Shown: piece after piece, positions 1 to 64,000 of the stretch
Position numbering within the stretch: the stretch's first letter is position 1
How the letters are laid out: each line of letters opens with the position of its first letter
DNA from: an uncultured Methanosarcinaceae archaeon
GTDB lineage: Archaea > Halobacteriota > Methanosarcinia > Methanosarcinales > Methanosarcinaceae
DNA length: 64,000 nucleotides
Assembly (NCBI GenBank): GCA_963727895.1
Contig: CAVSHT010000008.1
Span: 32,001 to 96,000 of the forward strand
Direction: 5' to 3'
Notes under the pieces: generated by a model
The model's input: only the letters and a program-made list of their open reading frames with translations
What the model was told of the DNA's origin: nothing
Database searches by the model: none
Translations under genes and position numbers: made by a program

Positions 1-440
1 CTCGTTCGGAAGAAAAAATGCATTGGGGAGATGATCTTGGTACTCTCGGAGAGCATATCGTGGGCAACTACGTATACGAGACAACAAGAGAATCTCATTA
101 TTTTATCATCGATTGGCCAACTGAGATTAAACCTTTCTATGCCATGCCTTATGAAGACAGGCCGGAATTCAGCAAGTCCTTTGACATGATGCACCGAACA
201 ATGGAACTCTCGTCTGGAGCTCAGCGTATTCATCTTCTTGATTTGCTTAAGAGCCGGATAGAATCACAGGGTCTGAACCCTGACGGGTTTGAGTTCTACC
301 TTAAAGCTTTCGAATACGGAATGCCTCCACATGCAGGCTGGGGTATGGGTTGTGAACGTTTCATCATGACAATGCTTGGAACCGAAAACATAAGAGATAC
401 CGTACTCTTCCCCAGGGATAGGAGAAGACTTTCTCCTTAA
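1..440 (+). CDS. aspS: Aspartyl-tRNA synthetase, C-terminal part (runs in from the window edge)
   Basis: [25 protein letters not shown] and motif 3 [12 protein letters not shown]...FPRD of archaeal AspRS. Confidence 0.95.
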
Positions 441-530
441 ACTCCTTTTATTTTGAAGTTTCAAAATTTTCGGTTTATCTAAATTAAAATCTAATGATTT
501 TATTCAGGGTTCAACCGGAAGGGAAAATAA

Positions 531-1235
531 ATGACTGAAAGGAATACATCCACAGATTCTCCGGAAAAACGTGCATCTGGCATTGCTGCATCCCGACTGG
601 TAGAATCAGGAATGGTAGTAGGGCTCGGAACGGGCTCAACTGTTGCATATACGATAAAAGAACTTGGCAGGCGGGTAAGAGAAGAAGGACTCGAAATACT
701 CGGCGTTGTAACTTCATACCAGTCTGAAATGCTTGCCATAGAAGCTGGCATTCCTCTAGTAACTCTTGCCCAGTATCCTGAATTGGACATTGCTATTGAC
801 GGAGCAGACCAGATTGATTCAAAGCTGTATGCAATCAAGGGTGGAGGAGCTGCACATACACGGGAAAAGATAGTATCATCATCAGCAAAACGTTTTTTGG
901 TTGTAGCCGATGAATCAAAGATAAGTACCCAGCTTGATAAGGTCGTGCCGATCGAAGTTCTCCCCTTTGCAAAAACTCTTGTAATTAAAAGAATTGAGGA
1001 ACTGGGTGGAAAACCAGAATTGAGGTCTGCTCTGAAAAAAGACGGACCTGTAATTACTGACAATGGGAATTTCGTACTTGATGTAAACTTTGGAGTAATA
1101 AATGACCCTGAAAGCCTGGCTCTCCAATTATCTTCAATTCCTGGAGTAGTTGAACATGGAATTTTTTCCAATGTGGATGAACTCTATATAGGAAAAAAAG
1201 ACGGATCAGTGGAGATAGTCCTGAAGAATTCATGA
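531..1235 (+). CDS. rpiA: Ribose-5-phosphate isomerase A
   Basis: [23 protein letters not shown] and VVEHGIF motifs. Confidence 0.97.
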
Positions 1236-1610
1236 GAAATAGAACTTTTCAAAGTTGTCATGGAACAAAATAAGGGCTTCAAGTGTTTTTTCAGATTTTC
1301 ATCGTTCTTAATGAAAATTCTGAAAAATATTGAGGAACATAGTATGTATAGCAGAGGGCTATCTTTCTGAGTTTGTTTTATTTCCTATGTGAAAACACAG
1401 TTTCACCCTTAGGAATTGATGTATAGCCGGTATGTTTTTATAGAAGTATTATCAGTAATTCCTGATCAAATACTGCTTTAGAGAAGCAACTAATAATTTG
1501 TATTTTCAGACTGATCTCGGGCTAAAAGTAACTATAATCCAGGAAAACTTCAAATTATCGAGTAAAAATCTTCGACACAATGCTTCACATTTTAAGGAGG
1601 TTTTGGTTCA

Positions 1611-3257
1611 ATGGAAACAGGTAGTAACCAGCCAATTATAATAATAGATCCTAGAAAAGAGCAGACAAAGGGAAAAGAAGCGCTCAGTATGAATATTGCG
1701 GCTGCAAAAGCAGTAGCCAGCATAGTCAAGAGCACGCTAGGTCCGAGAGGAATGGACAAGATGCTTGTCAATCCTATCGGAGATATTACAATTACAAATG
1801 ACGGTGCAACCATTTTACATGACATGTCCATTGAGCACCCGGCAGCCAAGATGGTAGCGGAAGTTGCAGCATCACTTGAAAGCTCAGTTGGTGATGGAAC
1901 TACAAGTGCTGTTGTGTTCACAGGTAGCCTGCTGGAAAAGGCAGAGAGTCTTATTGAGAGTGGAGTCCACCCGACAATTGTTGTTAAGGGATACAGACTT
2001 GCAGCTGAGAAAGCTGTTGAGTTTTTTGAGAATCTGGCAATTTCAACTGGCGAGAACGAAAAGGAGCTGCTCATAAAAGTTGCAAAAACTTCGATCACGG
2101 GCAAGGCTTCCGAGAAATACAACCGTTTGATTGCGGAACTCTGCGTGGCTGCCGTACTTGCTGTTCGCGAAAGAGGCATAGCTGACCTTAAAGATGTAAT
2201 TATCACAAAAGATGTAGGCGGCAAGATTGAAGATACCGAATTCGTAGAGGGTATTGTACTAAATAAGGTTGCTCTTGACAAAGAATTCTCCCTCAAAATC
2301 AAGAATCCCAGAATCGCCTTGATCGATACTCCTATGGAAATTGCTAAGACTACAAACAAAGCAAAATTGCAGATCAGCGAATATGGCGAGCTTGAGAATT
2401 ATGTAAAGCAAGAAGAAACAGTCTTGTTAGAAATGGCAGATTACATTATCAGGGCAGGCGCAAATGCGGTTTTCTGTTCCAAGGGTATGGATGACAAGAT
2501 CGCGGCTTACCTCCAAAACAGGGGAATTTATGCCACCCGCAGGGTTAAGAATGAGGATATGCAGCACCTTGCAGATGCCACAGGTGGAAGGCCTATTCGC
2601 AATATTAAGGAACTGACCCAGAAAGAACTCGGAGATGCCGGGCTCCTCGAACAAGATCGTGACGGTGACCAGGGTAAAACCTACCTTAGAGACTGCAAAG
2701 GTGCAAAATCCGTATCCCTTGTTCTTAGAGGTGGTACTGAACATGTAGTTGACAATCTTGAGCGTGCAATTGACGACGCCCTCAGAGTTGTAAAATGTGT
2801 AGTAGAAGACGGCAAGCTTGTTGCTGGTGGTGGAGCTTCCGAGATAGAAGTTGCACAAGAGCTTCGGGCATACGCTCCCAGCGTAGGTGGACGCGAACAG
2901 ATGGCAATCAGGATTTTTGCAGATGCCCTTGAAGAAATTCCGAGGACAATTGCCAGAAATGCAGGTCTTGACACTATTGACACAATAGTGAATCTCAGAG
3001 CAAAGCACGCTGAAAACAAAAATGCAGGCCTGAACATTAATACAGGTGCTGCTGAGGATATGCTTGAAAAAGGTATAGTTGATCCCCTCAGGGTTAAGGT
3101 CAACTCCGTCAAAGCCGGTTCCGAAGCTGCAGTAATGGTGCTCCGTGTGGACGATATACTCCGTGCCCAGAGTTCCTCCATGCAGGATGTCAAACCTGAG
3201 CATATGGCAAGTACCTACGACGGCATGGCAGCTCCTGGTCTCAACATGCACAGATAA
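1611..3257 (+). CDS. Thermosome (group II chaperonin) subunit
   Basis: STLGPRGMDKM, TNDGATIL, GDGTTSA and GGGASE motifs; SD AAGGAGG upstream. Confidence 0.95.
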   Translation: METGSNQPIIIIDPRKEQTKGKEALSMNIAAAKAVASIVKSTLGPRGMDKMLVNPIGDITITNDGATILHDMSIEHPAAKMVAEVAASLESSVGDGTTSAVVFTGSLLEKAESLIESGVHPTIVVKGYRLAAEKAVEFFENLAISTGENEKELLIKVAKTSITGKASEKYNRLIAELCVAAVLAVRERGIADLKDVIITKDVGGKIEDTEFVEGIVLNKVALDKEFSLKIKNPRIALIDTPMEIAKTTNKAKLQISEYGELENYVKQEETVLLEMADYIIRAGANAVFCSKGMDDKIAAYLQNRGIYATRRVKNEDMQHLADATGGRPIRNIKELTQKELGDAGLLEQDRDGDQGKTYLRDCKGAKSVSLVLRGGTEHVVDNLERAIDDALRVVKCVVEDGKLVAGGGASEIEVAQELRAYAPSVGGREQMAIRIFADALEEIPRTIARNAGLDTIDTIVNLRAKHAENKNAGLNINTGAAEDMLEKGIVDPLRVKVNSVKAGSEAAVMVLRVDDILRAQSSSMQDVKPEHMASTYDGMAAPGLNMHR

Positions 3258-3373
3258 AACCTTAGATAAAGTAGTTAGTTAGTAATAAAGATCTCAAAAA
3301 GGCAGGCTGCAAACTCTGTTCAGCAGCCTTATTTTTAATATTTTTACGTTTTAAATGGAATATTCATGCCTGA

Positions 3374-4045
3374 TTAAATTTCTCCGTAAAACTGCCTGTA
3401 ATCTTCAATTGCTTTTTTCGCCTGGGCAGGAAATTCTTTTTTCATATATTCAATGAATTCGTCCCTTGATTGAATATCCTTGAGGACTTCAAGCATACGG
3501 GCAGCAAATTTTTTTGATTCCATACTTCCTTTACGGAGTTCAAAAGAGAGGCAAAGAGCTTCTTTAGGAAAGTACTTTCTTCGAATCCAGGGAGAAACTG
3601 AGCCAAGAAGTACTCCGTCTTTTAAGATACTATAAGCTGGTACCCCTATGAGTTCGAATCTATCCTTTCCTGCCAGTTTTTCAAGGTTTTCGCTGAAATA
3701 GGAATGAAGTTCAATATATATATTGGGCTTTAACTCTTCAATAGCCTTGATAATCTTTTTTCCGATTCTAAGATAGTACCCAGGATTCAAGGTTGAAATA
3801 TACTTTCCCCGGTCTACAAGTGGAATTAAAGCCAGAGTCCCGGTTTCTGGTGGCTTTATGCCACTCAGAAGTCCAGTCGTATCTTGCCATTCGTCCCCGT
3901 GAAGACCTGCAACAAAGAGTCTGACTGGCTTTCCACTACCGTAAACTTTCATCCAGGCATCAGGTTGTAATTCTTGAAGCTTTTCTATGCATTCATGGCT
4001 TCGGGAAAAAGAATTTCTTGAATTCTCTATATCGTCATTGTTCAT
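3374..4045 (-). CDS. Conserved archaeal protein, DUF2119-like (Zn-peptidase-like HGxE motif)
   Basis: FVAGLHGDEW and YIELHSY motifs; ATG at 4045 chosen because the longer ORF overlaps the upstream gene. Confidence 0.7.
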   Translation of the reverse strand: MNNDDIENSRNSFSRSHECIEKLQELQPDAWMKVYGSGKPVRLFVAGLHGDEWQDTTGLLSGIKPPETGTLALIPLVDRGKYISTLNPGYYLRIGKKIIKAIEELKPNIYIELHSYFSENLEKLAGKDRFELIGVPAYSILKDGVLLGSVSPWIRRKYFPKEALCLSFELRKGSMESKKFAARMLEVLKDIQSRDEFIEYMKKEFPAQAKKAIEDYRQFYGEI

Positions 4046-4067
4046 CTGTTTTAATACCTCAGACCTC

Positions 4068-4766
4068 TTATTCTTCGGGCTGAGCTTCTTTGAGAGGTTC
4101 TTCTTCAAGCAGAGGTTTTCTGGTGACCACATAGATTTCCTGCTTCTTGGGATTGATAACCTGCTGAATTTCAAGCCCGAGATTTTCTATTTTGCTCAGG
4201 ATGGGTTTAGGATTCTTCTTTGTTGGTATTTTAATAACCTGAAGAAGCTTTCCCCCGGGTTTCAGCAGAGGCAGAACTCTCGAGAGAGCTTTGATTGAAT
4301 CCTCAGGCTCCAGTGTCATATCTGAAAGAATAACATCTACAGGCTCTTCAAAAAGTGAATTCAGAGGAATAGTAAAAACGTCTCCAAACATAATCTCAAC
4401 GTTTTCTTTTTCATATGCAATTTTTCCAAGTTCGCTTCTGAAGTCCTTGCTAAATTCAATACCTTTTATATGGCCTACAATTTCCGCGGCAAAAATAAGA
4501 AAACCTCCCGCGCTGGATCCAAGGTCAAGCACATTATCCCCCGGTTTAAGGATCTCAGTTTCATCCTGAATTCGTTTGAGTTTGAAATAACCCTGAGGTT
4601 GGTCCAGACCCTCAGTAACTTCAATAACATCTTCAGTAGAAACATCTCTCGATACCTTTGTTACTGTCGTGCCGTTAACCTTAACGTTTCCGTCAAGAAT
4701 AGCCGTTTTAGCTCTCCCTCTTGATTTGAAATAACCCATATCTACAAGGTATGCATCCAGTCTCAT
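4068..4766 (-). CDS. S4-domain TlyA/FtsJ-type RNA methyltransferase
   Basis: N-terminal S4 domain (MRLDAYL...SRGRAK) plus SAM motif VLDLGSSAGGF. Confidence 0.85.
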   Translation of the reverse strand: MRLDAYLVDMGYFKSRGRAKTAILDGNVKVNGTTVTKVSRDVSTEDVIEVTEGLDQPQGYFKLKRIQDETEILKPGDNVLDLGSSAGGFLIFAAEIVGHIKGIEFSKDFRSELGKIAYEKENVEIMFGDVFTIPLNSLFEEPVDVILSDMTLEPEDSIKALSRVLPLLKPGGKLLQVIKIPTKKNPKPILSKIENLGLEIQQVINPKKQEIYVVTRKPLLEEEPLKEAQPEE

Positions 4767-4980
4767 GGGGCATTGTATCGGCAGAGCTTGTATATATAGA
4801 TAACAAGTAAGTGCTCAGAGAAATAGAAAATAAATGGTCACATGGTAAAAATCGGTAGAAAGGATACTAAAACCATGATAACATTCAGTTGGTTAACCGG
4901 ACTATAAAATAAGCAGGCTGTTTGAGGGATATCATTGGCATATAATATTCTATACGTTTACCCTGATAAACACTTCTATC

Positions 4981-5171
4981 GGCTCTGTAGAAATCTTAAT
5001 ATTCAGGCAAAAATCAAAGTTAACAATAATTCAAAGAGTACTCTCACTTGTTGTATAGATTTGTTGGTTTCAATCTACTAACAGTGGATTTGAGAGTTTT
5101 TCTACAGATCCATTAGTTAATTCAGTTAAAATTAATGAAAACTTTTCGTATCAGAGGATTTCTACAGAGCC
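4981..5171. mobile_element. MITE-like element with GGCTCTGTAGAAA / TTTCTACAGAGCC ends; second internal right end at 5099-5111
   Basis: 13-bp terminal inverted repeats, no ORF; a lone related end (GGTTCTGTAGAAA) at ~42620. Confidence 0.6.
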
Positions 5172-5381
5172 AAAATTTTAAAAACTGAGTTTTTACTTAA
5201 CGCGTAATTTGTTGAATTGTTCGTAAATTCTTGGTGGTTACAAAAAGGGAAATTTAATCAAAAATTGGATTTTAAAGTTAATTTTCGTTGTAGATATATT
5301 TTTATTGAAAACTATTTGAACTATTAATAATATTAGTTAAATATAAAATATTTTTCTTATTTATGGTATATATATATTAAA

Positions 5382-6123
5382 GGTATTGTTAACTAAACAT
5401 AGTTAACTTTTTATTTCTGTATTTCATCAATAGAATAACCGAGTACTTTAGCATTTCAATATCTTCGTATAACACTTTGTCTCTTTCTTCTCAATCTTGC
5501 CAGAAAGTGCCTCAATATGCTGTTATATCCTTCAACAGTATACGTTTCTGCTTTTGATTGAGTATGGATCTTTTTTGGAATAAACTCTGCATATGCTCTC
5601 CAGTGATCTGTCATCACTTCTCCAATCTCTTTTTTCTTCAATTTTTCCCAGAGTAGTTTTCCAGTTTCCGTTCCTCTGCTACCAAAAGAGCAGTTGATGA
5701 ACTTTTTCCCAACTCTATCAACAGCAATCCAGATCCAGCAATACTTTTTTTGTTACCGATGTACGTGTGCATTTCATCCATTTCAACAATAGATATCTCA
5801 TTTTCACTTTTTAGGTCCTCTAACTCCTGACCAAATTTCTTTATCCATCTTTGGACAGAAACATGATTCACCCCTAAAAATCTTCCTATTGAACGAAAGC
5901 CCAATCCTTCAAGGTAAAGTTGTAAAGCCTGTCTTTTTACAGAAGCGGAAAAAGCAGTTGATTTTAGCTCTACCGTATAGTTATAGCCACAATCAGAGCA
6001 TTTGTACCGTTGACGCCCGCCAACTATACCATTATTTTTATGAATTGGAACTTTTGCATCTGGGGCAGTTCATGCAGAAATATAGGTTCTCATAATAAAT
6101 ACCTATATTTAAGTATCAATACC
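5382..6123 (-). mobile_element. IS1-family element, copy 1 (frameshifted)
   Basis: GGTATTG...CAATACC ends; InsA zinc finger MNCPRC and InsB DEMHTY...DHWRAY...VEGYNS; no target duplication seen. Confidence 0.9.
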
Positions 6124-6343
6124 TAATATAAATATGTATTGAATTATATATGAAAAAGTTCTACGAGAAAGATCTTGTATTCCAACTTAAAAATATTTTG
6201 AAAATTCTACGTATTAAAATTATAATGTACATACTTTTCAACATGTTTCCATAAATAAAAAATAATTTTTTTGAAAAATAGGAGAGATTTTGTGCTTTAA
6301 AGCCCGTAGGTAAAAAAATTTCAGACAAGTGAAAAGAAAATAT

Positions 6344-7083
6344 GGCATTGTTAATTAAACATAGTTAACTCTTTATTTCTGTATTTCATCAATAGAATAA
6401 CCGAGTACTTTAGCATTTCAAGACTTTTTGTATAACACTTTGTCTTTCTTCTCAATCTTGCTAGAAAATGCCTCAATATGCTGTTATATCCCTCAACTGT
6501 AAATGTTTCTGCTTTTGATTGAGTATGACTCTTTTCTGGAAGAAACTCTGCATATGCTCTCCAGTGATCTGTCATTACTTCTCCAATCTCTTTTTTCTTC
6601 ACTTTTTCCCAGAGTAGTTTTCCAGTTTCTGTTCCTCTGCTACCAAAAGAGCAGTTGATGAACTTTTTCCCAACTCTATCAACAGCAATCCAGATCCAGC
6701 AATATTTTTTTTGTTACCGATGTAAGTGTGCATTTCATCCATTTCAACAATAGATATCTCATTTTCACTTTTTAGGTCCTCTAACTCCTGACCAAATTTC
6801 TTTATCCATCTTTGGACAGAAACATGACTCACCCCTAAAAATCGTCCTATTGAACGAAAGCCCAATCCTTCAAGATAGAGTTGTAAAGCCTGTCTTTTTA
6901 CAAAAGCGGAAAAAGCAGTTGATTTTAGCTCTACTGTATAGTTATAGCCACAATCAGAGCATTTGTACCGTTGACGCCCGCCAACTATACCGTTCTTTTT
7001 GTGACTGGAACTATTGCATCTGGGGCAGTTCATGAAGAAATATACTTTCTAATAGTATATAACTATGTTTAAGTATCAAAGCC
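6344..7083 (-). mobile_element. IS1-family element, copy 2 (apparently intact insA/insB with A8 slippery site)
   Basis: ORFs 6599-7033 and 6351-6602; 8-bp target duplication GAAAATAT on both sides. Confidence 0.93.
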
Positions 7084-7203
7084 GAAAATATATCTACGAA
7101 AAAAAGCCAACTGAAAAAAAGTAAAATAAAAGCACACTGAATCTTAGTTTTGACGGTAATATTGATAATCGTAAGTATAAAAATAGTTTTTACTTTTTAA
7201 ATA

Positions 7204-9843
7204 TTACCTTTTATCTTCGAATCTGATAGTGTATTTTGTTTCGTTCTCCTTTTCAAGCTCGATTGTTCCTTTAATTTGTTCAACGAGAGCATTTACAAGT
7301 TGCAAGCCCAGAGTTTCTGAATTTTTGAAATCTACTTTTTGAGGAAAATGAGCACCGTTATCCGAGTAGGTCAAGAGTAAAACTTGAAGGTAGCTCTGTA
7401 AGCTCTTTTTCTGAAGTTTCACCTATTTTTTGGCATTCTGCTTCATTTTGACAAAGGGAAATTCGGATCATTCCTTCAGTACCTTTTGAAAAAGCATATT
7501 TAAGGGAATTTGAGAAAAGTTCATTAATTATAATTCCCAGTGGAACTGCTGTATCAATTCCAAGAAGCGTACTGTCAACTTCAAGGATAAGCCTGATCTT
7601 CTCATCTCCGGTTTTATAAGAATTCAGGATGTCCGCAGTCAATTTCTTAAGGTATGCTGCAAAATCAATACTTGACGCATCCTCTGACTTATAAAGCTCT
7701 TCATGAATAATGGACATGGAAATTACACGGTTTTCGCTTTCCCGAAACGCTTCAACAACTCCTTTATCATCGAACTTGTCAGCCTGAAGGCTGAGCAGGG
7801 ATGACACTATCTGAAGGTTATTCTTTATCCGATGGTGGATTTCTCTCATGCCAATTTTCTCGGCTTTCTCAAGGGTTTCCTCAACTTTTTTTCTCTGGGT
7901 AATTTCATAGGCATATCCCTGGATAAATATCGGTTTCTCCTGAAGCATTGCAAACATTGTGGATTAATTCATGGATCCATCTTACACTTCCATCCTTTCC
8001 GCCTGAGCCTGTATTCATGCTCCATGATCGAGTTTGACGACGAATTCATTTTTTCCATACATTTCTCAAGCATATGCATATCTTCAGGATCAATAAGACT
8101 ATATAATTTTATTCGGCCTGAGGTAAAGTCGTCTTCGGAATACCCTGTTATTTCCTCGACAGCTCCTTCCATTAACAGTGGGCTAAAATCACTCTTCAGC
8201 TTAAATGAAATTCCTTTGAAATTCTGTAAAAATGACCTGTAGAGTTCTTCGCTTTCCCTCAGTTTTTCTGAAGACTGTTTAATTTCGGTAACGTCTTCCA
8301 TTACCCCAAGAGCTCTGCACATACAGTCTTCTTCGTCCCGCAGATATACTCCTTTATTTTTTACACAAAAATATCTTCCATCCTTTCGCTTGAACCTGAA
8401 TTCTTCATTGAACTTTTCTCCTGTATTCCAGCAATTTTTCAATGTCTGCTGCACTCTTTTATAATCTTCAGGATGAATATGTTCAAGCCAGTCGTAATAA
8501 TCCAGTTTTTTAATTTCGTTATTATTGTAACCAGTAAGCTCTGTGACTGCCCCCGCCCATTCTACATTACCGTTTTTCATGTCAATATCATATATCAGCT
8601 GCCCTGTTTGTTCTGCAATAATCCGATATCTCTCTTCGCTTTTTTGTAACTGATCTTCTATATTTTTGCGCCCTGTAATATCAAGCATAACTCCTATGAG
8701 CCCTTCTACAGTCCCACAAAAACTGTTGTATACGGCTTTATTGAAAATGAAATCCCTTTTGATCCCGTCAGAACACATTACTTTTGCTTCGTAAGTATGA
8801 CTTCCTCCCTTTTGGAATAACTGCTTGTCCATTCTTTCATAAATTTCCTCAAGTTCTGAAGAGCTTTCTTCGTAAAGATCGTATGTTGAACGTCCGATTA
8901 TTTTTTCTTTTGAACTTCCAATAATCATTTTTGCAAAAAGCTCATTACAGCCCTGATAAATACCTTCCCGATTTTTGTAAAATACAGGAGCTGGAATAGT
9001 ATCCAGCAGTGTTCTCATGAAATGAACTTTGTCTAAAAGTGCGGTTTCCACGTCATTTCGTTGAATTACAAATGAGAGAATTAATGCAGTAGCATTCAGG
9101 AAACAAGCATCTTCATTGGTAAACCTTTCCTTTTTTGTACTGTGAACTGTCAGCACTCCATACGGCTTTTCGATATTTCCAATGAGTACACTTATTCCAC
9201 TAATTATATCCTGGGACTCTTCAAAACCCATTGCCTTGAGAGTATTTTTCCTATTCAGCTTTTCTATAAAAATAGGTCGGCTTGAAAGTACAGTATATCC
9301 TGCTCTTGAAGCCGAATCTTTTTTAATGATTCTGCCTGTATTTTCTGGTTTCCAGCCAATTCCTGCCTCAAAGATAAAGTTTCCATCAGGCAAAAGTTTT
9401 AGAATGCTGCAATATTCTACACCAAGCATGGATGCAACTAAATGAAGAGTCTGATCAAACAAAGTCTGAAAATCGGAGGATTTGAGAAACAGATTTGAAA
9501 TTTGAGAAAGTGATTCATGTTCTCTTTTTCTTAAAAGTAGTTTTTTTTCAGTTTTTTTGAGAGAAGTGACCTCAAATGCAGATACAGCTACGCTTTTGCA
9601 GGTAAGTAAAGGAGTGAAAACTAGTGAATAAATTTTCTCGCCTGTTTTCAGTTCAGTCTGTAAGGGTTTCTTTCGGGTTATTGCTTGCCAAGCAGTCTTT
9701 CGGATTTCATCAGGTGCTTTATCTCCAATATTGATTTTAAGAGCTTCAAGTAATGATTTTCCTGCCCTATTTGCGTAAAGAATCATTCCTTCTGTTCCGA
9801 TTTTCAGGATAGGGCCAGGGCTATTTAACAGAAATTCTCCCAT
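7204..9843 (-). pseudogene. PAS/GAF sensor histidine kinase (HisKA_2 type), broken by three frameshifts
   Basis: GAF and PAS domains, EIHHRIKNNLQ, NELFSNSLKYAF, DNG and LGLQLV motifs spread over different frames (breaks near 7995, 7938 and 7371). Confidence 0.85.
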
Positions 9844-10320
9844 CCAGTTATCTTCTGTTCCCTCGCCCAGATTGTCATTTCGATTTATACCAGGACCCCC
9901 GTCCCTTATTTTATAAACTCATATGAATAAGTTGTTTATCAATATTAGAGTTTATACAAAAAGTTTAGACTATATATAATAATTTGAATATGATATATAT
10001 TTTAAGTGCTAGTTGTCTTTTATCTGTAAATCCTTATAACATATTAATATTATGATAATCACTTAGGAATAAATTGTGTATGTTTTTAAATAAAAGTCCA
10101 ATTTACACATAGAATTATTTTTCCTGCGTTTATAATAATTCTAGCATTTATCAATTTACTATTCTATCAAAATCTACAGCAATATCCTGAAAATGTTATG
10201 TTTAATAGTGGCACACATACTAACATATTTAAAAGAAATATATAATAAAAACATCCAAATAATATAAAAACAAGTATTGAAATCAAGATTAAAGCTTAAA
10301 ACTGTGAGGAATGTATTTTA

Positions 10321-10491
10321 ATGGACGATCTTAATCTACTCAAGAGAAAACTTGATTATATGACTATACCTGAGCTTTTTGAATACGTAAAGGAACATTA
10401 CCCTGAAAATGAAGAACTATGGGTAGGTCCCAAAAAATTAATCATCAGAAAAATTCTGAACTTTGAAAGAAATAAGATGAACGAAGAATAA
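10321..10491 (+). CDS. Small 56-aa hypothetical protein (MDDLNLLKRK...RNKMNEE), not in the ORF track
   Basis: Read by hand: ATG at 10321, TAA at 10489-10491, GAGGA upstream, helical protein-like composition in AT-rich DNA. Confidence 0.65.
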   Translation: MDDLNLLKRKLDYMTIPELFEYVKEHYPENEELWVGPKKLIIRKILNFERNKMNEE

Positions 10492-10604
10492 ACTTGAAGA
10501 GCTGATTCAGTAACTAGAGAAACTGTTTTTAGTTTTTTTAAAATTTTCAAAATTTTTTTGCGTTTTAAGTTGAGGTATTTACACATTTTCTATTTTTAGT
10601 TATA

Positions 10605-10734
10605 GAGCTCATCCCAAAAGTAGTTTTTATTCAACATCAACAATAATTTCAAAACCATTTTCCGCATCATAAGGTTTATTGATTATTTCAAATTCCAGAT
10701 ATGGTGACATAACTCTAAGTTTTGGGATAGGCTC
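10605..10734. mobile_element. 130-bp MITE (GAGCYYATCCCAAAA terminal inverted repeats)
   Basis: GAGCTCATCCCAAAA...TTTTGGGATAGGCTC, flanked by ATA/ATA. Confidence 0.8.
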
Positions 10735-11251
10735 ATAGAGAAATCTCTGAAATTACCTCCCTTAAAATAATGAGCTTACGAAAGATAAATATTTGCTGGA
10801 AATGTGATTTTTATGCACACCTTTCATTTATATGAGACTACAAATTGGTCTGCTTTGTAGTGTACCTTTCGAGTATTTTATTTTATAATTAATTACAGAA
10901 TTTCTGAGAGATTAAGTTATAACGTCTCTTGTAACTCTAAATTATTTTGAATCATTTAATTCTTTTTTATTCGTGGCTTTTAAAAATGAAAAATTCTATT
11001 AGTAGTATCATGGTATGTACTCTACATGTATTCTTCCTTGCCTGAAACCTTTCGACTTCACAATACCATTTAATTCCTCTACGATATCTTCAATTTTTCA
11101 GGCTTTTTTACTAAATCTTTTCTTTTTCCTTCATGCATATTCAGCATAATAGTCAACAGTTTAATTGCTCCTTTGCCAGTGTTATTAGAGATAACTATTA
11201 TAAAATAACCACATATTAAAATAGTTTGTATTTATAAATTATTTTAATATT

Positions 11252-12097
11252 ATGCAATTAGAATACGAAAAATATCCCTGGCTATTTAGAATAAATTCAA
11301 GAAGAGTTAAGTACAAAATAAAACTACTTTCTCATTACAATGTTCTCTATTATCTTGAAACTCATTTAGTAGACCATTGTAATTTGAACTGTAAAGGTTG
11401 TCTTCATTTTAGTCCATTATGCCCACCAAAGTTCACAGATTTTAATCAGTTTTCTAGAGATATCACCAGATTATCGGAAATTTTTAAAAAAATAAAGATG
11501 TTTCGATTACTAGGTGGAGAATCTTTATTACACCCAGAAATACTTAAATGTATATTATTTTCAAGAGAAAAATTACCGACATCTGATATCCATCTAGTGA
11601 CCAATGGACTGTTGCTCCCGAAAATGACTCCTTTATTTTGGAAAACAATAGCAGATCCTAAAGTCACTATTGATGTTACTGCGTATCCTAAAGTACCTGT
11701 AAAAGTAGATGTTATAAAAGCTTCTGCAAAGAAATATGATATAAAACTAAACATTTATTTTCCAACAAGTTTCTATAAAATATCAAAAAATTTTAATGGC
11801 GATTGCAATACTAAAAAGTCATTAGATATATGTCGTACACATTTCTATTGTCCTTTCCTTCATGAAGGGCATATATATTTATGTGCACATATGACAATGT
11901 TAAAAGAACTATGTGAGACTTCACCTATCCCACTTCCAAATGTAAAATCAATTGATGGAATTAATATCCATGAAAATATTAATGGGAAGGATATTATTAA
12001 TTATACAATGAAACCTGCATCGTATTGTGGTTTTTGTGACTGGACAAAATACAGTTATTTTCCGTGGGACGTTAGCAAACGAAAAGAAGAAGAATAG
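11252..12097 (+). CDS. Radical SAM protein, low GC
   Basis: CNLNCKGC (CxxxCxxC), GGES, VTNG motifs and C-terminal Cys cluster. Confidence 0.85.
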   Translation: MQLEYEKYPWLFRINSRRVKYKIKLLSHYNVLYYLETHLVDHCNLNCKGCLHFSPLCPPKFTDFNQFSRDITRLSEIFKKIKMFRLLGGESLLHPEILKCILFSREKLPTSDIHLVTNGLLLPKMTPLFWKTIADPKVTIDVTAYPKVPVKVDVIKASAKKYDIKLNIYFPTSFYKISKNFNGDCNTKKSLDICRTHFYCPFLHEGHIYLCAHMTMLKELCETSPIPLPNVKSIDGINIHENINGKDIINYTMKPASYCGFCDWTKYSYFPWDVSKRKEEE

Positions 12098-12286
12098 CTT
12101 GTTTAAAATGGTAAAATTTACATTGTCACACTTCGCTATAAGAAACAGGGTATTCAGCTGAAATAAATTTTCTTTTCGAAAAAATACTGCTGAATTTATA
12201 AATTTTAGATTCAATAGAAGATTTTTATGATCTTTTACACAAAAAACTGCGTGGATTTTTATTACCATAGATTATAGTATTCATAT

Positions 12287-12416
12287 GAGCCTATCCCAAA
12301 ACTCAATATTGCTTATCTGAATCCTATATTCCGGATAACCAATCGAGTCTCAGATCACGAAAAACAATTCTAAAAATTTATTGATCTGAGTCTAAAATTG
12401 GTTTTGGGATGAGCTC
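12287..12416. mobile_element. 130-bp MITE, same family, inverted relative to 10605-10734
   Basis: GAGCCTATCCCAAAA...TTTTGGGATGAGCTC, flanked by ATAT/ATAT. Confidence 0.8.
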
Positions 12417-12553
12417 ATATATTAATTTATCACACAGTATAAAATAAAATATAAATCTATTATTTAACAAAAAGCTGGGGAAATTTTTGAGTTCCACAGC
12501 AAACTGCAGGGAATTAAACTGAAATAATAACAGCTAAAAAGATTTTGGCAATA

Positions 12554-13801
12554 TCAAAAGAGCGCCCTTAAGAATGTTCCAAAAGTTTTCATAAGTCTGA
12601 AGGAACTTCCTGAAAACATGAGCTTTCTCATAAGGATAGAAGGATGATCCATATCTCCGTACTCGGTAATAGTGTTTAAAATTGAAGGGGTATTCAGAGA
12701 ACCTATAAGATCATTTAACTGCTTATCTTCCAGCTTCCCCACATAATCATGAATCTTCATGCCGATGTCAAGCTCTTTTCCAATGCCTTTCCGCCAGAGT
12801 TGATCATATTCAGAAAGCTTTTTTGCGGAGTTATCTCCTTCAAGGGCTGCCTTTGCTGCAACCTTTCCAGCGATTTTTGCCGAAAAAGCTCCAGTATAAA
12901 TTCCTCCTCCTGAGGTCGGTTTTGCCTGTCCTGCTGCATCGCCAACCAGCAGAACTCCATTAGATACAGTTCTTTCCTGAGGACCTATTGGAATTCCCCC
13001 AACTACGAAATCAAGCATACCTCCTGAATATCTTGCTTTTACATGAGGATTGGAGTGAAGGAACTTCTCAAGGTAAGAAAGAGGAGAACAATCTTCTTGA
13101 CCACTTTTCCAGGCAAGTTCAGGTTTAATGGCAAGTGCGATTCTTGAGACTTTTTCATTAACTGGTACGGTCCAGGCAAAAAAACCGGGAGCAGTAGTAC
13201 CGGGAAAAAGTTCAACAAAATCACTGTCATCCGAGGCATATGGAGCTTCAATCTGCATACCCGGAAGTACACGGGCGGGTTTTTCAAGTCCTGCATAACT
13301 GGCTATCCGGCTTTTTACGCCATCGGCTCCTATCACAACAGGAGTGCATATTGTTTCAGGTTTGCCATTTTTGAGTATCCTGAGCTTTACCTGCGAACTT
13401 TCTTTTCCTTCCTTACCGGTTTCTGTGCTATTTTCTAATCCTACAGCCCTGGTTTTGAGAGAAAGATCTACACCTTCTTCAACAGCCATTACTGCAAGAG
13501 TTTGGTCGAAGTTTTTCCTTGAGACAACATATGCTTTGGTCTTTTTTCCATCTATTGGCAGGCACTGCCCATCAGGAGCATATACAAAAGCCCCGCGTAC
13601 AGAGTTGAACACAAACTCGTCCGAAGGCTTGAGATCGCATTCTGCAACTGCTCTGGTGCTCAAAAGTCCAGTACAGCCTACAGGTGACCCTATAGAAGCA
13701 TGTTCCTCAAGCAAGAGAACTTTTGCTCCATTCTGGGCTGCATAGCGAGCTGCAGTAGACCCCACAGGTCCGGCTCCAACCACAACGACATCATACTTCA
13801 T
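12554..13801 (-). CDS. Geranylgeranyl reductase-family FAD-dependent oxidoreductase
   Basis: GAGPVG, GADG and LVGDAAGQAKPTSGGGI motifs. Confidence 0.88.
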   Translation of the reverse strand: MKYDVVVVGAGPVGSTAARYAAQNGAKVLLLEEHASIGSPVGCTGLLSTRAVAECDLKPSDEFVFNSVRGAFVYAPDGQCLPIDGKKTKAYVVSRKNFDQTLAVMAVEEGVDLSLKTRAVGLENSTETGKEGKESSQVKLRILKNGKPETICTPVVIGADGVKSRIASYAGLEKPARVLPGMQIEAPYASDDSDFVELFPGTTAPGFFAWTVPVNEKVSRIALAIKPELAWKSGQEDCSPLSYLEKFLHSNPHVKARYSGGMLDFVVGGIPIGPQERTVSNGVLLVGDAAGQAKPTSGGGIYTGAFSAKIAGKVAAKAALEGDNSAKKLSEYDQLWRKGIGKELDIGMKIHDYVGKLEDKQLNDLIGSLNTPSILNTITEYGDMDHPSILMRKLMFSGSSFRLMKTFGTFLRALF

Positions 13802-14034
13802 GCCTATTACCTTGAAAATAAGTCTTTTCCATAGCAGGAAACTTAATATATTCTTTTAATAAATACAGTTAATATAACAAAGTTTATATCTCAACAAAGT
13901 GATAAAATGTTGATGTGACCTTCATAACAGAGTAACCTGTTATATATTACAGAGTTATATATTAAAGGGGTCTTTTTATTGATAATAATAATTATTTGAT
14001 GGTCCAGTTGTGTTTCATTGATTCAATTTTTTAG

Positions 14035-14135
14035 TTATCAGAAGCTTTCCGAGTATCAGAAGCTTTCCGAACTTCATAAGTATCATAAGCTTTCTGGGCT
14101 TATACACAATCAGAAGCTTTCAATACTTCATAATC
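14035..14135 (+). repeat. Degenerate tandem repeat of TATCAGAAGCTTTCCGA (4 units, 18-27 bp period)
   Basis: Direct reading of the sequence. Confidence 0.7.
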
Positions 14136-14231
14136 TTGATATACTGATACATAAATTCAGCGTGAGATTAAAACATAAAACTGAAAGATCAGGTATTTAA
14201 CGATTTCTTAGAATCATTACCAGGATTTTCC

Positions 14232-16607
14232 ATGCACCAGAAAAAAGAAAAATTCCAAGTATCGAACTCTCAGAAAACAGAGAAAAGTAACCGTAGTAGA
14301 GAAAAAGTCCGACCTTTGGATAAAAAAAGTTCTAAAATTAAGGATGATAAAACTTTCCAGGCTTCAAGTAACAAAGCTTCTAGGAGCTCAAATCTAAAAG
14401 ATTTTCATACCCAAAAAAACAAGGTTGGAAGCAAATCCAAAGATTTTAAAGGAAAGCTTCCTGAGAATAAACAGGCTTTCAGCAAGAGCCTTGGCTTTAA
14501 AAAAGATTCAGATCTGGTATCCTCAAAGAAAAAAAATATTGGACGTTTCGAATATGAAGATGACCATATATTCTGGTGCGAAAAATGCAACCTGCCACTA
14601 ATAGGAACAAAATGCGGAAAATGCGGCAGCAAAGGAGAAATAATTCAACTATCTCAGCCTGCAGATGTCCGTTTTTGTTCTCCTTACGAGAGAGAAGTCC
14701 TTAATAAGCAGCTTTATTCATCTTTTGGATGTAATCCTCTGGGTAAAAAGCTCACTCTTCTAAATAAAATTCCTGGTGAGGATAAAACAGATGAAGTAAT
14801 TGTAGACGGATTTATTTTTGGAATTCTCCGATTTGAGCTTTCAAAAATGGATTACACTTTTGAACCTTCCCTGCAAGGAGCAAAAATTCTCCTAAAATCT
14901 GCCGAAGACAGGAAAATCGAACTCAAGAAAATAAATAGGCATCTTAATGGAAAAAGCATTTCAGCAGGATCTATTGAGGCGTTTGATAGCAGTATAAAAG
15001 CAGGAGATTTTGTCCTTGTGACTGCAGGCAGCCTTACAGGTTATGGAATTTCTTTAATTGATGCAAGCTTTTTTGAAAAAGACCTGAGAGAAAATCCATC
15101 CAAGTGGAATGATCAAGCTACTGGAGAGGTTAGTGAGAAAGTTGCCGAAAACGACTCTGAACCAGAATTTTCGCCAAAAACAGAATACTTACTAAAAATG
15201 GAATCCTCGCAAAAATCCGAGATAAAGGCTCTCCGAATTAGAAAAATTGATAGTAGTGAAGCTTCGCTTCGTCCTGAAACCCCAGATCTTGCAGCATGCA
15301 TAGAGGCAAACAAAAAACACCTCCAATTGCTTGGAAAAAATGCAATCAATACTATTCGCGGAATTATTTCCAAGAAAGAATATCAAAATCTGCCTGTCTA
15401 TGTTTCCTTCAGCGGTGGAAAAGACAGTCTTGTAGTACTTGATTTGGCACAGTCTTCTCTTCAGAAAAGGGAACTTAAAGCTTTCTTCCTGAACACAGGG
15501 ATTGAGTTTCCAGAAACCATCGAGTTTGTACGAAACTTTTGCCAGGAAAGGGAAATATATCTCAATGAAGCAAGTGCAGGTTCAGCTTTCAGGGAGCAGG
15601 TAGGAAAATTCGGCCCTCCTGCAAAGGACTTTCGCTGGTGCTGCAAAGTTTGCAAGCTGGCATCGGCAGAAGACTTTGATACAGGAAACAAAGCCTCATC
15701 TAGTAAAGGAAACATTGAAGTGGCTTATCTGACAATTGACGGTAAGAGAAAACACGAATCTTTCTCCAGGGCAAGGATTGCAGCAAGCGAAACAAATCCT
15801 TTCGTTCCTGCCCAGCTCAATATTTTTCCTATAAAAGATTGGAAGGCAATTGAGGTGTGGCTTTATATTTACTGGAGAAAACTTTCCTATAACCCTCTCT
15901 ATGACCTTGGTTTTGAAAGGGTGGGCTGCTGGCTTTGTCCATCTGCTCTTGCTGCCGAGTATTCCAGGGTAAAAGACCTGCACCCTGAAATGTATGCTAA
16001 ATGGAATTCTTTCCTTCTAAAATGGGCAAAGTCCAGAGGGCTTTCTGAAAAATTTGTAGAGCATGGCTTCTGGCGCTGGAAAGAATTGCCTCCTAAGATG
16101 CTAAAGTTAGCCGAAGAATTAGAAATTTCTATTGTTGCCAGAAAAAACATTGAATATTTTGAAATTGAAGTCGTATCAGGAATTTCTCCCTGCCGAGCAG
16201 GCGGCTTTTCAGTAGAAGCAGGAATTAAAGGCATCAAAGAAAAAGAAGCTGCTGGTTTTTTCAATGTACTCGGGAATATGGTATACGCAGAAAACCTGGG
16301 GATGCTGCTGGTTAAAACTGAAACTGGAACCGTAAAGTTTTTTTCAAACGGGAACCTGCTTGCAAGTTCAGAAACAAAAGAAAAAGCAATCTCACTTTTT
16401 AAGGAAGCTGCAAAACAACTTACAAGGCTTTCTCAATGTACTGGCTGCGGGATTTGTGTAAAAGCCTGTCCTGTTGGAGCAGCTTCTCTTGAAGGAAAAA
16501 CGCCGCTTGTAAGCGAAGCCTGTATTAGGTGCGGAAAATGCACGGAGTCCTGTGTTGTGACCAGATATTTTGATAAGCTTGTACCTGACTTGGATCAAAG
16601 GTTATAA
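14232..16607 (+). CDS. PAPS-reductase-family protein with Zn ribbon, PUA-like and C-terminal 2x[4Fe-4S] domains
   Basis: SFSGGKDS, RWCCKVCK, RVGCWLCP, CTGCGICVKACP and CIRCGKC motifs; Lys/Ser-rich N-terminal extension. Confidence 0.88.
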   Translation: MHQKKEKFQVSNSQKTEKSNRSREKVRPLDKKSSKIKDDKTFQASSNKASRSSNLKDFHTQKNKVGSKSKDFKGKLPENKQAFSKSLGFKKDSDLVSSKKKNIGRFEYEDDHIFWCEKCNLPLIGTKCGKCGSKGEIIQLSQPADVRFCSPYEREVLNKQLYSSFGCNPLGKKLTLLNKIPGEDKTDEVIVDGFIFGILRFELSKMDYTFEPSLQGAKILLKSAEDRKIELKKINRHLNGKSISAGSIEAFDSSIKAGDFVLVTAGSLTGYGISLIDASFFEKDLRENPSKWNDQATGEVSEKVAENDSEPEFSPKTEYLLKMESSQKSEIKALRIRKIDSSEASLRPETPDLAACIEANKKHLQLLGKNAINTIRGIISKKEYQNLPVYVSFSGGKDSLVVLDLAQSSLQKRELKAFFLNTGIEFPETIEFVRNFCQEREIYLNEASAGSAFREQVGKFGPPAKDFRWCCKVCKLASAEDFDTGNKASSSKGNIEVAYLTIDGKRKHESFSRARIAASETNPFVPAQLNIFPIKDWKAIEVWLYIYWRKLSYNPLYDLGFERVGCWLCPSALAAEYSRVKDLHPEMYAKWNSFLLKWAKSRGLSEKFVEHGFWRWKELPPKMLKLAEELEISIVARKNIEYFEIEVVSGISPCRAGGFSVEAGIKGIKEKEAAGFFNVLGNMVYAENLGMLLVKTETGTVKFFSNGNLLASSETKEKAISLFKEAAKQLTRLSQCTGCGICVKACPVGAASLEGKTPLVSEACIRCGKCTESCVVTRYFDKLVPDLDQRL

Positions 16608-16666
16608 GGTGTAAATAATCAAAATACCGGATTAGTATACCGGATTAGTAAAGACAAATTTACATA

Positions 16667-16864
16667 TTAAAAATTTAAATACTTTGGTGCTAATGATATA
16701 TTCATGCCTTCGTTATCATCTAAAATTTTGCATGACACCACACAGACTGCATAAACAGTTTCTTCACTCAATCGAGCAAGCTCTATCCTTTTTCCGGCAA
16801 CCATCCTGGAGCAATCTAAGCCATCGGTTGCAATCATTATTTTTTTGAAATTAACAATTTCCAT
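16667..16864 (-). pseudogene. Universal stress protein N-terminal fragment
   Basis: FKKIMIATDG...ELARLS...VYAVCVV, then ends early. Confidence 0.65.
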
Positions 16865-17374
16865 GAAACCCAATTGTATTATTCTTTGGGAATGAATATA
16901 ATATCGTCGTGTTTCGTAAAGTGAAAAAGTCATGAAGATTCTGATCTTCGACAATATGAAAGGAACAGGAATCGGTTATTACTTAGAAATTTGCGTGTCG
17001 TGTCCTTGAGTAGTGATCAATTCTGTAAAGGCTGGATGTAAAACAGCAACATCAGTCTCTGCATAATTACCATCATCATGGGTCGGTTGAATAACTACTT
17101 TTTAGCAAAAGTTCTTATGTTTTCGGGGCGCACATCTTACAAATAGTTATTACGTACCACTCAGTTTATATATTCATAGAGTTCTGGAGAGATTACTTCC
17201 CAGGAGCACTCTATGTTCAAATATTGGCTTCTAAGTATTAGATTCGATTCATCTTAGCAGACTTCAATTCAATTAGAATCTTTTCTAAATAAGTCCAACT
17301 GTCTTTAAAATTAGGCTTGCAAAAAATCCATCTTTAAATTCATTTACATACAGATCATCAGGAAGGAATCAAAA

Positions 17375-18808
17375 ATGACTCTGAAACCCAGAACCGCAGA
17401 ATCTTCTCAGATTCGTTTGATTGACCTTATGTCAAAGCCTTTCTTTATAGTAGCTTCCATCGAAGTCGGAAACACCACAACTAAATCTATCCTCACGGAT
17501 ACAAATATGGATACTGGCATGACTTATATTATTAATAAGGTAGTTAGGATGACCAGAGATGTATGTCCTCCGAAACTCGGAGAAACAGCATTTGGAAAGA
17601 CGCTTACAGGTGTGGAACTTACTCGTGAGGCAATTGCGGAACTGGTACGTGATACTCTTATCGAGTCGATGGAAAAAGCTAACCTGGATATAAAAACCGA
17701 TCTGAACTTCGTTGTTCGCTCCACGGGCGTAGTTGCAGGTTTTGAATGTCCAGAAGAGGTGGGCGAATTTATCAAAGCTCTTGCAGATGGTTGTCTAATA
17801 GCAGGAGTTCCACCAAAGAATATGACACCTCCGATGTCAATTTCAAATATTTCTAAAAAGTTCCGGAAATATAGCAAACTGGAAAAGGTGATCTTTGATG
17901 GAGCTGTAGCTGGAGTAACGCCGCCTATTGGTTCAACCGGTATTGAAATAGTTGCAAATGAAATGGAAGGAGAACTTGCAACAGCAGGAATTAAGGAAGC
18001 AGCCAAACTTACAGATGTTGATTTCAGAAACCCCTGTTTTTCAATTGACTTTGGTACAACTCTTGATGGTAGGATCACAAACTCTGACCAACCATACGCA
18101 AAAACAGTAGGAAACTTCTGTGGTTATGCGGGTGCAATTCCTGATGCAATTGTCCGTGGTTCGAAACTAGTGGATCCAAAAGTAGGGACTGCTCTAGAAG
18201 TTTTTGAGAAACAGAGAACGCCTTCTTTCTTTACCTTGGAAATTCAGGCTAAAACAATTGAAGAGTATGCAAAGAGCATCCATGAACTTATTATCATAGA
18301 AAAGGTTCCAAAAGGTAGAAAAATATATGGAAGCGTGCCTGTAAATCCGGATGTGGCTGAGGAAGTAGGTGTAACACTTATAGGTTGCGATGTAGGTGAA
18401 AATGGCAGTGATATGAATAAGCTCAGTGGTATCGGTATGGAGATCTATAAAACCCACGGACTTCAGATGGTCCACGCTGTCGTTGACGAGGTTATGGCAG
18501 GAGTGGTCTGCAGGCTAATTAAGATCGCAAAAGAAGAGGGGCTTGTTTTTGAAGATACAACTTTTGGAATAACTGGCAGAGCAGGCATTACAGGAAACAA
18601 ACCCAAACTGGTCCTGAAGTACCTGGAAGAAATTAACCTTGCTTCGAAAATAGATGAGAGAGTAGTCTTTGTAGATGACGGGCTTGCAAGGGGAGCAGCT
18701 GTTATGGCTCGTTGTATGAACTCTCTGGGCTCACCGCAAAATCCTCTCGGTGGCAAACACGGTGGGAAATGCATCCTTCCACAGAGGATAAAACTTCAAG
18801 CAAAATGA
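17375..18808 (+). CDS. Methanogenesis marker protein 14
   Basis: VASIEVGNTTTK, FVVRSTGV, NEMEGEL, DFGTTLDG and DDGLARGAAVMARCMNSLG motifs. Confidence 0.85.
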   Translation: MTLKPRTAESSQIRLIDLMSKPFFIVASIEVGNTTTKSILTDTNMDTGMTYIINKVVRMTRDVCPPKLGETAFGKTLTGVELTREAIAELVRDTLIESMEKANLDIKTDLNFVVRSTGVVAGFECPEEVGEFIKALADGCLIAGVPPKNMTPPMSISNISKKFRKYSKLEKVIFDGAVAGVTPPIGSTGIEIVANEMEGELATAGIKEAAKLTDVDFRNPCFSIDFGTTLDGRITNSDQPYAKTVGNFCGYAGAIPDAIVRGSKLVDPKVGTALEVFEKQRTPSFFTLEIQAKTIEEYAKSIHELIIIEKVPKGRKIYGSVPVNPDVAEEVGVTLIGCDVGENGSDMNKLSGIGMEIYKTHGLQMVHAVVDEVMAGVVCRLIKIAKEEGLVFEDTTFGITGRAGITGNKPKLVLKYLEEINLASKIDERVVFVDDGLARGAAVMARCMNSLGSPQNPLGGKHGGKCILPQRIKLQAK

Positions 18809-19202
18809 TGCTGAAAAACCAGAAACGACAAAAATCAAAGTTGTCTAGCTCACTCCGCTGCAATCATCGGTTATGTTTGTAACAATGTTTCAGATAGGCT
18901 CTAAACTTTTTACATTATTTGAGGTTTTTATTTCAGTTGATATCCCGCAGATTGCTCCAGAGACGGGAACTTCCCTAAAAACATAGGGAACTGAATAATA
19001 TCCACTGTGTGAATATACTATTTCTTGCAGGGGGACGCCAGAGTAATTTTCATTTTCTACTAATCTTCCTTCGTCAGAATCTGTATTATAATGCTTTTAC
19101 CGGTAGCACAATTTCTTATTTAATTGCGTTTTCGGAACATTATAACTTACCAAAAACTTTACATTCTAATATAACAATAATTTTAGTGAGTTATCTTGAA
19201 AT

Positions 19203-19301
19203 GAGCTAATCCCAAAAAATAGTTTTTATCATCGAGTTTTCAGGTTTTTTTCAAAATCGGTGTCATAGTCTCGATTCAAAATACGAAATAAAATAAATAA
19301 A
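19203..19301. mobile_element. Truncated MITE (one end only), interrupted by IS1
   Basis: GAGCTAATCCCAAAAAATAGTTTTTAT matches the end of the MITE at 10605. Confidence 0.55.
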
Positions 19302-20043
19302 GGCATTGATACTTAAACATAGTTATATACTATTAGAAAGTATATTTCTTCATTAACTGCCCCAGATGCAATAGTTCTAATTACAAAAATAATGGTATAG
19401 TTGGCGGGCGTCAACGGTACAAATGCTCTGATTGTGGATATAACTATACAGTAGAGCTAAAATCAACTGCTTTTTCCGCCTCTGTTAAAAAACAGGCTTT
19501 ACAACTTTACCTTGAAGGATTGGGCTTTCGTTCAATAGGAAGAGTTTTAGGGGTGAGTCATGTTTCTGTCCAAAAATGGATAAAGAAATTTGGTCAAGAG
19601 TGAGAGAACCTAAAAAGTGAAAGTGAGATATCTATTGTTGAAATGGATGAGATGCACACTTACATCGGTAACAAAAAAAAATATTGCTGTATCTGGATTG
19701 CTGTTGATAGAGTTGGGAAAAAGTTCATCAACTGCTCTTTTGGTAGCAGAGGAACAGAAACTGGAAAACTACTCTGGGAAAAATTGAAGAAAAAAGAGAT
19801 TGGAGAAGTGATGACAGATCACTGGAGGGCATATGCAGAGTTTCTTCCAGAAAAGAGTTCATACTCAATCAAAAGCAGAAACATTTACAGTTGAGGGATA
19901 TAACAGCATATTGAGGCACTTTCTAGCAAGATTGAGAAGAAAGACAAAGTGTTATACAAAAAGTCTTGAAATACTAAAGTACTCGGTTATTCTATTGATG
20001 AAATACAGAAATAAAGAACTAGATATATTTGAGTAACAATGCC
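19302..20043 (+). mobile_element. IS1-family element, copy 3 (defective)
   Basis: GGCATTG...CAATGCC ends; start ATG mutated, TGA at 19601, extra frameshift. Confidence 0.9.
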
Positions 20044-21019
20044 AAAAATTGGTACTAAATAATTTTGATTACGAATCAATTTATTATTCTGTGTTAGAAG
20101 GCATTGAAGATACTAAAGGCTTATTCTCACCTATAGAATTTACAGATGAAGAAAAAAATGCTATAAAAGTTGCTACTAAAGCCGCATATGATCGTATAGA
20201 TAAAGTGCTTATTGAGCACCAGATTAGCAACTATACAAAGTGGATTAATACAGTTAATAGATTACTTCGTGAGTTTGGCAGAACAAATAATACTGGGTTC
20301 ATATTTACATTGAATCAAGATTTATTTATTGAGAGATTTTATCAAAATCCAGTTAAAGGTCATCCTTGTAGATATCCAGAAGCAAGACTTTCTATTCCTG
20401 GAATCTATAAGTCTCCAGTATGGTTTATGGGCGAAGACGATAATCCAGTCAATGGAACCTTTACAGAGCAGGAAGCTAGGTAATATTATACATTAAAAAC
20501 AACGAATATTACACTTTGCCTAAAAAAAATAAATTTAGCTCAAAAAGTAGCAGTTTATTAAAAGAAGGAAGTTATTTTCTTATAAAACTCCACGGATCAT
20601 ATAATTGGAAAAGTTATGATGGATCAGATATGATGGTCATTGGGAGAGGTAAAAGAAAACAAATTCACAAAGAACCTCTCCTAACTTATTACTATGATCT
20701 TTTTAAAGAAGTTCTCTTTCAAGATCAGCGTAGATTACTTGTCATAGGTTATGGCTTTGGCGATGAACATATTAACAGTGTACTGTCTGAAGCTGTAAGG
20801 GAACATAAATTAAAAATATATATTCTTTCTCCGGAGTCACCAAAAAGTTTTAAAGAGAAACTCTGTGATGGATCCCAAAAGTCTGAAGATACTATAAATA
20901 TATGGGAAGGAGTTTCAGGTTATTTCCAATGTATAGAAGATGTTTTATTAAAGGATGTTTATGGGAATCAATTTGAGAAAGAACAATTTTATGATCTTTT
21001 TTTTGGTAATAGTAATTAA
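20044..21019 (+). pseudogene. SIR2-like (SIR2_2) domain protein, 5'-truncated by IS1 and frameshifted
   Basis: IFTLNQDLFIE, LIKLHGS and LLVIGYGFGDEHIN motifs in two frames (20049-20483, 20516-21019). Confidence 0.8.
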
Positions 21020-21166
21020 GAACAATATAACTTCTCTTGAAAGCCAACCTTTTTTGTATATTACGTTCTTTTTTCAATTCAAAATGTTTTTGTCATATAA
21101 GCTTAAAAGTATTATTCGTGTGAATTAGAGAAAAGAACACATATAGCGAGGATAGGCGAATTGTGA

Positions 21167-22879
21167 ATGCTAATAGGAATTGATGTAGGAGGCACTACCA
21201 CAGATGCAGTGCTTATCCAAAATGGAGAAGTGTGCAGTACTGCCAAGGTTTCCACTGAGCATGGAAATCTGTTAAATTCCCTGCTTGAAGCCCTTGATGC
21301 TGTCAGCAAAGATGTTCCTCCTGAACAACTGGAAAGGGTAGTATTCAGTACAACCGTGATAACAAATCTTATCGCTGAAGGTAAAACAGACCGTGTAGCT
21401 CTGGTATTGATTCCAGGACCTGGGGTTAATCCGGCAAGTTATACTTTTCCTGACAGCTTTTATCTGAAAGGGGCTATGGATTACAGGGGAAGAGAGATCG
21501 ATCCTCTCGATGAAGCTGAAATAAGGAAAACTGTAAACTTAATCCGAGAATCAGGATTTTCAATAGCAGCTATTATAAGTAAGTTCGGACAGAGAAATCC
21601 GTCCCACGAACTCAGAATAGAAGAAATCTTCAAGGAAATCTATCCTGATTGTAAAGTGGAACTTGGGCATAAAGTTTCGGGAAAATTAAATTTCCCGAGA
21701 AGGGTAGCAACTACTATGCTTGCCTCTGCAACCCGAGAGCATTATCAGGAATTTGTTGAGAAAATCAGGAAAGCCCTTGAAGAGAGAAATATCCGTGCTC
21801 CTGTGTATATCATGAAAGCGGATGGAGGAACTCTTCCGGTTGAAAAATCAATAGAATTCCCTGTGGAAACTATTTTTTCGGGTCCTGCCGCCAGTACAAT
21901 TGGAGCACTTGCCCTTACCCTTGAAGGACAGACCTCAGTGGTAGTAGATATAGGGGGAACTACCACAGACCTTGCCTTAATCCTTTCAGGCAAACCTCTT
22001 CTTGCTTCAAAAGGCGCAAAACTTGGAGATTTCCTTACACATGTTAGAGCTTTTGCCGTCAGATCAATAGCTATAGGAGGAGACAGCGTTGTAAGGGTTA
22101 AGGATTCAGACAACGGGACAAAGGTAATAACAGTCGGTCCTGACAGAGCAGGTCCTGCTTACTGCATGGGAGGGAAAGAAACTACCCCGACTGATGCCTT
22201 GAAAGTTCTTGGGCTTATAGAAGTAGGAGATCCAGAGCTTGCAAGTGAGGCAATCAAAGTCACAGCTTCTGAGATTGGAATATCCGAAACTGAGACTGCA
22301 TCTCTGATTGTTGACAAAGTTTCAGGGATGATTGCTGATGCGGTTAATGAAATGTTCTTAGAATGGGAACCGGAGCCTGCATACAGGGTATGGGAGGTTC
22401 TGCAAGAGAAGAATATAAGGCCTGATAATGTGGTTGGAATTGGAGGGGGAGCAAAAGGTCTTATTGCAGAAATTGCGAAAAAACTCGGTGCAAAGCCTGT
22501 TATCCCTGAATATGCTGAAGTAGGAAATGCCATAGGAGCAGCCATTGCAAGACCTACGCTTACTCTGAACCTGCATATTGATACTGAACAAAAAATCTAC
22601 TCAGTTGCTGAGGAAGGAAAGATTGTCAATCTCAGCACAACAAACATTGGCAATTTAAATAAAATACATCTCGACGAAGCTGAAGCTCTTGCCGCAAAAC
22701 TCCTGAGAGCACGTGCAGAAAACTTTGGAATTTCCGAGTATGCAGATGAAGCTGAAATTATTAATAGCGAAGTGTTCAATGTCGTCAATGGTTGGCATAC
22801 TTCAGGGCGGCTTTTTGATGTGAATATGCAAATCCCTGCAGGCTTGATTCCTGAATGGAAAAGGAGGGAAAAAGCATGA
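21167..22879 (+). CDS. Hydantoinase/oxoprolinase-family protein
   Basis: GIDVGGTTTD, SGPAAS, DIGGTTTD, GPDRAGP and TPTDA motifs. Confidence 0.9.
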   Translation: MLIGIDVGGTTTDAVLIQNGEVCSTAKVSTEHGNLLNSLLEALDAVSKDVPPEQLERVVFSTTVITNLIAEGKTDRVALVLIPGPGVNPASYTFPDSFYLKGAMDYRGREIDPLDEAEIRKTVNLIRESGFSIAAIISKFGQRNPSHELRIEEIFKEIYPDCKVELGHKVSGKLNFPRRVATTMLASATREHYQEFVEKIRKALEERNIRAPVYIMKADGGTLPVEKSIEFPVETIFSGPAASTIGALALTLEGQTSVVVDIGGTTTDLALILSGKPLLASKGAKLGDFLTHVRAFAVRSIAIGGDSVVRVKDSDNGTKVITVGPDRAGPAYCMGGKETTPTDALKVLGLIEVGDPELASEAIKVTASEIGISETETASLIVDKVSGMIADAVNEMFLEWEPEPAYRVWEVLQEKNIRPDNVVGIGGGAKGLIAEIAKKLGAKPVIPEYAEVGNAIGAAIARPTLTLNLHIDTEQKIYSVAEEGKIVNLSTTNIGNLNKIHLDEAEALAAKLLRARAENFGISEYADEAEIINSEVFNVVNGWHTSGRLFDVNMQIPAGLIPEWKRREKA

Positions 22880-24447
22880 AACTGGGGCTTGGAAAACTCA
22901 GGGATGTACTGAAAACAGGTTCTGGAACAGATTATGATAACGGGAAAAAAGAGCAGGTAGAAGAGAACGATAAAGCGGAAGAATTTCAGAAGATAAAAAA
23001 TGAAGAAATCAAGCCTGAGTTACTGAAGGGAAATAAAATGGAATTAAAAAAGATCGAACTGGAATCAAAAGAAGAAACTTTGTCCCCGGCAGATCGTACT
23101 GATGCCAAAAAGACAGGTCTTATTTTCTTCCCTGCCTTTGATTGGGCTATTTCGCCTACGCACCCAGAAAGAGAAGAACGTCTTCTCTATACCAGAGACC
23201 AGATTTTTGAAGAAGGACTGATGGACCTGCCAGAAATAGCTGAATATAAACCTCGCCTTGCAGAGTTAAAGGATATTGCCAGGGTTCATTTCTGTGTGCC
23301 TGATATAAAAGCCCAGGCTACAACTCCTCATCTGATCGCGGCAGGCAGTTGCCTGGTGCTTGGGGATGCCCTGATGAAGGCAGAGGTTAGAAACGCTTTT
23401 GCACTTATAAGGCCTCCTGGACACCATTCAATGACAGTAGCGCACGGGAACAGGGGGTTTTGCAATATCAATAATGAAGCCATCCTTGTGGAGTACCTGA
23501 GACAAAAATACGGAATCCACAGGATTGCAATTGTAGATACCGATGTGCATCATGGAGATGGAACTCAAGATATTTTCTATAATGATCCTGATGTGCTTTT
23601 TATCTCTTTCCATCAGGACGGAAGGACTCTTTACCCTGGCTCAGGTTTTATAGACGAACTGGGAGGCCCAAAAGCCCTTGGCAGAACTATTAATATCCCC
23701 CTGCCTCCGGGAACCCCTGATGAGGGTATACTTTACGTGCTTGATAACCTGGTGTTTCCGATTCTTGATGATTTTAAACCTGAGCTTGTCCTGAATTCAG
23801 CGGGACAGGATAACCATTATACCGATCCTCTTGCAAATATGCGTTTTTCCGCACAGGGGTATGCAAGATTGAATGAAAAACTTGCTCCAGATATGGCTGT
23901 GCTTGAAGGGGGTTACGCAATCCAGAGTGCACTTCCTTATGTAAATACAGGGATAATTCTTGCAATGGCAGGACTCGACTATTTCTGTGTAAGGGAACCT
24001 GATTTTAAACCCGGAATGTTTGTTCAGGCTTCAAGGGACAAAAAGAAACTGGAAGAAATAATTGCAGCTCAGCTTGAAAACTGGAAAAACAAAGATAAGC
24101 TTGTAGAGGCTGAAGTGGCAAAACATGGAGATTTTTACAGGCGGAAAAAACAGATCTTTTATGATACTGATATGATTCAGGAGTTCCAGGAAGAGTCTAT
24201 CAGAATGTGTCCTAATTGTCAGGGCTACAAAACCATTGATTCCCATGCCCACCAGAGTGTAAATGATACCAGGATTTTCGGAGTTTCTGTTCCAATTTAC
24301 GCCTGTGAAAATTGCCAGGCTGAAGCAAGGGAAGAGTACAGGAAAAGGCTCAATCATCCTGAATACGAATACGTTTACCTTCAGGATAAAAAAGGAGATG
24401 AGTACAGGGCATATAATATGAGGAAAAAGCAGGAAACAGTTTATTGA
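22876..24447 (+). CDS. Histone deacetylase-family protein
   Basis: RPPGHH, GFC, DTDVHHGDGTQ, SAGQD and LEGGY motifs; ATGA overlap with the upstream gene. Confidence 0.92.
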   Translation: MKLGLGKLRDVLKTGSGTDYDNGKKEQVEENDKAEEFQKIKNEEIKPELLKGNKMELKKIELESKEETLSPADRTDAKKTGLIFFPAFDWAISPTHPEREERLLYTRDQIFEEGLMDLPEIAEYKPRLAELKDIARVHFCVPDIKAQATTPHLIAAGSCLVLGDALMKAEVRNAFALIRPPGHHSMTVAHGNRGFCNINNEAILVEYLRQKYGIHRIAIVDTDVHHGDGTQDIFYNDPDVLFISFHQDGRTLYPGSGFIDELGGPKALGRTINIPLPPGTPDEGILYVLDNLVFPILDDFKPELVLNSAGQDNHYTDPLANMRFSAQGYARLNEKLAPDMAVLEGGYAIQSALPYVNTGIILAMAGLDYFCVREPDFKPGMFVQASRDKKKLEEIIAAQLENWKNKDKLVEAEVAKHGDFYRRKKQIFYDTDMIQEFQEESIRMCPNCQGYKTIDSHAHQSVNDTRIFGVSVPIYACENCQAEAREEYRKRLNHPEYEYVYLQDKKGDEYRAYNMRKKQETVY

Positions 24448-24491
24448 GATCAAAAAATCTCTTTAAACAGAAAATGAGTTGTTAAAAATAT

Positions 24492-25231
24492 GGCATTGGT
24501 ACACAAAAATAGATATATATGCTTATAACATATATTTCTTCATGAACTGCCCAAAATGTAATAGTTCCAGTCACAAAAATAATGGTATAGTTGGCGGGCG
24601 TCAACGCTACAAATGCTCTGATTGTGGATATAACTATACAGTAGAGCTAAAATCAACTGCTTTTTCCGCCTCTGTTAAAAAACAGGCTTTACAACTTTAC
24701 CTTGAAGGATTGGGCTTTCGTTCAATAGGAAGAGTTTTAGGGGTGAGTCATGTTTCTGTCCAAAAATGGATCAAGAAATTTGGTCAAGAGTGAGAGAACC
24801 TAAAAAGTGAAAGTGAGATATCTATTGTTGAAATGGATGAGATGCACACTTACATCGGTAACAAAAAAAAATATTGCTGGATCTGGATTGCTGTTGATAG
24901 AGTTGGGAAAAAGTTCATCAACTGCTCTTTTGGTAGCAGAGGAACAGAAACTGGAAAACTACTCTGGGAAAAATTGAAGAAAAAAGAGATTGGAGAAGTG
25001 ATGACAGATCACTGGAGAGCATATGCAGAGTTTATTCCTGAAACGATTCATACTCAATCAAAAGCAGAAACATTTACAGTTGAGGGATATAACAGCATAT
25101 TGAGGCACTTTTTGGCAAGGTTAAGAAGAAAGACAAAGTGTTATAAAAAAGTCTTGAAATGCTAAAGTACTCGGTTATTCTATTGATGAAATACAGAAAT
25201 AAAGAACTAGATATATTTAAGTAACAATGCC
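24492..25231 (+). mobile_element. IS1-family element, copy 4 (premature TGA at 24791)
   Basis: Terminal IRs; 8-bp target duplication AAAAATAT. Confidence 0.93.
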
Positions 25232-25866
25232 AAAAATATATAGGTATTTTTTCTTTTTTCCTGTTTATTCCTTTATTTTTCTGGTTTTTTAGCTCTGTTC
25301 TTATTTTATTCTCTTTTTTTCAATAATTACCGGATAGAGAATTAATTGTTTTAAATTTTAAGAGTCAAAATTAGAACACTTTTTGTGTAAGTACCCTTTT
25401 TGAATGAATTGCAAAAATTGTTTACATTTTTTGTTATTTGATACAGATCCGACTGTTTATCCAGGGCACTTTCTATATATATTAATTTTACTCTTGTATA
25501 TCTGAATAATTGGGCTATTCATAAATTTGTAAAAAATATAAAAACCTGGATTAGCTGGCTGGAATTTACTGAAACGCATCTCTTTATTTTTGAAGTCAGT
25601 ATTTAAATGAGTATGTGTAAAAAATAAAACGTAGTCAGCGTTAACTTATTTTTATTGTAGTTTATAAAATATTGTAAGTGGTAAAATGAGAACGTCTAAA
25701 ATAATTATAATAAGTTAATACGTTATTTTAAGGGTATTTCTTTTTAATTTCTTTATAAATAGGTTAATAAAAACCGATATGTTTATATTGTATTTGTAAT
25801 TAGTTTCTAATTAATTTGAGAATGTTATACATTTAACTTCTTTTAATATGTAGGGAGGAATTTGAA

Positions 25867-28800
25867 ATAAACAGAATAAAACTTTTATTACTAACTTTTT
25901 TAATACTTATTTTAAGCTCCGGTATTGGGGCAGCTACTGAGATTCGTGTTAGTTCTGGGGGGTCTATACAGACCGCAGTGAATAGCGCAAATCCAGGTGA
26001 TACAATCATTGTGGGTCCAGGAACTTATACTGAAAACATTGTGATAACTAAAACTAGCAATCTGGTACTTATGTCATCATCGTCAAATCTTGATGACACG
26101 ATAATTGCTTCCAACGACACAACAAAAGATGTGATTTCTGCTAGTTCCAGAACCAATCTGGTAATTAAAGGATTTACAATTAGTGGAGCTGCAGCAGACC
26201 ACTCAGGAATCCATCTAAATAGCTGCAGGGACTGTACTATTGAGAATAATAAATTTTTAAATGATGATATGGGAACATATGTAGAATCTTGTATTAATAC
26301 TATAGTACGCAACAATAAGGCTACTAGAACTGATGAATCTAAAACAGGTAGGGGAATTAACATTGAAAGATCTGCATCTACCACTGTTTCGGGTAATACA
26401 GTTTCAAGTCACAAGTTTGGAATTTATTTTGCTGGATCCCAGCCTAATACTATCTCAGGAAACAATATAACTCAGAATAACAACACAGGCATAACCTTAG
26501 AGGATTCTACGAATAGTATAATAGAAAGCAATACCGTCAGCTTGAGTGGGGATAAAGGAATCTATCTGAAAAACTCAGGCAAGAGCAGCCTGAAAAATAA
26601 TATCCTTTCTTCCAATGGAGGAAATGGGATTAATCTCGAGTTAACTAATGAAACCAAAGTTCTGGATAACATAATTTTAGGTAATGCTAAAGATACCAAT
26701 ATCCATGGTTTATTCGTGAATACATGTAGAGATAATTACCTGCAAAATAACACGGTCTCAAACTGTCAATACGGCGTAGCTATGAGATACTCCGAAAATA
26801 ACAGTTTTGTAAACAATAATGCACATGACAATGATAGAGGTTTCTACGTATCCTATACATCAAGCAGAAATACTCTTTCGGGCAATAAAGCAAATTCTAA
26901 CAATAATGGTTTTATTATAGAGCGTGGAGCAAATAATAATATTTTGGAAAAGAATGAGGTAATTTCAAATTCAGCTAGTGGAGTCTCGCTGGATAATGCT
27001 ATCAGCAATACGATATCCAATAACAACGCATCTTTAAATGCCAGAGGTATTTATTTACTCTCATCATCCAGTAAAAATACGATTATAAGCAATACTGTAA
27101 ATTCTAACAAAAACGATGGAGTTGTTCTTGAGAATACAAGTGAAAATAACGTTACTGGCAATATTGTAAATTCAAATACCAGATACGGTATTTTTGTAAC
27201 AAGTTCCAACGATAGCTCTGTAGTAAATAACATAGCACAGAACAATGTAAGGGGTATCAGCCTGCAGGGGTCATTAAAGGATATAATCTCTAAAAATACA
27301 CTTACTGACTGTTCTGGTTCTGGATTATTCCTTACGACTTCCAGTGAGAATAACCTTTCTCAAAATGTAGTTTATAGCAATGGAGAAGGTATCTCTCTTG
27401 ACTCTTCCCCAAATAACGTAATCTCAAGCAATAATGTTAGTTCAAATGGTAATGGAATTTACATGTGCCCAAGAAGTATTGGAAATACAGTTTATGATAA
27501 CTATTTTAATAATACCAAAAATGCAAACATTAAAAATAACAAAAGCAACTGGAACATCGACAAAAAATCAGGCAAAAACATTATGAGGGGACCAAATCTT
27601 GGAGGTAATTTCTGGGGAAGTCCGTCGTTTATGGGTTTCTCTGATACTAATCTTGATAACGACAGTGATGGAATTATTGATATTCCCTTCGTTTCAGAAA
27701 ACGGTATCATCCCCTACGCTAACGGTAATATCACAGATAACTATCCGTTGATACGTGTAGTAATACCAATTCCAAGCTTTGATGTAAGCACTAAAAAAGG
27801 TTTTGTCCCTCTGACGGTTCGGTTTACGGATCACTCACAAAATGCGGATTCGATAAGCTGGGATGTTAATGGTGACGGAAAACCAGACAATACAAACAGC
27901 AGTTTTACTTATGTATACACTGTTCCTGGAACCTATAACGCTATTCTTTCAGCAACCAACAAAAATAGTACAGAAACAACAACTGTACAAATAATTGCAG
28001 AGGTATTTAAAGTTCAGCCGATTGCAGACTTTAATGCCAACCCAACGAGCGGTAATGTTCCTCTTTCTGTCCAGTTCACTGACCTTTCACAAAACACCAC
28101 ATCAAGGAACTGGAACTTTGGGGATGGGGCCACTTCAACCGATCAAAGTCTATCGCATACTTACAATATAGCAGGAACTTATACTGCTACCTTAACTGCA
28201 ACAAATGAAAATGGGACTTCTTCAAAGAGTACCTCAATAACTGTTACAGAACAAAGTAGTTCAGATGATTCAGGTAGTTCAAGCAGTTCAGATGATTCAA
28301 GCAGTGGAAGCAGCCACAGCAGCAGTAGTAGTGGCGGCGGCGGTGGTGCCGGCAGTTCCCCAGAAGCTCAAAGCAATGTTGAGGTAAAAGAAATTTCACA
28401 AGGTTATGTTACAAATGGCAAGCCTGTAGAGTTTGATTTCTCCAAGAATGCAACTTGTGTTGTGTATGCAAGCTTTGATGCAAAGAAGACAGCAGGTAAG
28501 ACAACAGCAATTGCAGAACAGTTAAAAGGCAAATCAATTCTGGTTTCAGTACTGAATTCGACTGAGATCTATAAGTACTTCAACATATGGGTTGGAACCG
28601 GCGGATTTGCAACCTCAAAGAATATTGAAAATCCAGTAGTGTGCTTCAAGGTTGAAAAATCCTGGATACAGGACAAGAAAATAGATCAAAATTCAATTGT
28701 CCTCTCTAGATACAGCGACAAAAAATGGTCACAGCTTCCTACAAAACTATTGAAGGAAGATGATAAATACCTGTATTTCACGGCACAAACCCCTGAATTC

Positions 28801-29031
28801 TCGTTCTTTGCAATAACAGGAAAAGCTGTAGAAAAACAAAAAGTGGCTGAAGCAAAGTCTTCAACAAACACTTCAGGGATTAAGCAGAATAACACAACAG
28901 TAGTAAAAACTGAACAAACACAGAAGACTGAGCAGAAATCTGAGAATGGAAGTCTCACAAGCATTCCAGGATTTGAAGCGATTTCTCTTATAGCTTGTCT
29001 TCTTACAGCATTTGTGTATAAGAGGAAATAA
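25867..29031 (+). CDS. Cell-surface protein: signal peptide, NosD-type beta-helix repeats, 2 PKD, Ser/Gly linker, PGF-pre-PGF and PGF-CTERM-like anchor
   Basis: Asn-ladder repeats, GGNFW, WNFGDG and IPGFE motifs; the frame extends 5' of GTG 25978 through a signal peptide to an ATA 8 nt after GGAGG. Confidence 0.85.
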   Translation: MNRIKLLLLTFLILILSSGIGAATEIRVSSGGSIQTAVNSANPGDTIIVGPGTYTENIVITKTSNLVLMSSSSNLDDTIIASNDTTKDVISASSRTNLVIKGFTISGAAADHSGIHLNSCRDCTIENNKFLNDDMGTYVESCINTIVRNNKATRTDESKTGRGINIERSASTTVSGNTVSSHKFGIYFAGSQPNTISGNNITQNNNTGITLEDSTNSIIESNTVSLSGDKGIYLKNSGKSSLKNNILSSNGGNGINLELTNETKVLDNIILGNAKDTNIHGLFVNTCRDNYLQNNTVSNCQYGVAMRYSENNSFVNNNAHDNDRGFYVSYTSSRNTLSGNKANSNNNGFIIERGANNNILEKNEVISNSASGVSLDNAISNTISNNNASLNARGIYLLSSSSKNTIISNTVNSNKNDGVVLENTSENNVTGNIVNSNTRYGIFVTSSNDSSVVNNIAQNNVRGISLQGSLKDIISKNTLTDCSGSGLFLTTSSENNLSQNVVYSNGEGISLDSSPNNVISSNNVSSNGNGIYMCPRSIGNTVYDNYFNNTKNANIKNNKSNWNIDKKSGKNIMRGPNLGGNFWGSPSFMGFSDTNLDNDSDGIIDIPFVSENGIIPYANGNITDNYPLIRVVIPIPSFDVSTKKGFVPLTVRFTDHSQNADSISWDVNGDGKPDNTNSSFTYVYTVPGTYNAILSATNKNSTETTTVQIIAEVFKVQPIADFNANPTSGNVPLSVQFTDLSQNTTSRNWNFGDGATSTDQSLSHTYNIAGTYTATLTATNENGTSSKSTSITVTEQSSSDDSGSSSSSDDSSSGSSHSSSSSGGGGGAGSSPEAQSNVEVKEISQGYVTNGKPVEFDFSKNATCVVYASFDAKKTAGKTTAIAEQLKGKSILVSVLNSTEIYKYFNIWVGTGGFATSKNIENPVVCFKVEKSWIQDKKIDQNSIVLSRYSDKKWSQLPTKLLKEDDKYLYFTAQTPEFSFFAITGKAVEKQKVAEAKSSTNTSGIKQNNTTVVKTEQTQKTEQKSENGSLTSIPGFEAISLIACLLTAFVYKRK

Positions 29032-29355
29032 AAGTACATTTGAAAAGAAAAGATAAAAATAAAGATGAATATGAAATAACAAAATATTGAAGGAGCTTAA
29101 GCAGATCCCAAAAGATAAAATCGCAAGCGAAAGCTTTTGGGTGAAAACTTGATCCTTCACCCTATTTTTTATATTTTTACTTATTTGTGTAGTTTCCTTG
29201 TAATTTTCCAAGTAATTTTTAGAATTATTTAATTTATTTATAATTTACTTTTTACTTCATATAGGTACAACTCAATCAATATATTTATATTGTTTAGCGC
29301 TTATTTCATAATTTATTAAAGATGTTTCAGTAGAATTCTACTTTTGGATTGGGGA

Positions 29356-31662
29356 ATGAAAATGAAAAAATCAATTATTTTGTTAATAGTCGTTCTCATT
29401 TTTGCATTATTTTCGGGGATTGGGGCGGCTAAGGACATTACCGTTAATTCGACTGATTCTATACAAGCGGCTGTGAACAGTGCGGTTTCAGGCGACGTAG
29501 TTATTGTGAAACCCGGAGTATATAATGAGAATATCAAAGTTTCTACTCCGAATCTTGTAATAAGATCGGAATCAGGGAAGCCTGAAGACACAGTAATTAA
29601 AGCTATCTCAAATACAAGTGGGTTTAACGTTGCAGCAAGTAATACGACAATTAGTGGATTCAGGATTGAATCTGGAGAAAGAGGAATCTCTCTGGTTGGA
29701 TACAGTAGTTGCACAATTACTGATAATGATCTTTCGGACAATATATATGGGATATTTCTGATTAGCTCAAATAACAACAATATCTCGGGGAACCAAGCAA
29801 ACTCGAACAAAATGTTTGGAATTCACCTTGACAGTTCTGAAGGAAATATTCTATTGAATAATACTGTAAATTCAAATACAAGAGGCATTGATTCTATAGT
29901 TTCAAACAATAACAAAATTTTAAACAATATTGTTTTGAATAATAGTCAGTATGGAATGTGGATTTCTCAATCTAACGATAACAACATTTCCGGAAACACA
30001 GTTAAAGAGTGTGGTAATGGCGAAGCCGGAAGTGGCGGTATCCATCAAAATTCATCCAGCAGGAACATAATCTCCGGAAACGTTATCGCTTTTAATAAAG
30101 GTTACAGCATTTTTGAGTGCCCAGCTTGCCACAATAACCGTGTGTATAATAATTACATAAATAATGAGCGTAATGCAAATATCAAAACAAAAGATACTAC
30201 CTGGAATATAGAAAAAACCGCAGGCATAAACATTGTCGGTGGATCATATATAGGAGGTAATTTCTGGGGAACACCCGAAGGCACTGGATATTCCCAAACC
30301 GCAGCTGATAAAGATGAAAATAAGGATGGTATTATTGATTTTGCATATATTGACAGCTCAAATAATATTATCGATAACCTGCCTCTTGCACCTGTTTCCA
30401 CTCCACAACCGCCAATTCTACCTGTTGCAAACTTTAGTGCCAATATGATTAGTGGTTATGCACCACTCGCTGTACAGTTTACGGATTACTCGCAAAATGT
30501 AGTTTCCAGAAGCTGGGATATTGACAATGACGGAATCGTAGACAGCACCAATGAAAGTTTTGTCTATGTATACCAGAACCCAGGAAACTATACCGCTAAC
30601 CTTACAGTGACCAATGAAAATGGTACGAACTCAACAACGATACAAATAATGGTAGAGGAATTTAAAGTTCAGCCGATTGCAAACTTTAGTGCCAATCCAA
30701 CGAGCGGTAATGCTCCTCTTTCTGTCCAGTTCACTGACCTTTCACAAAATGCCACATCAAGGAACTGGAACTTTGGAGATGGATCCACTTCAACTGATCC
30801 GAATCCATCGCATACTTACAATACAGCAGGAACTTATACTGCTACCTTAACTGTAACAAGTGAAAATAGTACTTCTTTAAAAGGTATTTCAATAACTGTT
30901 ACAGAACAAAGCAGTTCAGATGATTCAAGCGATTCAAGCAGTGGAAGCAGTCACCACAGCAGTAGTAGTGGTGGCAGTGCCGGCAGTTCCCCAGAAGCTC
31001 AAAGCAATGTCGAGGTAAAAGAAATTTCACAATCCTATGTTACAAATGGAAAACCTGTAGAGTTTGATTTTTCCAAGAATGCAACCTGTGTTGTGTATGC
31101 AAGCTTTGATGCAAAGAAAACCGCAGGTAAGACAACAGCCATTGCAGAACAGCTAAAAGGGAAATCAATTCTGGTTTCGTTCCTGAATTCTACTGAAATC
31201 TACAAGTACTTCAACGTCTGGGTTGGAACCGGCGGATTTGCAACCTCAAAGAATATTGAAAATCCAGTTGTGTGCTTTAAGGTTGAAAAATTCTGGATAC
31301 AGGATAAGAAAATAGATCAAAATTCAATTACACTCTATAGATACAGCGACAAAAAATGGTCACAGCTTCCTACAAAACTATTGAAGGAAGATAATAAATA
31401 CCTGTATTTCACGGCACAAACCCCTGAATTCTCGTTCTTTGCAATAACAGGAAAAGCTGTAGAAAAACAAAAAGTGACTGAAGCAAAGTCTTCAACAAAC
31501 AATTCAGGGATTAAGCAGAATAACACAACAGTAGTAAAAACTGAACAAATACAGAAGACTGAGCAGAAATCTGAGAATGGAAGTCTCACAAGCATTCCAG
31601 GATTTGAAGCGATTTCTCTTATAGCCTGTATTCTTACAGCATTTCTATGTAAGAGGAAATAA
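29356..31662 (+). CDS. Paralogous cell-surface protein (NosD beta-helix, 2 PKD, PGF-pre-PGF)
   Basis: Signal peptide MKKSIILL...GIGAA; C-terminal ~1 kb nearly identical to the upstream gene. Confidence 0.88.
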   Translation: MKMKKSIILLIVVLIFALFSGIGAAKDITVNSTDSIQAAVNSAVSGDVVIVKPGVYNENIKVSTPNLVIRSESGKPEDTVIKAISNTSGFNVAASNTTISGFRIESGERGISLVGYSSCTITDNDLSDNIYGIFLISSNNNNISGNQANSNKMFGIHLDSSEGNILLNNTVNSNTRGIDSIVSNNNKILNNIVLNNSQYGMWISQSNDNNISGNTVKECGNGEAGSGGIHQNSSSRNIISGNVIAFNKGYSIFECPACHNNRVYNNYINNERNANIKTKDTTWNIEKTAGINIVGGSYIGGNFWGTPEGTGYSQTAADKDENKDGIIDFAYIDSSNNIIDNLPLAPVSTPQPPILPVANFSANMISGYAPLAVQFTDYSQNVVSRSWDIDNDGIVDSTNESFVYVYQNPGNYTANLTVTNENGTNSTTIQIMVEEFKVQPIANFSANPTSGNAPLSVQFTDLSQNATSRNWNFGDGSTSTDPNPSHTYNTAGTYTATLTVTSENSTSLKGISITVTEQSSSDDSSDSSSGSSHHSSSSGGSAGSSPEAQSNVEVKEISQSYVTNGKPVEFDFSKNATCVVYASFDAKKTAGKTTAIAEQLKGKSILVSFLNSTEIYKYFNVWVGTGGFATSKNIENPVVCFKVEKFWIQDKKIDQNSITLYRYSDKKWSQLPTKLLKEDNKYLYFTAQTPEFSFFAITGKAVEKQKVTEAKSSTNNSGIKQNNTTVVKTEQIQKTEQKSENGSLTSIPGFEAISLIACILTAFLCKRK

Positions 31663-31746
31663 ATCCGTATAAAAGAAAATAAAAATTTGACAAAAAATAA
31701 AAAGAAGTAAAGTATTATTTGAATAAAAGATGAACATTTAATCTTT

Positions 31747-32486
31747 GGTATTGTTAACTAACTATAGTTAACTCTTTATTTCTTTATTTCATCAATAGAA
31801 TAACCGAGTACTTTAGCATTTCAAGACTCTTCGTATAACACTTTGTCTTTCTTCTCAATCTTGCCAAAAAGTGCCTCAATATGCTGTTATATCCTTCAAC
31901 AGTATACGTTTCTGCTTTGGATTGAGTATGGATCTTTTCTGGAAGAAACTCTGCATATGCTCTACAGTGATCTGTCATCACTTCTCCGATCTCTTTTTTC
32001 TTCAATTTTTCCCAGAGTAATTTTCCAGTTTCCGTTCCTCTGCTGCCAAAAGAGCAGTTGATGAACTTTTTCCCAACTCTATCAACAGCAATCCAGATCC
32101 AGCAATATTTTTTTTGTTACCGATGTAAGTGTGCATCTCATCCATTTCAACAATAGATATCTCATTTTCACTTTTTAGGTTCTCTAACTCCTGACCAAAT
32201 TTCTTGATCCATTTTTGGACAGAGACGTGACTTACCCCTAAAACTCTTCCTATTGAGCGAAAGCCCAATCCTTCAAGATAGAGTTGTAAAGCCTGTCTTT
32301 TAACAGAGGCGGAAAAAGCAGTTGATTTTAGCTCTACTGTATAGTTATATCCACAATCATGGCATTTGTAACGTTGACGCCCGCCAACTATACCATTATT
32401 TTTGTGACTGGAACTATTACATTTTGGGCAGTTCATGAAGAAATATATGTTATAAGCATATATATCTATTTTTGTGTACCAATGCC
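31747..32486 (-). mobile_element. IS1-family element, copy 5
   Basis: Terminal IRs; near target duplication TAATCTTT/TGATCTTT; insB ends early. Confidence 0.92.
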
Positions 32487-32882
32487 TGATCTTTTATTTG
32501 AATCTGCTTTTTAAGCTGTTTGATCCTTAGATAGTTAAAATAGGAACAATAATCTATAGTTATATGGACTTTCTAATTAACAAGTAGAATAAAATAAGGA
32601 AGCAAAGCAAAAGAAATAAATGCAACAGTATTCCAACAATTATTTCAGAAGTTACATTATGGTCTTTTAAATACGGAATATTTTGCTTCAAACCGGAGAG
32701 GAAATTCCCAAGAAAACCTGTCATAATTATACAATCATTTTCTCCGATATATAGAATTAGGTGCTCCAATTATATTCAGCTGGTATTATTTATTAGAATC
32801 ACATTGATGTGTTAAGGGTAAACGAGGATCAAAGCCAAAGTTTACTGATGGTTCTTGTCTTAATCAAGATTGTATATTTTAT

Positions 32883-33491
32883 GGTTCCGTTGCAAAAAAT
32901 ATCTGCTAAGGATATAATTAAAATAAAAATGAAATCAAAGATAGTGATATGCTATCTAATTCCTTTAAATGGAAGCACTTTGTTGGTGAAATTATTTTAT
33001 TGAATGTTAGATGGTACTTAAAATACCCACTTAGTTATAGAAATTTAAAGGAAATGATGGCAGAAAGAGGGATAATAGTCAACCATACAACCATTATGAG
33101 ATGGGTACATCAATATTCACCTGAAATCGAAAAGAAGGTCAGAAGGCATTTAAGACCAACAAACGATTCTTGGAGAGTTGATAAAACTTATATCAGAGTT
33201 AAAGGTGAATGGAAATATTTTTACCGAGCAGTTGACTCAAATGGAGATACAATTGATTTCATGTTAAGTGCAAAACGAGACCAAAAAGCAGCGAACAGAT
33301 TCTTCAAAAAAGCTTTGAATTCTAATCATAATCAAATTCCAAGAGTAATCACAGTTGATAAAAATCCAGCTTATCCACCTGCTATAAATAAACTGAAAAA
33401 TGATAAAATACTACCTATAAACGTAGGCATTCGACAAATCAAGTATTTGAATAACATTATAGAACAAGATCATAGATCCATTAAACGAATA
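32883..33491 (+). mobile_element. IS6-family element, 3'-truncated by IS1
   Basis: Left IR GGTTCCGTTGCAAA; transposase FKWKHF...WRVDKTY...YRAVD...NNIIEQDHR. Confidence 0.9.
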
Positions 33492-34231
33492 GGTATTGCT
33501 AACTAAACATAGTTAACTCTTTATTTCTGTATTTATCAATAGAATAACCGAGTACTTTAGCATTTCAAGACTTTTTTTATAACACTTTGTCTTTCTTCTC
33601 AATCTTGCTAGAAAGTGCCTCAATATGCTGTTATATCCCTCAACTGTAAATGTTTCTGCTTTTGACTGAGTATGGATCTTTTCTGGAAGAAACTCTGCAT
33701 ATGCTCTCCAGTGATCTGTCATCACTTCTCCAATCTCTTTTTTCTTCACTTTTTCCCAGAGTAGTTTTCCAGTTTCCGTTCCTCTGCTACCAAAAGAGCA
33801 GTTGATGAACTTTTTCCCAACTCTATCAACAGCAATCCAGATCCAGCAATATTTTTTTTTGTTACCGATGTAAGTGTGCATCTCATCCATTTCAACAATA
33901 GATATCTCACTTTCACTTTTTAGGTCCTCTAACTCCTGACCAAATTTCTTTATCCATCTTTGGACAGAAACATGACTCACCCCTAAAACTCTTCCTATTG
34001 AGCGAAAGCCCAATCCTTCAAGGTAAAGTTGTAAAGCCTGTTTTTTGACAGAGGTGGAAAAAGCAGTTGATTTTAGCTTTACTGTATAGTTATAGCCACA
34101 ATCAGAGCATTTGTACCGTTGACGCCCGCCAACTATACCATTCTTTTTGTGACTGGAACTATTACATTTTGGGCAGTTCATGAAGAAATATATGTTATAA
34201 GCATATATATCTATTTTTGTGTACCAATGCC
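33492..34231 (-). mobile_element. IS1-family element, copy 6 (A9 tract gives an in-frame InsAB fusion)
   Basis: Single ORF through GNKKKYCW; no target duplication. Confidence 0.92.
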
Positions 34232-34784
34232 ATATTTTTAATGGCTGAGTTCTTATAACATTATACTTCTTGCCTAATTGTGCCAGAATAATTTTACAAA
34301 TCAATATTTTTATGTATTATTGGAACACTTAATTTATGATAGATAAATTACTTGAATGGCATTCAAACTAATTATTGCATTTTAATGTATGTACAGATAT
34401 TATAACATATTTGGCTAATAACTCTGGTTAACAAGCGCCTAATGTTCTAATTTAAATGCGTTTTAAACATAGCCTAAGCAAATTTACCTGATATACTGGT
34501 TGATATCATTAATTAATATATGATTATAGTGATTATTTATTTAGCTACGATATCTATCAAAAATTCCCTCTCTGGAAGTCTCTGGTGATGAAATAAATAT
34601 ATTTTTTCATGAATTGCTTAAAAAGTGAAATGAAGTATACTTTCGCGATTTAGAAACATTTCTTTGAAATTTCCGATAACTAAAAATCTCTATATTTCCG
34701 GCTTCATATAATACCTGTTTACAGTGTATATTAAGCATTGGCTGGCATAATTTATCTCAAAGCTACATATTCTGGTTGTTAAAA

Positions 34785-36011
34785 ATGGTTGTTGATACTG
34801 ATATTTGCGGTATAAGAATAGGAGATCGATACCCTTCACATGTAATGGGAATTCTTAATTTTAGTCCTGAATCTTTTTATGGAAATTCGGTCATAAATCC
34901 GGATTCCGTTCTTGAAGTAGCTCTAAAAATGATTGAGGATGGAGCAACTTTTCTAGATCTTGGAGCACGCTCAACCTGGTTACATTCTGAGCCTATTAGC
35001 AGGAAAGAAGAACTTCAACGTATTCTGCCGGTGCTTGAAGTACTTGATGGCAATGTAGATGCTGTGATCTCAGTAGACACGATGTTTTCTAAAATTGCAG
35101 AAGAAGCCCTTAAAAGGGGAGCTCAAATCATAAATGACGTTTCCGGTTTTACAGCAGATCCAGGAATGATTGAAGTAGTAGCCGATTATGGCTGTCCCGC
35201 TGTAGTCATGGCTTCAAATAAAGTTCCGGGAGATCCTATTGGGATGGACTCTGTTATTGATTCTCTTGATTCTATTATACAGGCTGCTGAAGCTGGCGGC
35301 ATAAATCCGGAAAAACTCATACTCGATCCTGCATTAGGTAGATGGACCGAAGAAAAGACTTCTATGTATGATTTTGAAACCCTTGATGATTTTGAACGCC
35401 TTAAAATCTTTGAAAAACCTTTGTTGGCAGCCCTTTCAAGAAAATCCTTCATAGGAGAGGTACTTGAAAAACCTGCAACAGAAAGGCTTTATGGTAGTCT
35501 GGCTGGAGCAGCTATTGCAGTCTACAAAGGTGCTCATATTATCCGTACGCATGATGTGCCGGAGACCTCTGATGTTGTAAAGCTTTCAGGAGCTATCAGG
35601 AGTCGGCCAAGTATAGTAAAAGAAGGCAGATATGAGGTTTCGATGGTAGAGGTGAAAACCCCACAGGACGCAGCCATTATAATGCGAAAACTTGGAGCAA
35701 CCAGAACAGGCTCACAAGTAATGCAGGAAAAAAGTGTCCATCTTATGCTGAAAATATGTAACCTAACTACCACTGAAGCTTTGATAATAAAACAAGAGAT
35801 TCTTGCTCGTGGAGGGGATGCAGCTTTGGCAAGGGATGCAGTTTCCCATGAAACAGAAAGTACTGATGTACTTGTAATGGGTACTCTACTGCAGCTTGGG
35901 CGACTTGTTAAGAAACTTGAAGGGCAAGCACGCTCTCTTCCACTAATTGCCGGAATGATCCATGAATGTATTGCTAACCGGAGCGGTCTTGAATATCGAT
36001 ATTTGAGGTAA
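34785..36011 (+). CDS. folP: Dihydropteroate synthase with C-terminal extension
   Basis: MGILNFSPESF, SVDT, INDVSG, SRKSFIG and IIRTHDV motifs. Confidence 0.92.
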   Translation: MVVDTDICGIRIGDRYPSHVMGILNFSPESFYGNSVINPDSVLEVALKMIEDGATFLDLGARSTWLHSEPISRKEELQRILPVLEVLDGNVDAVISVDTMFSKIAEEALKRGAQIINDVSGFTADPGMIEVVADYGCPAVVMASNKVPGDPIGMDSVIDSLDSIIQAAEAGGINPEKLILDPALGRWTEEKTSMYDFETLDDFERLKIFEKPLLAALSRKSFIGEVLEKPATERLYGSLAGAAIAVYKGAHIIRTHDVPETSDVVKLSGAIRSRPSIVKEGRYEVSMVEVKTPQDAAIIMRKLGATRTGSQVMQEKSVHLMLKICNLTTTEALIIKQEILARGGDAALARDAVSHETESTDVLVMGTLLQLGRLVKKLEGQARSLPLIAGMIHECIANRSGLEYRYLR

Positions 36012-36013
36012 TT

Positions 36014-36628
36014 ATGATTATAACTTCAGCAAAACCCCTTGAAGAAATCCTGTCCCTATTAAAAGATGAAGATGATATATTCATTGTTGGATGCAACGTA
36101 TGCGCTGCAAAACTGAAGACTGGCGGAGAACCCGAAGTGCTTGAGATGTTCAGGCAGCTTGAGAATAATGGAAAACATGTAGTAGGCTGGGCTCTTCCTA
36201 CTGCAGCTTGCAGTGTTCGATCCTTTGACTCCCTTGTAGAGAAAAATGAAAAGATAAAGGAGGCGCGTTGTATATTGGTTATGGGTTGTGGCAGTGGAGT
36301 TTCAATAGTTTCCAATGTAACGGATGTTCCGGTGTTTGGTTCGAATAATACACTTTCTTTGGGAGGTTCAAGCGAGGGAAAACTGCTTTTAGACCAGTGT
36401 GCAATGTGTGGAACTTGTACTATTGGTGAGTTCGGAGGGATATGCCCCAAGGCTCAGTGCCCTAAAGGACTCCTAAATGGACCTTGTGGAGGATCTATTG
36501 ACGGGATGTGTGAGGTCAACAAAGAAAATGAATGTGTATGGGTTCGGATATATGAAAGATTAAAAAAAATTAAGAAGCTTGATCTTCTTTATACAATTCA
36601 TGCTCCTCAGGAACACGACATCAAATGA
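36014..36628 (+). CDS. Methylenetetrahydrofolate reductase C-terminal/Fe-S domain protein (MetV-like)
   Basis: GCNVCA, CAMCGTC, CPKGLLNGPCGG and CVWVRIYERL motifs. Confidence 0.85.
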   Translation: MIITSAKPLEEILSLLKDEDDIFIVGCNVCAAKLKTGGEPEVLEMFRQLENNGKHVVGWALPTAACSVRSFDSLVEKNEKIKEARCILVMGCGSGVSIVSNVTDVPVFGSNNTLSLGGSSEGKLLLDQCAMCGTCTIGEFGGICPKAQCPKGLLNGPCGGSIDGMCEVNKENECVWVRIYERLKKIKKLDLLYTIHAPQEHDIK

Positions 36629-36693
36629 CTTTACTCCTATTTTTATTTACTTTTTTAACTTATTGAACAAGAGATTTTTGGCTTTTATATAAT

Positions 36694-36821
36694 GAGCCTA
36701 TCCTAAAACTCAAAATTTGCTTATTAGGCATTCAATCATATATTCAACCAAGCTTTTGATTGTGAAAACAATTCCGAAAATTCCCAACAATTAAGAATAA
36801 AGTAGCTTTTGGGATAGGCTC
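36694..36821. mobile_element. 128-bp MITE, same family as 10605 and 12287
   Basis: GAGCCTATCCTAAAA...TTTTGGGATAGGCTC, flanked by AAT/AAT. Confidence 0.8.
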
Positions 36822-36965
36822 AATTATAAAAATTACTTAATTTTCGAGAGAGTCTTAGTTTTTTATATTGAGTTTATAGATATCTTTTTTAGCTGTAGTC
36901 CTCTTTATATATCTATCCTTCGGGAGCATGGCTTTAAATAATTTCATTCATAATATCCTTATTTA

Positions 36966-37844
36966 ATGCTTTTTAATTTTCGTGAAAAACTGAATTCCAA
37001 CAAATTTCTGGTTACTGCTGAAGTCTCCCCTCCGAAGGGCACAAGATTTTCAGTTCCTCTGGAAGATGCCCGCCAGCTCAAAGGCATTGCAGATGCTATA
37101 AACGTTACGGATAATCATTGCTCAATTATGCATATGAGTTCCCTGGCTTTTAGTAAGCTTCTGCTTGATGAAGGACATGAGCCTATTATGCAGCTTACAT
37201 GTCGGGATAGGAACAGGCTCGGACTTCAGTCAGATCTTCTGGGAGCTTATGCTTTAGGTATCCGAAATATCTGCTTGATGACAGGAGATTTTCCTTCTTG
37301 TGGGGATCATCCTGGTTCAAAGCCCGTATACGACCTTGACTCCGTACAGTTCCTGCAGCTTGTCCGAAAACTTGATTCAGGTATTAATTTTGCAGGAAGT
37401 AATCTGGATGGGAGTACTTCTTTCTGTACAGGCGCTGTTTCTGGTATCGATCCTAAAAAACCCCTGCAACTTATAAAACTTGAAAAGAAGGTCAGGTGTG
37501 GAGCTGATTTTATCCAGACGCAGGCGGTCTATGATGTGGGTATGTTTGAGGAGTTCATGGAAGCCATAAGCCATCTTGAAGTGCCTGTTATTGCAGGCTT
37601 GATTCCTCTTAAGTCTTTTAGTATGGCCGAATTTATGAATAAGAATATTTCGGGAATTAGTGTGCCTGAAGAAATTATGTTGCGCATAAAGCAGGCCTCT
37701 GATCCGATGGACGAAGGTCTTTCCATAGCTTCAGAGACTATAAAAGAGTTTATGAAACTCTCAAGAGGGGTTCATATTATGCCTGTAGGTTCTCACAAAA
37801 ATACCCCCAAACTACTTTCTATGGCTGGAATTTCCGAGAGTTAA
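36966..37844 (+). CDS. metF: Methylenetetrahydrofolate reductase
   Basis: EVSPPKG, QLTCRDRNR, MTGD and GADFIQTQ motifs. Confidence 0.9.
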   Translation: MLFNFREKLNSNKFLVTAEVSPPKGTRFSVPLEDARQLKGIADAINVTDNHCSIMHMSSLAFSKLLLDEGHEPIMQLTCRDRNRLGLQSDLLGAYALGIRNICLMTGDFPSCGDHPGSKPVYDLDSVQFLQLVRKLDSGINFAGSNLDGSTSFCTGAVSGIDPKKPLQLIKLEKKVRCGADFIQTQAVYDVGMFEEFMEAISHLEVPVIAGLIPLKSFSMAEFMNKNISGISVPEEIMLRIKQASDPMDEGLSIASETIKEFMKLSRGVHIMPVGSHKNTPKLLSMAGISES

Positions 37845-38068
37845 TTTCGGTAGAGATTATAAAATACTCTCCATACCGAAAGATTTTTTCTCTTTATAAG
37901 GTTTTGAGCTCTTTTTTTCTTCCTGATCTTAATGAAGTTTGCAGATCTTCTAGCATCCTTTTTGAGTCTTTGGATACATTTATCAATATCTTATGGTATT
38001 TACAATTTGATTTTACATATATTTTTATTCAGCAAAATCTAATCATTGGCTTCTAAAGGCAGCAGAAT

Positions 38069-38863
38069 ATGAATTCCGAAAACACTTCCATCCAGATGTT
38101 TGGAGTCAAGACCCCTATAATCAGAGAAGGGGACGATATCATAAAGGTTCTAGAAATGGCTCTGGAGGAAGCAAATCTTGTCCCGATTGATGGGGATATT
38201 TTAGTACTTGCAGAATCTGCGGTTGGAACTGCGGAAAGAAGGATTGTCAAGCTTGAAAGCGTTTCTCCTGGTAAAAGAGCAAAGGTGCTTGGGGAACAAT
38301 ACGGGATTGATCCCAGGGAAATGGAACTTGTACTTAGGGAATGTGATGAAATTTTTGGAGGTGTGCCCGGAGCTGCTCTTACAATTACAAAAGGCGTTTT
38401 GGCTCCAAATGCTGGAATTGACGCTTCCAATGCTCCTGAAGGTTATGTAATCCTGCTTCCAGAAGACCCACGAAAAAGCTCGGAAAATATCCGGAAAGAA
38501 CTTGAACAGCATTATTCATGCAAGCTGGGGGTAATTATAGGGGATAGCAGGACTCAGCCCCTCAGGCTCGGGTGTTCGGGAATTGCGCTTGGAGTTTCAG
38601 GTTTTCTTCCTGTAGAGGATGCAAGAGGAACTAATGATATCTATGGGAAACCTCTTCGTATTACATATAAAGCTGTAGCAGATAACCTTGTATCTGCTGC
38701 CGAACTCCTTATGGGAGAGGCCGGAGAAAAAGTGCCCTGTGTACTAATTAGAGGAGCTCCTGTAAGTATGGTAAGCGAGTCTCCAGATATGCCGACAATT
38801 CCAATGGAAGAATGCATGTATTTCGGCAACGTAATTAGATGCCGGATCGGAAAAAATGAATGA
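38069..38863 (+). CDS. CofE-family glutamate ligase
   Basis: PNAGIDASN, GDSRTQPLRLG, DARG..DIYG and LMGEAGE motifs. Confidence 0.85.
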   Translation: MNSENTSIQMFGVKTPIIREGDDIIKVLEMALEEANLVPIDGDILVLAESAVGTAERRIVKLESVSPGKRAKVLGEQYGIDPREMELVLRECDEIFGGVPGAALTITKGVLAPNAGIDASNAPEGYVILLPEDPRKSSENIRKELEQHYSCKLGVIIGDSRTQPLRLGCSGIALGVSGFLPVEDARGTNDIYGKPLRITYKAVADNLVSAAELLMGEAGEKVPCVLIRGAPVSMVSESPDMPTIPMEECMYFGNVIRCRIGKNE

Positions 38864-39157
38864 TTTATGAATTTTATTGAAATTTACTATTATTTTCCTT
38901 TGTGAATACGTTTACAGTAAAACCATTAACTTGAGATAAGCATTATATATTCTCGAAGATAATATATACAACTAATTGAGTCCCGACCTGTATTTGGTAA
39001 ATCCATCTTTGAAGTCGCCTATCATCAGGATTGGGTTTCCGGATGCTCTGTCGTACGGCCTTTTTAGGCAATAAATGTACAATTTCTATATGCTTTCCGG
39101 AGTGGATTAAATAAAAAATAGAAACTCTTAAACGTTCCAAAATATAAAGGTGATCTT

Positions 39158-39424
39158 ATGAAACCAATTTTATTGGACTTTTCCGCAACATGGTGTGGAC
39201 CGTGCAGGATGCAAAAACCAATTCTCGAAGAGCTTGAGAAAAAATATGGGGATAAGGTGGATTTCAAGGTTGTCGATGTGGATGAAAACCAGGAAATGGC
39301 CTCCAAGTATGGCATACACGCAGTTCCAACGCTGATTATTCAGAAAGATGGGGCTGAAGTAAAACGTTTTATGGGTGTAACTCAAGGCAGTGTACTGGCA
39401 TCGGAACTCGATAAAATAATTTGA
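39158..39424 (+). CDS. Thioredoxin
   Basis: WCGPC active site and AVPT cis-Pro motif. Confidence 0.93.
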   Translation: MKPILLDFSATWCGPCRMQKPILEELEKKYGDKVDFKVVDVDENQEMASKYGIHAVPTLIIQKDGAEVKRFMGVTQGSVLASELDKII

Positions 39425-40011
39425 CCCTCTTTTTTCTGACAAAAAACGCCCGGGGTTCCTGAAACCTGGGGCTAATAATCTTTTTCCTATGGATTTTTTA
39501 AGCTTTATACCTAAAAATGGAAACCTTTTATATATCTGTATTTATTCATACTGTATGAAATTTATTTCTTACTTCTAATAGGCAAAAATTATAATTTCTT
39601 ACAAAAAAATTTGATAATTTTTTTAGATTCACTTTTTTTCATTGGTAACTCTTTGAATAAATTGTTTTTCTCACTCAAATTCATTTATTCATATGAATAA
39701 AGGCTTAATTATAAGGTATTCAGTTGAGAATAGTTGAAACCTCTCTAGAAATCATAATAATTATATCAGTTTCCTAAAAAAATTGTATTAGTCTAATTGG
39801 CAAAATGAATCAAAACAAAAGACGATTTGTAATAATCGTATCATATTCTTTTTACTTGTCTTCTTTTTTGATTAAAAAAATATTTTGTGAATATAAAATC
39901 CATAATACTATCTAAATAATGTTAGTTGAATGGGATAAATATTTATAGTCAGTATATCTTAATAGTATCGATGTAAAAACGTGTAAAAATTTAAAGTGAG
40001 ATGAGAAAAAC

Positions 40012-40419
40012 ATGAAAATTCGAGTAGTTAGTTCCAGAGAAGAAATCTTTACACTAAATCCGAATGAGCGCGTTGTTCACCTGGCCTTCAGGCCATCGAA
40101 CAAGGACGTGCTTGGACTAGTTGAAACATGTCCGAAGCTTGAGGTAATTCAGTTACCCAAATCCTATATGGCCACAGTTTCAAAATCCATAGAGATGTTC
40201 CTTCAGATGCAGAGAGTCCAGCTAATTGAAGGAGATGTTTGGGGTCATAGAAAAGACATCAACGAATACTACACCATTCCGTCCTCAGTTACTGAAAAGA
40301 TAAAGGAGATGAGAGCTGAAGGTAAATCCACTGAGGATATTGAAGCAAAAATCTCAAGGGAAAATATGCTTAACCCTGAAATGGTTGCTTATATCATAAC
40401 CAAGGAATCCCCTGCCTAA
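40012..40419 (+). CDS. DUF1699-family protein
   Basis: MKIRVVSSREEI...HLAFRPSNKD...GDVWGHRKD; TATA-like TTTATA ~70 bp upstream. Confidence 0.85.
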   Translation: MKIRVVSSREEIFTLNPNERVVHLAFRPSNKDVLGLVETCPKLEVIQLPKSYMATVSKSIEMFLQMQRVQLIEGDVWGHRKDINEYYTIPSSVTEKIKEMRAEGKSTEDIEAKISRENMLNPEMVAYIITKESPA

Positions 40420-40738
40420 AATCAATCCAGGCAAGTGATTACAAGATTTTACTGGAGACTAGACTGTAAAAAGATGTTGAATCTTTCACGATCTAATCTC
40501 TAGCTTAAATCTTATATTTAGAGAAAGTTTATGGCTCAAAAAATGAGAAACTTTTAATTATATTTAAGATCCTCTTTTGTAAGGATTTCTTATTTTTATT
40601 AAGTTATTTTTCTACATTTCAGAGAGAGTGTTCTATTTTAGGATGAATTGAGGTATTTTTATACAAATTTACTTGTAGCAAATCTATAACTTTTCCCTAA
40701 CCTTATATACCTTAAGTATTATCTCCTCCAAGATTTGC

Positions 40739-41758
40739 GTGGTTTCTAAAAAACTGATTGATCTTGGTGTGCTGGCGCTCAGGCAGCGTAATTCCCGCGG
40801 AACTTTTAAACCGCACATTTCACTCCGGTTCAGAAATATTGAAGGGGATTTGCGTACCTTTTCCATTGATACTACCAGGACAGTTGGAAAACATCTCCAA
40901 CCAGATGCTTATCTTATTACCCATGCTCACTCTGACCATTATGGGAAATCGGCTATGCTCTCCCCCACTGCAGTTTGTTCTGAAAAAACTGCAGTGGCGC
41001 TTGAAATCAGGCATGATAGAAAATATGCGGGCAATATGTTCAAGCTTGGGGATGAAATCGAGATATGTGGAACAAAGATAAAGACTTTTCCTACGGAACA
41101 TACCGCAGGCGCGACTGCTTTTTACTGGGAAAACGATATAGGGACAAAGATTCTGGTTACAGGCGACGTTAAAGATGCAAGCAATCTTCCTCCCTGTGAT
41201 GTCCTTATTACTGAAGCAAACTATGGAGATCCGGATGATCCATCCTGTCATTTTGCAGATGACCTTGAAGGCATGGAATCTGCTCTTTTTGAAAACGGTG
41301 CGGTAGCTTTTGGAGCTTATGAATTTGGAAAGGCACAGCGTGCAGTTGAACTCATCAGAGGCTTTGGATACGACGGTGCTATCCGTATGGAAGCAAGAAC
41401 CCGAGAGCTTACACGTAGTATGCTTGAGAACGCTGGAGAACTGGCAGAACTTGATTCCAAAGAAAGTGATGGGGTTTTCATAGTTGCTCCCTGGGATCTT
41501 AATAAACTTCCCTGGAACATGAAAAAATACGTATTAAGCTGCCGTATGGATTACTCCTATCCAACGATTCGGATAAGTGATCACCTTGATGCTTGTGGAC
41601 TTGAAAATATGGTCAAGAAGCTTTCTCCTGAAGTCACGCTTGTCTATCATCCAAAAGGAAATAGGCCTGTAAAATTTTCAAAATATCTAAATTCAATAGG
41701 AATTGATTCGATATCCATAGATCAGATCGGTAATGTTTTAAGCAATGAATTTATTTAA
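40739..41758 (+). CDS. MBL-fold metallo-hydrolase (beta-CASP-like)
   Basis: ITHAHSDH, HTAGA, VTGD, TEANYG and SDH motifs. Confidence 0.85.
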   Translation: MVSKKLIDLGVLALRQRNSRGTFKPHISLRFRNIEGDLRTFSIDTTRTVGKHLQPDAYLITHAHSDHYGKSAMLSPTAVCSEKTAVALEIRHDRKYAGNMFKLGDEIEICGTKIKTFPTEHTAGATAFYWENDIGTKILVTGDVKDASNLPPCDVLITEANYGDPDDPSCHFADDLEGMESALFENGAVAFGAYEFGKAQRAVELIRGFGYDGAIRMEARTRELTRSMLENAGELAELDSKESDGVFIVAPWDLNKLPWNMKKYVLSCRMDYSYPTIRISDHLDACGLENMVKKLSPEVTLVYHPKGNRPVKFSKYLNSIGIDSISIDQIGNVLSNEFI

Positions 41759-42102
41759 AGGTGTAAAATTCAGTCTTATTATTTAATTTCTCAATTGATT
41801 CTATTAATTTTGAAATCAATTTCGATAAATCAATCCTATAAACATTATTTCAGTAACTAGTTCAATAATTAATTTCATTTATAGGCAAATGATCTTAATA
41901 GAGTAATAAGTATTTTAGAGCAATAAATATCAATAGCTTATTTCAATAATTAATTATAATTTTTTAAATATAATGATTTTAGTTTCATAGCTCAAATCTG
42001 CAAATTCAAACCTTATGTTTCAGGTCTAATTTAAATGATATTAGATCGTGAATCTAATTACATACCCGGGAATGTCAACTGCCATTCAGGAGAGTATACA
42101 GG

Positions 42103-42519
42103 TTGAGTAAACCAAATCCGAAGTTAAAGTCCAGAAAAGAAGAACCTGCAAAAACTACAGAGGCTGCTGTAGAAGGTTCCGTAGCGAAAGTTGAGACTCC
42201 AGAGAAGAAGAATCTGTTTAAAGAGAGGACACCTGAAGAAAAAAGGAAGGGTCATAGGGATGGAATTGTCAAAACAATAGTGGCTGGGGCCCTTGGTATC
42301 ATCGCAGGATTCTCATGTTTCAGCCTTTATGGGACAGGAGAAGATAGGATCTGGTATGTCATGCTTATGATCGTTATAGGGTTCACATATCTAATACAGA
42401 AGCTTATCTATCCTCAACTTAAAATTGATACAAAGGAGTTCAAACTCAAAGACTGGTTTTTTGTGGAGTTTATAGTCGTTGACTTCTTCCTTATTATCTG
42501 GACTCTCCTTCTGAATTAA
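42103..42519 (+). CDS. Small 3-TM archaeal membrane protein (EMC6-like)
   Basis: Three hydrophobic segments, KDW motif, ends WTLLLN; SD AGGAG before TTG. Confidence 0.7.
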   Translation: MSKPNPKLKSRKEEPAKTTEAAVEGSVAKVETPEKKNLFKERTPEEKRKGHRDGIVKTIVAGALGIIAGFSCFSLYGTGEDRIWYVMLMIVIGFTYLIQKLIYPQLKIDTKEFKLKDWFFVEFIVVDFFLIIWTLLLN

Positions 42520-43199
42520 GATATTGTTAAAAGCATCTTTCCTGAAATGCAAAAGCTTTCCTATAATTGAAGGTCTTTTATACAGGCCTTTTTGTTATAT
42601 TTCTTGACTCTATAAATTAGGTTCTGTAGAAATATCCTTAATTTTATGCAAATTATTTTTATAACCTTTTTGTTTATGTTATATAATATTATTTATTAGG
42701 AATCTTATCTAGGCCAAGTTTTTCTTTTACTTGGTCATAAGGGTCAATAAGCTATACAAAATTATGATAGTCTGCGCTTATACACTTATATTATAAAACA
42801 AGAACAAAAAATCGATATTGAGTACAAATACACTTGGAATATTTACAGGAATAAAGCTTCAGTCTAGAAAACTGAATGGTTTTAAAATTATTATTACAAA
42901 ATTTTTTAAAAAACTTTCGATAATGTATAAAATTGTAAAGTTTTTAAATAAATGTTGCGTATACGATAGTATGGAATATCAGAACAATGATCTTTTTGAT
43001 AGTGATGGTCCAGCTTTGATTATTTTCATTAATGCTATTTCAGTGGCAGTAAGTCTCTTAGGGATACTTATCTGTATTAAGGTAACTAACCTCTAAAAAA
43101 CTGGTAAAAACGACTACTTATTTTCATCAAATGATTGCACAATACCACAAATAAAAAAATAAAAAAACAGAGTTTATTATTTGCCTTTTTACTACTTCT

Positions 43200-43712
43200 T
43201 TATTCTCTGTCTTTCTTGATTTCTTGCGGCTTATTTTCAATCTTGCTGGGAGTTAGATATCTGCTAGCAAGCGGAGTCATTGGAAGATCTGCGTGAAGTA
43301 AGGAACAGATTCTTTCTCCCGCCAGTGTCCTTCCAGGAAGGTCAGGCATGATTTCAAGCCTTTTTCCTGAAGATGTCCTTTGACCTTCAAGTATGCACTC
43401 TGGAAGAGCAGTAAATCTAATTCCTGAAATCGAACTTGAAACAAGTCTTGGGGGAGTATCAGAACTCAGCCGGAGATTACCAGCAAAAAGTCTTAGATCC
43501 CTTTCAGGTGAGAGTCGTTTATTAAAATCAGGCATAAGACCTCTAAACTGATCAAGAATTGGATTTGAAAAAGTAGTGGATTCGTAGTTATGAGTAATCT
43601 TTTTGGCAAGTACCTTTTCACGGGCTGCGCGATCAGTTAAGTTAGAAGGTGAAGACGAATTTTCGGATTTGCTTCCATTCATAGCATAAAGATTGTCACG
43701 ATGATATATCAA
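43200..43712 (-). CDS. Hypothetical protein
   Basis: 170-aa ORF with coding-like GC in AT-rich surroundings; start uncertain. Confidence 0.55.
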   Translation of the reverse strand: MIYHRDNLYAMNGSKSENSSSPSNLTDRAAREKVLAKKITHNYESTTFSNPILDQFRGLMPDFNKRLSPERDLRLFAGNLRLSSDTPPRLVSSSISGIRFTALPECILEGQRTSSGKRLEIMPDLPGRTLAGERICSLLHADLPMTPLASRYLTPSKIENKPQEIKKDRE

Positions 43713-43882
43713 TTATGCGAGGACTTTTCCTGTTTTTTGTTGTTTTTGTTTTTTTCCAATATAATCAAAAATAATTTGATTTTTTATAAGTTATTTAGTC
43801 TATTGAATCTGTTTTAGTGTGTTCCTTATTGTAACAATTCTACGTAGTCCCCCACACTTATAAACAAATCAGGGCTTGAAAC

Positions 43883-44788
43883 TTAAACAACTCTCATAAG
43901 CAACTCAACAATTTTGTCAAATCCCATTTCTGTCGCAATATCCAGAGAAGTATTGCCATTTTCATCTTGAATATTCAGATCTGCACCACTTTTAATGAGC
44001 AACTCAACAATATCCTTATACCCTGTTTGTGCTGAAAACATCAAGGCAGTAAGCCCATGTTCGTCTTGAATATTGAGATTTGCCCTCTTTTCAATAAGCA
44101 ATTCTACAATATCTTTATATCCTCTATTTGCTGCATGAATCAAAGCTGTGTTACCGTTTTTATCCTGAACATCAAGATCAACACCGGCGATAACAAGTAA
44201 CTCTACGATATTCTGATTTCCTACTCTTGTTGCAGCATTCAAAGCTGTGTTACCATTTTTATCCTGAATGTTGAGGTCGGCACCACCTTTAATGAGCAAC
44301 TCAACAATTTCTCTATGTCCTCTTGAAGCTGCAGAAATCAAAGCTGTTTCGCCGTTTTGATCCTGGATGTTAAGATCTGTACCACTTTTAATAAGCAAGT
44401 CCGCAATATTTTTATATCCCACTTTTACCGCAAATTTTAGAGCTGTTTCGCCGTTCTGATCTTGAATATTGGAGTTAGCGCCACTTTTGAGGAGTGACTC
44501 TACAATATTCCTCTTTTCTATCTTTGCTGCAGAAATTAAAGCACTATCACCGTTTTCGTCCTGAACATCAAGATTAGCACCATTTTCAATAAGTAATTCT
44601 ATAATATCCTTATACTCTTTATTCACTGCATAGATCAGAGCAGTTTTGCCATATGTATCCTGAGAGTCAATATCTGCTTTACTGTTTCTCAAAAGTTTCT
44701 CTACTTTTTCTATCTGCCCTAATTTACATGCTTCTAAAAAGCCCTGAGTTTTATCTTTCCCAAATAAATTATCTATAAATCCCATCAA
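43883..44788 (-). CDS. Ankyrin repeat protein (~8 repeats)
   Basis: 33-aa repeats G-TAL--A---G---IVELLI--GADLN-QD. Confidence 0.93.
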
Positions 44789-45120
44789 TGTTTTCTCCTC
44801 AAATATCTAAATTTTTCTTATTTGACAGAATGCAGCTAACCTGGAAGTTCTGATTGAAGCATAAAACACAAAATACAATTTTTATTAATAAGTTCCGCAA
44901 GATGTATACAATTAATACTTATTCATTTTATCAATTGTTTTTTGTATCGGGAAATGGATATTTCAATAATCGGATTTAGTGGTGTCTAATGAAATACTGA
45001 ATATAAAGGTTTTATAAAGAAAACTCCAAAAAGACAATATCAATATAGATAAGTAAATTAAATGATAAAGGTAGGCAAATCCAAATAATTGTTTAAGTTT
45101 GATGCTACCGTTCCAAGTTT

Positions 45121-45168
45121 ATATGTTGATCAATGGATTACATAATATGTTGATCAATGGATTACATA
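45121..45168 (+). repeat. Perfect 24-bp tandem duplication ATATGTTGATCAATGGATTACATA
   Basis: Direct reading of the sequence. Confidence 0.8.
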
Positions 45169-45474
45169 TGTTCTGCTAGGCTTTCCTTCTATTTTATATA
45201 ATATTCTTTATACTAATATTACTATTTTATTATATGTTCATCGAATTATTATTGTTAGTCGCCACAAAGATGCTTAGTATTTTTACGTTATCTGAGTTTA
45301 TTCATTTTTAAAACAGTCTTAAATTTAAAATGTTCTTTTCTTATGAATAACTATTAATCACAATGGGACGACCTATTTTTCAAGTGTGTAATTTAATTGA
45401 AAGGTTTATATATAAAAAGCTTCAAGAAATGCTCATAATCCCGGGAATCAGAAAATTCATCGTAACACTTATAC

Positions 45475-46614
45475 ATGTCTTATGACATTTACTCGCAGGT
45501 TCAGATGATGAAAGCAGTACTAGGCTTAGAAGACGGAACAGTTATTAGGGGCACCGGTTTTGGTGCTGAAGGCACAGCTTGCGGCGAACTTGTTTTTACT
45601 ACTCAATTCACAGGATATGAGGAAGCTTTGACAGATCCTTCTTACAAGGGTCAGATTTTAATGTTCACTAACCCCCTTATCGGAAACTATGGTGTAAGTG
45701 GGGAACGCGCCCAGTCCGATAATATGCATGCAGAAGGGCTTGTTGTCAGGGAAGCCTGCAAAAAACCCTATCATTATAAATCAACTCGTTCTATCCTCAA
45801 ATATTTAGAGGATGAAGGAAAGCCAGGAATTGAAGGCGTTGACACCCGGATGCTTACTATAGGAGCAAGGGAACACGGAACTATGAGAGCAGCTCTTATC
45901 ACAGGCAGTGACGACGGAGAAGAGGCTGTTGATGTAGCAAGAAACCTCCCACAAACCACAGATGAGGAACTTATCTCCCTTGTAACCTGTAAAGAACCGC
46001 GTTTTATTCCCGGAGCAGAAGGCGCCTGGAAAGGCACAAGCAAACGCAAACATGCAGTTGTAGTTGACCTTGGGATTAAGCGCAATATCATAAATAACCT
46101 GCAAAAACGAGGTATTGACCTTACACTGGTTCCTGCAACTACAAAGCCTTCGGAGATTGCAAGTTACGAACCGGATCTCCTTTTCATTTCAAACGGACCC
46201 GGAAACCCGGAAAAAGTAACGGATGCGATCAATGCAGTAAAGGCTTTTGCAGGCACGATTCCGGTTTGCGGGATATGTTTTGGGCACCAGATTATCTCCC
46301 TTGCTATGGGAGCAAGTACCTACAAGTTGAAATTCGGGCACAGGGGCGGAAACCAGCCAGTAAAAGACCTTATTGAAAACAAGATTTTCATAACCTCCCA
46401 GAACCACGGGTATGCCGTTGATTCAGGTTCCCTTGATGATACAGGGCTTTATGTGAAATACCTTAACGCAAACGACAAAACCGTAGAAGGAGTTTCTCAC
46501 AAAGATCTGGATATTTTCAGTGTTCAGTTCCATCCTGAAGCTCAGGCAGGGCCACTTGATACCGAGGAAATGTTCTTTGGCAAGGTTGTAAAGATCCTCG
46601 GAGGTGAGATTTAA
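45475..46614 (+). CDS. carA: Carbamoyl-phosphate synthase small subunit (start may be 45505)
   Basis: TDPSYKGQ, GICFGHQ, SQNHG and QFHPEA motifs. Confidence 0.96.
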   Translation: MSYDIYSQVQMMKAVLGLEDGTVIRGTGFGAEGTACGELVFTTQFTGYEEALTDPSYKGQILMFTNPLIGNYGVSGERAQSDNMHAEGLVVREACKKPYHYKSTRSILKYLEDEGKPGIEGVDTRMLTIGAREHGTMRAALITGSDDGEEAVDVARNLPQTTDEELISLVTCKEPRFIPGAEGAWKGTSKRKHAVVVDLGIKRNIINNLQKRGIDLTLVPATTKPSEIASYEPDLLFISNGPGNPEKVTDAINAVKAFAGTIPVCGICFGHQIISLAMGASTYKLKFGHRGGNQPVKDLIENKIFITSQNHGYAVDSGSLDDTGLYVKYLNANDKTVEGVSHKDLDIFSVQFHPEAQAGPLDTEEMFFGKVVKILGGEI

Positions 46615-49600
46615 TGCCTAAACGCGAGGACATAAAGAAAGTTTTGCTTATTGGATCAGGACCAATTACTATTGGACAGGCTGCAGAATTCGATTTTTCA
46701 GGCAGTCAGGCTTGCAGGTCTTTAAAAGAAGAAGGGATTAAGGTTGTACTTGTAAACTCAAACCCTGCAACCATCATGACTGACCCTGAAATGGCCGACT
46801 CGGTATATATCGAACCCCTTGATGCCAAAATAGTGGAAAGGATTATTGAAAAAGAACGCCCTGACGGAATTATTGCAGGTATTGGTGGTCAAACCGGCCT
46901 TAATATTACCAGTGAACTTGCGGAAAAGGGCATTTTTGAGAAGTATGGAGTTCAAATCCTTGGAACTCCTGTTGAAGCAATTCAAAATACTGAAGACCGG
47001 GAACTCTTTAAAGAGACTATGCTCAGGATAGGGGAAAAGGTTCCCTTAAGTCGGGCAGTAAATACTTTAAAAGAAGCCGAAGACGTTGTTGAAGAACTTG
47101 GCCTTCCTCTTATAATCCGTCCGGCTTACACTCTTGGGGGCGCAGGAGGCGGAATTGCCCGCACAAAAGAAGAATTGCTTGAAATAACGGAGCGCGGGCT
47201 CAGGCGCAGTCGCATCAACCAAGTGCTCATTGAAGAAAGTGTTCTTGGCTGGGCAGAAGTAGAGTATGAGGTCATGAGAGATGCAAACGATACCTGTATT
47301 GTAATTTGTAACATGGAAAATATTGACCCTATGGGTGTGCATACAGGAGAATCAGCAGTTGTTGCTCCCTCCCAGACCTTAAGCGATGCCGAGCACCAGA
47401 TGCTCAGAAGTGCTTCAATCAAGATAATTCGGGCTCTGAAGATAGAAGGTGGATGTAATATACAGTACGCCTTAAAAGAAGGCGATTATCGTATTGTTGA
47501 GGTGAATCCAAGGGTTTCAAGGTCTTCAGCTCTTGCATCAAAGGCTACAGGCTACCCTATTGCCCGTGTAACTGCAAAAATTGCACTCGGGATGATGCTT
47601 GATGAAATTATAAATAATGTCACTAAGAGCACCCCAGCTTCTTTTGAACCTGCTCTGGACTATGTAATTACAAAGATCCCCAGGTGGCCTTTTGACAAGT
47701 TCACAACAGCAGATAAAACTCTTACAACAGCTATGAAAAGTACCGGAGAAGTCATGGCTATTGGCAGGACAATTGAAGAATCCTTGTTAAAAGCTTTCAA
47801 GTCACTGGATATTGACAATCAGCTAGGAAATAAACACTGGGAAGAACCTGAAACAAAAACTCTTCTTAAAACGCCTACAAGTGAACGTCTTTTTGTTATT
47901 TTTGATGCACTTGAGAAAGGTATGTCGGTAAAGGAAATTGCTGAACTTTCGAGCATTAACCCCTTCTTCATCTCAAAAATCAAAAGGATCGTGGATATGG
48001 AAAAGCGCATCAGAGCAGAAGAACTTACTCCTGAATTTCTGCATGAAGTAAAAAAGATGGGCTTTCCTGATACCCGCATTGCCGAGCTTACTGGTAAGAC
48101 CAGTCAGGAAATAAGTGACCTCAGACATACAGCCGGAATCCTTGCCACCTTCAAGATGGTAGATACCTGTGCAGCCGAGTTCGAAGCAGCTACTCCATAT
48201 TATTATTCTACCTACGAAGATACCTGCGAGACATACAGTACAGACAAGAAGAAGATTCTGATCCTTGGCGCAGGTCCGATCAGAATAGGGCAGGGAATTG
48301 AATTTGACTACTGTACCGTTCATGCAGTCACTGCGCTTAGGGAAGAAGGTATTGAGACTCATATCATTAATAACAATCCTGAAACTGTATCTACAGACTT
48401 TGATACCTCAGACAAGCTCTTTTTTGAACCTCTTACTCTTGAGTATGTTATGAATGTAATTGAGCGTGAGAGGCCTGATGGGATCCTGGTGCAGTTCGGA
48501 GGGCAGACCTCTGTGAACCTTGCAATTCCACTCAAGGAGGAATTAAAGCGCAGGACTGACCTTAATACTGTGATTATGGGTACAGATCCTGATGATATGG
48601 ATCTTGCCGAAGATAGGGAAAAATTCTATATTTTAATGCAGAAACTTGGCGTTCCACAACCTGAAGGTGGATATGCAACTTCCAAAGAGGAAGCAATTGA
48701 GGTTGCAAAGCGGATCGGTTTCCCCGTACTTGTTCGTCCTTCTTATGTTCTCGGCGGAAGAGCAATGGAAATCGTATACGATGAAATCGATCTTGAACGC
48801 TATATGAAAGAAGCAGTCAGGGTTTCTCACGAACACCCAATACTAATTGACGATTTCCTTGAGGAAGCCGCTGAAATTGATGTGGATGCAGTCTGCGACC
48901 AGAAAGACGTACTTATTGGCGCAATAATGGAACACATTGAGGAAGCGGGTGTTCACTCTGGAGATTCAGCATGTGTAATTCCACCCCAGACCCTCTCGCC
49001 TGAGGTTCTTGAACAGGTGAGGGATTATACCCGCAAAATAGCTCTTGCACTCAGGGTTAAGGGATTGATCAATATACAGATGGCAGAGAAAGATGGTAAA
49101 GTCTATGTTCTTGAAGCAAACCCGCGTTCAAGCAGGACAATTCCTTTTGTTTCAAAAGCTGTAGGAATCCAACTTGCAAAGATTGCAGCCAAAGTAATTG
49201 CAGGACACAGTTTAAAGAGCCTGGGTTATACGGACGAACCAAAACCCAAACATGTCTCAATTAAGGAAGTCCTCCTGCCTTTCGACAAATTACCTGGTGC
49301 TGATCCTGTCCTTGGTCCGGAGATGAAAAGTACTGGCGAGGTCATGGGTATTGATTACGATTTCGGAAGAGCATATTATAAAGCTGAGCTTGCAGCAGAC
49401 AATGTTTTACCTTTGACTGGAAAAGTTTTCCTTTCCATAAGGAATGCAGACAAAACCGAACTTATCGACGTTGCAAAGAAACTGCAGGCAGCAGGCCTTG
49501 AACTCATGGGTACACAGGGCACTGTAAATTATCTTGCACAGCACGGGGTCTTCATGGATGTAGTGAAAAAGGTTCATGACGGGAGCCCGAATGTCATAGA

Positions 49601-49838
49601 TATGATGCGCAGGGACGAGGTTGATCTTATCATCAATACTCCAACAAGCAAACAGTCTAGAAAGGATGGCTCAAGGATCAGGCGGGCAGCAGTAGACTTC
49701 AAGGTTCCATACATCACTACAATGCAGGCAGCAATTGCAGCAGCCGATGCTATTGAAACCATGAAAAAGGGACAGGACCTTACAATTAAATCCATCAACG
49801 AGTACCACAAGGAGATGGAGCAGGAAAACAAAGCTTAA
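46614..49838 (+). CDS. carB: Carbamoyl-phosphate synthase large subunit
   Basis: MPKREDIKK...GQAAEFD, duplicated ATP-grasp domains, MGS domain. Confidence 0.98.
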   Translation: MPKREDIKKVLLIGSGPITIGQAAEFDFSGSQACRSLKEEGIKVVLVNSNPATIMTDPEMADSVYIEPLDAKIVERIIEKERPDGIIAGIGGQTGLNITSELAEKGIFEKYGVQILGTPVEAIQNTEDRELFKETMLRIGEKVPLSRAVNTLKEAEDVVEELGLPLIIRPAYTLGGAGGGIARTKEELLEITERGLRRSRINQVLIEESVLGWAEVEYEVMRDANDTCIVICNMENIDPMGVHTGESAVVAPSQTLSDAEHQMLRSASIKIIRALKIEGGCNIQYALKEGDYRIVEVNPRVSRSSALASKATGYPIARVTAKIALGMMLDEIINNVTKSTPASFEPALDYVITKIPRWPFDKFTTADKTLTTAMKSTGEVMAIGRTIEESLLKAFKSLDIDNQLGNKHWEEPETKTLLKTPTSERLFVIFDALEKGMSVKEIAELSSINPFFISKIKRIVDMEKRIRAEELTPEFLHEVKKMGFPDTRIAELTGKTSQEISDLRHTAGILATFKMVDTCAAEFEAATPYYYSTYEDTCETYSTDKKKILILGAGPIRIGQGIEFDYCTVHAVTALREEGIETHIINNNPETVSTDFDTSDKLFFEPLTLEYVMNVIERERPDGILVQFGGQTSVNLAIPLKEELKRRTDLNTVIMGTDPDDMDLAEDREKFYILMQKLGVPQPEGGYATSKEEAIEVAKRIGFPVLVRPSYVLGGRAMEIVYDEIDLERYMKEAVRVSHEHPILIDDFLEEAAEIDVDAVCDQKDVLIGAIMEHIEEAGVHSGDSACVIPPQTLSPEVLEQVRDYTRKIALALRVKGLINIQMAEKDGKVYVLEANPRSSRTIPFVSKAVGIQLAKIAAKVIAGHSLKSLGYTDEPKPKHVSIKEVLLPFDKLPGADPVLGPEMKSTGEVMGIDYDFGRAYYKAELAADNVLPLTGKVFLSIRNADKTELIDVAKKLQAAGLELMGTQGTVNYLAQHGVFMDVVKKVHDGSPNVIDMMRRDEVDLIINTPTSKQSRKDGSRIRRAAVDFKVPYITTMQAAIAAADAIETMKKGQDLTIKSINEYHKEMEQENKA

Positions 49839-50078
49839 CTGGCAACAACCTGGTAAAGACTGAACTGAAAAAAGCCTGAGTAAACACTGAACCGAAAAGA
49901 TGGCTTGTCTGTCATCTTTTATATTACATTTAGACTATTAATTCTATTCAGTTTTACTGTATGAATAAGAAAATATCTGTGTTATATCTTTTTCAAGTAT
50001 ATTTATCTCAAGTTACTTATTACGCTTATTTGTTTTAATCTATAGTTTTAATTCATAAGTTAAAGGGGTAATAAAAGC

Positions 50079-51266
50079 ATGGCAAAGAAAGTTGCACTTG
50101 CATATTCAGGAGGGCTTGACACCTCGGTGTGCATACCTATCCTTAAAGAAAAGTACGGATACGATGAAGTAATTACAATCTCGGTCGATGTAGGCCAGCC
50201 TGAAGAGGAAATCAAGAGAGCTGATATGAAAGCCGAGAAGATCAGCAACAAGCATTATACGATTGATGCAAAGGAAGAGTTCGTTAATGATTATATCCTC
50301 CCCCTGATCAAAGCCAATGGAAATTATGAAGGCTATGTGATGGGAACTTCAGTTGCTCGTCCGTTGATTGCCAAAAAAGTAGTTGAAGCTGCAAAAAAAG
50401 AAGGCGCAGTTGCCCTTGCACACGGGTGCACAGGAAAAGGCAATGATCAGCTCCGTTTCGAGGCTGTTTTCCGCCAGACTGATATGGACGTAATCGCCCC
50501 AATGCGGGAAATGAACCTGACCCGCGAGTGGGAAATCGACTACGCAAAAGAGCACGGAATCCCAGTGGAAGTCACAAAGTCCAAGCCCTGGAGCATTGAC
50601 GAAAATATCTGGAGCCGCAGCATCGAAGGCGGCAGACTTGAAGATCCATCTTTTGTCCCGCCGGAAGAGATCTTTGAGTGGACAACTTCGCCTGAAAAAG
50701 CTCCTGACCAGCCCAGGATTGTTGACATCGGTTTTGAAGCAGGCGTTCCAGTTTCCCTTGACGGCGAAAAAATGAGCGGCTACGCCCTTGTGAAGAAAAT
50801 GAATGAAATTGCAGGCGAAAACGGCGTCGGCAGAACCGACATGATTGAAGACCGTGTTCTCGGCTTAAAAGCCCGCGAGAACTATGAACACCCTGCTGCA
50901 ACCGTTCTCCTCGCAGCCCACGCCGACCTCGAAAAACTCGTTCTGACCCGCAGTGAACTCAAGTTCAAGAAGATCGTTGACGACCAGTGGTCCGAACTTG
51001 CCTATTATGGTCTTGTGGACGAACCGCTTTATGCTGACCTGAATGCTTTTATCGACAAGTCCCAGGAAAGGGTTACAGGTACAGTGAAAGTCAGGCTCTA
51101 CAAAGGCGCCCTTACGATCCTTGCCCGCAGCTCGCCGAATGCGCTCTATTCTGAAGATCTGGTTTCTTTTGACAGCCAGACCATTGACCAGAAGGATGCA
51201 GAAGGGTTTGCGAAGTATCACGGTTTCCAGGCGAGGATGTACAGGAAAGTGATGGATAAACAGTAA
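50079..51266 (+). CDS. argG: Argininosuccinate synthase
   Basis: AYSGGLDTS and [13 protein letters not shown] motifs. Confidence 0.98.
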
Positions 51267-51375
51267 ATTTGAAATTTTCTTTCATTTCCTGCCTGTTTTT
51301 TCAGTAGGCAGGACAATTATTCTCTTTTTTGACTTATTTCTGGCTATTTTTTGATATTCAATTATTTAATTTTTC

Positions 51376-52115
51376 GGCATTGTTACTTAACTATATTTAA
51401 TTATTTATTTCTTTATTTCATCAATAGAATAACCGAGTACTTTAGCATTTCAAGACTCTTCGTATAACACTTTGTCTTTCTTCTCAACCTTGCCAGAAAG
51501 TGCCTCAATATGCTGTTATATCTTTCAACAGTATACGTTTCTGCTTTTGATTGAGTATGGATCTTTTCTGGAAGAAACTCTGCATATGCCCTCCAGTGAT
51601 CGGTCATCACTTCTCCAATCTCTTTTTTCTTCACTTTTTCCCAGAGTAGTTTTCCAGTTTCCGTTCCTCTGCTACCAAAAGAGCAGTTGATAAACTTTTT
51701 CCCAACTCTATCAACAGCAATCCAGATCCAGAAATATTTTGTTTGTTACTTATGTAAGTGTGCATCTCATCCATTTCAACAATAGATATCTCATTTTCGC
51801 TTTTTAGAGCCTCCAACTCCTGACCAAATTTCTTTATCCATTTTTGGACAGAAACATGACTCACCCCTAAAAATCGTCCTATTGAGCGAAAGCCCAATCC
51901 TTCAAGATAGAGTTGTAAAGCCTGTCTTTTTACAGAGACGGAAAAAGCAGTTGATTTTAGCTCTACTATATAGTTATAGCCACAATCAGAGCATTTGTAC
52001 CGTTGACGCCCGCCAACTATACCATTCTTTTTGTGACTGGAACTATTACATTTTGGACAGTTCATGCAGAAATATACTTTCTAATAATATATAACTATGT
52101 TTAAGTATCAATGCC
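51376..52115 (-). mobile_element. IS1-family element, copy 7 (slippery site disrupted)
   Basis: Terminal IRs; AAACAAAA replaces A8; no target duplication. Confidence 0.92.
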
Positions 52116-52960
52116 AAAAATATCTTTAAAAGATACTCCAAAGTATACCGAAAAAATGATACAGGAATATATATCAAATAATCCAAAGATTTTAGGGCTT
52201 GGGGATTTAGAATTAAGAGGCAAAGAAAGATTACAACCTAGTACAGGAAGACTAGATCTTTTGTTCCAAGTTCCAGATTCAACTCAGAGATACGAAGTCG
52301 AAATCCAACTAGGAAAAACTGATGCATCCCATATAATAAGAACAATTGAATATTGGGATATTGAAAGAAAAAGGTACCCACAGTATGATCATTGTGCAGT
52401 AATCGTGACTGAAGACATAAAGAGTAGATTTTCAAATGTAATACAGCTTTTTAATGGAAACCTTCCAATAATTGTAATTCAAATGAATGCTTATGAAACT
52501 GGAGGGAAAATAGGATTAGGCTTTGCTAAAATTATAGACAAGAAGGAGGTAGGTCTTGTTGATGAAGACGAGGAAGTTATAGAAGCTATTGATAAAAGTT
52601 ATTGGGAAGCCAAAAGTTCAAAACAGACAGTTGAGTTAGCAAATAAATTACTCAACTTGATAACAGAAATAGATCCACTTTATAATATAAAATATAACAA
52701 ACATTATATTGGCTTAACAAAAGATGGAAAAACAAATAATTTTGTCAGTTTCAGGCATAGAAAAGATTTTTTATTTTGGCAATTAAGCTTGATCAAACAG
52801 ATGAAATAATGGATGAATTAAGCAAATCCAATTTGGAACTACTAGATTATGATGTAAAAAACATAATTACAGAATCATACTTAATGAAATGGGAATTGAA
52901 ACCAACAAGGAATTACTTAGTAAACTATTCAAAATGTCTTATGACGACTATAATTTTTAA
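52111..52960 (+). pseudogene. PD-(D/E)xK nuclease-like protein, two C-terminal frameshifts; ATG lies inside the IS1 end
   Basis: GRLDLL...YEVEIQLG...HIIRTIEY motif; the C-terminus continues in other frames to TAA at 52960. Confidence 0.7.
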
Positions 52961-53680
52961 TATTGTTGTTTCCTCTTTTCCATATAACTTAGGCAACCAT
53001 TCAATTTGAAAGAAAAATTACCATATAAATATATGCTTTTTTACCAGTATTAGACATATTTTCATAACTGACTAAGGGGTGTAAAGATCCAGAAAAAAAG
53101 TATCCAGTTATTATATTTCCATTTTAATCATAAAATATCTCCCCACAGGGAAAGATCAATTTTATCAAAAAAGCCCTGTGAAGGGCTCCTTTTAAACTCC
53201 TTTTGAATCTGCAATAATCGCGGGTTTTTTAGTTTATAGTGAGTTCATGTCTATTTATCTGAAATTTTAAATTGCCACGTACCTATCTCAGAATTAGGGT
53301 TTTATAACAGGTAATACCCATTTTACCAAAATTGTGAAAATAGCTAATATAATAATAAGCCATATTACCCAACTGGGTAAGTTTTCGGGTGTTTCAACCA
53401 TAATAATAGATATTTCAGAATCATATAAAAAGACGTATAGATAGATTACTCCAACTTACCTTTTTCGAATCAATTTTAAGTTACCTGGAAAGGATATGAA
53501 AAAATTTTCATCTCTTATTAAGCGATCCATTTTCTGGCTATTTTCTTTAGTTTATAATTAACTTGAAAAATTTCCTTAAATCAGACAAATATCTAAAAAC
53601 ATATTTAGTGGAGATTCCAGCAGACAGCCAGCAGGAAAAATATCTAAAAACTGAATTCAATATCAATGGACTTGAATTCT

Positions 53681-53914
53681 TCACAAGTCCTTTTCTCCAA
53701 GCCACTCTTCTCTTGAAATACGAGATTGTTTAAGAATCCTTGTTAGAAGATCAATCCCAATTGCACCCTTATGTGGATTGGGAATCGTTAAAACAAGATC
53801 TCCTTTTCTCATAAAAGGATGCTTTCCGCCAGAATAAGATCCTTCAAATCCCAGTTCTTGCAATCTTTTAACAAAGGTTCGCCAATCGACAGGGACCAGC
53901 TTAGACAATTGCAA
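53681..53914 (-). CDS. hicA: HicA-family toxin (mRNA interferase)
   Basis: GGKHPFMRK...TIPNPH...LLTRILKQ motif. Confidence 0.85.
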   Translation of the reverse strand: MQLSKLVPVDWRTFVKRLQELGFEGSYSGGKHPFMRKGDLVLTIPNPHKGAIGIDLLTRILKQSRISREEWLGEKDL

Positions 53915-54152
53915 TATCTCCTGGTTCTTTGATTACATAGTCCCCGATCCGTGGCAGAGGTAGTCCATTTCTCAATCTGATAACGATCCATTCATCAATG
54001 ACTTCTTCCAAGTTTCTACGACATTCTTCAAGTGTCTTGCCTGTAGCCCATACACCCTCAAGTTCGGGAACTTCTCCATAATAAGGTTCTTCGTCATCGA
54101 TTATTTCGTATTTTGCTCTTTCAAGAGCCGCGTGGATATACTGGATGAGCAT
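53901..54152 (-). CDS. hicB: HicB-family antitoxin
   Basis: YYGEVPELEGVWATGKTLEEC motif; overlaps hicA. Confidence 0.85.
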   Translation of the reverse strand: MLIQYIHAALERAKYEIIDDEEPYYGEVPELEGVWATGKTLEECRRNLEEVIDEWIVIRLRNGLPLPRIGDYVIKEPGDIAIV

Positions 54153-54434
54153 AATTACACCTTTCCGAACTGATATATTTAGTTTTATACTGTTTAAATC
54201 TTATATAGGTTATGCGAATCGGGTTAGATCTGTAAGAATTACAGTCTTTAATTTCTCTTTTCTTGACAATTGTATTCGGGGAAAATTTCAGCAGACCATC
54301 GGCTGGAGAAATATATTAAAACTGAACGTGAAGAAAAGCTCACTTAAAAGTATATTCATAATTTATGTGAATTTTAAAAAAATAGAAAAAAAATAAGATA
54401 AGTGTTGATGCAAACTTAATTGCAGAAATAACAC

Positions 54435-54623
54435 TTAGTATCTTCTGTTTTCTCTGGGCGTCCTGTGGTTAGGAAGACAATCCCTGCAATAAACTGGTCT
54501 TTCTGGGTCAGGTTTGAAAGGCACTTCTGTCTCAACATTGCAGTCTGAACAGGTTGCTTTGTGCATTTCTCTTGGAGCGCCGAAATTAGAATTTCCTCTG
54601 AAGTTACTGTCATTAAAAGCCAT
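54435..54623 (-). CDS. CxxC-x17-CxxC zinc-ribbon protein, copy A
   Basis: CSDC-x17-CRDC with VPFKP..RPVY; SD AGGTGA. Confidence 0.9.
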   Translation of the reverse strand: MAFNDSNFRGNSNFGAPREMHKATCSDCNVETEVPFKPDPERPVYCRDCLPNHRTPRENRRY

Positions 54624-54675
54624 TTTTGTTTCACCTTTGTTTTTAGTTTTTGTTTTAGTTTTTATTAATTGTTTT

Positions 54676-54754
54676 AAAATAAGATTGTATAGAACTCTTT
54701 GATTAAAAACAAAAGTTGGTTTTTAATAACAGATTATTATACATCTCTTTATTT
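54676..54754 (-). promoter_or_regulatory. Conserved 5'-leader stem-loop, copy A (TATA box at 54780-54787)
   Basis: Inner stem ATTAAAAAC/GTTTTTAAT, outer GTATA/TATAC and AGAT/ATCT pairing; present before all five paralogues. Confidence 0.75.
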
Positions 54755-55192
54755 GTCAATATATATATAGCACTTAAACTATATAAATCTATTTATAAAC
54801 ATAGAGCACAATTTCTCAAATGAGAACAATTTCCAGATATAGTTTGCAGAAGAAGCAACAACCTATTTTCTGAGAACTCCTGAAAACAGAATTTGGTTAA
54901 CAGTTTTCCACTTTTGAAACAATCCTATAACAGAAAAAAATCAGTTTGATCTAAAAAAGCTGCCCTGCAAAGTGTCTCTCTTAAATCTACTAAAATAGCG
55001 GGTTTTTCAATTTCACTTTGATTCTTAAAAAACGTTTTCGGAGAGATTTCAGCATGCCGCCGGCAGAAAAATATATTTTAACTGAATCAAACGTGACAAA
55101 GAGTCCAGTTACAAAAGATATTCCACATTTGGTTTATTTTAAAAAATGGAAATGAAAAAAGTGTTGATGTAAACTTAGTTAACAAATAATAT

Positions 55193-55390
55193 TTAGTATC
55201 TATCTTGTCTGGGTTTTCTGTGTTTAGGAAGACATTCTCTACAGTAAACCGGTCTTTCCGGGTCAGGTTCAAAAGGTACTTCGGTTTCAACACCACAATC
55301 AGAACATTTTGTCTTGTGCATTTCCCTGGGAGCTCCAAAGCCTCCACGGTTGCTGTCTCTTCCTCTGCTTCCTCTGTCATTAAAGGCCAT
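55193..55390 (-). CDS. CxxC-x17-CxxC zinc-ribbon protein, copy B
   Basis: CSDC-x17-CREC; RG/RGG-rich N-terminus. Confidence 0.9.
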   Translation of the reverse strand: MAFNDRGSRGRDSNRGGFGAPREMHKTKCSDCGVETEVPFEPDPERPVYCRECLPKHRKPRQDRY

Positions 55391-55429
55391 TTGTTTTCAC
55401 CTTTGGTTTTAGTTGTTAGTTGTTGCTGA

Positions 55430-55509
55430 AAAATAAGATTGTATACGACTCTTTGGTTAAAAACAAAAATTGGTTTTTAACGACAGATTGTCATACATCT
55501 CTTTATTTT
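55430..55509 (-). promoter_or_regulatory. Conserved 5'-leader stem-loop, copy B (TATA box at 55535-55542)
   Basis: Inner stem GTTAAAAAC/GTTTTTAAC, compensatory relative to copy A. Confidence 0.75.
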
Positions 55510-56009
55510 CAATATCTATACATTGCATTTAAAATATATAAGTATTCCTATAATTATAAAAATATTTTCATTTAAATGAAAGAAAAATTTGTGATCAGGG
55601 TTTCTGGAGTAGATAAAATGCCTAAAATTCCAATTCCGGCTGATTATCCGATAAAGCAAAATTGTTGACCCTGCAAAATGTTATCTTTTAAACCTGCAAA
55701 AATTACGGGTTTTTTAGCTCTCTTTTCTTAGCAAATGTATAAGGGAAGATTTCAGAAGACCCGCGGCAGGAAAATTATCTCTAAATAGAAGAGGAAGTAA
55801 TAAACGAAATTTCAGCGTCCTTCTTTAGCAATTATAGACATTAAGTGCAAAATATATAAACAACTCATTGTCTATAGAACTTCTCCATGTCAACGCAGAC
55901 GCGTTCCTGCAGAAAAGTGAAATATATATTTCAGGCATCTTTTTTAGACGCCTTTATTTCAGATACCTATATAAAGCATCTTTATTCTGATACTTTTAGA
56001 TCAATAAAA

Positions 56010-56363
56010 TCAATACGTAATGTAGCCTTTTCGCTCAAGCCATTCGACCTGGGGTCTTGTGTATTTCCAGGTTACTTCGGCTTTGGAGTCTTGGACTTCC
56101 CAGGGATTGGCTATGACAACATCGCCTTCGTGAATCCACATTCTCTTCTTTTTAGAGCCCGGTATCCTTCCCATGCGGACAATTCCATCCATACACTGAA
56201 GTGTTACCCTTTTCGAGCCGAGTAAACATGCAACTGTTGCCAGGACTTCATTTCTATCCTTGCGGGGGATTCGTACCCTGGATACTTCCTGGGTACTTCC
56301 TGAGTTTACCGGTTTTGATGATCCTAATCTTCTTTTTCTGATAGTGCTTCTATAATTAGCCAG
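56010..56363 (-). CDS. eif1a: Archaeal translation initiation factor aIF1A paralogue 1 (probable CTG start)
   Basis: RVRIP...[33 protein letters not shown]...WKYT motif; GAGGA SD 6 nt before CTG. Confidence 0.92.
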
Positions 56364-56587
56364 GTTAATTCCTCGTTGGTATACTTTGATTAATTTTTGT
56401 AAAAGTTTGCTGTTGGGCAATTTGTACAGGTTCTCATTCTCGATATCGTTTTGTTCTTATTTTTCCTTGCCGCATGAGGGTGGAATAAATAAAGAAACAA
56501 AGAGAATAAACCAAAAAACAAAAAGAAAAGATGAATCAGGAGTTAATGTAAAATAATTACAAAATTAACGCCTAATACAGATTATCT

Positions 56588-56770
56588 TTAGAACTTCCTG
56601 TGGTTAGGAAGACAATCTCTGCAGTATACTGGCCTGCCTTCTGTGGGTTTGAACGGTACTTCGGTCTCAACACCGCAGTCAGAACAGGTCACTTTTGTCA
56701 TTTCCCTTGGTCCGCTGTTACCGCGGAAACCTCCGGAATTTCCCCTGAAATTTCTGTCATTAAAAGCCAT
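56588..56770 (-). CDS. CxxC-x17-CxxC zinc-ribbon protein, copy C
   Basis: Identical in protein to copy E despite several synonymous differences. Confidence 0.92.
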   Translation of the reverse strand: MAFNDRNFRGNSGGFRGNSGPREMTKVTCSDCGVETEVPFKPTEGRPVYCRDCLPNHRKF

Positions 56771-56809
56771 TTTCGTTTCACCTCCGCTCTAGCGGATAGT
56801 CAATAGTTT

Positions 56810-56886
56810 AAAAACAAGATTGTATAGACCCCTTGATTAAAAACGAAAATTGGTTTTTAATAACAGATTATACGTCTCTTTATTTT
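56810..56886 (-). promoter_or_regulatory. Conserved 5'-leader stem-loop, copy C (TATA box at 56912-56919)
   Basis: Same motif as copies A and B. Confidence 0.75.
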
Positions 56887-56936
56887 CAATACATACACTA
56901 TACATTCAAATTATATAAATGCATCTATACAATATA

Positions 56937-58760
56937 TAGTCACCACTTTAAATAATGCGACATTTTATGTTTAAATGTATGTTTCTCCCAAAATTCATTC
57001 ATTTCTTCCTTTAATGCTTCAATATTTTTAAATGATTTTATTGACGTTAAGTTTTCTCTTGTCACTTTCCAACAGTATTTTGTTGGGTTTCTATCTGGAG
57101 TAGCTGGAGGGAAAAATATTATTTTCAACCAATGCTTATTATTTTGATAAAATTCCTTTGCCTTTGCTGATCTATGCCATGTAGCTCTGTCCAGTAAAAG
57201 AAATATCCTTATCCCTATATCTCTTTGAAACTTGATTAATGATTTTAAGTAAGAGTCTGTATTCTGTGTAATTCCTAAATCATACCAATAAAACTCTCCA
57301 TTTTCAGTGTAGAATCCCCCAATATTGATTTTTGCTTTTGAACCACTTGTAAATTTAATAGGTTTTGAGCCCTTTATTGCCCAACATCTGGATCTATTTG
57401 AATCCACACAAAAATTACTGGAATTGGTAATTAAAAATAGATATATGTGCTTATAACATATATTTCTTCATGAACTGCCCAAAATGTAATAGTTCCAGTC
57501 ACAAAAAGAATGGTATAGTTGGTGGTCGTCAAAGGTACAAATGCCATGATTGTGGATATAACTATACAGTAGAGCTAAAATCAACTGCTTTTTCCACTTA
57601 TGTAAAAAAACAGGCTTTACAACTTTACCTTGAAGGATTGGGCTTTCGTTCAATAGGAAGAGTTTTAGGGGTGAGTCATGTTTCTGTCCAAAGATGGATC
57701 AAGAAATTTGGTCAGGAGTTAGAGGACCTAAAAAGTGAAAATGAAATATCTATTGTTGAAATGGATGAAATGCACACTTACATCGGTAACAAACAAAATA
57801 TTGCTGGATCTGGATTGCTGTTGATAGAGTTGAGAAAAAGTTCATCAGCTGCTCTTTTGGCAGCAGAGGAACGGAAACTGGAAAATTACTCTGGGAAAAA
57901 TTGAAGAAAAAAGAGATTGGAGAAGTGATGACAGATCACTGGAGAGCATATGCAGAGTTTCTTCCTGAAACGATTCATACTCAATCCAAAGCAGAAACGT
58001 ATACTGTTGAAGGATATAACAGCATATTGAGGCACTTTCTGGCAAGGTTGAGAAGAAAGACAAAGTGTTATACGAAGAGTCTTGAAATGCTAAAGTACTC
58101 GGTTATTCTATTGATGAAATACAGAAATAAAGAACTAGATATATTTAGATAACAATACCAAATTACTTTCATCAGGGGTAACGAATAAATGATTAGGGTT
58201 TAGTAATCTGTTTTTTGGACTTCTCTTATGAATTATTTTTTAAGCACCTCATTTCTTCTTTTAGATTGAGGTCGACATGTGATTTTTCTCAACCCTAAAT
58301 TTTTTAAAATTTGTCTCATTCTTGATTTGGAATAAGATACTCCAAATTTTTCCTTGACAAATTGAACTGCATCTTTTGTTTGCCAACCACGAGAATAAAC
58401 ATCATCTGTTGGTATAGGTTCTAAAAATGCCTCTCTTAACTCAGATAATTGTTCTGCAGTTAAAAAAGACTTGATTCCTCGACCAGGTTTACATTTAAGA
58501 CTAAACAAACCGTCGGTTTCAGCTCGTTTTATCCAGCGATGAACAGTTGAACGGTGAACTGAAAAATCGTCGGCAACTTTAGCGGGACTCAAACCATTTT
58601 TGATCAATAATAAGGCTTGAAGTTTAATCTACACGTTTTTGTTACAGGAATTTATGATAGCTGTAGAAATATCAGAAGTTGTAAACATTTCCAAACTCAT
58701 ATATAAAATTATATACTCATTTCAGGTATAATAATGTTGCAGTAAATACAGAGGTGACTA
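56937..58760 (-). mobile_element. IS630-family element (defective), interrupted by IS1 copy 8
   Basis: Imperfect ~30-bp IRs starting TAGTCACC, TA on both sides; HTH ORF 58233-58700 and DDE ORF (PDES, LLDRATWH, PDRNPTK). Confidence 0.88.
57420..58159 (+). mobile_element. IS1-family element, copy 8, nested in IS630
   Basis: 8-bp target duplication AAATTACT; slippery site disrupted. Confidence 0.93.
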
Positions 58761-59173
58761 TAGTACACAACTTCTCAAAAAAGAGAATTTATTTAAAAAT
58801 AATTTATGGAGAAGATAACAGCTTATTTCCTGATAGCTCCTGAAAACAGAATTCAGTTAACAGGTTTACTGGAAAGCAGCTCTACAAAGGAAAAGATCAC
58901 TGCTATCAAAAAAGGCCCTTCAAAATGCTTCTTATAAACCTGCAAAAATCACGGGTTTTCAAGATTTCTTTTATTAACAACCATACTCGGGGAATATTCC
59001 GGCAAGTTGCCGGCAGAAAAATATATTAACTGAATTAAACGTGAAAAAGAGGTTATTTAAATAGTATTTCTGGATTAATGTAACCTTCAAAATAGTATTT
59101 CTAGGTTAATGTGATTTTTAAAAAAGTGAAAAAGAAATAAGTGTTGATGCAAACTTAATTGCAGAAATAACAC

Positions 59174-59362
59174 TTAGTATCTTCTGTTTTCTCTGGGAGT
59201 CCTGTGGTTAGGAAGACATTCTCTGCAGTAAACCGGTCTTTCTGGGTCAGGTTTAAAAGGCACTTCGGTTTCAACACCACAATCAGAACAGGTTGTCTTA
59301 TGCATTTCTCTTGGAGCACCGAAATTAGAATTTCCTCTGAAGTTTCTGTCATTAAAAGCCAT
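59174..59362 (-). CDS. CxxC-x17-CxxC zinc-ribbon protein, copy D
   Basis: CSDC-x17-CREC; close paralogue of copy A. Confidence 0.9.
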   Translation of the reverse strand: MAFNDRNFRGNSNFGAPREMHKTTCSDCGVETEVPFKPDPERPVYCRECLPNHRTPRENRRY

Positions 59363-59413
59363 TTTTGTTTCACCTTTGTTTTATTTTTTGTTTTAGTTTT
59401 TATTAATTGTTTT

Positions 59414-59492
59414 AAAATAAGATTGTATAGAACTTTCTGTTTAAAATCAAAAATTGGTTTTTAACAACAGATGATTATACGGATCTTTATTT
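59414..59492 (-). promoter_or_regulatory. Conserved 5'-leader stem-loop, copy D (TATA box at 59520-59527)
   Basis: Same motif; TCTGT/ACAGA pairing. Confidence 0.72.
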
Positions 59493-59811
59493 ATCAACAC
59501 ACGTACATGAATCTTAATATATATAAATTTTTCTATAAGGGGAGAACCTTCCTCAAATGAGAACCTATCTTAGATACAGAGCTTATAGAACAAATAAAAA
59601 TGCCCCTTATATTCTGATTCCAGATGATCATTGATAAAGCAAATCTGAAGGTACTGCAAACACTCTCCCAAAATTGTATATAGAACCTTGCTCACATCAA
59701 CATTAGATATATTCCTGCAGAAAAGTAAAATGATGGGTTTCAGGCATCTTTTTCAGACACCTCTATTTCAATTATTTATTATTATATTCGGCATTTTTAT
59801 AATTTAAAAAC

Positions 59812-60162
59812 TTATTTAATATAGCCTTTCCGTTCGAGCCATTCTATCTGGGGCCTTGTGTATTTCCAGGTTATTTCGGCTTTGGAGTCCTGAATTTCCC
59901 ACGGGTTAGCAATAACAATATCGCCTTCACGAATCCACATTTTTTTATGTTTAGAGCCTGGGATTCTACCCATTCGTACAACTCCGTCCATACACTGAAG
60001 TGTTACTCTTTTCGAACCGAGTAAACACGCAACCGTTGCCAGGACTTCATTTCTGTCCTTGCGAGGGATTCTTACTCTGGATACTTCAGGGGCATCTCCT
60101 GATCTTACGGGATTTGTCGACCCTAATCTTTTTTTTCGAATAGTGCTTCTGTAATTCGCCAG
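59812..60162 (-). CDS. eif1a: aIF1A paralogue 2 (CTG start; absent from the ORF track)
   Basis: Hand translation: (M)[59 protein letters not shown]...WLERKGYIK*, 116 aa, uninterrupted; SD AAGGAG. Confidence 0.92.
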
Positions 60163-60406
60163 GTTAATTTCTCCTTGAGGATCTTGATTTAATTTGGATC
60201 TTGATTTAATTTATATCTAACTTGAAAATTGAATAGTTCGCATCGATTATTGTTCTCTATATTGTTTTGTTCTTACTTTTTCTGCTTCGATAGTGAAAAT
60301 AAGTAGAGAAACAAAGAGAACAAACCAAAAAAAACAAAAAGAAAAGATGAATCAGGGATTAATGTAAAACTTAATTACAAATTAATAGCACCTGATGCAG
60401 ATTATC

Positions 60407-60589
60407 TTAGAATTTCCTGTGGTTAGGAAGACAGTCTCTGCAGTATACTGGCCTACCTTCGGTGGGTTTGAATGGTACTTCTGTCTCAACACCGCAGTCG
60501 GAACAGGTCACTTTTGTCATTTCCCTTGGTCCGCTGTTACCGCGGAAACCTCCGGAATTTCCCCTGAAATTTCTGTCATTAAAAGCCAT
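60407..60589 (-). CDS. CxxC-x17-CxxC zinc-ribbon protein, copy E
   Basis: CSDC-x17-CRDC; SD GGAGGTGA. Confidence 0.92.
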   Translation of the reverse strand: MAFNDRNFRGNSGGFRGNSGPREMTKVTCSDCGVETEVPFKPTEGRPVYCRDCLPNHRKF

Positions 60590-60628
60590 TTTCGTTTCAC
60601 CTCCGCTCTAGCGGATAGTCAATAGTTT

Positions 60629-60706
60629 AAAAACAAGATTGTATATACCTTTAAATTAAAAAACAAAAATTGGTTTTTAATAACAGATTATACGTCTCTT
60701 TATTTT
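60629..60706 (-). promoter_or_regulatory. Conserved 5'-leader stem-loop, copy E (TATA box at 60732-60739)
   Basis: Same motif as copies A-D. Confidence 0.72.
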
Positions 60707-60949
60707 CAATAGATACCTTACACAGGCAAATTATATAAATGCATCTATACAAAGGAATATACTATTAAAGTGATAAGAAATTTTATTGTCAGTATTTATG
60801 GACGAAGTACTAAAGTCTAAACTTCTTATTTCGGTTGTTCATAGCTAAAGCAAAGTCAATTTTCTCTGAAAAGGGCTCCTTATAAATTCGCAAAAAGAAG
60901 CATAAACTAATACAAAAATTGAAATTTACAGATATTTTTACAAGTCAGG

Positions 60950-61650
60950 TCAGAGAACCAATTCACCCTTTATCCAAAGTTCATCAAATTTTGTCTTGAA
61001 TCGCTTTGCATATGATTCATCATATATTCTTGTCATACCGAGGTTTCTACTTATATTGAACTGGTCTTCAATATCTAGCAGGGTTATCTTAGAATCAATG
61101 ATTGCAAAATTGTATTCGGTTTCTATAATTTTTACTTCCATTATATCCTTAATATGGTGTTTAAATGACATATCTTCTATTAAATCAATAAGCTCTTTTA
61201 ATGATGGCAGTAATTGTGATCTCGGATCTAAAATTTTAACTTTTATGCCACGCTGTACTAAACTCAAATAAGCTTTGCAAAAGGTGGATATTGAAGCATC
61301 ATATAGCTCCGATCCTCCTGGCTTGTACTTAACATGGATTACAAAACATATTTCATGCTCGATTTTCTCAAAAGATGAAGTTACCATTAGATGAAGTTAC
61401 CATTTCTTTTAGTTCATTATTACGAAGCCTGTCAGGCCAGAAGACAGTTTCAACATTTTGTGGTAAATTGTCGTTGCAAAGTTCCCTTTCTATTTCATCA
61501 AATGTTTCTTTGAGCATTTTGAGTTCATTGAGTGTTTCTTCCTCTTTTCTTTTGTACATGAGTTTAAATGCGCTTTTAGGATCAACCGCCTGGTATCTCT
61601 TTGGTCGCAACGGTTGGATTTCGACAAGCTCATAGCTTTTGAGGACTTTG
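60950..61650 (-). pseudogene. TrmB-family transcriptional regulator remnant
   Basis: LVEIQPLRPKRYQAVDP and RGIKVKIL...FAIIDSK motifs; N-terminal HTH missing; 16-bp duplication at 61373-61404 shifts the frame. Confidence 0.7.
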
Positions 61651-61857
61651 AAAATTCGATTTTTTAATCATCCAGGTGTGTTTGGGAGAGATTTCAGCAA
61701 GCTGCTGGCAATGAAATATTTTTTAACTGTGTTGAATTGAAAATAAAATTCAAATTTCCATCCTTAGTAATTATAAATACCACTATAGCAGACTAATATG
61801 CGGGTTACTATAAAAAGCATTGAAAAATAATTATTTTGAATAGGTTGGTGTAATACT

Positions 61858-62919
61858 ATGAAAGGATTCGCAATGCTTGAAATTGGAAAAGTAGGCTGGA
61901 TTTATGCTGAAAAACCTTCCGCAGGACCATATGATGCAATCGTGAGGCCTATTGCGGTCGCACCGTGTACATCAGATGTTCATACTGTCTGGGAAGGTGC
62001 GCTTGGAAACCGCAAAAACATGATTTTAGGACACGAAGCTGTAGGTGTTATCGAAGAAATCGGGTCAGAGGTTAAAGACTTCAAACAAGGCGATAAAGTA
62101 ATTGTCCCTGCAATTACACCTGACTGGCGATCTATGGAGTCACAGGATGGAATGCCTATGCACTCAAATGGAATGCTTTCTGGATGGAAGTTTTCAAACT
62201 TCAAAAGTGGGGTCTTTGCAGAATATTTCCATGTAAATGATGCAGACATGAATTTAGCTCTACTTCCAAAAGGAATGCCCCTCGAACAGGCTGTCATGCT
62301 ATCAGATATGGCAACTACCGGAATACAGGGTGCAGAAATGGCAAATATTAAAACGGGCTCCACAGTTGCAGTCATAGGAATTGGTCCTGTTGGTCTAATG
62401 GCAGTGGCAGGTGCATCTATTCTTGGTGCAGGTAGGCTCATTGTAGTAGGAAGTCGGAAAGTCTGTGTTGATCTCGCTCTGGAATACGGAGCATCTGAAA
62501 TTATTGATTACAGAAAAGGTGGGCTTGTTGAACAGATTCTTGAAAAGACGAATGGAAAAGGTGTGGACTCTGTAATCATAGCAGGAGGAAATGAAAACAC
62601 AATTTCTGATGCAGTCAAAATTGTAAAACCCGGAGGCACGGTTTCAAACGTCAACTACTTCGGAACCGGAGATATACTGCCTATTCCACGTATAGAATGG
62701 GGATCTGGTATGTCTCACAAAGACATACGTGGGGGCTTGACAACCGGAGGTCGCCTGAGAATGGAAAGAATGGCAGACTTATGTACCTACGGAAGAATAA
62801 AACCAGAAAAAATGGCCACCCATGTGTTCAAAGGATTTGACAACGTGGAAAAGGCTCTTATGCTCATGAAAGAAAAACCGAGAGACCTGATCAAACCTGT
62901 TGTTCTTCTGGATGAATAA
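61858..62919 (+). CDS. adh: NADP-dependent zinc secondary alcohol dehydrogenase
   Basis: MKGFAML, PCTSDVH, GHEAVG, GIGPVG, GSR (NADP) and DLIKPVV motifs, as in the Thermoanaerobacter/Clostridium type. Confidence 0.9.
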   Translation: MKGFAMLEIGKVGWIYAEKPSAGPYDAIVRPIAVAPCTSDVHTVWEGALGNRKNMILGHEAVGVIEEIGSEVKDFKQGDKVIVPAITPDWRSMESQDGMPMHSNGMLSGWKFSNFKSGVFAEYFHVNDADMNLALLPKGMPLEQAVMLSDMATTGIQGAEMANIKTGSTVAVIGIGPVGLMAVAGASILGAGRLIVVGSRKVCVDLALEYGASEIIDYRKGGLVEQILEKTNGKGVDSVIIAGGNENTISDAVKIVKPGGTVSNVNYFGTGDILPIPRIEWGSGMSHKDIRGGLTTGGRLRMERMADLCTYGRIKPEKMATHVFKGFDNVEKALMLMKEKPRDLIKPVVLLDE

Positions 62920-63134
62920 ACGAGTTAATACCCTCTCTCTAAACTCTTTACAAAACCCAGAGTTTTGAGAAAGGGGCATTTTCGCTTTAGGATTGTCAAT
63001 GGCAGATAAGAATTCGATATTTTTGGCGGTTAAGAATTCTCCAATTCTCAAACCTTGAATCTCAAATTATGGATTTTTTTGAATCTCAGAGCATCAGAAA
63101 TTTTTTTCATAATAGGAAGTCGAATGATTCTTTT

Positions 63135-63374
63135 TTATATTTCAGAATTCTTTTTTCCCTTAATCCAATTGTAAATAATATACAAAGATTCTAGCGCCAG
63201 CAGTGCTAAAGCCATATAAATAAGCAAGTTCTCCCATTTACTTTGTCTAGTTAAAACAGCAATGTTTTCATTCTTTTTTCTCAGCTTCCAACCGTTAAGA
63301 ACTTTGTATTCTATTTCTTTCTGTAATTCTTCTTTTGGAACGCGCATTATAATAACATTTGACATAAATTCCAT
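63135..63374 (-). CDS. Small hypothetical membrane protein
   Basis: 79-aa ORF, one hydrophobic segment, AAGGA upstream. Confidence 0.5.
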   Translation of the reverse strand: MEFMSNVIIMRVPKEELQKEIEYKVLNGWKLRKKNENIAVLTRQSKWENLLIYMALALLALESLYIIYNWIKGKKNSEI

Positions 63375-63554
63375 TCCTTTTCCTGAATTAAAACAATCGG
63401 ACAGGTTCGTAATATTTATTGTGTAGTTTATTGTTTAATGTTTTTGAAAATAAAGTTGATGTAAAGCTTGTCCAATATTATATTTTCGCTTAATTTGGAC
63501 TCTGAAAAAAAGATTTTAGATTTCATTTTTATTAATTACTTTTATAAACTCACC

Positions 63555-64000
63555 TTAAAACTTCAAACCATCATCAGTTAATGTAATATCGTAGTTTCCA
63601 ACAAAAAAAGTATCATGTACGTTTACACCGTTTATGGTTTGTCTTGGTGTATCGTCTATTTCTACCTCACTATCAGTTATATGGATTTTCTTGCCACCTA
63701 CATAAAAAATTCCGCTTATTGCAACATAACCGTCTTCTGTAATTTTAGCATTGAAAACAACATCACCGTTTTCTCTTTTTATTAATGTGAGGCCATTTTC
63801 TTTTTCAATTTCTCCTTGCACATCAAATTTTTCGTTTATTTGAGTAAATTCATTTCTATCGATTTTTGCTATTATTTCTGAATTATGATCCCGGATCTCT
63901 GTTGTCAGAATCAGATTTCCATCGCAGTTTTCCAGAGTAAATAATTGCGTCTTGTCTTCAGTGTTTTTGTCTGTCTGATATGACACTGTATATATCTGAT
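63555..64000 (-). CDS. Hypothetical beta-rich protein, may start beyond the window
   Basis: Open frame of at least 143 aa reaching near the window edge. Confidence 0.6.
   Translation of the reverse strand, partial: QIYTVSYQTDKNTEDKTQLFTLENCDGNLILTTEIRDHNSEIIAKIDRNEFTQINEKFDVQGEIEKENGLTLIKRENGDVVFNAKITEDGYVAISGIFYVGGKKIHITDSEVEIDDTPRQTINGVNVHDTFFVGNYDITLTDDGLKF

Follow-up and report, generated by a model that had tools for sequence, protein, structure and literature searches.

The window analysed here, a stretch of 64,000 nucleotides from the genome of an uncultured Methanosarcinaceae archaeon, contains five minus-strand open reading frames for mini-proteins of 60-65 amino acids with the motif CxxC-x17-CxxC, interleaved with two genes for the initiation factor aIF1A. 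Do these small proteins act in a common process with aIF1A, or do the two kinds of gene only happen to lie together? The original prediction saw in the array a cold or stress translation module built from a family without assigned function. The family is, however, better known than that view implies, as a recent study already describes it and reports zinc binding and high abundance for its M. mazei members (PMC12704099, 2025).

Results

Layout and duplication of the array

The genes follow the order E-aIF1A-D-[IS]-C-aIF1A-B-A, and open reading frames together with TIGR04272 and PF23477 matches bore out the five predicted mini-protein genes, all on the minus strand: A (54435..54623, 62 aa; 68.3 bits with TIGR04272, 64.1 bits with PF23477), B (55193..55390, 65 aa), C (56588..56770, 60 aa), D (59174..59362, 62 aa) and E (60407..60589, 60 aa). 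Two subtypes were distinguished, TK ('TK/PTEGRP...HRKF', exemplified by C) upstream of aIF1A and HK ('HK/PDPERP...PRENRRY', exemplified by A) downstream of it. D is a paralogue of A with 88% DNA identity. C and E encode the same protein, their genes differing by 7 synonymous and 0 non-synonymous nucleotides; purifying selection acts on the mini-proteins, as predicted.

The array is a segmental, tandem duplication that repeats every 3799-3819 bp, and the duplicated units are 89% identical over 1099 columns. This duplication of about 3.8 kb is split by nested IS elements: Pfam analysis resolved the "IS" of the array into an IS630-like element, with the N-terminal HTH part of its transposase at 58233..58607 (minus strand; PF13592, PF13565) and the C-terminal DDE_3 part at 56940..57407 (minus strand; PF13358, 69.9 bits), interrupted by an IS1-like element at 57470..58152 (plus strand; an HTH/InsA-like and a DDE_Tnp_IS1 open reading frame). 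A second copy of the 144-aa open reading frame of the IS1-like element lies at 51631-52065. In a phylogenetic tree the two aIF1A copies of the window are sisters (support 98/84), and the two units arose by a recent duplication.

The mini-protein family

All five mini-proteins passed the thresholds of TIGR04272 (68.1-73.5 bits; cut-off 36) and PF23477 (63.4-69.4 bits; cut-off 27), and each matched the whole domain model, positions 1-37 of 37. The four cysteines of the CxxC-x17-CxxC motif can be read directly in the translations; among 34 aligned relatives C29, C32 and C50 never vary, and C53 shows at least 90% conservation. A G/R-rich tail is followed by an almost invariant PREM-x4-CxxC-x5-VPFxP-x3-RPVYCxxC core, common to bacterial forms too. 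Long relatives carry two to five tandem domains joined by R/D/G/S-rich linkers (10/10 examined). The predicted basic character holds, but only mildly, with pI values of merely 7.7-8.9.

PF00313, the domain of CspA-type cold-shock proteins, was absent from all mini-proteins (Pfam, E ≤ 0.01), and the Pfam scan gave no match to TRAM, the domain of the stand-alone archaeal RNA chaperones. Foldseek against the PDB, the VIA wide search and a PDB profile search returned no significant row for the mini-protein, whose domain is very small; one of the non-significant Foldseek rows was Haloferax volcanii HVO_2753 (6ydh, E 3.6). HVO_2753 and HVO_0758, C(P)XCG proteins, are likewise archaeal zinc-binding proteins of less than 70 aa, yet they form a different family: the mini-proteins of the window lack the C(P)XCG motif pair, and their RG-rich tail and aIF1A linkage are not reported for the Haloferax proteins.

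The M. mazei CxxC-x17-CxxC proteins (A00184, A01980 and six paralogues), in contrast, belong to the same family and are near-identical in sequence; B differs from MM_RS00095 by 3 residues and A is of the MM_RS00075 type. In both organisms the proteins are multi-copy, 60-73 aa long, with an N-terminal MAFNDR and RG-rich tails, and the genes share the arrangement Zn-aIF1A-Zn-aIF1A. Zinc binding by A00184 and A01980 was established by ICP-MS, according to PMC12704099.

The aIF1A paralogues and their start codons

Both array aIF1A genes encode type 2 ("LANYRS") proteins and lie on the minus strand, paralogue 1 at 56010..56363 (117 aa) and paralogue 2 at 59812..60162 (116 aa). They scored 120.7 and 118.9 bits against the eIF-1A equivalog model TIGR00523 (cut-off 102.9), compared with 144.3 bits for the unlinked aIF1A copy of the genome, and the S1-like OB domain was recognised by PF01176 (64.1 bits). 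Within Methanosarcinaceae the linked aIF1A form a separate "ANYRS" clade (support 99/96).

At the conserved N-terminus neither gene offers ATG, GTG or TTG as a start, which is why ORF calling yielded one over-long and one truncated aIF1A reading frame. Judged from sequence comparison, CTG is most likely the start of both genes (56361-56363 and 60160-60162); the candidate CTG of paralogue 1 stands 7 nt after GAGG. At the aligned position 7 nt after GAGG, 43 type-2 rows, which include some genes fetched twice, showed 34 CTG, 6 ATG, 2 TTG and 1 TTA, and CTG also occupies the start in 13 rows of type-1 Methanosarcinaceae aIF1A. In loci L071 and L097 in-frame stops directly precede the ATT or CTG, and the RefSeq annotation of M. 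mazei MM_RS17915 has a CTG start. The alignment contains a conserved start other than AUG, GUG and UUG at the aIF1A N-terminus within Methanosarcinaceae, namely CUG, while AUU, AUA, CUG or UUG was found in Methanomicrobiales and Methanocellales.

Linkage of the two gene types across genomes

The 3.67-Mb genome of the window holds only 7 mini-protein genes and 4 aIF1A genes. For three of the four aIF1A genes a mini-protein gene is found 345-406 nt away, and all seven mini-protein genes (7/7) are paired; with so few genes in a genome of this size, such pairing is far above chance. With about 7 mini-protein genes in 3.7 Mb, a given aIF1A gene would have one within 2 kb by chance in less than 1% of cases. 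Among 61 Methanosarcinaceae genomes, an extra ANYRS-type aIF1A lies within 2 kb of mini-protein genes in 13, from four genera (6/6 genomes of the window's own genus, 5/5 of a second, 1/2 and 1/3 of two further ones). At the level of matches, 32/114 aIF1A had a mini-protein gene within 2 kb in these genomes, and 79/117 Methanosarcinaceae mini-protein matches did not adjoin aIF1A.

When loci were fetched by the mini-protein, an aIF1A gene lay within 4 kb in 21/76; these 21 include Methanoregula, Methanocellaceae and other Methanomicrobiales, with differing gene orders. The adjacency recurs in three taxonomic orders, with differing orientations and spacings: Methanocellaceae and some Methanoregula show other orientations, and in one further family a convergent pair 240 nt apart was found in 2/3 genomes. 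In a sample of 25 genomes from 15 other families, at least two had an adjacency within 2 kb and 23 had none among the 150 of 240 mini-protein positions listed. The predicted linkage to aIF1A is hence recurrent in Methanosarcinaceae, Methanocellaceae and Methanoregula but patchy, and most family members lie elsewhere. The genes closest to them there are of varied kinds: cytidine deaminase, radical SAM, ParA/Fer4, TspO and, once, a ZIP zinc transporter. Across 60 non-independent genomes the two gene types correlate in copy number (Spearman 0.74). The linked aIF1A of the three orders did not form a single clade in a tree of 91 columns; repeated origins of the adjacency would explain this, as would a lack of resolution in so short a tree.

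Leaders and predicted structure

Every mini-protein gene has its own TATA-like box, leader and Shine-Dalgarno, in agreement with the original prediction: a TTTATATA-like box stands 145-165 nt upstream of each ATG, GGTGA lies 6-8 nt upstream of each start, and oligo-T tracts follow each gene. The leaders also contain a putative anti-start box (minus strand throughout), located by motif search and RNAduplex. Its core in leader A (54719..54732) is complementary to codons 2-6 of gene A (-21.8 kcal/mol); the corresponding boxes of leaders B and D lie at 55473..55486 and 59457..59470. Folding, motif search and RNA contigs delimited the leaders of C (56771..56890) and E (60590..60712). The former has its box at 56853-56866 and a predicted CCGCU/AGCGG hairpin abutting the Shine-Dalgarno; the latter has its box at 60673-60686, a predicted Shine-Dalgarno hairpin and a TATA-like box near 60730-60739.

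The motif occurs 9 times against 0.48 expected. In 38/38 Methanosarcina-type copies a box about 95-110 nt upstream is predicted to pair with the gene's own spacer, start codon and first codons (-18.6 to -26.8 kcal/mol), so that the long structured leaders foreseen earlier are upheld at the level of prediction; the pairing was absent from 57 family copies of other lineages. The median z against shuffles was -5.7, compared with 0.2 for those 57 copies. Paired helix cells amounted to 94.4%, and the whole structure to 90.1% versus 40-56% with the partner columns slid. Covariation is weak: in 2 pairs both partners change, and 89/500 shuffles reach the observed count. The helix is accordingly supported by conservation and complementarity. 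Mini-protein genes and leaders are covered by metatranscriptome contigs (4 runs, 4 studies); contigs end at 55499 and 55513 in leader B, show adapter ends at 56860 and 56878 in leader C, and extend to 60694 in leader E.

Expression of the M. mazei orthologues

At 37 °C, the M. mazei orthologues have a ribosome occupancy up to roughly tenfold that of the ribosomal proteins L4 and L31e (PMC11456600; RIBO baseMean in the supplement: MM_RS12120 42,993, MM_2335 11,740, L4 4,154, L31e 4,683), with a translation efficiency of 11-18 (PMC11456600 supplement). When nitrogen was limiting, RIBO log2 fold changes were -2.0 for the zinc mini-protein gene, -1.9 and -3.1 for aIF1A, and -2.7 and -4.1 for the two ribosomal proteins (PMC11456600). 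This joint fall indicates growth-linked housekeeping behaviour.

Discussion

We favour, with a probability of roughly 45%, a co-amplified cassette in which abundant RG-rich zinc proteins, probably associated with RNA or the ribosome, accompany aIF1A paralogues. The array is a small cassette, tandemly duplicated and interrupted by IS elements, whose Gly/Arg-rich mini-proteins flank extra type-2 aIF1A paralogues and may act with them, or in the same process, presumably translation initiation or mRNA handling. Synthesis of the mini-proteins appears to be set post-transcriptionally. In Methanosarcina-type genes the leader box would pair with the stretch that runs from the Shine-Dalgarno's end to roughly +17, so that the AUG is predicted to be occluded, and in the C/E subtype a second hairpin would cover the Shine-Dalgarno itself. 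The very high translation efficiency in M. mazei is not easily squared with an AUG covered by such a helix. Translation of aIF1A from CUG, in turn, would be sensitive to start-codon stringency.

Alternatively, the linkage could be a mere side effect of segmental duplication, with mini-proteins that are unrelated to translation and serve, for instance, zinc buffering or storage or generic metal binding. Zinc binding is their sole demonstrated property, the copies are many and abundant, the majority do not adjoin aIF1A, individual loci have a ZIP transporter, NikR, VIT1 or P-type ATPases as neighbours, and the sister aIF1A copies mark the window's own units as recently duplicated. We nevertheless consider this account unlikely, since the adjacency recurs in three orders although chance would produce it for under 1% of aIF1A genes, and since in M. 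mazei the mini-protein genes share the regulation of the translation apparatus. Moreover, the non-cysteine elements PREM, VPFxP and RPVY hardly vary between archaea and bacteria, which points to a conserved macromolecular partner and not to metal chelation alone. The authors of the M. mazei study suggested a role in transcription or chromatin, with a TFIIB/RNAP-like ribbon binding DNA or RNA polymerase; they point out that, of the eight M. mazei members, one carries the annotation of an RNA polymerase subunit, and that the same cysteine spacing occurs in ribbons of the TFIIB family (PMC12704099). High abundance would fit a chromatin protein. However, the mini-proteins gave no Pfam match to TFIIB/RNAP ribbons at E ≤ 0.01, and their recurrent neighbour is a translation factor instead of a transcription gene, so that we regard such a role as quite improbable. 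Fold and sequence comparison with solved TFIIB and RNAP subunits likewise gave nothing significant, though a match of a domain this short may escape detection.

A similarly low likelihood attaches to the cold-shock or stress module of the original prediction, with mini-proteins and extra aIF1A as cold-induced RNA chaperones and the leader as a cspA-like thermosensor. In bacteria, cspA has a long thermosensing 5' UTR, and infA/IF1 is part of the cold-shock logic. The array resembles this system in its small, abundant, multi-copy proteins, its long leaders with predicted structure involving the start region and the initiation factor nearby, whose OB fold (PF01176) is that of bacterial IF1 and CspA; nucleic-acid binding is a property of cspA. 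In addition, the tandem zinc domains of the long relatives, with their Gly/Arg-rich linkers, invite comparison with the plant glycine-rich zinc-knuckle RNA chaperones. Unlike cspA products, though, the mini-proteins are zinc treble-clef/ribbon domains and not OB folds, and the Pfam scan found neither a CSD nor a TRAM domain. The predicted AU-rich leader helix should gain stability in the cold, not lose it, and the helix is confined to Methanosarcina-type genes while the family is widespread. Our literature search found no temperature data for any family member. A cold or stress role is also contradicted by the M. mazei data, in which the genes are very strongly expressed at 37 °C and their expression drops with that of the ribosomal proteins as growth slows under nitrogen limitation.

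Returning to the co-amplified cassette, our analysis adds to the known M. mazei family the aIF1A linkage, the two subtypes, the predicted helix between leader and start region and the duplication split by IS elements. Apparently unpublished are the linkage with its distribution, the Methanosarcina-type leader box and the near-cognate aIF1A starts; the main text of PMC12704099 mentions no initiation factor, gene neighbourhood or cold, and that of PMC11456600 no initiation factor. The bacterial infC gene, encoding IF3, is autoregulated via its AUU start codon. The aIF1A genes are alike in combining an initiation factor with a conserved near-cognate start, but aIF1A is a homologue of IF1/eIF1A and not of IF3, and feedback on aIF1A would be an analogy alone.

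More speculatively, and in our estimation rather improbable when its three parts are taken jointly, the cassette could add to archaeal translation initiation an accessory layer that has so far escaped notice. If so, the RG-rich mini-proteins would be abundant ribosome- or mRNA-bound cofactors working with a specialised ANYRS aIF1A, the near-cognate aIF1A starts (CUG, AUU, AUA) would provide an infC-like feedback setting start-codon stringency, and the mini-protein mRNAs, with their AUG buried in a helix of about 25 bp, would be a reporter or target of unwinding and initiation capacity.

Array of zinc mini-protein genes

The original prediction of an array of five mini-protein genes with two aIF1A genes was confirmed by the open reading frames and by profile matches. 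The zinc mini-protein (Zn) genes A (54435-54623), B (55193-55390), C (56588-56770), D (59174-59362) and E (60407-60589), all on the minus strand, encode proteins of 60-65 aa, and both aIF1A genes are placed between them, also on the minus strand, at 56010-56363 (TIGR00523, 120.7 bits) and 59812-60162 (118.9 bits; cut-off 102.9). All five mini-proteins match the NCBIfam model TIGR04272 “CxxC-x17-CxxC domain” (68.3-73.5 bits, cut-off 36) and the Pfam model PF23477 zf_Tbcl_2 (63.4-69.4 bits, cut-off 27), spanning the entire 37-residue model. The array is a segmental duplication, with repeat-family spacings of 3799-3819 bp and 89% identity between the two Zn-aIF1A units over 1099 aligned columns. 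As had been claimed, C and E encode an identical protein, and all seven of their DNA differences are synonymous; between A and D, 13 nucleotide changes are synonymous and five fall in non-synonymous codons. Between the array units lies an IS630-like element (HTH part 58233-58607, DDE_3 part 56940-57407), interrupted by an IS1-like element (57470-58152), and in a close relative with 98% protein identity (locus L012) the array is uninterrupted between the D-type and C-type genes. The nested insertion covers 56940-58607, and the 144-aa ORF of the IS1-like element recurs about 5.4 kb off, at 51631-52065.

A separate promoter box and Shine-Dalgarno sequence for each gene, also proposed originally, were recovered: every mini-gene is preceded by a TTTATATA-like box at a distance of 145-165 nt and by a GGTGA Shine-Dalgarno, and is followed by oligo-T tracts. 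The basic character ascribed to the proteins is only mild (pI 7.7-8.9). The flanks of the array hold a zinc-type alcohol dehydrogenase gene (61858-62919), which adjoins it in L012 too, and a DUF7436-like ORF (60950-61387) that just misses the cut-off; a toxin-antitoxin pair of HicB-like (UPF0150, 113 bits) and HicA proteins (53681-54152, minus strand) lies directly downstream of gene A. Two families of 49-51 nt intergenic repeats, with four and five copies, flank the mini-genes (53199-53249, 54977-55084, 55684-55787, 58930-59034, 61681-61729); at three sites they form pairs with a spacing of about 55 nt, and one of the two contains a GCCGGC-centred palindrome.

Searching 1.84 billion representatives by phmmer (E ≤ 1e-3) assigned 3,826 clusters at 50% identity in archaea and bacteria to the family. 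Members ranging from Methanosarcina to Chloroflexi, Planctomycetota and Patescibacteria share an almost invariant core, P-R-E-M-x4-C-x2-C-G-x4-V-P-F-x-P-x3-R-P-V-Y-C-x2-C, which always follows a Gly/Arg-rich stretch; this composition, typical of RNA-binding proteins, suggests that the mini-proteins may bind RNA. Bacterial members carry an extra N-terminal PF13451 finger, and all ten long relatives examined consist of two to five tandem domains joined by R/D/G/S-rich linkers; archaeal “long” forms proved to be over-extended ORF calls. A possible fusion to a DEAD-box helicase was rejected: no helicase appeared among 94 longer matches (106-205 aa), the best 150 phmmer matches (all ≤ 423 aa) or a Pfam scan of 10 long relatives, the only fusions there being PF13451 and tandem copies. 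The M. mazei sORF_06 (PMC11456600) has four cysteines but is a different protein, outside this family. The AF2 model of the mini-protein (pLDDT 71.7) gave no Foldseek row with E ≤ 0.001 against the PDB and a best Z of only 2.5 in a wide VIA search, while a PDB profile search reached E 0.15 at best and the ESM Atlas returned no named neighbour save PF13451, at 0.81.

Linkage to aIF1A

Synteny with aIF1A, originally proposed as a check, is found in Methanosarcinaceae, Methanocellaceae and some Methanoregula, though patchily. The window genome has seven mini-genes and four aIF1A genes; a third locus on a different contig again reads Zn-aIF1A-Zn, and the sole unlinked aIF1A is the copy with the top Pfam eIF-1a score. 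Among 61 Methanosarcinaceae genomes, the Zn family occurs in 39 (11 of 16 genera), and 32 of the 114 aIF1A matches have a Zn gene no more than 2 kb away, two Zn rows below the cut-off being excluded from this count. Linked aIF1A was found in all six genomes of the window's genus, in 5/5 of genus g13, 1/2 of g2 and 1/3 of g7, and no linkage within 2 kb was seen in genera g3, g4, g8, g9, g10, g14 and g16, all of which have Zn genes. The Zn alignment, run against 185,579 species genomes, yielded 76 loci; in 21 of them aIF1A lies no more than 4 kb off, among these loci of Methanoregula, Methanocellaceae and a further Methanomicrobiales genome. Among genomes chosen because they were linked, gene order varies by lineage: Zn-aIF1A-Zn in Methanosarcina, aIF1A then Zn, separated by 87-575 nt, in Methanomicrobiales, and Zn then aIF1A in Methanocella, with two instances in one genome.

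A less biased sample comprised 25 Zn-carrying genomes of 15 other families, in which 150 of 240 Zn matches were listed and their positions compared by eye. Among those listed, a convergent Zn/aIF1A pair separated by 240 nt occurs in two genomes of family f10, and in two other genomes the distance between the genes is 4.0 and 4.5 kb; the remaining genomes showed no linkage among the matches listed. The nearest neighbours of Zn genes elsewhere are mixed (cytidine deaminase, radical SAM, ParA/Fer4, TspO and one ZIP transporter). The linkage therefore recurs, but in a patchy way, and goes along with aIF1A amplification: Zn and aIF1A copy numbers are correlated (Spearman 0.74) over 60 genomes that are themselves related. 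In family f10, three Zn genes stand in tight tandem, about 200 nt from start to start, without aIF1A (G083:C1:582095-582607; also G148, G162, G133, G126 and G111), so the family has been amplified also alone. That the linkage is accidental and the proteins have a metal-related role is an unlikely reading, for which zinc binding and the many copies away from aIF1A would speak and against which the recurrence of the adjacency in three orders would weigh.

In a tree of 91 columns, every linked Methanosarcinaceae aIF1A falls into one clade (support 99/96), which also includes the second, unlinked aIF1A of other genera. These type 2 paralogues begin with (M/L)ANYRS, and the two copies in the window are sisters (98/84). 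The aIF1A proteins of Methanoregula and Methanocella cluster by taxon; adjacency therefore either has more than one origin or is beyond the resolution of the tree. Complex prediction for an aIF1A paralogue with a mini-protein returned “no answer” (score 0.00), which is evidence neither way.

Start codons of the aIF1A genes

Neither aIF1A gene in the window has an ATG, GTG or TTG at its conserved N-terminus. Homology of both copies starts at the boundary between GAGGAATTAAC and CTG, with the CTG at 56361-56363 and 60160-60162 (minus strand). The aligned start codon in 43 type 2 rows, some of which are one gene fetched twice, is CTG in 34, ATG in six, TTG in two and TTA in one, always about 7 nt past GAGG or GGAGG. 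Type 1, the housekeeping aIF1A, starts in Methanosarcinaceae with CTG in 13 rows and with TTG and ATG once each. Near-cognate starts were found elsewhere as well (L008:1414; loci L010-L141): Methanomicrobiales and Methanocellales use ATT, ATA, CTG, TTG or ATG, and within Methanomicrobiales the Zn-linked aIF1A starts with ATT or ATA, the others with CTG or ATG. Directly before the ATT or CTG of loci L071 and L097 stands an in-frame stop, so an upstream start is excluded there. RefSeq places the start of M. mazei MM_RS17915 at CTG and that of MM_2336 at an internal ATG (supplement of PMC11456600), the latter seemingly misplaced.

Our literature search found no description of aIF1A with CUG start codons. 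The pattern suggests, from sequence comparison, regulated near-cognate initiation of an initiation-factor gene. Bacterial infC is the classic autoregulatory circuit of this kind; the parallel lies in the conserved near-cognate starts, and feedback for aIF1A is only putative.

Leaders of the mini-protein genes

The Methanosarcina-type leader carries an anti-start box, CTGTTATTAAAAACC...; the most conserved block of the leader, CTGTYRTTAAAAAC..., reads almost exactly as the reverse complement of the spacer, start ATG and first five codons in its own gene. In the window this motif was counted nine times (five leaders, four start regions) versus 0.48 expected. RNAduplex energies were -18.6 to -26.8 kcal/mol in 38/38 Methanosarcina-type copies, 94.4% of helix cells are paired in the leader alignment, and the whole structure is 90.1% paired versus 40-56% when partner columns are slid. 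Against shuffles these leaders scored a median z of -5.7, and four of the five window leaders folded better (z -2.4 to -4.1); in 57 copies from other orders the median z for the helix was 0.2, with only two at z ≤ -3. Covariation is sparse: two pairs are altered on both sides, a count reached by 89/500 shuffles, though codon 2 varies along with the box (GCU/ACCA, GGU/ACUCCA, AGU/ACUUCA). The C/E subtype has an additional CCGCU/AGCGG hairpin extending into the Shine-Dalgarno. Strong duplex scores elsewhere in the window (e.g. near 26120) lie within coding sequence and look like chance, and an Rfam scan of 53000-62000 (E ≤ 1) gave merely a chance miRNA row. Methanomicrobiales Zn genes (L023-L099) have an ACAGU...ACUGU hairpin 5-40 nt upstream of the ATG, with apparently compensatory variants (GCAG...CUGC) in some genomes; it differs from the Methanosarcina element.

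The leader helix is thus predicted to occlude the start region, a prediction hard to square with translation efficiencies as high as 11-18 for the M. mazei Zn members MM_0021 and MM_RS00095 (PMC11456600). The helix would then be either actively opened or serve elsewhere, e.g. in transcript stability. In the A/D subtype (leaders at 54624-54760 and 59363-59500, minus strand), a GTG or TTG 27 nt past the TATA box starts a uORF of 18-19 codons that extends across the anti-start box, with the consensus xLxNKExYNxLLLKTNFCF. The same uORF is M. mazei sORF_018, curated as translated in Ribo-seq (PMC11456600). It may be leaderless, its translation opening the helix. A conserved uORF as a general feature was rejected, as an in-frame canonical start is present in 22/38 leaders and absent in 16/38; such starts often lie upstream of the likely transcription start.

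Expression of M. mazei orthologues and possible function

Eight such small proteins of M. mazei were described in 2025; that study reports that they were always detected by mass spectrometry with the highest confidence, and that A00184 and A01980 bound zinc by ICP-MS (PMC12704099). As originally stated, the family is described; published properties now include zinc binding and high abundance. The window proteins are near-identical to those of M. mazei, judging by the cloning primers and the supplement of the M. mazei Ribo-seq paper (PMC11456600), so the source of the window is a close Methanosarcina relative. In the Ribo-seq data of that supplement, RIBO baseMean and log2FC under nitrogen limitation were 42,993 and -2.0 for MM_RS12120 and 11,740 and -0.87 for MM_2335 (both Zn), 3,271 and -1.9 for MM_2336 and 1,019 and -3.1 for MM_RS17915 (the adjacent aIF1A genes), and 4,154 and -4.1 for L4 and 4,683 and -2.7 for L31e. 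An expression-machinery component tied to growth would behave in this way, at 37 °C. The mini-genes, leaders and aIF1A genes of the window are also covered by metatranscriptome contigs, which come from four runs in as many studies; they inform neither transcript ends, strand nor levels, multi-gene contigs were not counted as co-transcription, and no meaning was read into uncovered bins.

We favour, with a probability of about 0.45, a co-amplified and post-transcriptionally controlled cassette in which specialised aIF1A paralogues accompany abundant mini-proteins that bind zinc and probably associate with RNA or ribosomes. The original cold-shock reading finds no support and does not agree with the growth-linked expression at 37 °C in M. 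mazei (PMC11456600), and literature searches found nothing on cold regulation of this family; a stress or cold chaperone, to which the long structured leaders would lend themselves, is improbable. We hold a role in transcription to be similarly doubtful: high abundance would suit a chromatin protein, the recurrent proximity to a translation factor would not, and the authors of PMC12704099 offer transcription only as their starting hypothesis.

Few genes of a model methanogen are translated as heavily as those of the mini-proteins, and their recurrent tie to extra aIF1A copies is the first testable lead to a function. The comparison also points to aIF1A starts in reference genomes that are likely mis-annotated. 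If the conserved non-AUG starts of aIF1A are autoregulatory, archaea would have their own equivalent of the classic infC circuit, and these starts would bear on how start-codon fidelity is set in archaeal/eukaryotic-type initiation.

Follow-up and report, generated by a model that had tools for sequence, protein, structure and literature searches.

The region analysed is a 64,000-nt stretch of contig CAVSHT010000008.1 (assembly GCA_963727895.1), hereafter the window, to which all coordinates refer; every feature listed below lies on its minus strand. Five genes for zinc ribbons of 60–65 aa are found here, and all five are preceded by a leader motif of ∼80 nt. A first-pass annotation had located these five copies, and our coordinates agree with it to within 1 nt; the TATA-box spacing it described is also present, each copy beginning 25–27 nt past the 3′ end of a TTTATATA box (CTTATATA in copy B). 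The core palindrome pattern, with up to two mismatches allowed, occurs five times in the window against a chance expectation of 0.23, and none of 100 shuffled sequences reached five. The features are as follows.

54780..54787, minus strand: TATA box of copy A (TTTATATA), an invariant block in 122 related units
54676..54754, minus strand: leader motif of copy A, hairpin P1-P2-P2b-P3; covariance model 102.3 bits
54706..54733, minus strand: anti-start segment of copy A (5′ arm, loop and first U's of the 3′ arm)
54606..54634, minus strand: translation start region of copy A (−11 to +18), partner of the anti-start segment
54435..54623, minus strand: gene A, 62-aa CxxC-x17-CxxC zinc ribbon; TIGR04272 68.3 bits, PF23477
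55535..55542, minus strand: TATA box of copy B (CTTATATA)
55430..55508, minus strand: leader motif of copy B, with G-C closing pair and extra GAC/GUC; 105.7 bits
55460..55487, minus strand: anti-start segment of copy B
55373..55401, minus strand: translation start region of copy B, codon 2 GCC
55193..55390, minus strand: gene B, 65-aa zinc ribbon; TIGR04272 68.6 bits
56912..56919, minus strand: TATA box of copy C
56811..56885, minus strand: leader motif of copy C, class 2, internal loop 3 nt shorter; 96.8 bits
56840..56867, minus strand: anti-start segment of copy C, a perfect match except for one bulge and one mismatch; −29.9 kcal/mol
56784..56795, minus strand: second hairpin of copy C (CCGC-N4-GCGG), abutting the Shine-Dalgarno sequence
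56753..56781, minus strand: translation start region of copy C
56588..56770, minus strand: gene C, 60-aa zinc ribbon; TIGR04272 73.5 bits
59520..59527, minus strand: TATA box of copy D
59414..59492, minus strand: leader motif of copy D; 91.9 bits
59444..59471, minus strand: anti-start segment of copy D
59345..59373, minus strand: translation start region of copy D
59174..59362, minus strand: gene D, 62-aa zinc ribbon
60732..60739, minus strand: TATA box of copy E
60630..60705, minus strand: leader motif of copy E, class 2; 79.8 bits
60660..60687, minus strand: anti-start segment of copy E
60603..60614, minus strand: second hairpin of copy E, abutting the Shine-Dalgarno sequence
60572..60600, minus strand: translation start region of copy E
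60407..60589, minus strand: gene E, 60-aa zinc ribbon, protein identical to that of gene C

Copies C and E lie within a duplicated block, and the zinc-ribbon copies are clustered beside insertion sequences. The second hairpin before the Shine-Dalgarno sequence is confined to class 2 leaders, with variants of the form CCGTT..AACGG in relatives.

The encoded proteins belong to TIGR04272/PF23477, a family of CxxC-x17-CxxC zinc ribbons (treble-clef zinc finger, PF23477), and carry an Arg/Gly-rich N-terminal tail (FRGNSGGFRG). The same family is represented by small proteins of M. mazei, for which eight zinc-binding CxxC-x17-CxxC paralogues are reported, with highest-confidence proteomics detection and very high abundance; the conditions given are heat, salt, virus and starvation, with cold not among them (PMC12704099). 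A primer for one of these paralogues is identical in sequence to the 28 nt with which gene D opens, and the main text of that article, which concerns proteins, contains neither the word UTR nor the word leader (PMC12704099). In the literature searched, we found no description of this leader.

The whole leader spans ∼120–130 nt, with the hairpin beginning a few nucleotides from the likely 5′ end. RNA-library contigs from three runs of three studies connect it to the coding sequence, at gene B (55241–55513, 55213–55485 and 55169–55491) and at gene C (56682–56870 and 56597–56864). Oligo-U alone can terminate archaeal transcription, the U tracts of the leader are 90–100% conserved, and a hairpin followed by U's resembles a terminator; the leader might act as a transcription attenuator or give rise to a small RNA, with the U runs (UUUUUGUUUUU in the hairpin, U4–5 after it) stopping the polymerase early and read-through being regulated. 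We regard this as very unlikely, since the contigs continue from the leader into the coding sequence and pairing accounts for all of the U's. A bacterial-type terminator scan found nothing at the leaders, though its requirement for G+C-rich stems makes it a poor test.

The motif can be folded as a hairpin built from helices P1 (AAAUAA.GA with UC.UUAUUU), P2 (GUAUA with UAUAC), P2b (UCU with AGA) and P3 (AUUAAAAAC with GUUUUUAAU), an open fold that is predicted to leave the Shine-Dalgarno sequence and AUG free. The closing pair is A-U in copy A and G-C in copy B, as claimed in the first-pass annotation, and both of its additional helices were found (GAC/GUC in copy B, UCUGU/ACAGA in copy D). 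Hairpin z-scores of the five window copies range from −1.4 to −4.05, copy B forming the strongest hairpin (−24.5 kcal/mol, z −4.04), and 40 leaders sampled from the 122 related units give a mean z of −3.2, with 38 of the 40 below −2. Across the 122 distinct units, identity is 0.97 at paired positions (n = 50) and 0.87 at unpaired positions (n = 30); the loop had been described as almost invariant, but at positions 38–41 its identity is 0.80–0.88, against ∼0.97 in the stems. In the 122 units, conservation of the leader exceeds that of third codon positions and of the sequence preceding the TATA box, and the constraint on it is stronger than on synonymous sites. The covariation claimed for the stem holds for one pair, 29/54 (AU 57, GC 12, GU 12 and other 20 in 101 rows), while the other 24 of the 25 hairpin pairs never change on both sides. 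With a single unbranched imperfect hairpin, one covarying pair in 25 and no multi-helix covarying aptamer, a riboswitch is not supported. Searching Rfam 15 with window positions 52000–64000 at E ≤ 1 returned only a chance miRNA match elsewhere (23.8 bits, gathering score 90), and 13 loci of other genera had no match at E ≤ 0.1; the claim of novelty stands in that Rfam has no matching family.

The leader is conserved across three sister genera and is tied to zinc-ribbon genes. It precedes all seven intact TIGR04272 genes of this genome, two of which lie elsewhere than the five described here, as does one decayed copy that also has the leader, and among the loci examined 82 of 85 distinct covariance-model matches have an intact CxxC..CxxC frame within 90 nt downstream, two of the remaining three being decayed copies. 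It is found at ∼74 of 79 related Methanosarcina loci, the five exceptions being explained by a contig end, N runs or (L108) other upstream DNA. In phylogenetic range, the covariance model matches 28 of the 121 genomes of the family (19/19, 2/2 and 6/6 in genera g1, g2 and g13), with none in its other 13 genera, and at the level of the order 17 of 151 genomes, with 0 of 102 in the five other families. That the likeness carries no function, and stems from recent duplication or gene conversion of paralogues, is extremely improbable. The clustering beside insertion sequences and the C/E duplicated block with its identical proteins would fit such an origin, but conversion would even out coding and non-coding DNA alike, whereas conservation of the leader far exceeds that of synonymous sites, pre-TATA DNA and spacer; the pattern moreover holds in three genera and 122 distinct units, and where the gene has decayed the leader has decayed too.

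The hairpin is only half the picture. Motif nucleotides 23–50, the 28 nt that run from the 5′ arm of P2b/P3 through the loop into the first U's of the 3′ arm, are antisense to the start of their own gene, pairing with −11 to +18 in a helix of 26 bp with one bulge and one mismatch, and the predicted closed fold covers the last two Shine-Dalgarno bases, the AUG and codons 2–6. This leader–start complementarity is real, conserved and stronger than chance, and it excludes the hairpin: the two helices are mutually exclusive. The stem-loop interpretation of the first-pass annotation was sound in recognising a conserved, gene-linked, sense-strand 5′-leader element, but missed the antisense match of the 5′ arm and loop to the gene start. 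Sequence similarity between the hairpin's 3′ arm and the first codons of the gene would make that arm a decoy for the same partner.

RNAalifold, run on an alignment of 101 distinct rows, returned the long-range helix as the consensus and not the hairpin. RNAfold predictions from the transcript start to +45 give the 5′ arm–start helix in 89 of 122 units, the hairpin in 32 and another fold in one. In folds of the whole mRNA, the probability of 5′ arm–start pairing is 0.85–0.90 for copies A, C, D and E, while copy B prefers the hairpin (P 0.71); over all folds computed, the values are 0.84–0.85 for start pairing in copy A and 0.71–0.78 for the hairpin in copy B. Duplex energies of leaders with their own starts average −24.3 kcal/mol (range −18.9 to −30.7, 105 units). 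A leader of ∼80% A+U with runs of A and U favours accidental pairing, but the controls argue against this explanation: one leader (that of the first unit) paired with 400 other starts of the same genome gave −11.1 kcal/mol (sd 2.6, minimum −20.1), none of the 400 reaching the own-pair mean, and for each of the five window copies the observed energy was reached by 0 of 300 dinucleotide shuffles of either partner.

Over the 101 rows of that alignment, 95.4% of the long-range cells can pair, rising to 98.0% in the 16-pair helix from the AUG to codon 6, and sliding the partner along lowers pairing to 46–57%. The A/G polymorphism at nucleotide 29 creates 20 mismatches in the hairpin but only one in the long-range helix (AU 59, GU 39, GC 2), and long-range pair 57/152 occurs as UA 50, UG 28 and CG 5. 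Loop variants with C have a G in the Shine-Dalgarno–AUG spacer in 13 of 15 cases, a partial covariation of loop and start, and the subfamily with AGU as codon 2 carries the loop CUCA/CUUCA, complementary to AUGAG. Third positions of codons 2–6 are 0.98 identical, against 0.74 at 21 equally conserved residues of the zinc-ribbon core; constraint on first codons has other known causes. Only two of the 26 long-range pairs change on both sides, which 410 of 500 shuffles do as well, and the long-range covariation score is equalled by 15 of 500, the sequences being close kin. In other genera, members of this gene family are preceded by leaders of ∼300 nt that are quite unlike this one and show no antisense match to their own start regions (z at least 0 in 14/14).

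One alternative is that the hairpin acts alone, as a plain 5′-terminal structure that keeps a very highly expressed mRNA stable or raises its translation; complementarity to the start would be a by-product of A/U richness or of shared ancestry of 3′ arm and first codons. The position of the hairpin near the 5′ end, its z-scores and the better conservation of stems than loops fit this, as do the abundance of the proteins in M. mazei (PMC12704099) and the long 5′ UTRs reported to affect mRNA stability in methanogens (PMC5499594). A stabiliser, however, needs shape and not sequence. Hardly any base of this motif varies across the three genera, and compensatory changes are almost absent; the 26-bp start match, the frozen synonymous sites of codons 2–6 and the loop bases that track the start region would all be left unexplained. 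We therefore consider a plain hairpin unlikely, while a role of the leader as an mRNA stability element is possible.

A DNA element is also improbable, in our assessment. Here a transcription factor would read a box of ∼15 bp (consensus G-Y-UUUUAAU-N-A-M-AGA) as a downstream operator or roadblock co-regulating all paralogues. Of the three occurrences of this box, the one in the 5′ arm is inverted, and those in the 3′ arm and at the first codons are direct. The shared consensus, the near-invariant sequence with little covariation and the position at ∼+25 to +60 and +125 from the promoter suit an operator. The antisense strand folds more stably in 78 of 122 units, both strands being about equal, so that energy cannot pick RNA over a DNA palindrome, and G.U over A.C cells (53 vs 28) show only a mild strand bias. 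Against an operator, where only one side of a P1 or P3 pair has changed the result is mostly G.U (35 vs 6 A.C), the nested inverted repeats extend over ∼78 nt and exceed a normal operator, and half-sites 16 bp apart centre to centre would lie on opposite helix faces. The complementarity also runs 10 pairs beyond the box, through the loop and the Shine-Dalgarno–AUG spacer, where U-A gives way to C-G or U.G, and in diverged copies the 5′ half of the motif is better kept than the 3′ half.

On balance, we think it probable that the leader controls translation in cis by adopting one of two mutually exclusive folds, the open hairpin or the closed helix: by folding on itself or clamping its own start codon, it would form a built-in switch for the amount of protein. 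During transcription the hairpin would form first, since synthesis of its 3′ arm precedes that of the start region by ∼80 nt, and the mRNA would be open to translation; the closed fold, slightly the more stable, could then shut off or tune translation. Paralogues may be set to different points, type B favouring the open fold. Candidate triggers are time, cold that slows refolding, an RNA chaperone or helicase, leader cleavage, and the RGG-tailed zinc-ribbon protein itself, whose binding to its own leader, raised in the first-pass annotation, is possible, the only hints being its Arg/Gly-rich tail and its treble-clef zinc finger. The preference of 32 of 122 units and of window copy B for the hairpin counts against a switch, and the reported abundance of the M. 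mazei proteins (PMC12704099) is not easily reconciled with a ground state in which the start codon is hidden.

In the model, the closed fold keeps an advantage of 3.2–3.9 kcal/mol over the open fold between 10 and 55 °C, in 82–92 of 105 units. This flat gap speaks against the AU-rich thermosensor proposed earlier, at least as an equilibrium device, and a ROSE/fourU-type thermometer is not supported: the Shine-Dalgarno sequence and AUG are predicted to lie in a helix, but in the model it does not melt gradually over this range. Barriers from the open to the closed fold, estimated with findpath and thus heuristic upper bounds, are 14.5–21.2 kcal/mol at 37 °C and 21.1–24.8 at 15 °C for copies A, C, D and E, with the reverse trend in copy B (24.3 at 37 °C, 18.8 at 15 °C). 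A more specific and tentative version of translational control, which we hold to be rather unlikely as it stands, is a kinetically controlled mRNA timer, in which the co-transcriptional hairpin would license a burst of translation before refolding to the closed state; cold would slow this refolding, and an RNA-annealing protein, most attractively the RGG-tailed product itself, would speed it. No report of cold induction of the zinc-ribbon genes was found in the literature searched.

A close parallel is the cspA mRNA 5′ UTR of Escherichia coli, a cold-shock RNA thermosensor with two folds, of which the co-transcriptional one is more translatable. Both systems have a leader of more than 100 nt before a small, abundant, multi-paralogue gene, sequence just past the start codon takes part in both, and two alternative folds, the co-transcriptional one the more translatable, may be common to them. 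Unlike cspA, the leader belongs to an archaeon and has no sequence or Rfam relation to it, its closed fold is predicted to be a simple 26-bp antisense helix, and temperature leaves its modelled equilibrium unchanged; what rises in the cold is the estimated barrier to refolding alone, in A, C, D and E and not in B. A timer, if real, would make these genes an archaeal counterpart of the bacterial cspA system, in which many small paralogues share a long conserved leader, translation is favoured by cold and the product regulates itself negatively.

Other systems share single elements. The rpoS leader is self-inhibitory and opened by DsrA/RprA, and riboswitch platforms combine a sequestor with an anti-sequestor; as in these, an upstream leader segment pairs with the ribosome-binding region and a competing partner would free the start, but the competitor here is built in as the 3′ arm of the same hairpin, and neither an aptamer-like conserved multi-helix domain nor a trans-acting RNA is evident. 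Archaeal ribosomal proteins such as L1 in Methanococcus regulate their own translation, as does L7Ae by way of a kink-turn in the 5′ UTR of its mRNA. They too are small archaeal proteins with a conserved structured site in their own mRNA, RNA binding being putative here; unlike their sites, the leader contains no recognised kink-turn or rRNA mimic and has no Rfam match. In Methanolobus psychrophilus, of the same methanogen family, 5′ UTR processing by endonucleolytic cleavage at U-rich sites is reported to stabilise and activate mRNAs of ribosomal-protein operons (PMC5499594). Long leaders are common to both, and regulation just 5′ of the ribosome-binding site may be, whereas antisense pairing is not described in the part of that article considered here (PMC5499594). 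One class of the zinc-ribbon genes is co-transcribed with an extra aIF1A.

Five copies of the leader motif, a ~80-nt hairpin made up of the helices P1, P2, P2b and P3 (the open fold), lie before five zinc-ribbon genes. The first-pass annotation had placed the motif ahead of all five zinc-ribbon genes in the window, which is borne out (5/5), and its coordinates and named sequence details are correct for the five copies.

Leader motif copies and zinc-ribbon genes in the window
54676-54754, minus strand, leader motif copy A, before gene A
54435-54623, minus strand, zinc-ribbon gene A
55430-55508, minus strand, leader motif copy B, before gene B
55193-55390, minus strand, zinc-ribbon gene B
56811-56885, minus strand, leader motif copy C, before gene C
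56588-56770, minus strand, zinc-ribbon gene C
59414-59492, minus strand, leader motif copy D, before gene D
59174-59362, minus strand, zinc-ribbon gene D
60630-60705, minus strand, leader motif copy E, before gene E
60407-60589, minus strand, zinc-ribbon gene E

Each of the five copies starts 25–27 nt after a box reading TTTATATA or CTTATATA. Five occurrences of the core palindrome were counted in the window, with 0.23 expected. An upstream open reading frame in the leader was considered and rejected: the AUG that copies A and B carry in GAGAUGUAUAA is not conserved, since motif position 13 varies among the 122 units (88 C, 25 U, 9 A). Contigs assembled from RNA libraries, with runs from different studies, link leader and coding sequence in genes B and C. 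The uppermost contig ends for gene B are at 55513, 55491 and 55485, and adapter-joined ends for gene C are at 56870 and 56878, all being ends of assembled contigs and not mapped transcription starts. No contig covers the promoters or 55574-55664, and these uncovered parts carry no weight. Because such contigs neither prove transcription nor give transcript ends, we used them only as being consistent with the leader forming part of the mRNA.

All five genes match NCBIfam TIGR04272 (CxxC-x17-CxxC domain; 68–74 bits, cut-off 36) and Pfam PF23477 (probable treble-clef zinc finger), and the zinc-ribbon proteins have Arg/Gly-rich tails. The host genome, a Methanosarcina of 3.67 Mb, carries the leader at 7/7 intact TIGR04272 genes, with an eighth leader preceding a decayed gene copy. 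A scan of one genome per species gave 201 relatives, from which 79 loci were kept; these belong to Methanosarcina or to Methanosarcinaceae/Methanosarcinales bins, except for four loci from three bins filed at phylum only and three from one metagenome assembly record. The leader can be made out at about 74 of these 79 loci, the remainder being cut, masked or, at one locus, preceded by different upstream DNA. A covariance model of the motif, built from 79 sequences, matched 28 of 121 genomes of the family, in three genera only (our labels g1, 19/19; g2, 2/2; g13, 6/6), and 0 of 102 genomes in the five other families of the order. The zinc-ribbon gene family reaches wider than the leader, to 85/121 genomes and 11/16 genera. 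At the loci examined, an intact CxxC..CxxC frame follows within 90 nt of 82 of the 85 distinct model matches. The leader occurs in 2–14 copies per genome. Comparison with Rfam gave no match to the motif in the window, in line with the earlier view that the motif is new, and none to the leaders of other genera. Decayed copies at G000:C5:243179-243239 (locus L008, elsewhere in the host genome) and at locus L085:249-337 have lost the start codon and have a broken frame; of their leaders, the 5' half can still be recognised and the 3' half has drifted. In M. mazei, PMC12704099 describes eight paralogues of these proteins as zinc-binding and abundant, and the proteins behind the leader are among the small proteins detected most reliably in that species. 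The highly translated sORF_06 of PMC11456600, which has four cysteines, may also belong to the zinc-ribbon family.

In an alignment of 122 distinct units, running from promoter through gene, the leader columns are mostly 90–100% identical; DNA 5' of the TATA box is 40–60% identical and many third codon positions 50–70%. This contrast between leader and synonymous sites contradicts the idea that the leaders are alike merely through similarity of paralogues, which we regard as extremely unlikely. Mean identity within the leader is 0.97 at hairpin-paired and 0.87 at unpaired positions, and substitutions and indels fall in the internal loops (nt 11–13, 19–22 and 62–64) and the first half of the terminal loop.

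The hairpin is thermodynamically credible, with folding z-scores of −1.4 to −4.05 for the five window copies, averaging −3.2 in 40 relatives, and its pairing fits 97% of alignment cells compared with 33–57% when the partner is slid. The covariation first reported for the stem-loop holds at the pair closing P3 (AU 57, GC 12, GU 12, mismatch 20), but at none of the 24 other pairs do both partners change. The sense strand is not preferred by folding energy, the antisense being slightly more stable, and G.U cells exceed A.C cells only mildly (53 vs 28), so the hairpin taken alone could be an RNA element or a DNA palindrome. A DNA operator with three related boxes agrees with the invariance of the sequence, but 10 further pairs outside the boxes, together with pairing-preserving changes outside them, do not fit such an operator, making it quite unlikely. 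Copies C and E (class 2, with a shorter internal loop) have a second hairpin, CCGC-N4-GCGG, in place of the A-rich spacer (56784-56795 and 60603-60614, minus strand). It abuts and partly covers the Shine-Dalgarno sequence, as in the C5 copies of the host genome, and its CCGTT..AACGG and CCGC..GCGG variants in relatives are compensating changes.

When the leader was folded jointly with the first 45 nt of the gene, the minimum-energy fold paired motif nt 23–50 with the unit's own start region in 89 of the 122 units, and was the hairpin in 32 and another fold in 1. In this closed fold, UCUGUUAUUAAAA.CCA.UUUUUGUUUU pairs with GAAACAAAAAUGG.UUUUAAUGACAGA, forming a long-range helix of 26 pairs that runs from the last two bases of the Shine-Dalgarno sequence, over the AUG, to the end of codon 6. 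The interaction energy of leader and own start averages −24.3 kcal/mol (105 units), whereas the first unit's leader, when paired with 400 other starts from the same A+T-rich genome, gave −11.1 (sd 2.6, best −20.1). For each of the five window copies, the observed pairing energy was reached by 0 of 300 dinucleotide shuffles of either partner. Across 104 aligned units (101 distinct), 95.4% of cells pair, rising to 98.0% for the part from the AUG to codon 6, compared with 46–57% in slid controls. RNAalifold, proposed earlier as a check, took the long-range helix as the consensus of this alignment, and not the hairpin originally noted. Whole-mRNA folds gave the long-range pairing a probability of 0.85–0.90 in copies A, C, D and E, and copy B keeps the hairpin (0.71). 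The comparison shows two conserved predicted pairings that exclude each other, and one of them spans the start codon.

Independent signs also point to constraint on the start region as RNA. Third positions of codons 2–6 (GCU UUU AAU GAC AGA) are 95–100% identical (mean 0.98), compared with a mean of 0.74 at 21 zinc-ribbon core residues of equal conservation. A common A-to-G change at motif nt 29 makes a mismatch in the hairpin (20 rows) and a G.U pair in the long-range helix, where nt 29 is unpaired in only 1 of 101 rows. Loop bases, which the hairpin does not use, track the start region: of 15 variants with a C in the loop's 3' half, 13 have a G in the spacer between Shine-Dalgarno and AUG, with window copy C a perfect example, and in a subfamily with AGU as codon 2 the loop complements AUGAG. 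These associations come from close kin and carry no formal statistics. A plain stabilising hairpin is unlikely, as it leaves unexplained both the match to the start region and the frozen codons. Under two-conformer translational control, which we consider the probable reading, the 5' arm must match two partners at once, and therefore the leader hardly varies and covariation is nearly absent.

The hairpin's 3' arm (GUUUUUAAUCAAAGAG) is similar to the first codons (GCUUUUAAUGACAGAG), and transcription reaches it ~80 nt earlier, so the hairpin should form first and leave the start site open. The modelled closed fold is more stable by 3.2–3.9 kcal/mol, in 82–92 of 105 units. Direct-path barriers, which are heuristic upper bounds, are about 14.5–21 kcal/mol at 37 °C and 21–25 at 15 °C for copies A, C, D and E; copy B behaves in the opposite way (24.3 kcal/mol at 37 °C, falling to 18.8 at 15 °C, likewise heuristic upper bounds). 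The modelling suggests a metastable open form, which would close over time. B-type copies have a stronger hairpin (G-C closing pair, extra GAC/GUC) and a weaker match at codon 2 (GCC), and so are predicted to sit on the open side. The modelled gap between the folds does not change from 10 to 55 °C; a classical melting thermometer is therefore not supported, nor is, as an equilibrium device, the AU-rich thermosensor of the first-pass annotation. Cold could act only through slower closure. Arg/Gly-rich tails bind and anneal RNA in other systems, and by analogy feedback of the zinc-ribbon product on its own leader is possible. An attenuator is very unlikely; scans for bacterial-type terminators and sigma-70 are uninformative for an archaeon.

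To our knowledge, very few cis-acting RNA control elements have been described in Archaea, and next to none in methanogens. The design here is a simple one: 28 nt of antisense sequence and a decoy built into the same leader. It would allow alternative mRNA folding to be tested directly as a means of translational control, in an archaeon amenable to genetics. Its paralogues would form a natural series at different open/closed balances, which may help to explain the role of the zinc-ribbon proteins. Self-inhibitory bacterial leaders include cspA, rpoS and riboswitch expression platforms; by analogy the present design would work similarly, although no tested criterion places it within any of these types. 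The leader is undescribed in the literature searched; 5' ends may be listed in start-site tables from the M. mazei and Methanolobus work. No description appears in the available parts of PMC12704099, 10.1101/2025.10.28.685009, PMC5378194, PMC11456600 and PMC5499594, and the words UTR and leader are absent from the available main text of PMC12704099.

The sister genera g4, g16 and g10 (loci L110–L139) carry the same zinc-ribbon family with longer Arg/Gly-rich tails. Their genes lie ~300 nt downstream of a TATA box, with conservation between genera over the entire stretch (e.g. L127:1762-2063, minus strand). No antisense match between leader and start region was found in other genera. RNAalifold on 16 sister-genus sequences returned a 5' stem together with a long-range helix (CGUAU.GAU with AUC[GA]UGCG), and at three pairs the two sides vary in concert (CG 10/UA 5, AU 9/GC 7, UA 7/CG 6); these ~300-nt leaders have no Rfam match. 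This stretch and the beginning of the Methanosarcina leader have AAGAGA..CGUAUA in common and so may be related. The larger conserved leaders of the sister genera, otherwise unrelated to that of Methanosarcina, suggest that the gene family is consistently subject to post-transcriptional control.

Within the window, a segmental duplication (56010-56900 and 59812-60720) holds the block of leader, zinc-ribbon gene and aIF1A gene twice, and zinc-ribbon proteins C and E are identical. The aIF1A paralogue, which has an N-terminal extension, follows genes C and E at 56010-56420 and 59812-60204 (minus strand); the first copy matches NF003085 (161.7 bits), the second is open for 130 residues, and one RNA-library contig (56236-56711) runs from gene C into the first copy. 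An aIF1A-like frame lies ≤1 kb downstream of 16/30 class-2 and 5/82 class-1 genes, by a crude motif search over loci that were not de-duplicated. An IS630-family transposase gene on the minus strand is interrupted: its C-terminal part lies at 56940-57407 and its N-terminal part at 58233-58607, with an IS1-family element of two overlapping frames inserted between them (57470-58152, plus strand). Just downstream of gene A, 53681-53914 and 53901-54152 (minus strand) form, by eye, a candidate HicA/HicB-type toxin-antitoxin pair.

Follow-up and report, generated by a model that had tools for sequence, protein, structure and literature searches.

A conserved probable CUG start codon in archaeal aIF1A genes and a possible route to start-codon-fidelity feedback

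Bacteria and eukaryotes are known to control how stringently start codons are chosen by way of a weak start on the factor's own gene; the bacterial infC gene, encoding IF3, starts at AUU and its feedback has been demonstrated. The stretch of DNA analysed here (the window, 64,000 nucleotides from an uncultured Methanosarcinaceae archaeon) carries two genes for the initiation factor aIF1A for which the initial annotation proposed CUG initiation and a comparable feedback loop. This raises the question of whether CUG is truly the start codon of aIF1A and, if so, what such a start might do.

The aIF1A genes of the window and its genome

Both window proteins are aIF1A. PF01176 was matched with E-values of 6e-18 for paralogue 1 and 8e-19 for paralogue 2 (64.7 and 67.4 bits against a cut-off of 30.2) over positions 1-64 of 64, so the domain is complete. 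Scores for TIGR00523 were 120.7 and 118.9 bits (cut-off 102.9), and NF003085 was matched at 162 bits (cut-off 92). The two proteins are 87% identical. The start region of paralogue 1 reads CGAGGAATTAAC-CTG-GCT-AAT-TAT (CTG at 56363-56361) and that of paralogue 2 reads AAGGAGAAATTAAC-CTG-GCG-AAT-TAC (CTG at 60162-60160); on re-reading the sequence, both CTGs and both Shine-Dalgarno (SD)-like sites lie exactly where the initial annotation had placed them (Table 1).

Table 1. Features of the two aIF1A loci and their neighbours in the window
Feature	Position	Strand	Details
CxxC-x17-CxxC zinc-ribbon gene, 65 aa	55193..55390	-	Downstream of paralogue 1; family profile searches
aIF1A paralogue 1 CDS, from CTG	56010..56363	-	117 aa + stop; PF01176, TIGR00523/NF003085
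Probable CTG initiation codon, paralogue 1	56361..56363	-	Sequence and orthologous position in 257 genes
SD-like GAGGA, paralogue 1	56370..56374	-	6-nt spacer ATTAAC to CTG; pairs with own 16S rRNA 3' end
CxxC-x17-CxxC zinc-ribbon gene, 60 aa	56588..56770	-	224 nt upstream of paralogue 1; PF23477, TIGR04272; in duplicated module
CxxC-x17-CxxC zinc-ribbon gene, 62 aa	59174..59362	-	Downstream of paralogue 2; family profile search
aIF1A paralogue 2 CDS, from CTG	59812..60162	-	116 aa + stop; PF01176, TIGR00523
Probable CTG initiation codon, paralogue 2	60160..60162	-	No ATG/GTG/TTG between upstream in-frame TAA and CTG
SD-like AAGGAG, paralogue 2	60171..60176	-	8-nt spacer AAATTAAC; 16S 3' end
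In-frame TAA closing paralogue 2 frame	60211..60213	-	17 codons upstream of CTG
CxxC-x17-CxxC zinc-ribbon gene	60407..60589	-	Upstream of paralogue 2; protein sequence same as 56588-56770

The frame of paralogue 2 had been described as closed upstream of the CTG and as lacking a usable alternative, and this was borne out: none of the 16 codons that follow the in-frame TAA is ATG, GTG or TTG, and the only open reading frame with a canonical start (59812..59991) begins at the Met of QCMDG, within the PF01176 match (residues 38-100). ORF finding limited to ATG, GTG and TTG yields just this 59-aa fragment. The further claim that similarity between the copies begins at the CTG held only in part; similarity is indeed lost over approximately columns 131-205 of alignment A1, but the copies become alike again some 15 nt ahead of the CTG, at the SD site. 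Paralogue 1 also has a TTG in frame with its CTG, 19 codons ahead of it at 56420, which the initial annotation did not include. Among the copy-1-type loci L005-L033, any ATG, GTG or TTG in the upstream open frame occurs in 4 of 29, each at a different distance, and a stop lies within four codons upstream in 13 of 29; by this comparison the TTG is without conservation among orthologues. Contigs from four RNA-library runs cover paralogue 1 and span its CTG with no difference listed there, which speaks for presence in RNA libraries only, since such contigs are silent on transcript ends, strand and translation and gaps in them are meaningless.

The initial annotation understated its case for CUG. 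The genome holds four aIF1A paralogues, two of them in the window, and all four, like most genes of the phylum, present an SD followed by CTG, with no internal stops in any of the four matches. In the most divergent, L004, a TAA lies five codons upstream and the first canonical in-frame codon is GTG at codon 22. The 3' end of the genome's own 16S rRNA (...GGATCACCTCCT, present twice) is complementary to the SD-like sequences ahead of these CTGs, namely GAGGA, AAGGAG and AGAGGTATC, and the genome's aIF1A genes carry this complement 5-9 nt before the start, as expected of SD-led mRNAs. Across the genes scored, the most frequent aligned spacing is 7 nt (164 of 242). Small zinc-ribbon genes flank both window copies, and in 29 of the 93 genes with enough flanking sequence, all of them within the genus, aIF1A is preceded on its own strand by a homologue whose end lies less than 700 nt away.

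When the 120 nt surrounding each of the genome's four aIF1A CTGs were folded, stability did not exceed that of shuffled sequences (z +0.24 to +1.55), and the idea of a riboswitch or RNA thermometer at the aIF1A starts was therefore dropped. An Rfam scan of 54500-61500, with E-values up to 1, returned one noise match to a plant microRNA model (23.8 bits; gathering score 90).

Start codons of aIF1A across Halobacteriota

The start region was surveyed in 257 distinct aIF1A genes of the phylum Halobacteriota, a related and Methanosarcina-dominated sample whose raw counts therefore overstate independence. An in-frame CTG behind an SD-like site (pairing of at least 4) at an aligned spacing of 6-8 is present in 218 of them, the next commonest codon type in the same test being GAA (52 genes). 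A blind rule that locates the best SD-like match and takes whichever codon follows at spacing 6-8 gives CTG in 187 of 257. The occurrence of CTG behind an SD is thus far beyond chance. At the same position the remaining genes have TTG (17), ATG (11), ATA, ATT or ATC (5), GTG (3), TTA (2) or a CTG with a weak SD (1). The initial annotation had named a prevalence of ATG among orthologues as a finding that would tell against it, and no such majority was seen.

The substitutions at this position are of the start-codon type and unlike those of a leucine codon. CTT, CTC and CTA occur at the start position in none of the 257 genes; together they make up 55% of the 1378 internal Leu codons in the same genes. 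CTG accounts for 26% of those internal codons, and for 16% of Leu codons genome-wide, and at two invariant Leu positions it is found in only 46 of 210 and 48 of 208 genes. Protein-level conservation begins exactly at the CTG, with stops just upstream. Among the 218 CTG genes, canonical codons are absent upstream in 183 and absent from the whole open frame before the conserved core in 159; an in-frame stop lies 0-5 codons upstream in 124, directly before the CTG in 7. Within the 47 LANY-type genes, codons 2-6 vary nearly only synonymously, positions -1 to -5 include stops, and codon 8, at which 110-aa NCBI proteins start, encodes I, K, V, M or N. Between genera the N-terminal tails after the CTG diverge widely and the CTG itself is constant. 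Because of this comparative evidence (the 218 of 257, the lack of CTT, CTC and CTA, and conservation running from the CTG), we take CUG to be very probably the true, selected start codon of aIF1A in this genome and in most of the phylum.

A minority of genes is less clear. ATA directly precedes the CTG in 23 of the 218 genes and ATG in one (L237), with ATG two codons before in two more; in all of these genes the true start is ambiguous from sequence. The TTA found in L022 and L032, whose tail agrees with that of the NCBI M. barkeri protein P0044, differs from AUG at two positions and is compatible with no start model.

A tree built on the conserved core needs no more than 19 start-class changes, as against 37-38 in the shuffles listed (5 of 200). 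Within the family Methanosarcinaceae, CTG-started genes occur in 14 of 16 genera; across the phylum they occur in 20 of the 29 families with a locus read, including members of Methanosarcinaceae, Methanoperedens, Methanothrix, Methanocellales, Archaeoglobaceae and Methanoregulaceae. In this sample, haloarchaeon-like aIF1A genes start with ATG or GTG. For the most part a strong SD is paired with CUG or UUG, and AUG goes without a recognisable SD; the GAGGTGAT site is missing from the ATG-started genes found in genera g7 and g12 and in the haloarchaeon-like families, with one exception found (L162).

Elsewhere in the genome such starts are scarce. aIF1, aIF2alpha, aIF2beta and aIF5B all have ATG, leaving aIF1A as the only one of five initiation-factor genes checked with a CTG start. 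Genome-wide, SD-preceded frame openings show CTG barely enriched (22 of 856 sites, or 2.6%, compared with 12.9% for ATG and 2.0% overall); this background is a per-codon count at frame openings, which replaced a noisier choice of starts in long ORFs by SD match only. A strict screen returned four further sites, one of them plausible (msrB), and is no census, its filters having excluded the aIF1A genes as well. A few other genes, such as msrB, may start at CTG, and CUG is therefore perhaps simply tolerated in these organisms.

Feedback and competing explanations

How might a weak start govern its own factor? aIF1A mRNAs are very probably translated from a CUG about 7 nt after a strong SD complementary to the 16S rRNA 3' end. 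In the mechanism proposed, the weak codon would be retained by selection, tying aIF1A synthesis to the strictness toward near-cognate codons of the 30S pre-initiation complex, here comprising aIF1, aIF1A and aIF2-GTP-Met-tRNAi. The strong SD would secure mRNA loading and so make codon acceptance the rate-limiting, factor-sensitive step. Abundant aIF1A, together with aIF1, would render the complex more dynamic and CUG would be rejected more often; scarce aIF1A would allow it to be accepted more often. The outcome would be homeostatic negative feedback on all aIF1A paralogues simultaneously. We infer that aIF1A may autoregulate in this manner through start-codon fidelity at its CUG, a plausible reading that we hold tentatively.

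The feedback gains plausibility because the CUG is conserved across the phylum, because the weak codon is paired with a strong and optimally spaced SD, because the four other checked initiation-factor genes of the genome use ATG, and because toeprinting, in the excerpts of PMC6237735 drawn on here, has aIF1A strengthening a dynamic state of the pre-initiation complex that depends on aIF1. The same excerpts describe aIF1A and aIF1 of P. abyssi as cooperative in start-codon selection on mRNAs with AUG rather than CUG. The SD/start-codon pairing and the unstructured initiation region bear on feedback as circumstantial evidence, as do the discrimination of S. solfataricus aIF1 against non-AUG mRNA (PMC4705826, in excerpt) and the archaeal compensation between aIF2beta paralogues described below. 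The argument from eIF1A tails is an analogy for aIF1A, since those extensions are eukaryote-specific according to the part of the review PMC4705826 used.

Other observations speak against feedback. The known archaeal fidelity factor is aIF1 and not aIF1A, and aIF1 has an ATG in this genome. CUG is also dispensable, having been replaced on the tree about 19 times by UUG, AUG, AUH or GUG, and whole lineages (the haloarchaeon-like families, g7 and g12) live with AUG. The sign of any aIF1A feedback is uncertain.

Known systems offer partial parallels. Like infC, whose autoregulation is mentioned in the portions of PMC4705826 and PMC5499595 consulted, aIF1A is a core initiation-factor gene with a conserved near-cognate start behind a functional SD, and its product belongs to the machinery that judges that start codon; at the same position some archaeal aIF1A genes have AUA, AUU or AUC (L130, L193, L270, L273, L275), recalling the AUU of infC. 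A suboptimal start conserved among orthologues, as in infC and eIF1, is found here in 218 genes (plus the one with a weak SD) of 257. However, aIF1A belongs to another domain of life, is the orthologue of IF1 rather than IF3 (PMC4705826, Table 1, as excerpted), and has CUG instead of AUU, with feedback demonstrated for infC and proposed for aIF1A. In eukaryotes, stringency homeostasis operates through a suboptimal start on the factor's own mRNA for eIF1 (poor AUG context) and eIF5 (uORFs), as stated in the available text of PMC3326321 and PMC6237735. aIF1A shares this logic and is part of the conserved e/aIF1-e/aIF1A-e/aIF2 core, but the regulated eukaryotic genes do not include eIF1A, their weak feature is Kozak context or uORFs on scanned mRNAs as opposed to a non-AUG codon on an SD-led mRNA, and the aIF1 of this genome starts at ATG. 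A case within archaea comes from Haloferax volcanii, where deleting one aIF2beta paralogue raises translation of the other tenfold (PMC3828320, in excerpt); translational homeostasis of initiation factors therefore exists in archaea, albeit for a different factor and in a group whose sampled aIF1A relatives use ATG or GTG.

Of the competing explanations, the one that survives best, although we consider it unlikely, accepts CUG as the true start and has it just fix translation yield with no sensing of factors: the strong SD would guarantee loading and the weak codon would cap output, giving the right stoichiometry of aIF1A to ribosomes. It draws on the same comparative evidence for the CTG, and the association of strong SDs with CUG or UUG and of AUG with no SD looks like yield compensation, while repeated swaps to UUG, AUG or AUH indicate that other combinations are viable. 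Yet many routes lead to a fixed yield, among them a weaker SD, a different spacing or codon bias, and such an arrangement would be expected to drift. Instead, a particular rare codon persists in 20 of 29 sampled families and in all paralogues of a genome; moreover, this genome makes hardly any other use of CTG as a start, and among the five initiation-factor genes checked it is confined to aIF1A.

It is rather improbable that the CUG senses something else, be it the level of aIF1, the supply of aIF2-GTP-Met-tRNAi, or temperature or stress, in a feed-forward arrangement instead of autoregulation. The factor reported to reject non-AUG complexes is aIF1 (PMC4705826 and PMC6237735, excerpts), aIF1A paralogues differ chiefly in their N-terminal tails, and the Methanosarcina copy-1-type paralogues lie in conserved modules with small zinc-ribbon genes that may reflect condition-specific expression; but the RNA contigs record presence only, no thermometer-like structure is predicted at the four CTGs, and the Rfam scan of 54500-61500 rose no higher than noise.

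Least probable by far is that the CTG is a plain leucine codon and translation starts at an ATT or ATC two codons upstream, at Ile codon 8, at an upstream TTG or ATG, or at an internal Met: the -2 codon is ATT in 48 and ATC in 46 of the 218 genes, NCBI proteins of 109-110 aa start 'MRK...' at codon 8, one M. barkeri protein (NCBI) starts far upstream, paralogue 1 has its upstream TTG and the two TTA genes need another start, but the -2 codon lies only 1-2 nt from the SD core, is GAT, GTT, GTC or GGT in 100 of 218 genes, and is either out of frame or separated from the CTG by a stop immediately ahead of it in L025, L031, L069, L070, L176, L178, L254 and L262; codon 8 is Ile in just 22 of 47 genes and is missing from other paralogue types; most genes offer no canonical codon upstream; a leucine codon should have yielded CTT or CTC; and residues 2-6 are under protein-level constraint. 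Public annotations conflict, placing M at the CTG, at the Ile8 codon or at a far-upstream ATG, and ORF finders restricted to ATG, GTG and TTG miss or truncate aIF1A.

Implications for archaeal initiation

Our searches of the literature on aIF1A, CUG or CTG starts, and Methanosarcina initiation and ribosome profiling found no description of a CUG-started aIF1A, nor any archaeal case of stringency control through a factor's own weak start. In the portions consulted of the M. mazei Ribo-seq paper (PMC11456600), CTG comes up solely as the start of 5% of the new small ORFs.

Returning to aIF1A autoregulation, it is possible, and we suggest it with greater reserve than the feedback itself, that archaea have their own ancient fidelity feedback built on aIF1A and CUG. 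It would be older than the divergence of Archaeoglobi, Methanomicrobia, Methanocellia and Methanosarcinia, would have been lost where SD-led initiation was abandoned, as in the haloarchaea, and would have multiplied in Methanosarcina. There, arrays of three to five CUG-started paralogues with distinct basic N-terminal tails could set different states of ribosome stringency. A near-cognate start held phylum-wide on a universal initiation factor offers a testable entry to the regulation of initiation fidelity in archaea, and Methanosarcina species are genetically tractable.

The two window aIF1A genes and their surroundings

Both window genes encode aIF1A. Translated from the CTG, copies 1 and 2, the two paralogues of the window, yield 117 and 116 residues, match PF01176 (E 6e-18 and 8e-19) and score 120.7 and 118.9 bits against TIGR00523 (cut-off 102.9); the NF003085 match is 162 bits. 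The initial annotation had placed a CTG start behind a Shine-Dalgarno-like site (SD) in each copy, and the sequence confirms both, coordinates included. Its description of copy 2 as closed upstream, with the next ATG inside the domain, is also borne out: a TAA (60213-60211) stops the frame 17 codons ahead of the CTG, ATG, GTG and TTG are absent from all 16 intervening codons, and a standard ORF finder returns only a 59-residue fragment starting at that Met. In copy 1, a TTG that had been omitted stands in frame at 56420, 19 codons ahead of the CTG. The further claim that similarity between the copies starts at the CTG holds in part: DNA similarity is indeed lost upstream, but it returns at the SD, some 15 nt ahead of the CTG.

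Coordinates of the features discussed (window positions, except for the last row)
Feature	Positions	Strand	Details
Copy 1 start	CTG 56363-56361	minus	CGAGGAATTAAC CTG GCT AAT TAT
Copy 2 start	CTG 60162-60160	minus	AAGGAGAAATTAAC CTG GCG AAT TAC
Small CxxC-x17-CxxC zinc-ribbon gene	55193-55390	minus	TIGR04272, PF23477
Small CxxC-x17-CxxC zinc-ribbon gene	56588-56770	minus	TIGR04272, PF23477
Small CxxC-x17-CxxC zinc-ribbon gene	59174-59362	minus	TIGR04272, PF23477
Small CxxC-x17-CxxC zinc-ribbon gene	60407-60589	minus	TIGR04272, PF23477
T-run-rich stretch	56441-56560	minus	candidate terminator or promoter region
T-run-rich stretch	60261-60380	minus	candidate terminator or promoter region
IS630-like transposase gene, between the modules	56940-58607	minus	DDE_3 56940-57407, HTH 58233-58607
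IS1-like element splitting the IS630-like gene		plus	HTH ORF 57470-57904, DDE_Tnp_IS1 ORF 57901-58152
SelR (MsrB) gene, source-genome contig C9 (G000)	CTG at 357974	plus	TATAGGGGGTTTACAA CTG GCA CAG

The two genes are flanked by four zinc-ribbon genes and thus form a duplicated module of zinc ribbon, aIF1A and zinc ribbon. In 29 of the 93 genes with enough flank, all of them copy-1-type and within the genus, a zinc-ribbon homologue on the same strand precedes aIF1A, ending some 225-435 nt from it. In the DNA alignment of the two modules (A1), the approximately 130 nt 3' of the upstream zinc-ribbon genes are near-identical and rich in T-runs (columns 1-130), and could represent a terminator or promoter region; the next 70 nt or so before the SD have diverged.

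Four metatranscriptome runs gave contigs that cover copy 1 (95-99% alike). One contig per run extends from 56236 or 56251 to 56675-56711; it takes in part of aIF1A with the CTG and reaches the 3' end of the zinc-ribbon gene that lies upstream, bridging the two genes. Differences fall at 56375 and 56388, with none listed at 56361-56363, in contigs that attest presence only, lack transcript ends and drop rare variants. No structure is predicted for the initiation regions, and Rfam returned no match above noise. Among single-copy-type aIF1A genes from several genera of Methanosarcinaceae, the stretch some 50-60 nt ahead of the CTG holds a conserved CGCAACCTTTAACAAYAT motif (loci L072, L080, L083, L097 and L103, also L068 and L079); its place and composition fit a predicted BRE/TATA promoter, which would leave a 5' UTR roughly 30 nt long.

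CTG as a start codon in the source genome

The source assembly (3.67 Mb, 19 contigs, 84% complete) holds four aIF1A genes. The third (L003) reads GAGGAATTAAC CTG GCT AAC TAT, a context equal to that of copy 1, and the fourth (L004), the most divergent at 68% identity, has TAA AGA GGT ATC AAA CTG GTA GAC, its frame closed 5 codons upstream of the CTG and its earliest canonical in-frame codon being GTG at codon 22. Since the 16S rRNA of this genome ends in ...CTGGATCACCTCCT, the strings GGAGG, GAGGT and GAGGTGAT are true 16S complements. The other initiation-factor genes that were looked up in the genome start at ATG: aIF1 (CGGAGG, 12 nt), aIF2beta (AAAGGAG, 7 nt), aIF5B (GAGGT, 7 nt) and aIF2alpha. 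Conservation of CUG is specific to aIF1A among the initiation-factor genes checked.

Genome-wide, we took open frames at least 100 codons long and scored each codon site among their first 13 codons for a preceding SD (pairing at least 5, spacing 6-8). The SD-preceded share was 12.9% for ATG, 6.4% for GTG and 5.6% for TTG; for CTG it was 2.6% (22/856) against 2.0% for all codons, and for CTT and CTC 1.1%. CTG is thus no ordinary start in this organism. Among the 22 are the L004-type aIF1A and a gene with a SelR domain, plausibly msrB; CTG starts, four of them aIF1A, are therefore present but rare. The SelR gene appears to start at its CTG: its frame is closed 8 codons upstream, contains no ATG, GTG or TTG within 25 codons, and enters the domain at residue 17.

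The start position among orthologues

Searches matched aIF1A in 172 of 177 genomes by family and 264 of 269 by class, and TIGR00523 in 121 of 121 by phylum; 80 named records from a species-representative collection were added. The best 30 loci per search, with hand-picked regions covering every listed genus and family, yielded in all 257 distinct genes once duplicates and those with less than 130 nt upstream were dropped. A blind rule, taking the best 16S-complement match in the 150 nt that precede the conserved core and then the in-frame codon at an aligned spacing of 6-8, returned CTG in 187 of the 257 and TTG in 12; in most of the remainder a chance SD-like string in the Glu/Gly-rich tail outscored the real SD. 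An in-frame CTG behind an SD-like site (pairing at least 4, spacing 6-8) occurs in 218 of 257 genes and the runner-up, GAA, in 52, raw counts that are not independent trials in a set of related genes with Methanosarcina over-represented. Read singly, the other 39 carry TTG (17), ATG (11), GTG (3, one doubtful), ATA (3), TTA (2), ATT (1), ATC (1) and CTG behind a degenerate SD (1), and seven extra genes from five newly covered families carry ATG (4), CTG (2) and GTG (1).

CTT, CTC and CTA were never found at the start position of the surveyed genes. Internal leucines of the 218 genes (n=1378) use CTT (29%), CTG (26%), CTC (21%), TTA (11%), TTG (8%) and CTA (5%), two invariant leucines are CTG in 46/210 and 48/208, and CTG makes up 16% of leucine codons across the source genome. 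The start position is therefore constrained as NTG/ATH, the initiation-codon spectrum, and not as leucine.

Several observations bear on where coding begins. A stop closes the frame 0-5 codons ahead of the CTG in 124 of the 218 genes (immediately adjacent to it in 7), the open frame upstream lacks ATG, GTG and TTG in 183, and these codons are absent everywhere ahead of the conserved core in 159. Among 47 LANY-type genes, codons 2-6 vary near-purely synonymously (GCT/GCA/GCC/GCG, AAT/AAC, TAT/TAC, AGC/AGT), and TAA and TGA occur at positions -1 to -5; codon 8, where the 109-110-residue NCBI proteins begin, encodes I (22), K (14), V (6), M (3) or N (1). The tails after the CTG differ wholly between genera (LANYRS, LADLKK, LYKKN, LDRKV, LSPNS, LENKD, LQYKK, LSDEE and others), and SD and CTG are retained despite this change. 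The ATT or ATC often found two codons before the CTG is part of an extended SD (GGT-ATC, GGA-ATT, GGT-GAT): 100 of the 218 genes have GAT, GTT, GTC or GGT there, and the ATT/ATC-type codon is out of frame or stop-separated in L025, L031, L069, L070, L176, L178, L254 and L262. By these comparisons, the conserved start of aIF1A is almost certainly a CUG that follows a strong SD at a distance of about 7 nt.

In family f5 and similar lineages (L124-L126, L233, L235, L236, L249, L251-L253) the upstream frame is open for up to 398 codons, with GTG/TTG within the SD (GAG GTG TTG TAT CTG). Two genes of genus g1 (L022, L032) have TTA at the conserved position behind a perfect AAGGAGGAATTAAC, which fits no start model; their N-terminal tail matches that of the M. 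barkeri protein P0044 (NCBI), annotated from its Ile8 codon. They may be decaying copies or start at the ATT two codons upstream.

The CTG start is found in 14 of 16 genera of Methanosarcinaceae, the exceptions (g7, g12) having ATG without a GAGGTGAT-type site. Across the phylum a locus was read in 29 families, and 20 of these have the CTG. Among named records it occurs in Methanosarcina and Methanosarcinaceae (14/14), Methanococcoides, Methanolobus, Methanoperedens (3/3 assessable), all listed Methanothrix, Methanosaeta and Methanotrichaceae (one with ATG immediately 5' of the CTG), Methanocellales (2), Archaeoglobaceae and Archaeoglobus (7, plus 1 TTG) and Methanoregulaceae (2, plus 3 with ATA or ATC that belong to a different paralogue type); Methanocella and Methanocellaceae have 2 TTG. 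Genes with the haloarchaeal-type N-terminus (MSD..GR.NLRMP) start with ATG, or GTG in one case. In a FastTree that takes in the conserved core but not the start region, 19 changes of start class are enough, compared with 37-38 in the label shuffles listed (5 of 200), a rough count without direction, the tree being short and unrooted. Some genes of Methanoregulaceae-like lineages, plus one Methanotrichaceae-like gene (together L193, L270, L273, L275 and L130), have ATA, ATT or ATC where the SD places the start, in L193 immediately 3' of an in-frame TGA; this codon class is shared with bacterial infC.

Proposed feedback on aIF1A and its alternatives

The CTG start is already implicit in public protein records, which conflict: orthologous Methanosarcina proteins (P0006, P0019, P0024, P0038, P0044, P0073, P0021) are annotated as starting at the CTG (read as M, 116-117 aa), at the Ile8 codon (read as M, 109-110 aa) or at a far-upstream ATG (161 aa), and JGI records show L as the first residue.

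The initial annotation proposed that CUG subjects aIF1A to fidelity-sensing feedback, which published work makes plausible; aIF1 is reported to destabilize complexes on non-AUG mRNA (PMC4705826, PMC6237735). With aIF1 present, more aIF1A would mean more rejection of CUG and hence negative feedback, the sign of which could differ where aIF1 is limiting. Two alternatives are live: CUG may statically tune aIF1A yield, or may act as a sensor of aIF1, ternary complex or temperature.

In full-text literature searches we found no paper on a CUG start of aIF1A or on archaeal start-codon feedback, and 'CUG', 'near-cognate' and 'autoregulat' are all absent from a review of initiation in archaea from 2020. 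Bacterial infC, with its AUU start, and eukaryotic eIF1, with its poor AUG context, are the nearest systems known; aIF1A differs from both in being archaeal, in its CUG codon and in the factor concerned, the IF1/eIF1A orthologue, and feedback is here only proposed. A CUG-started aIF1A is a matter of high interest to the translation field.
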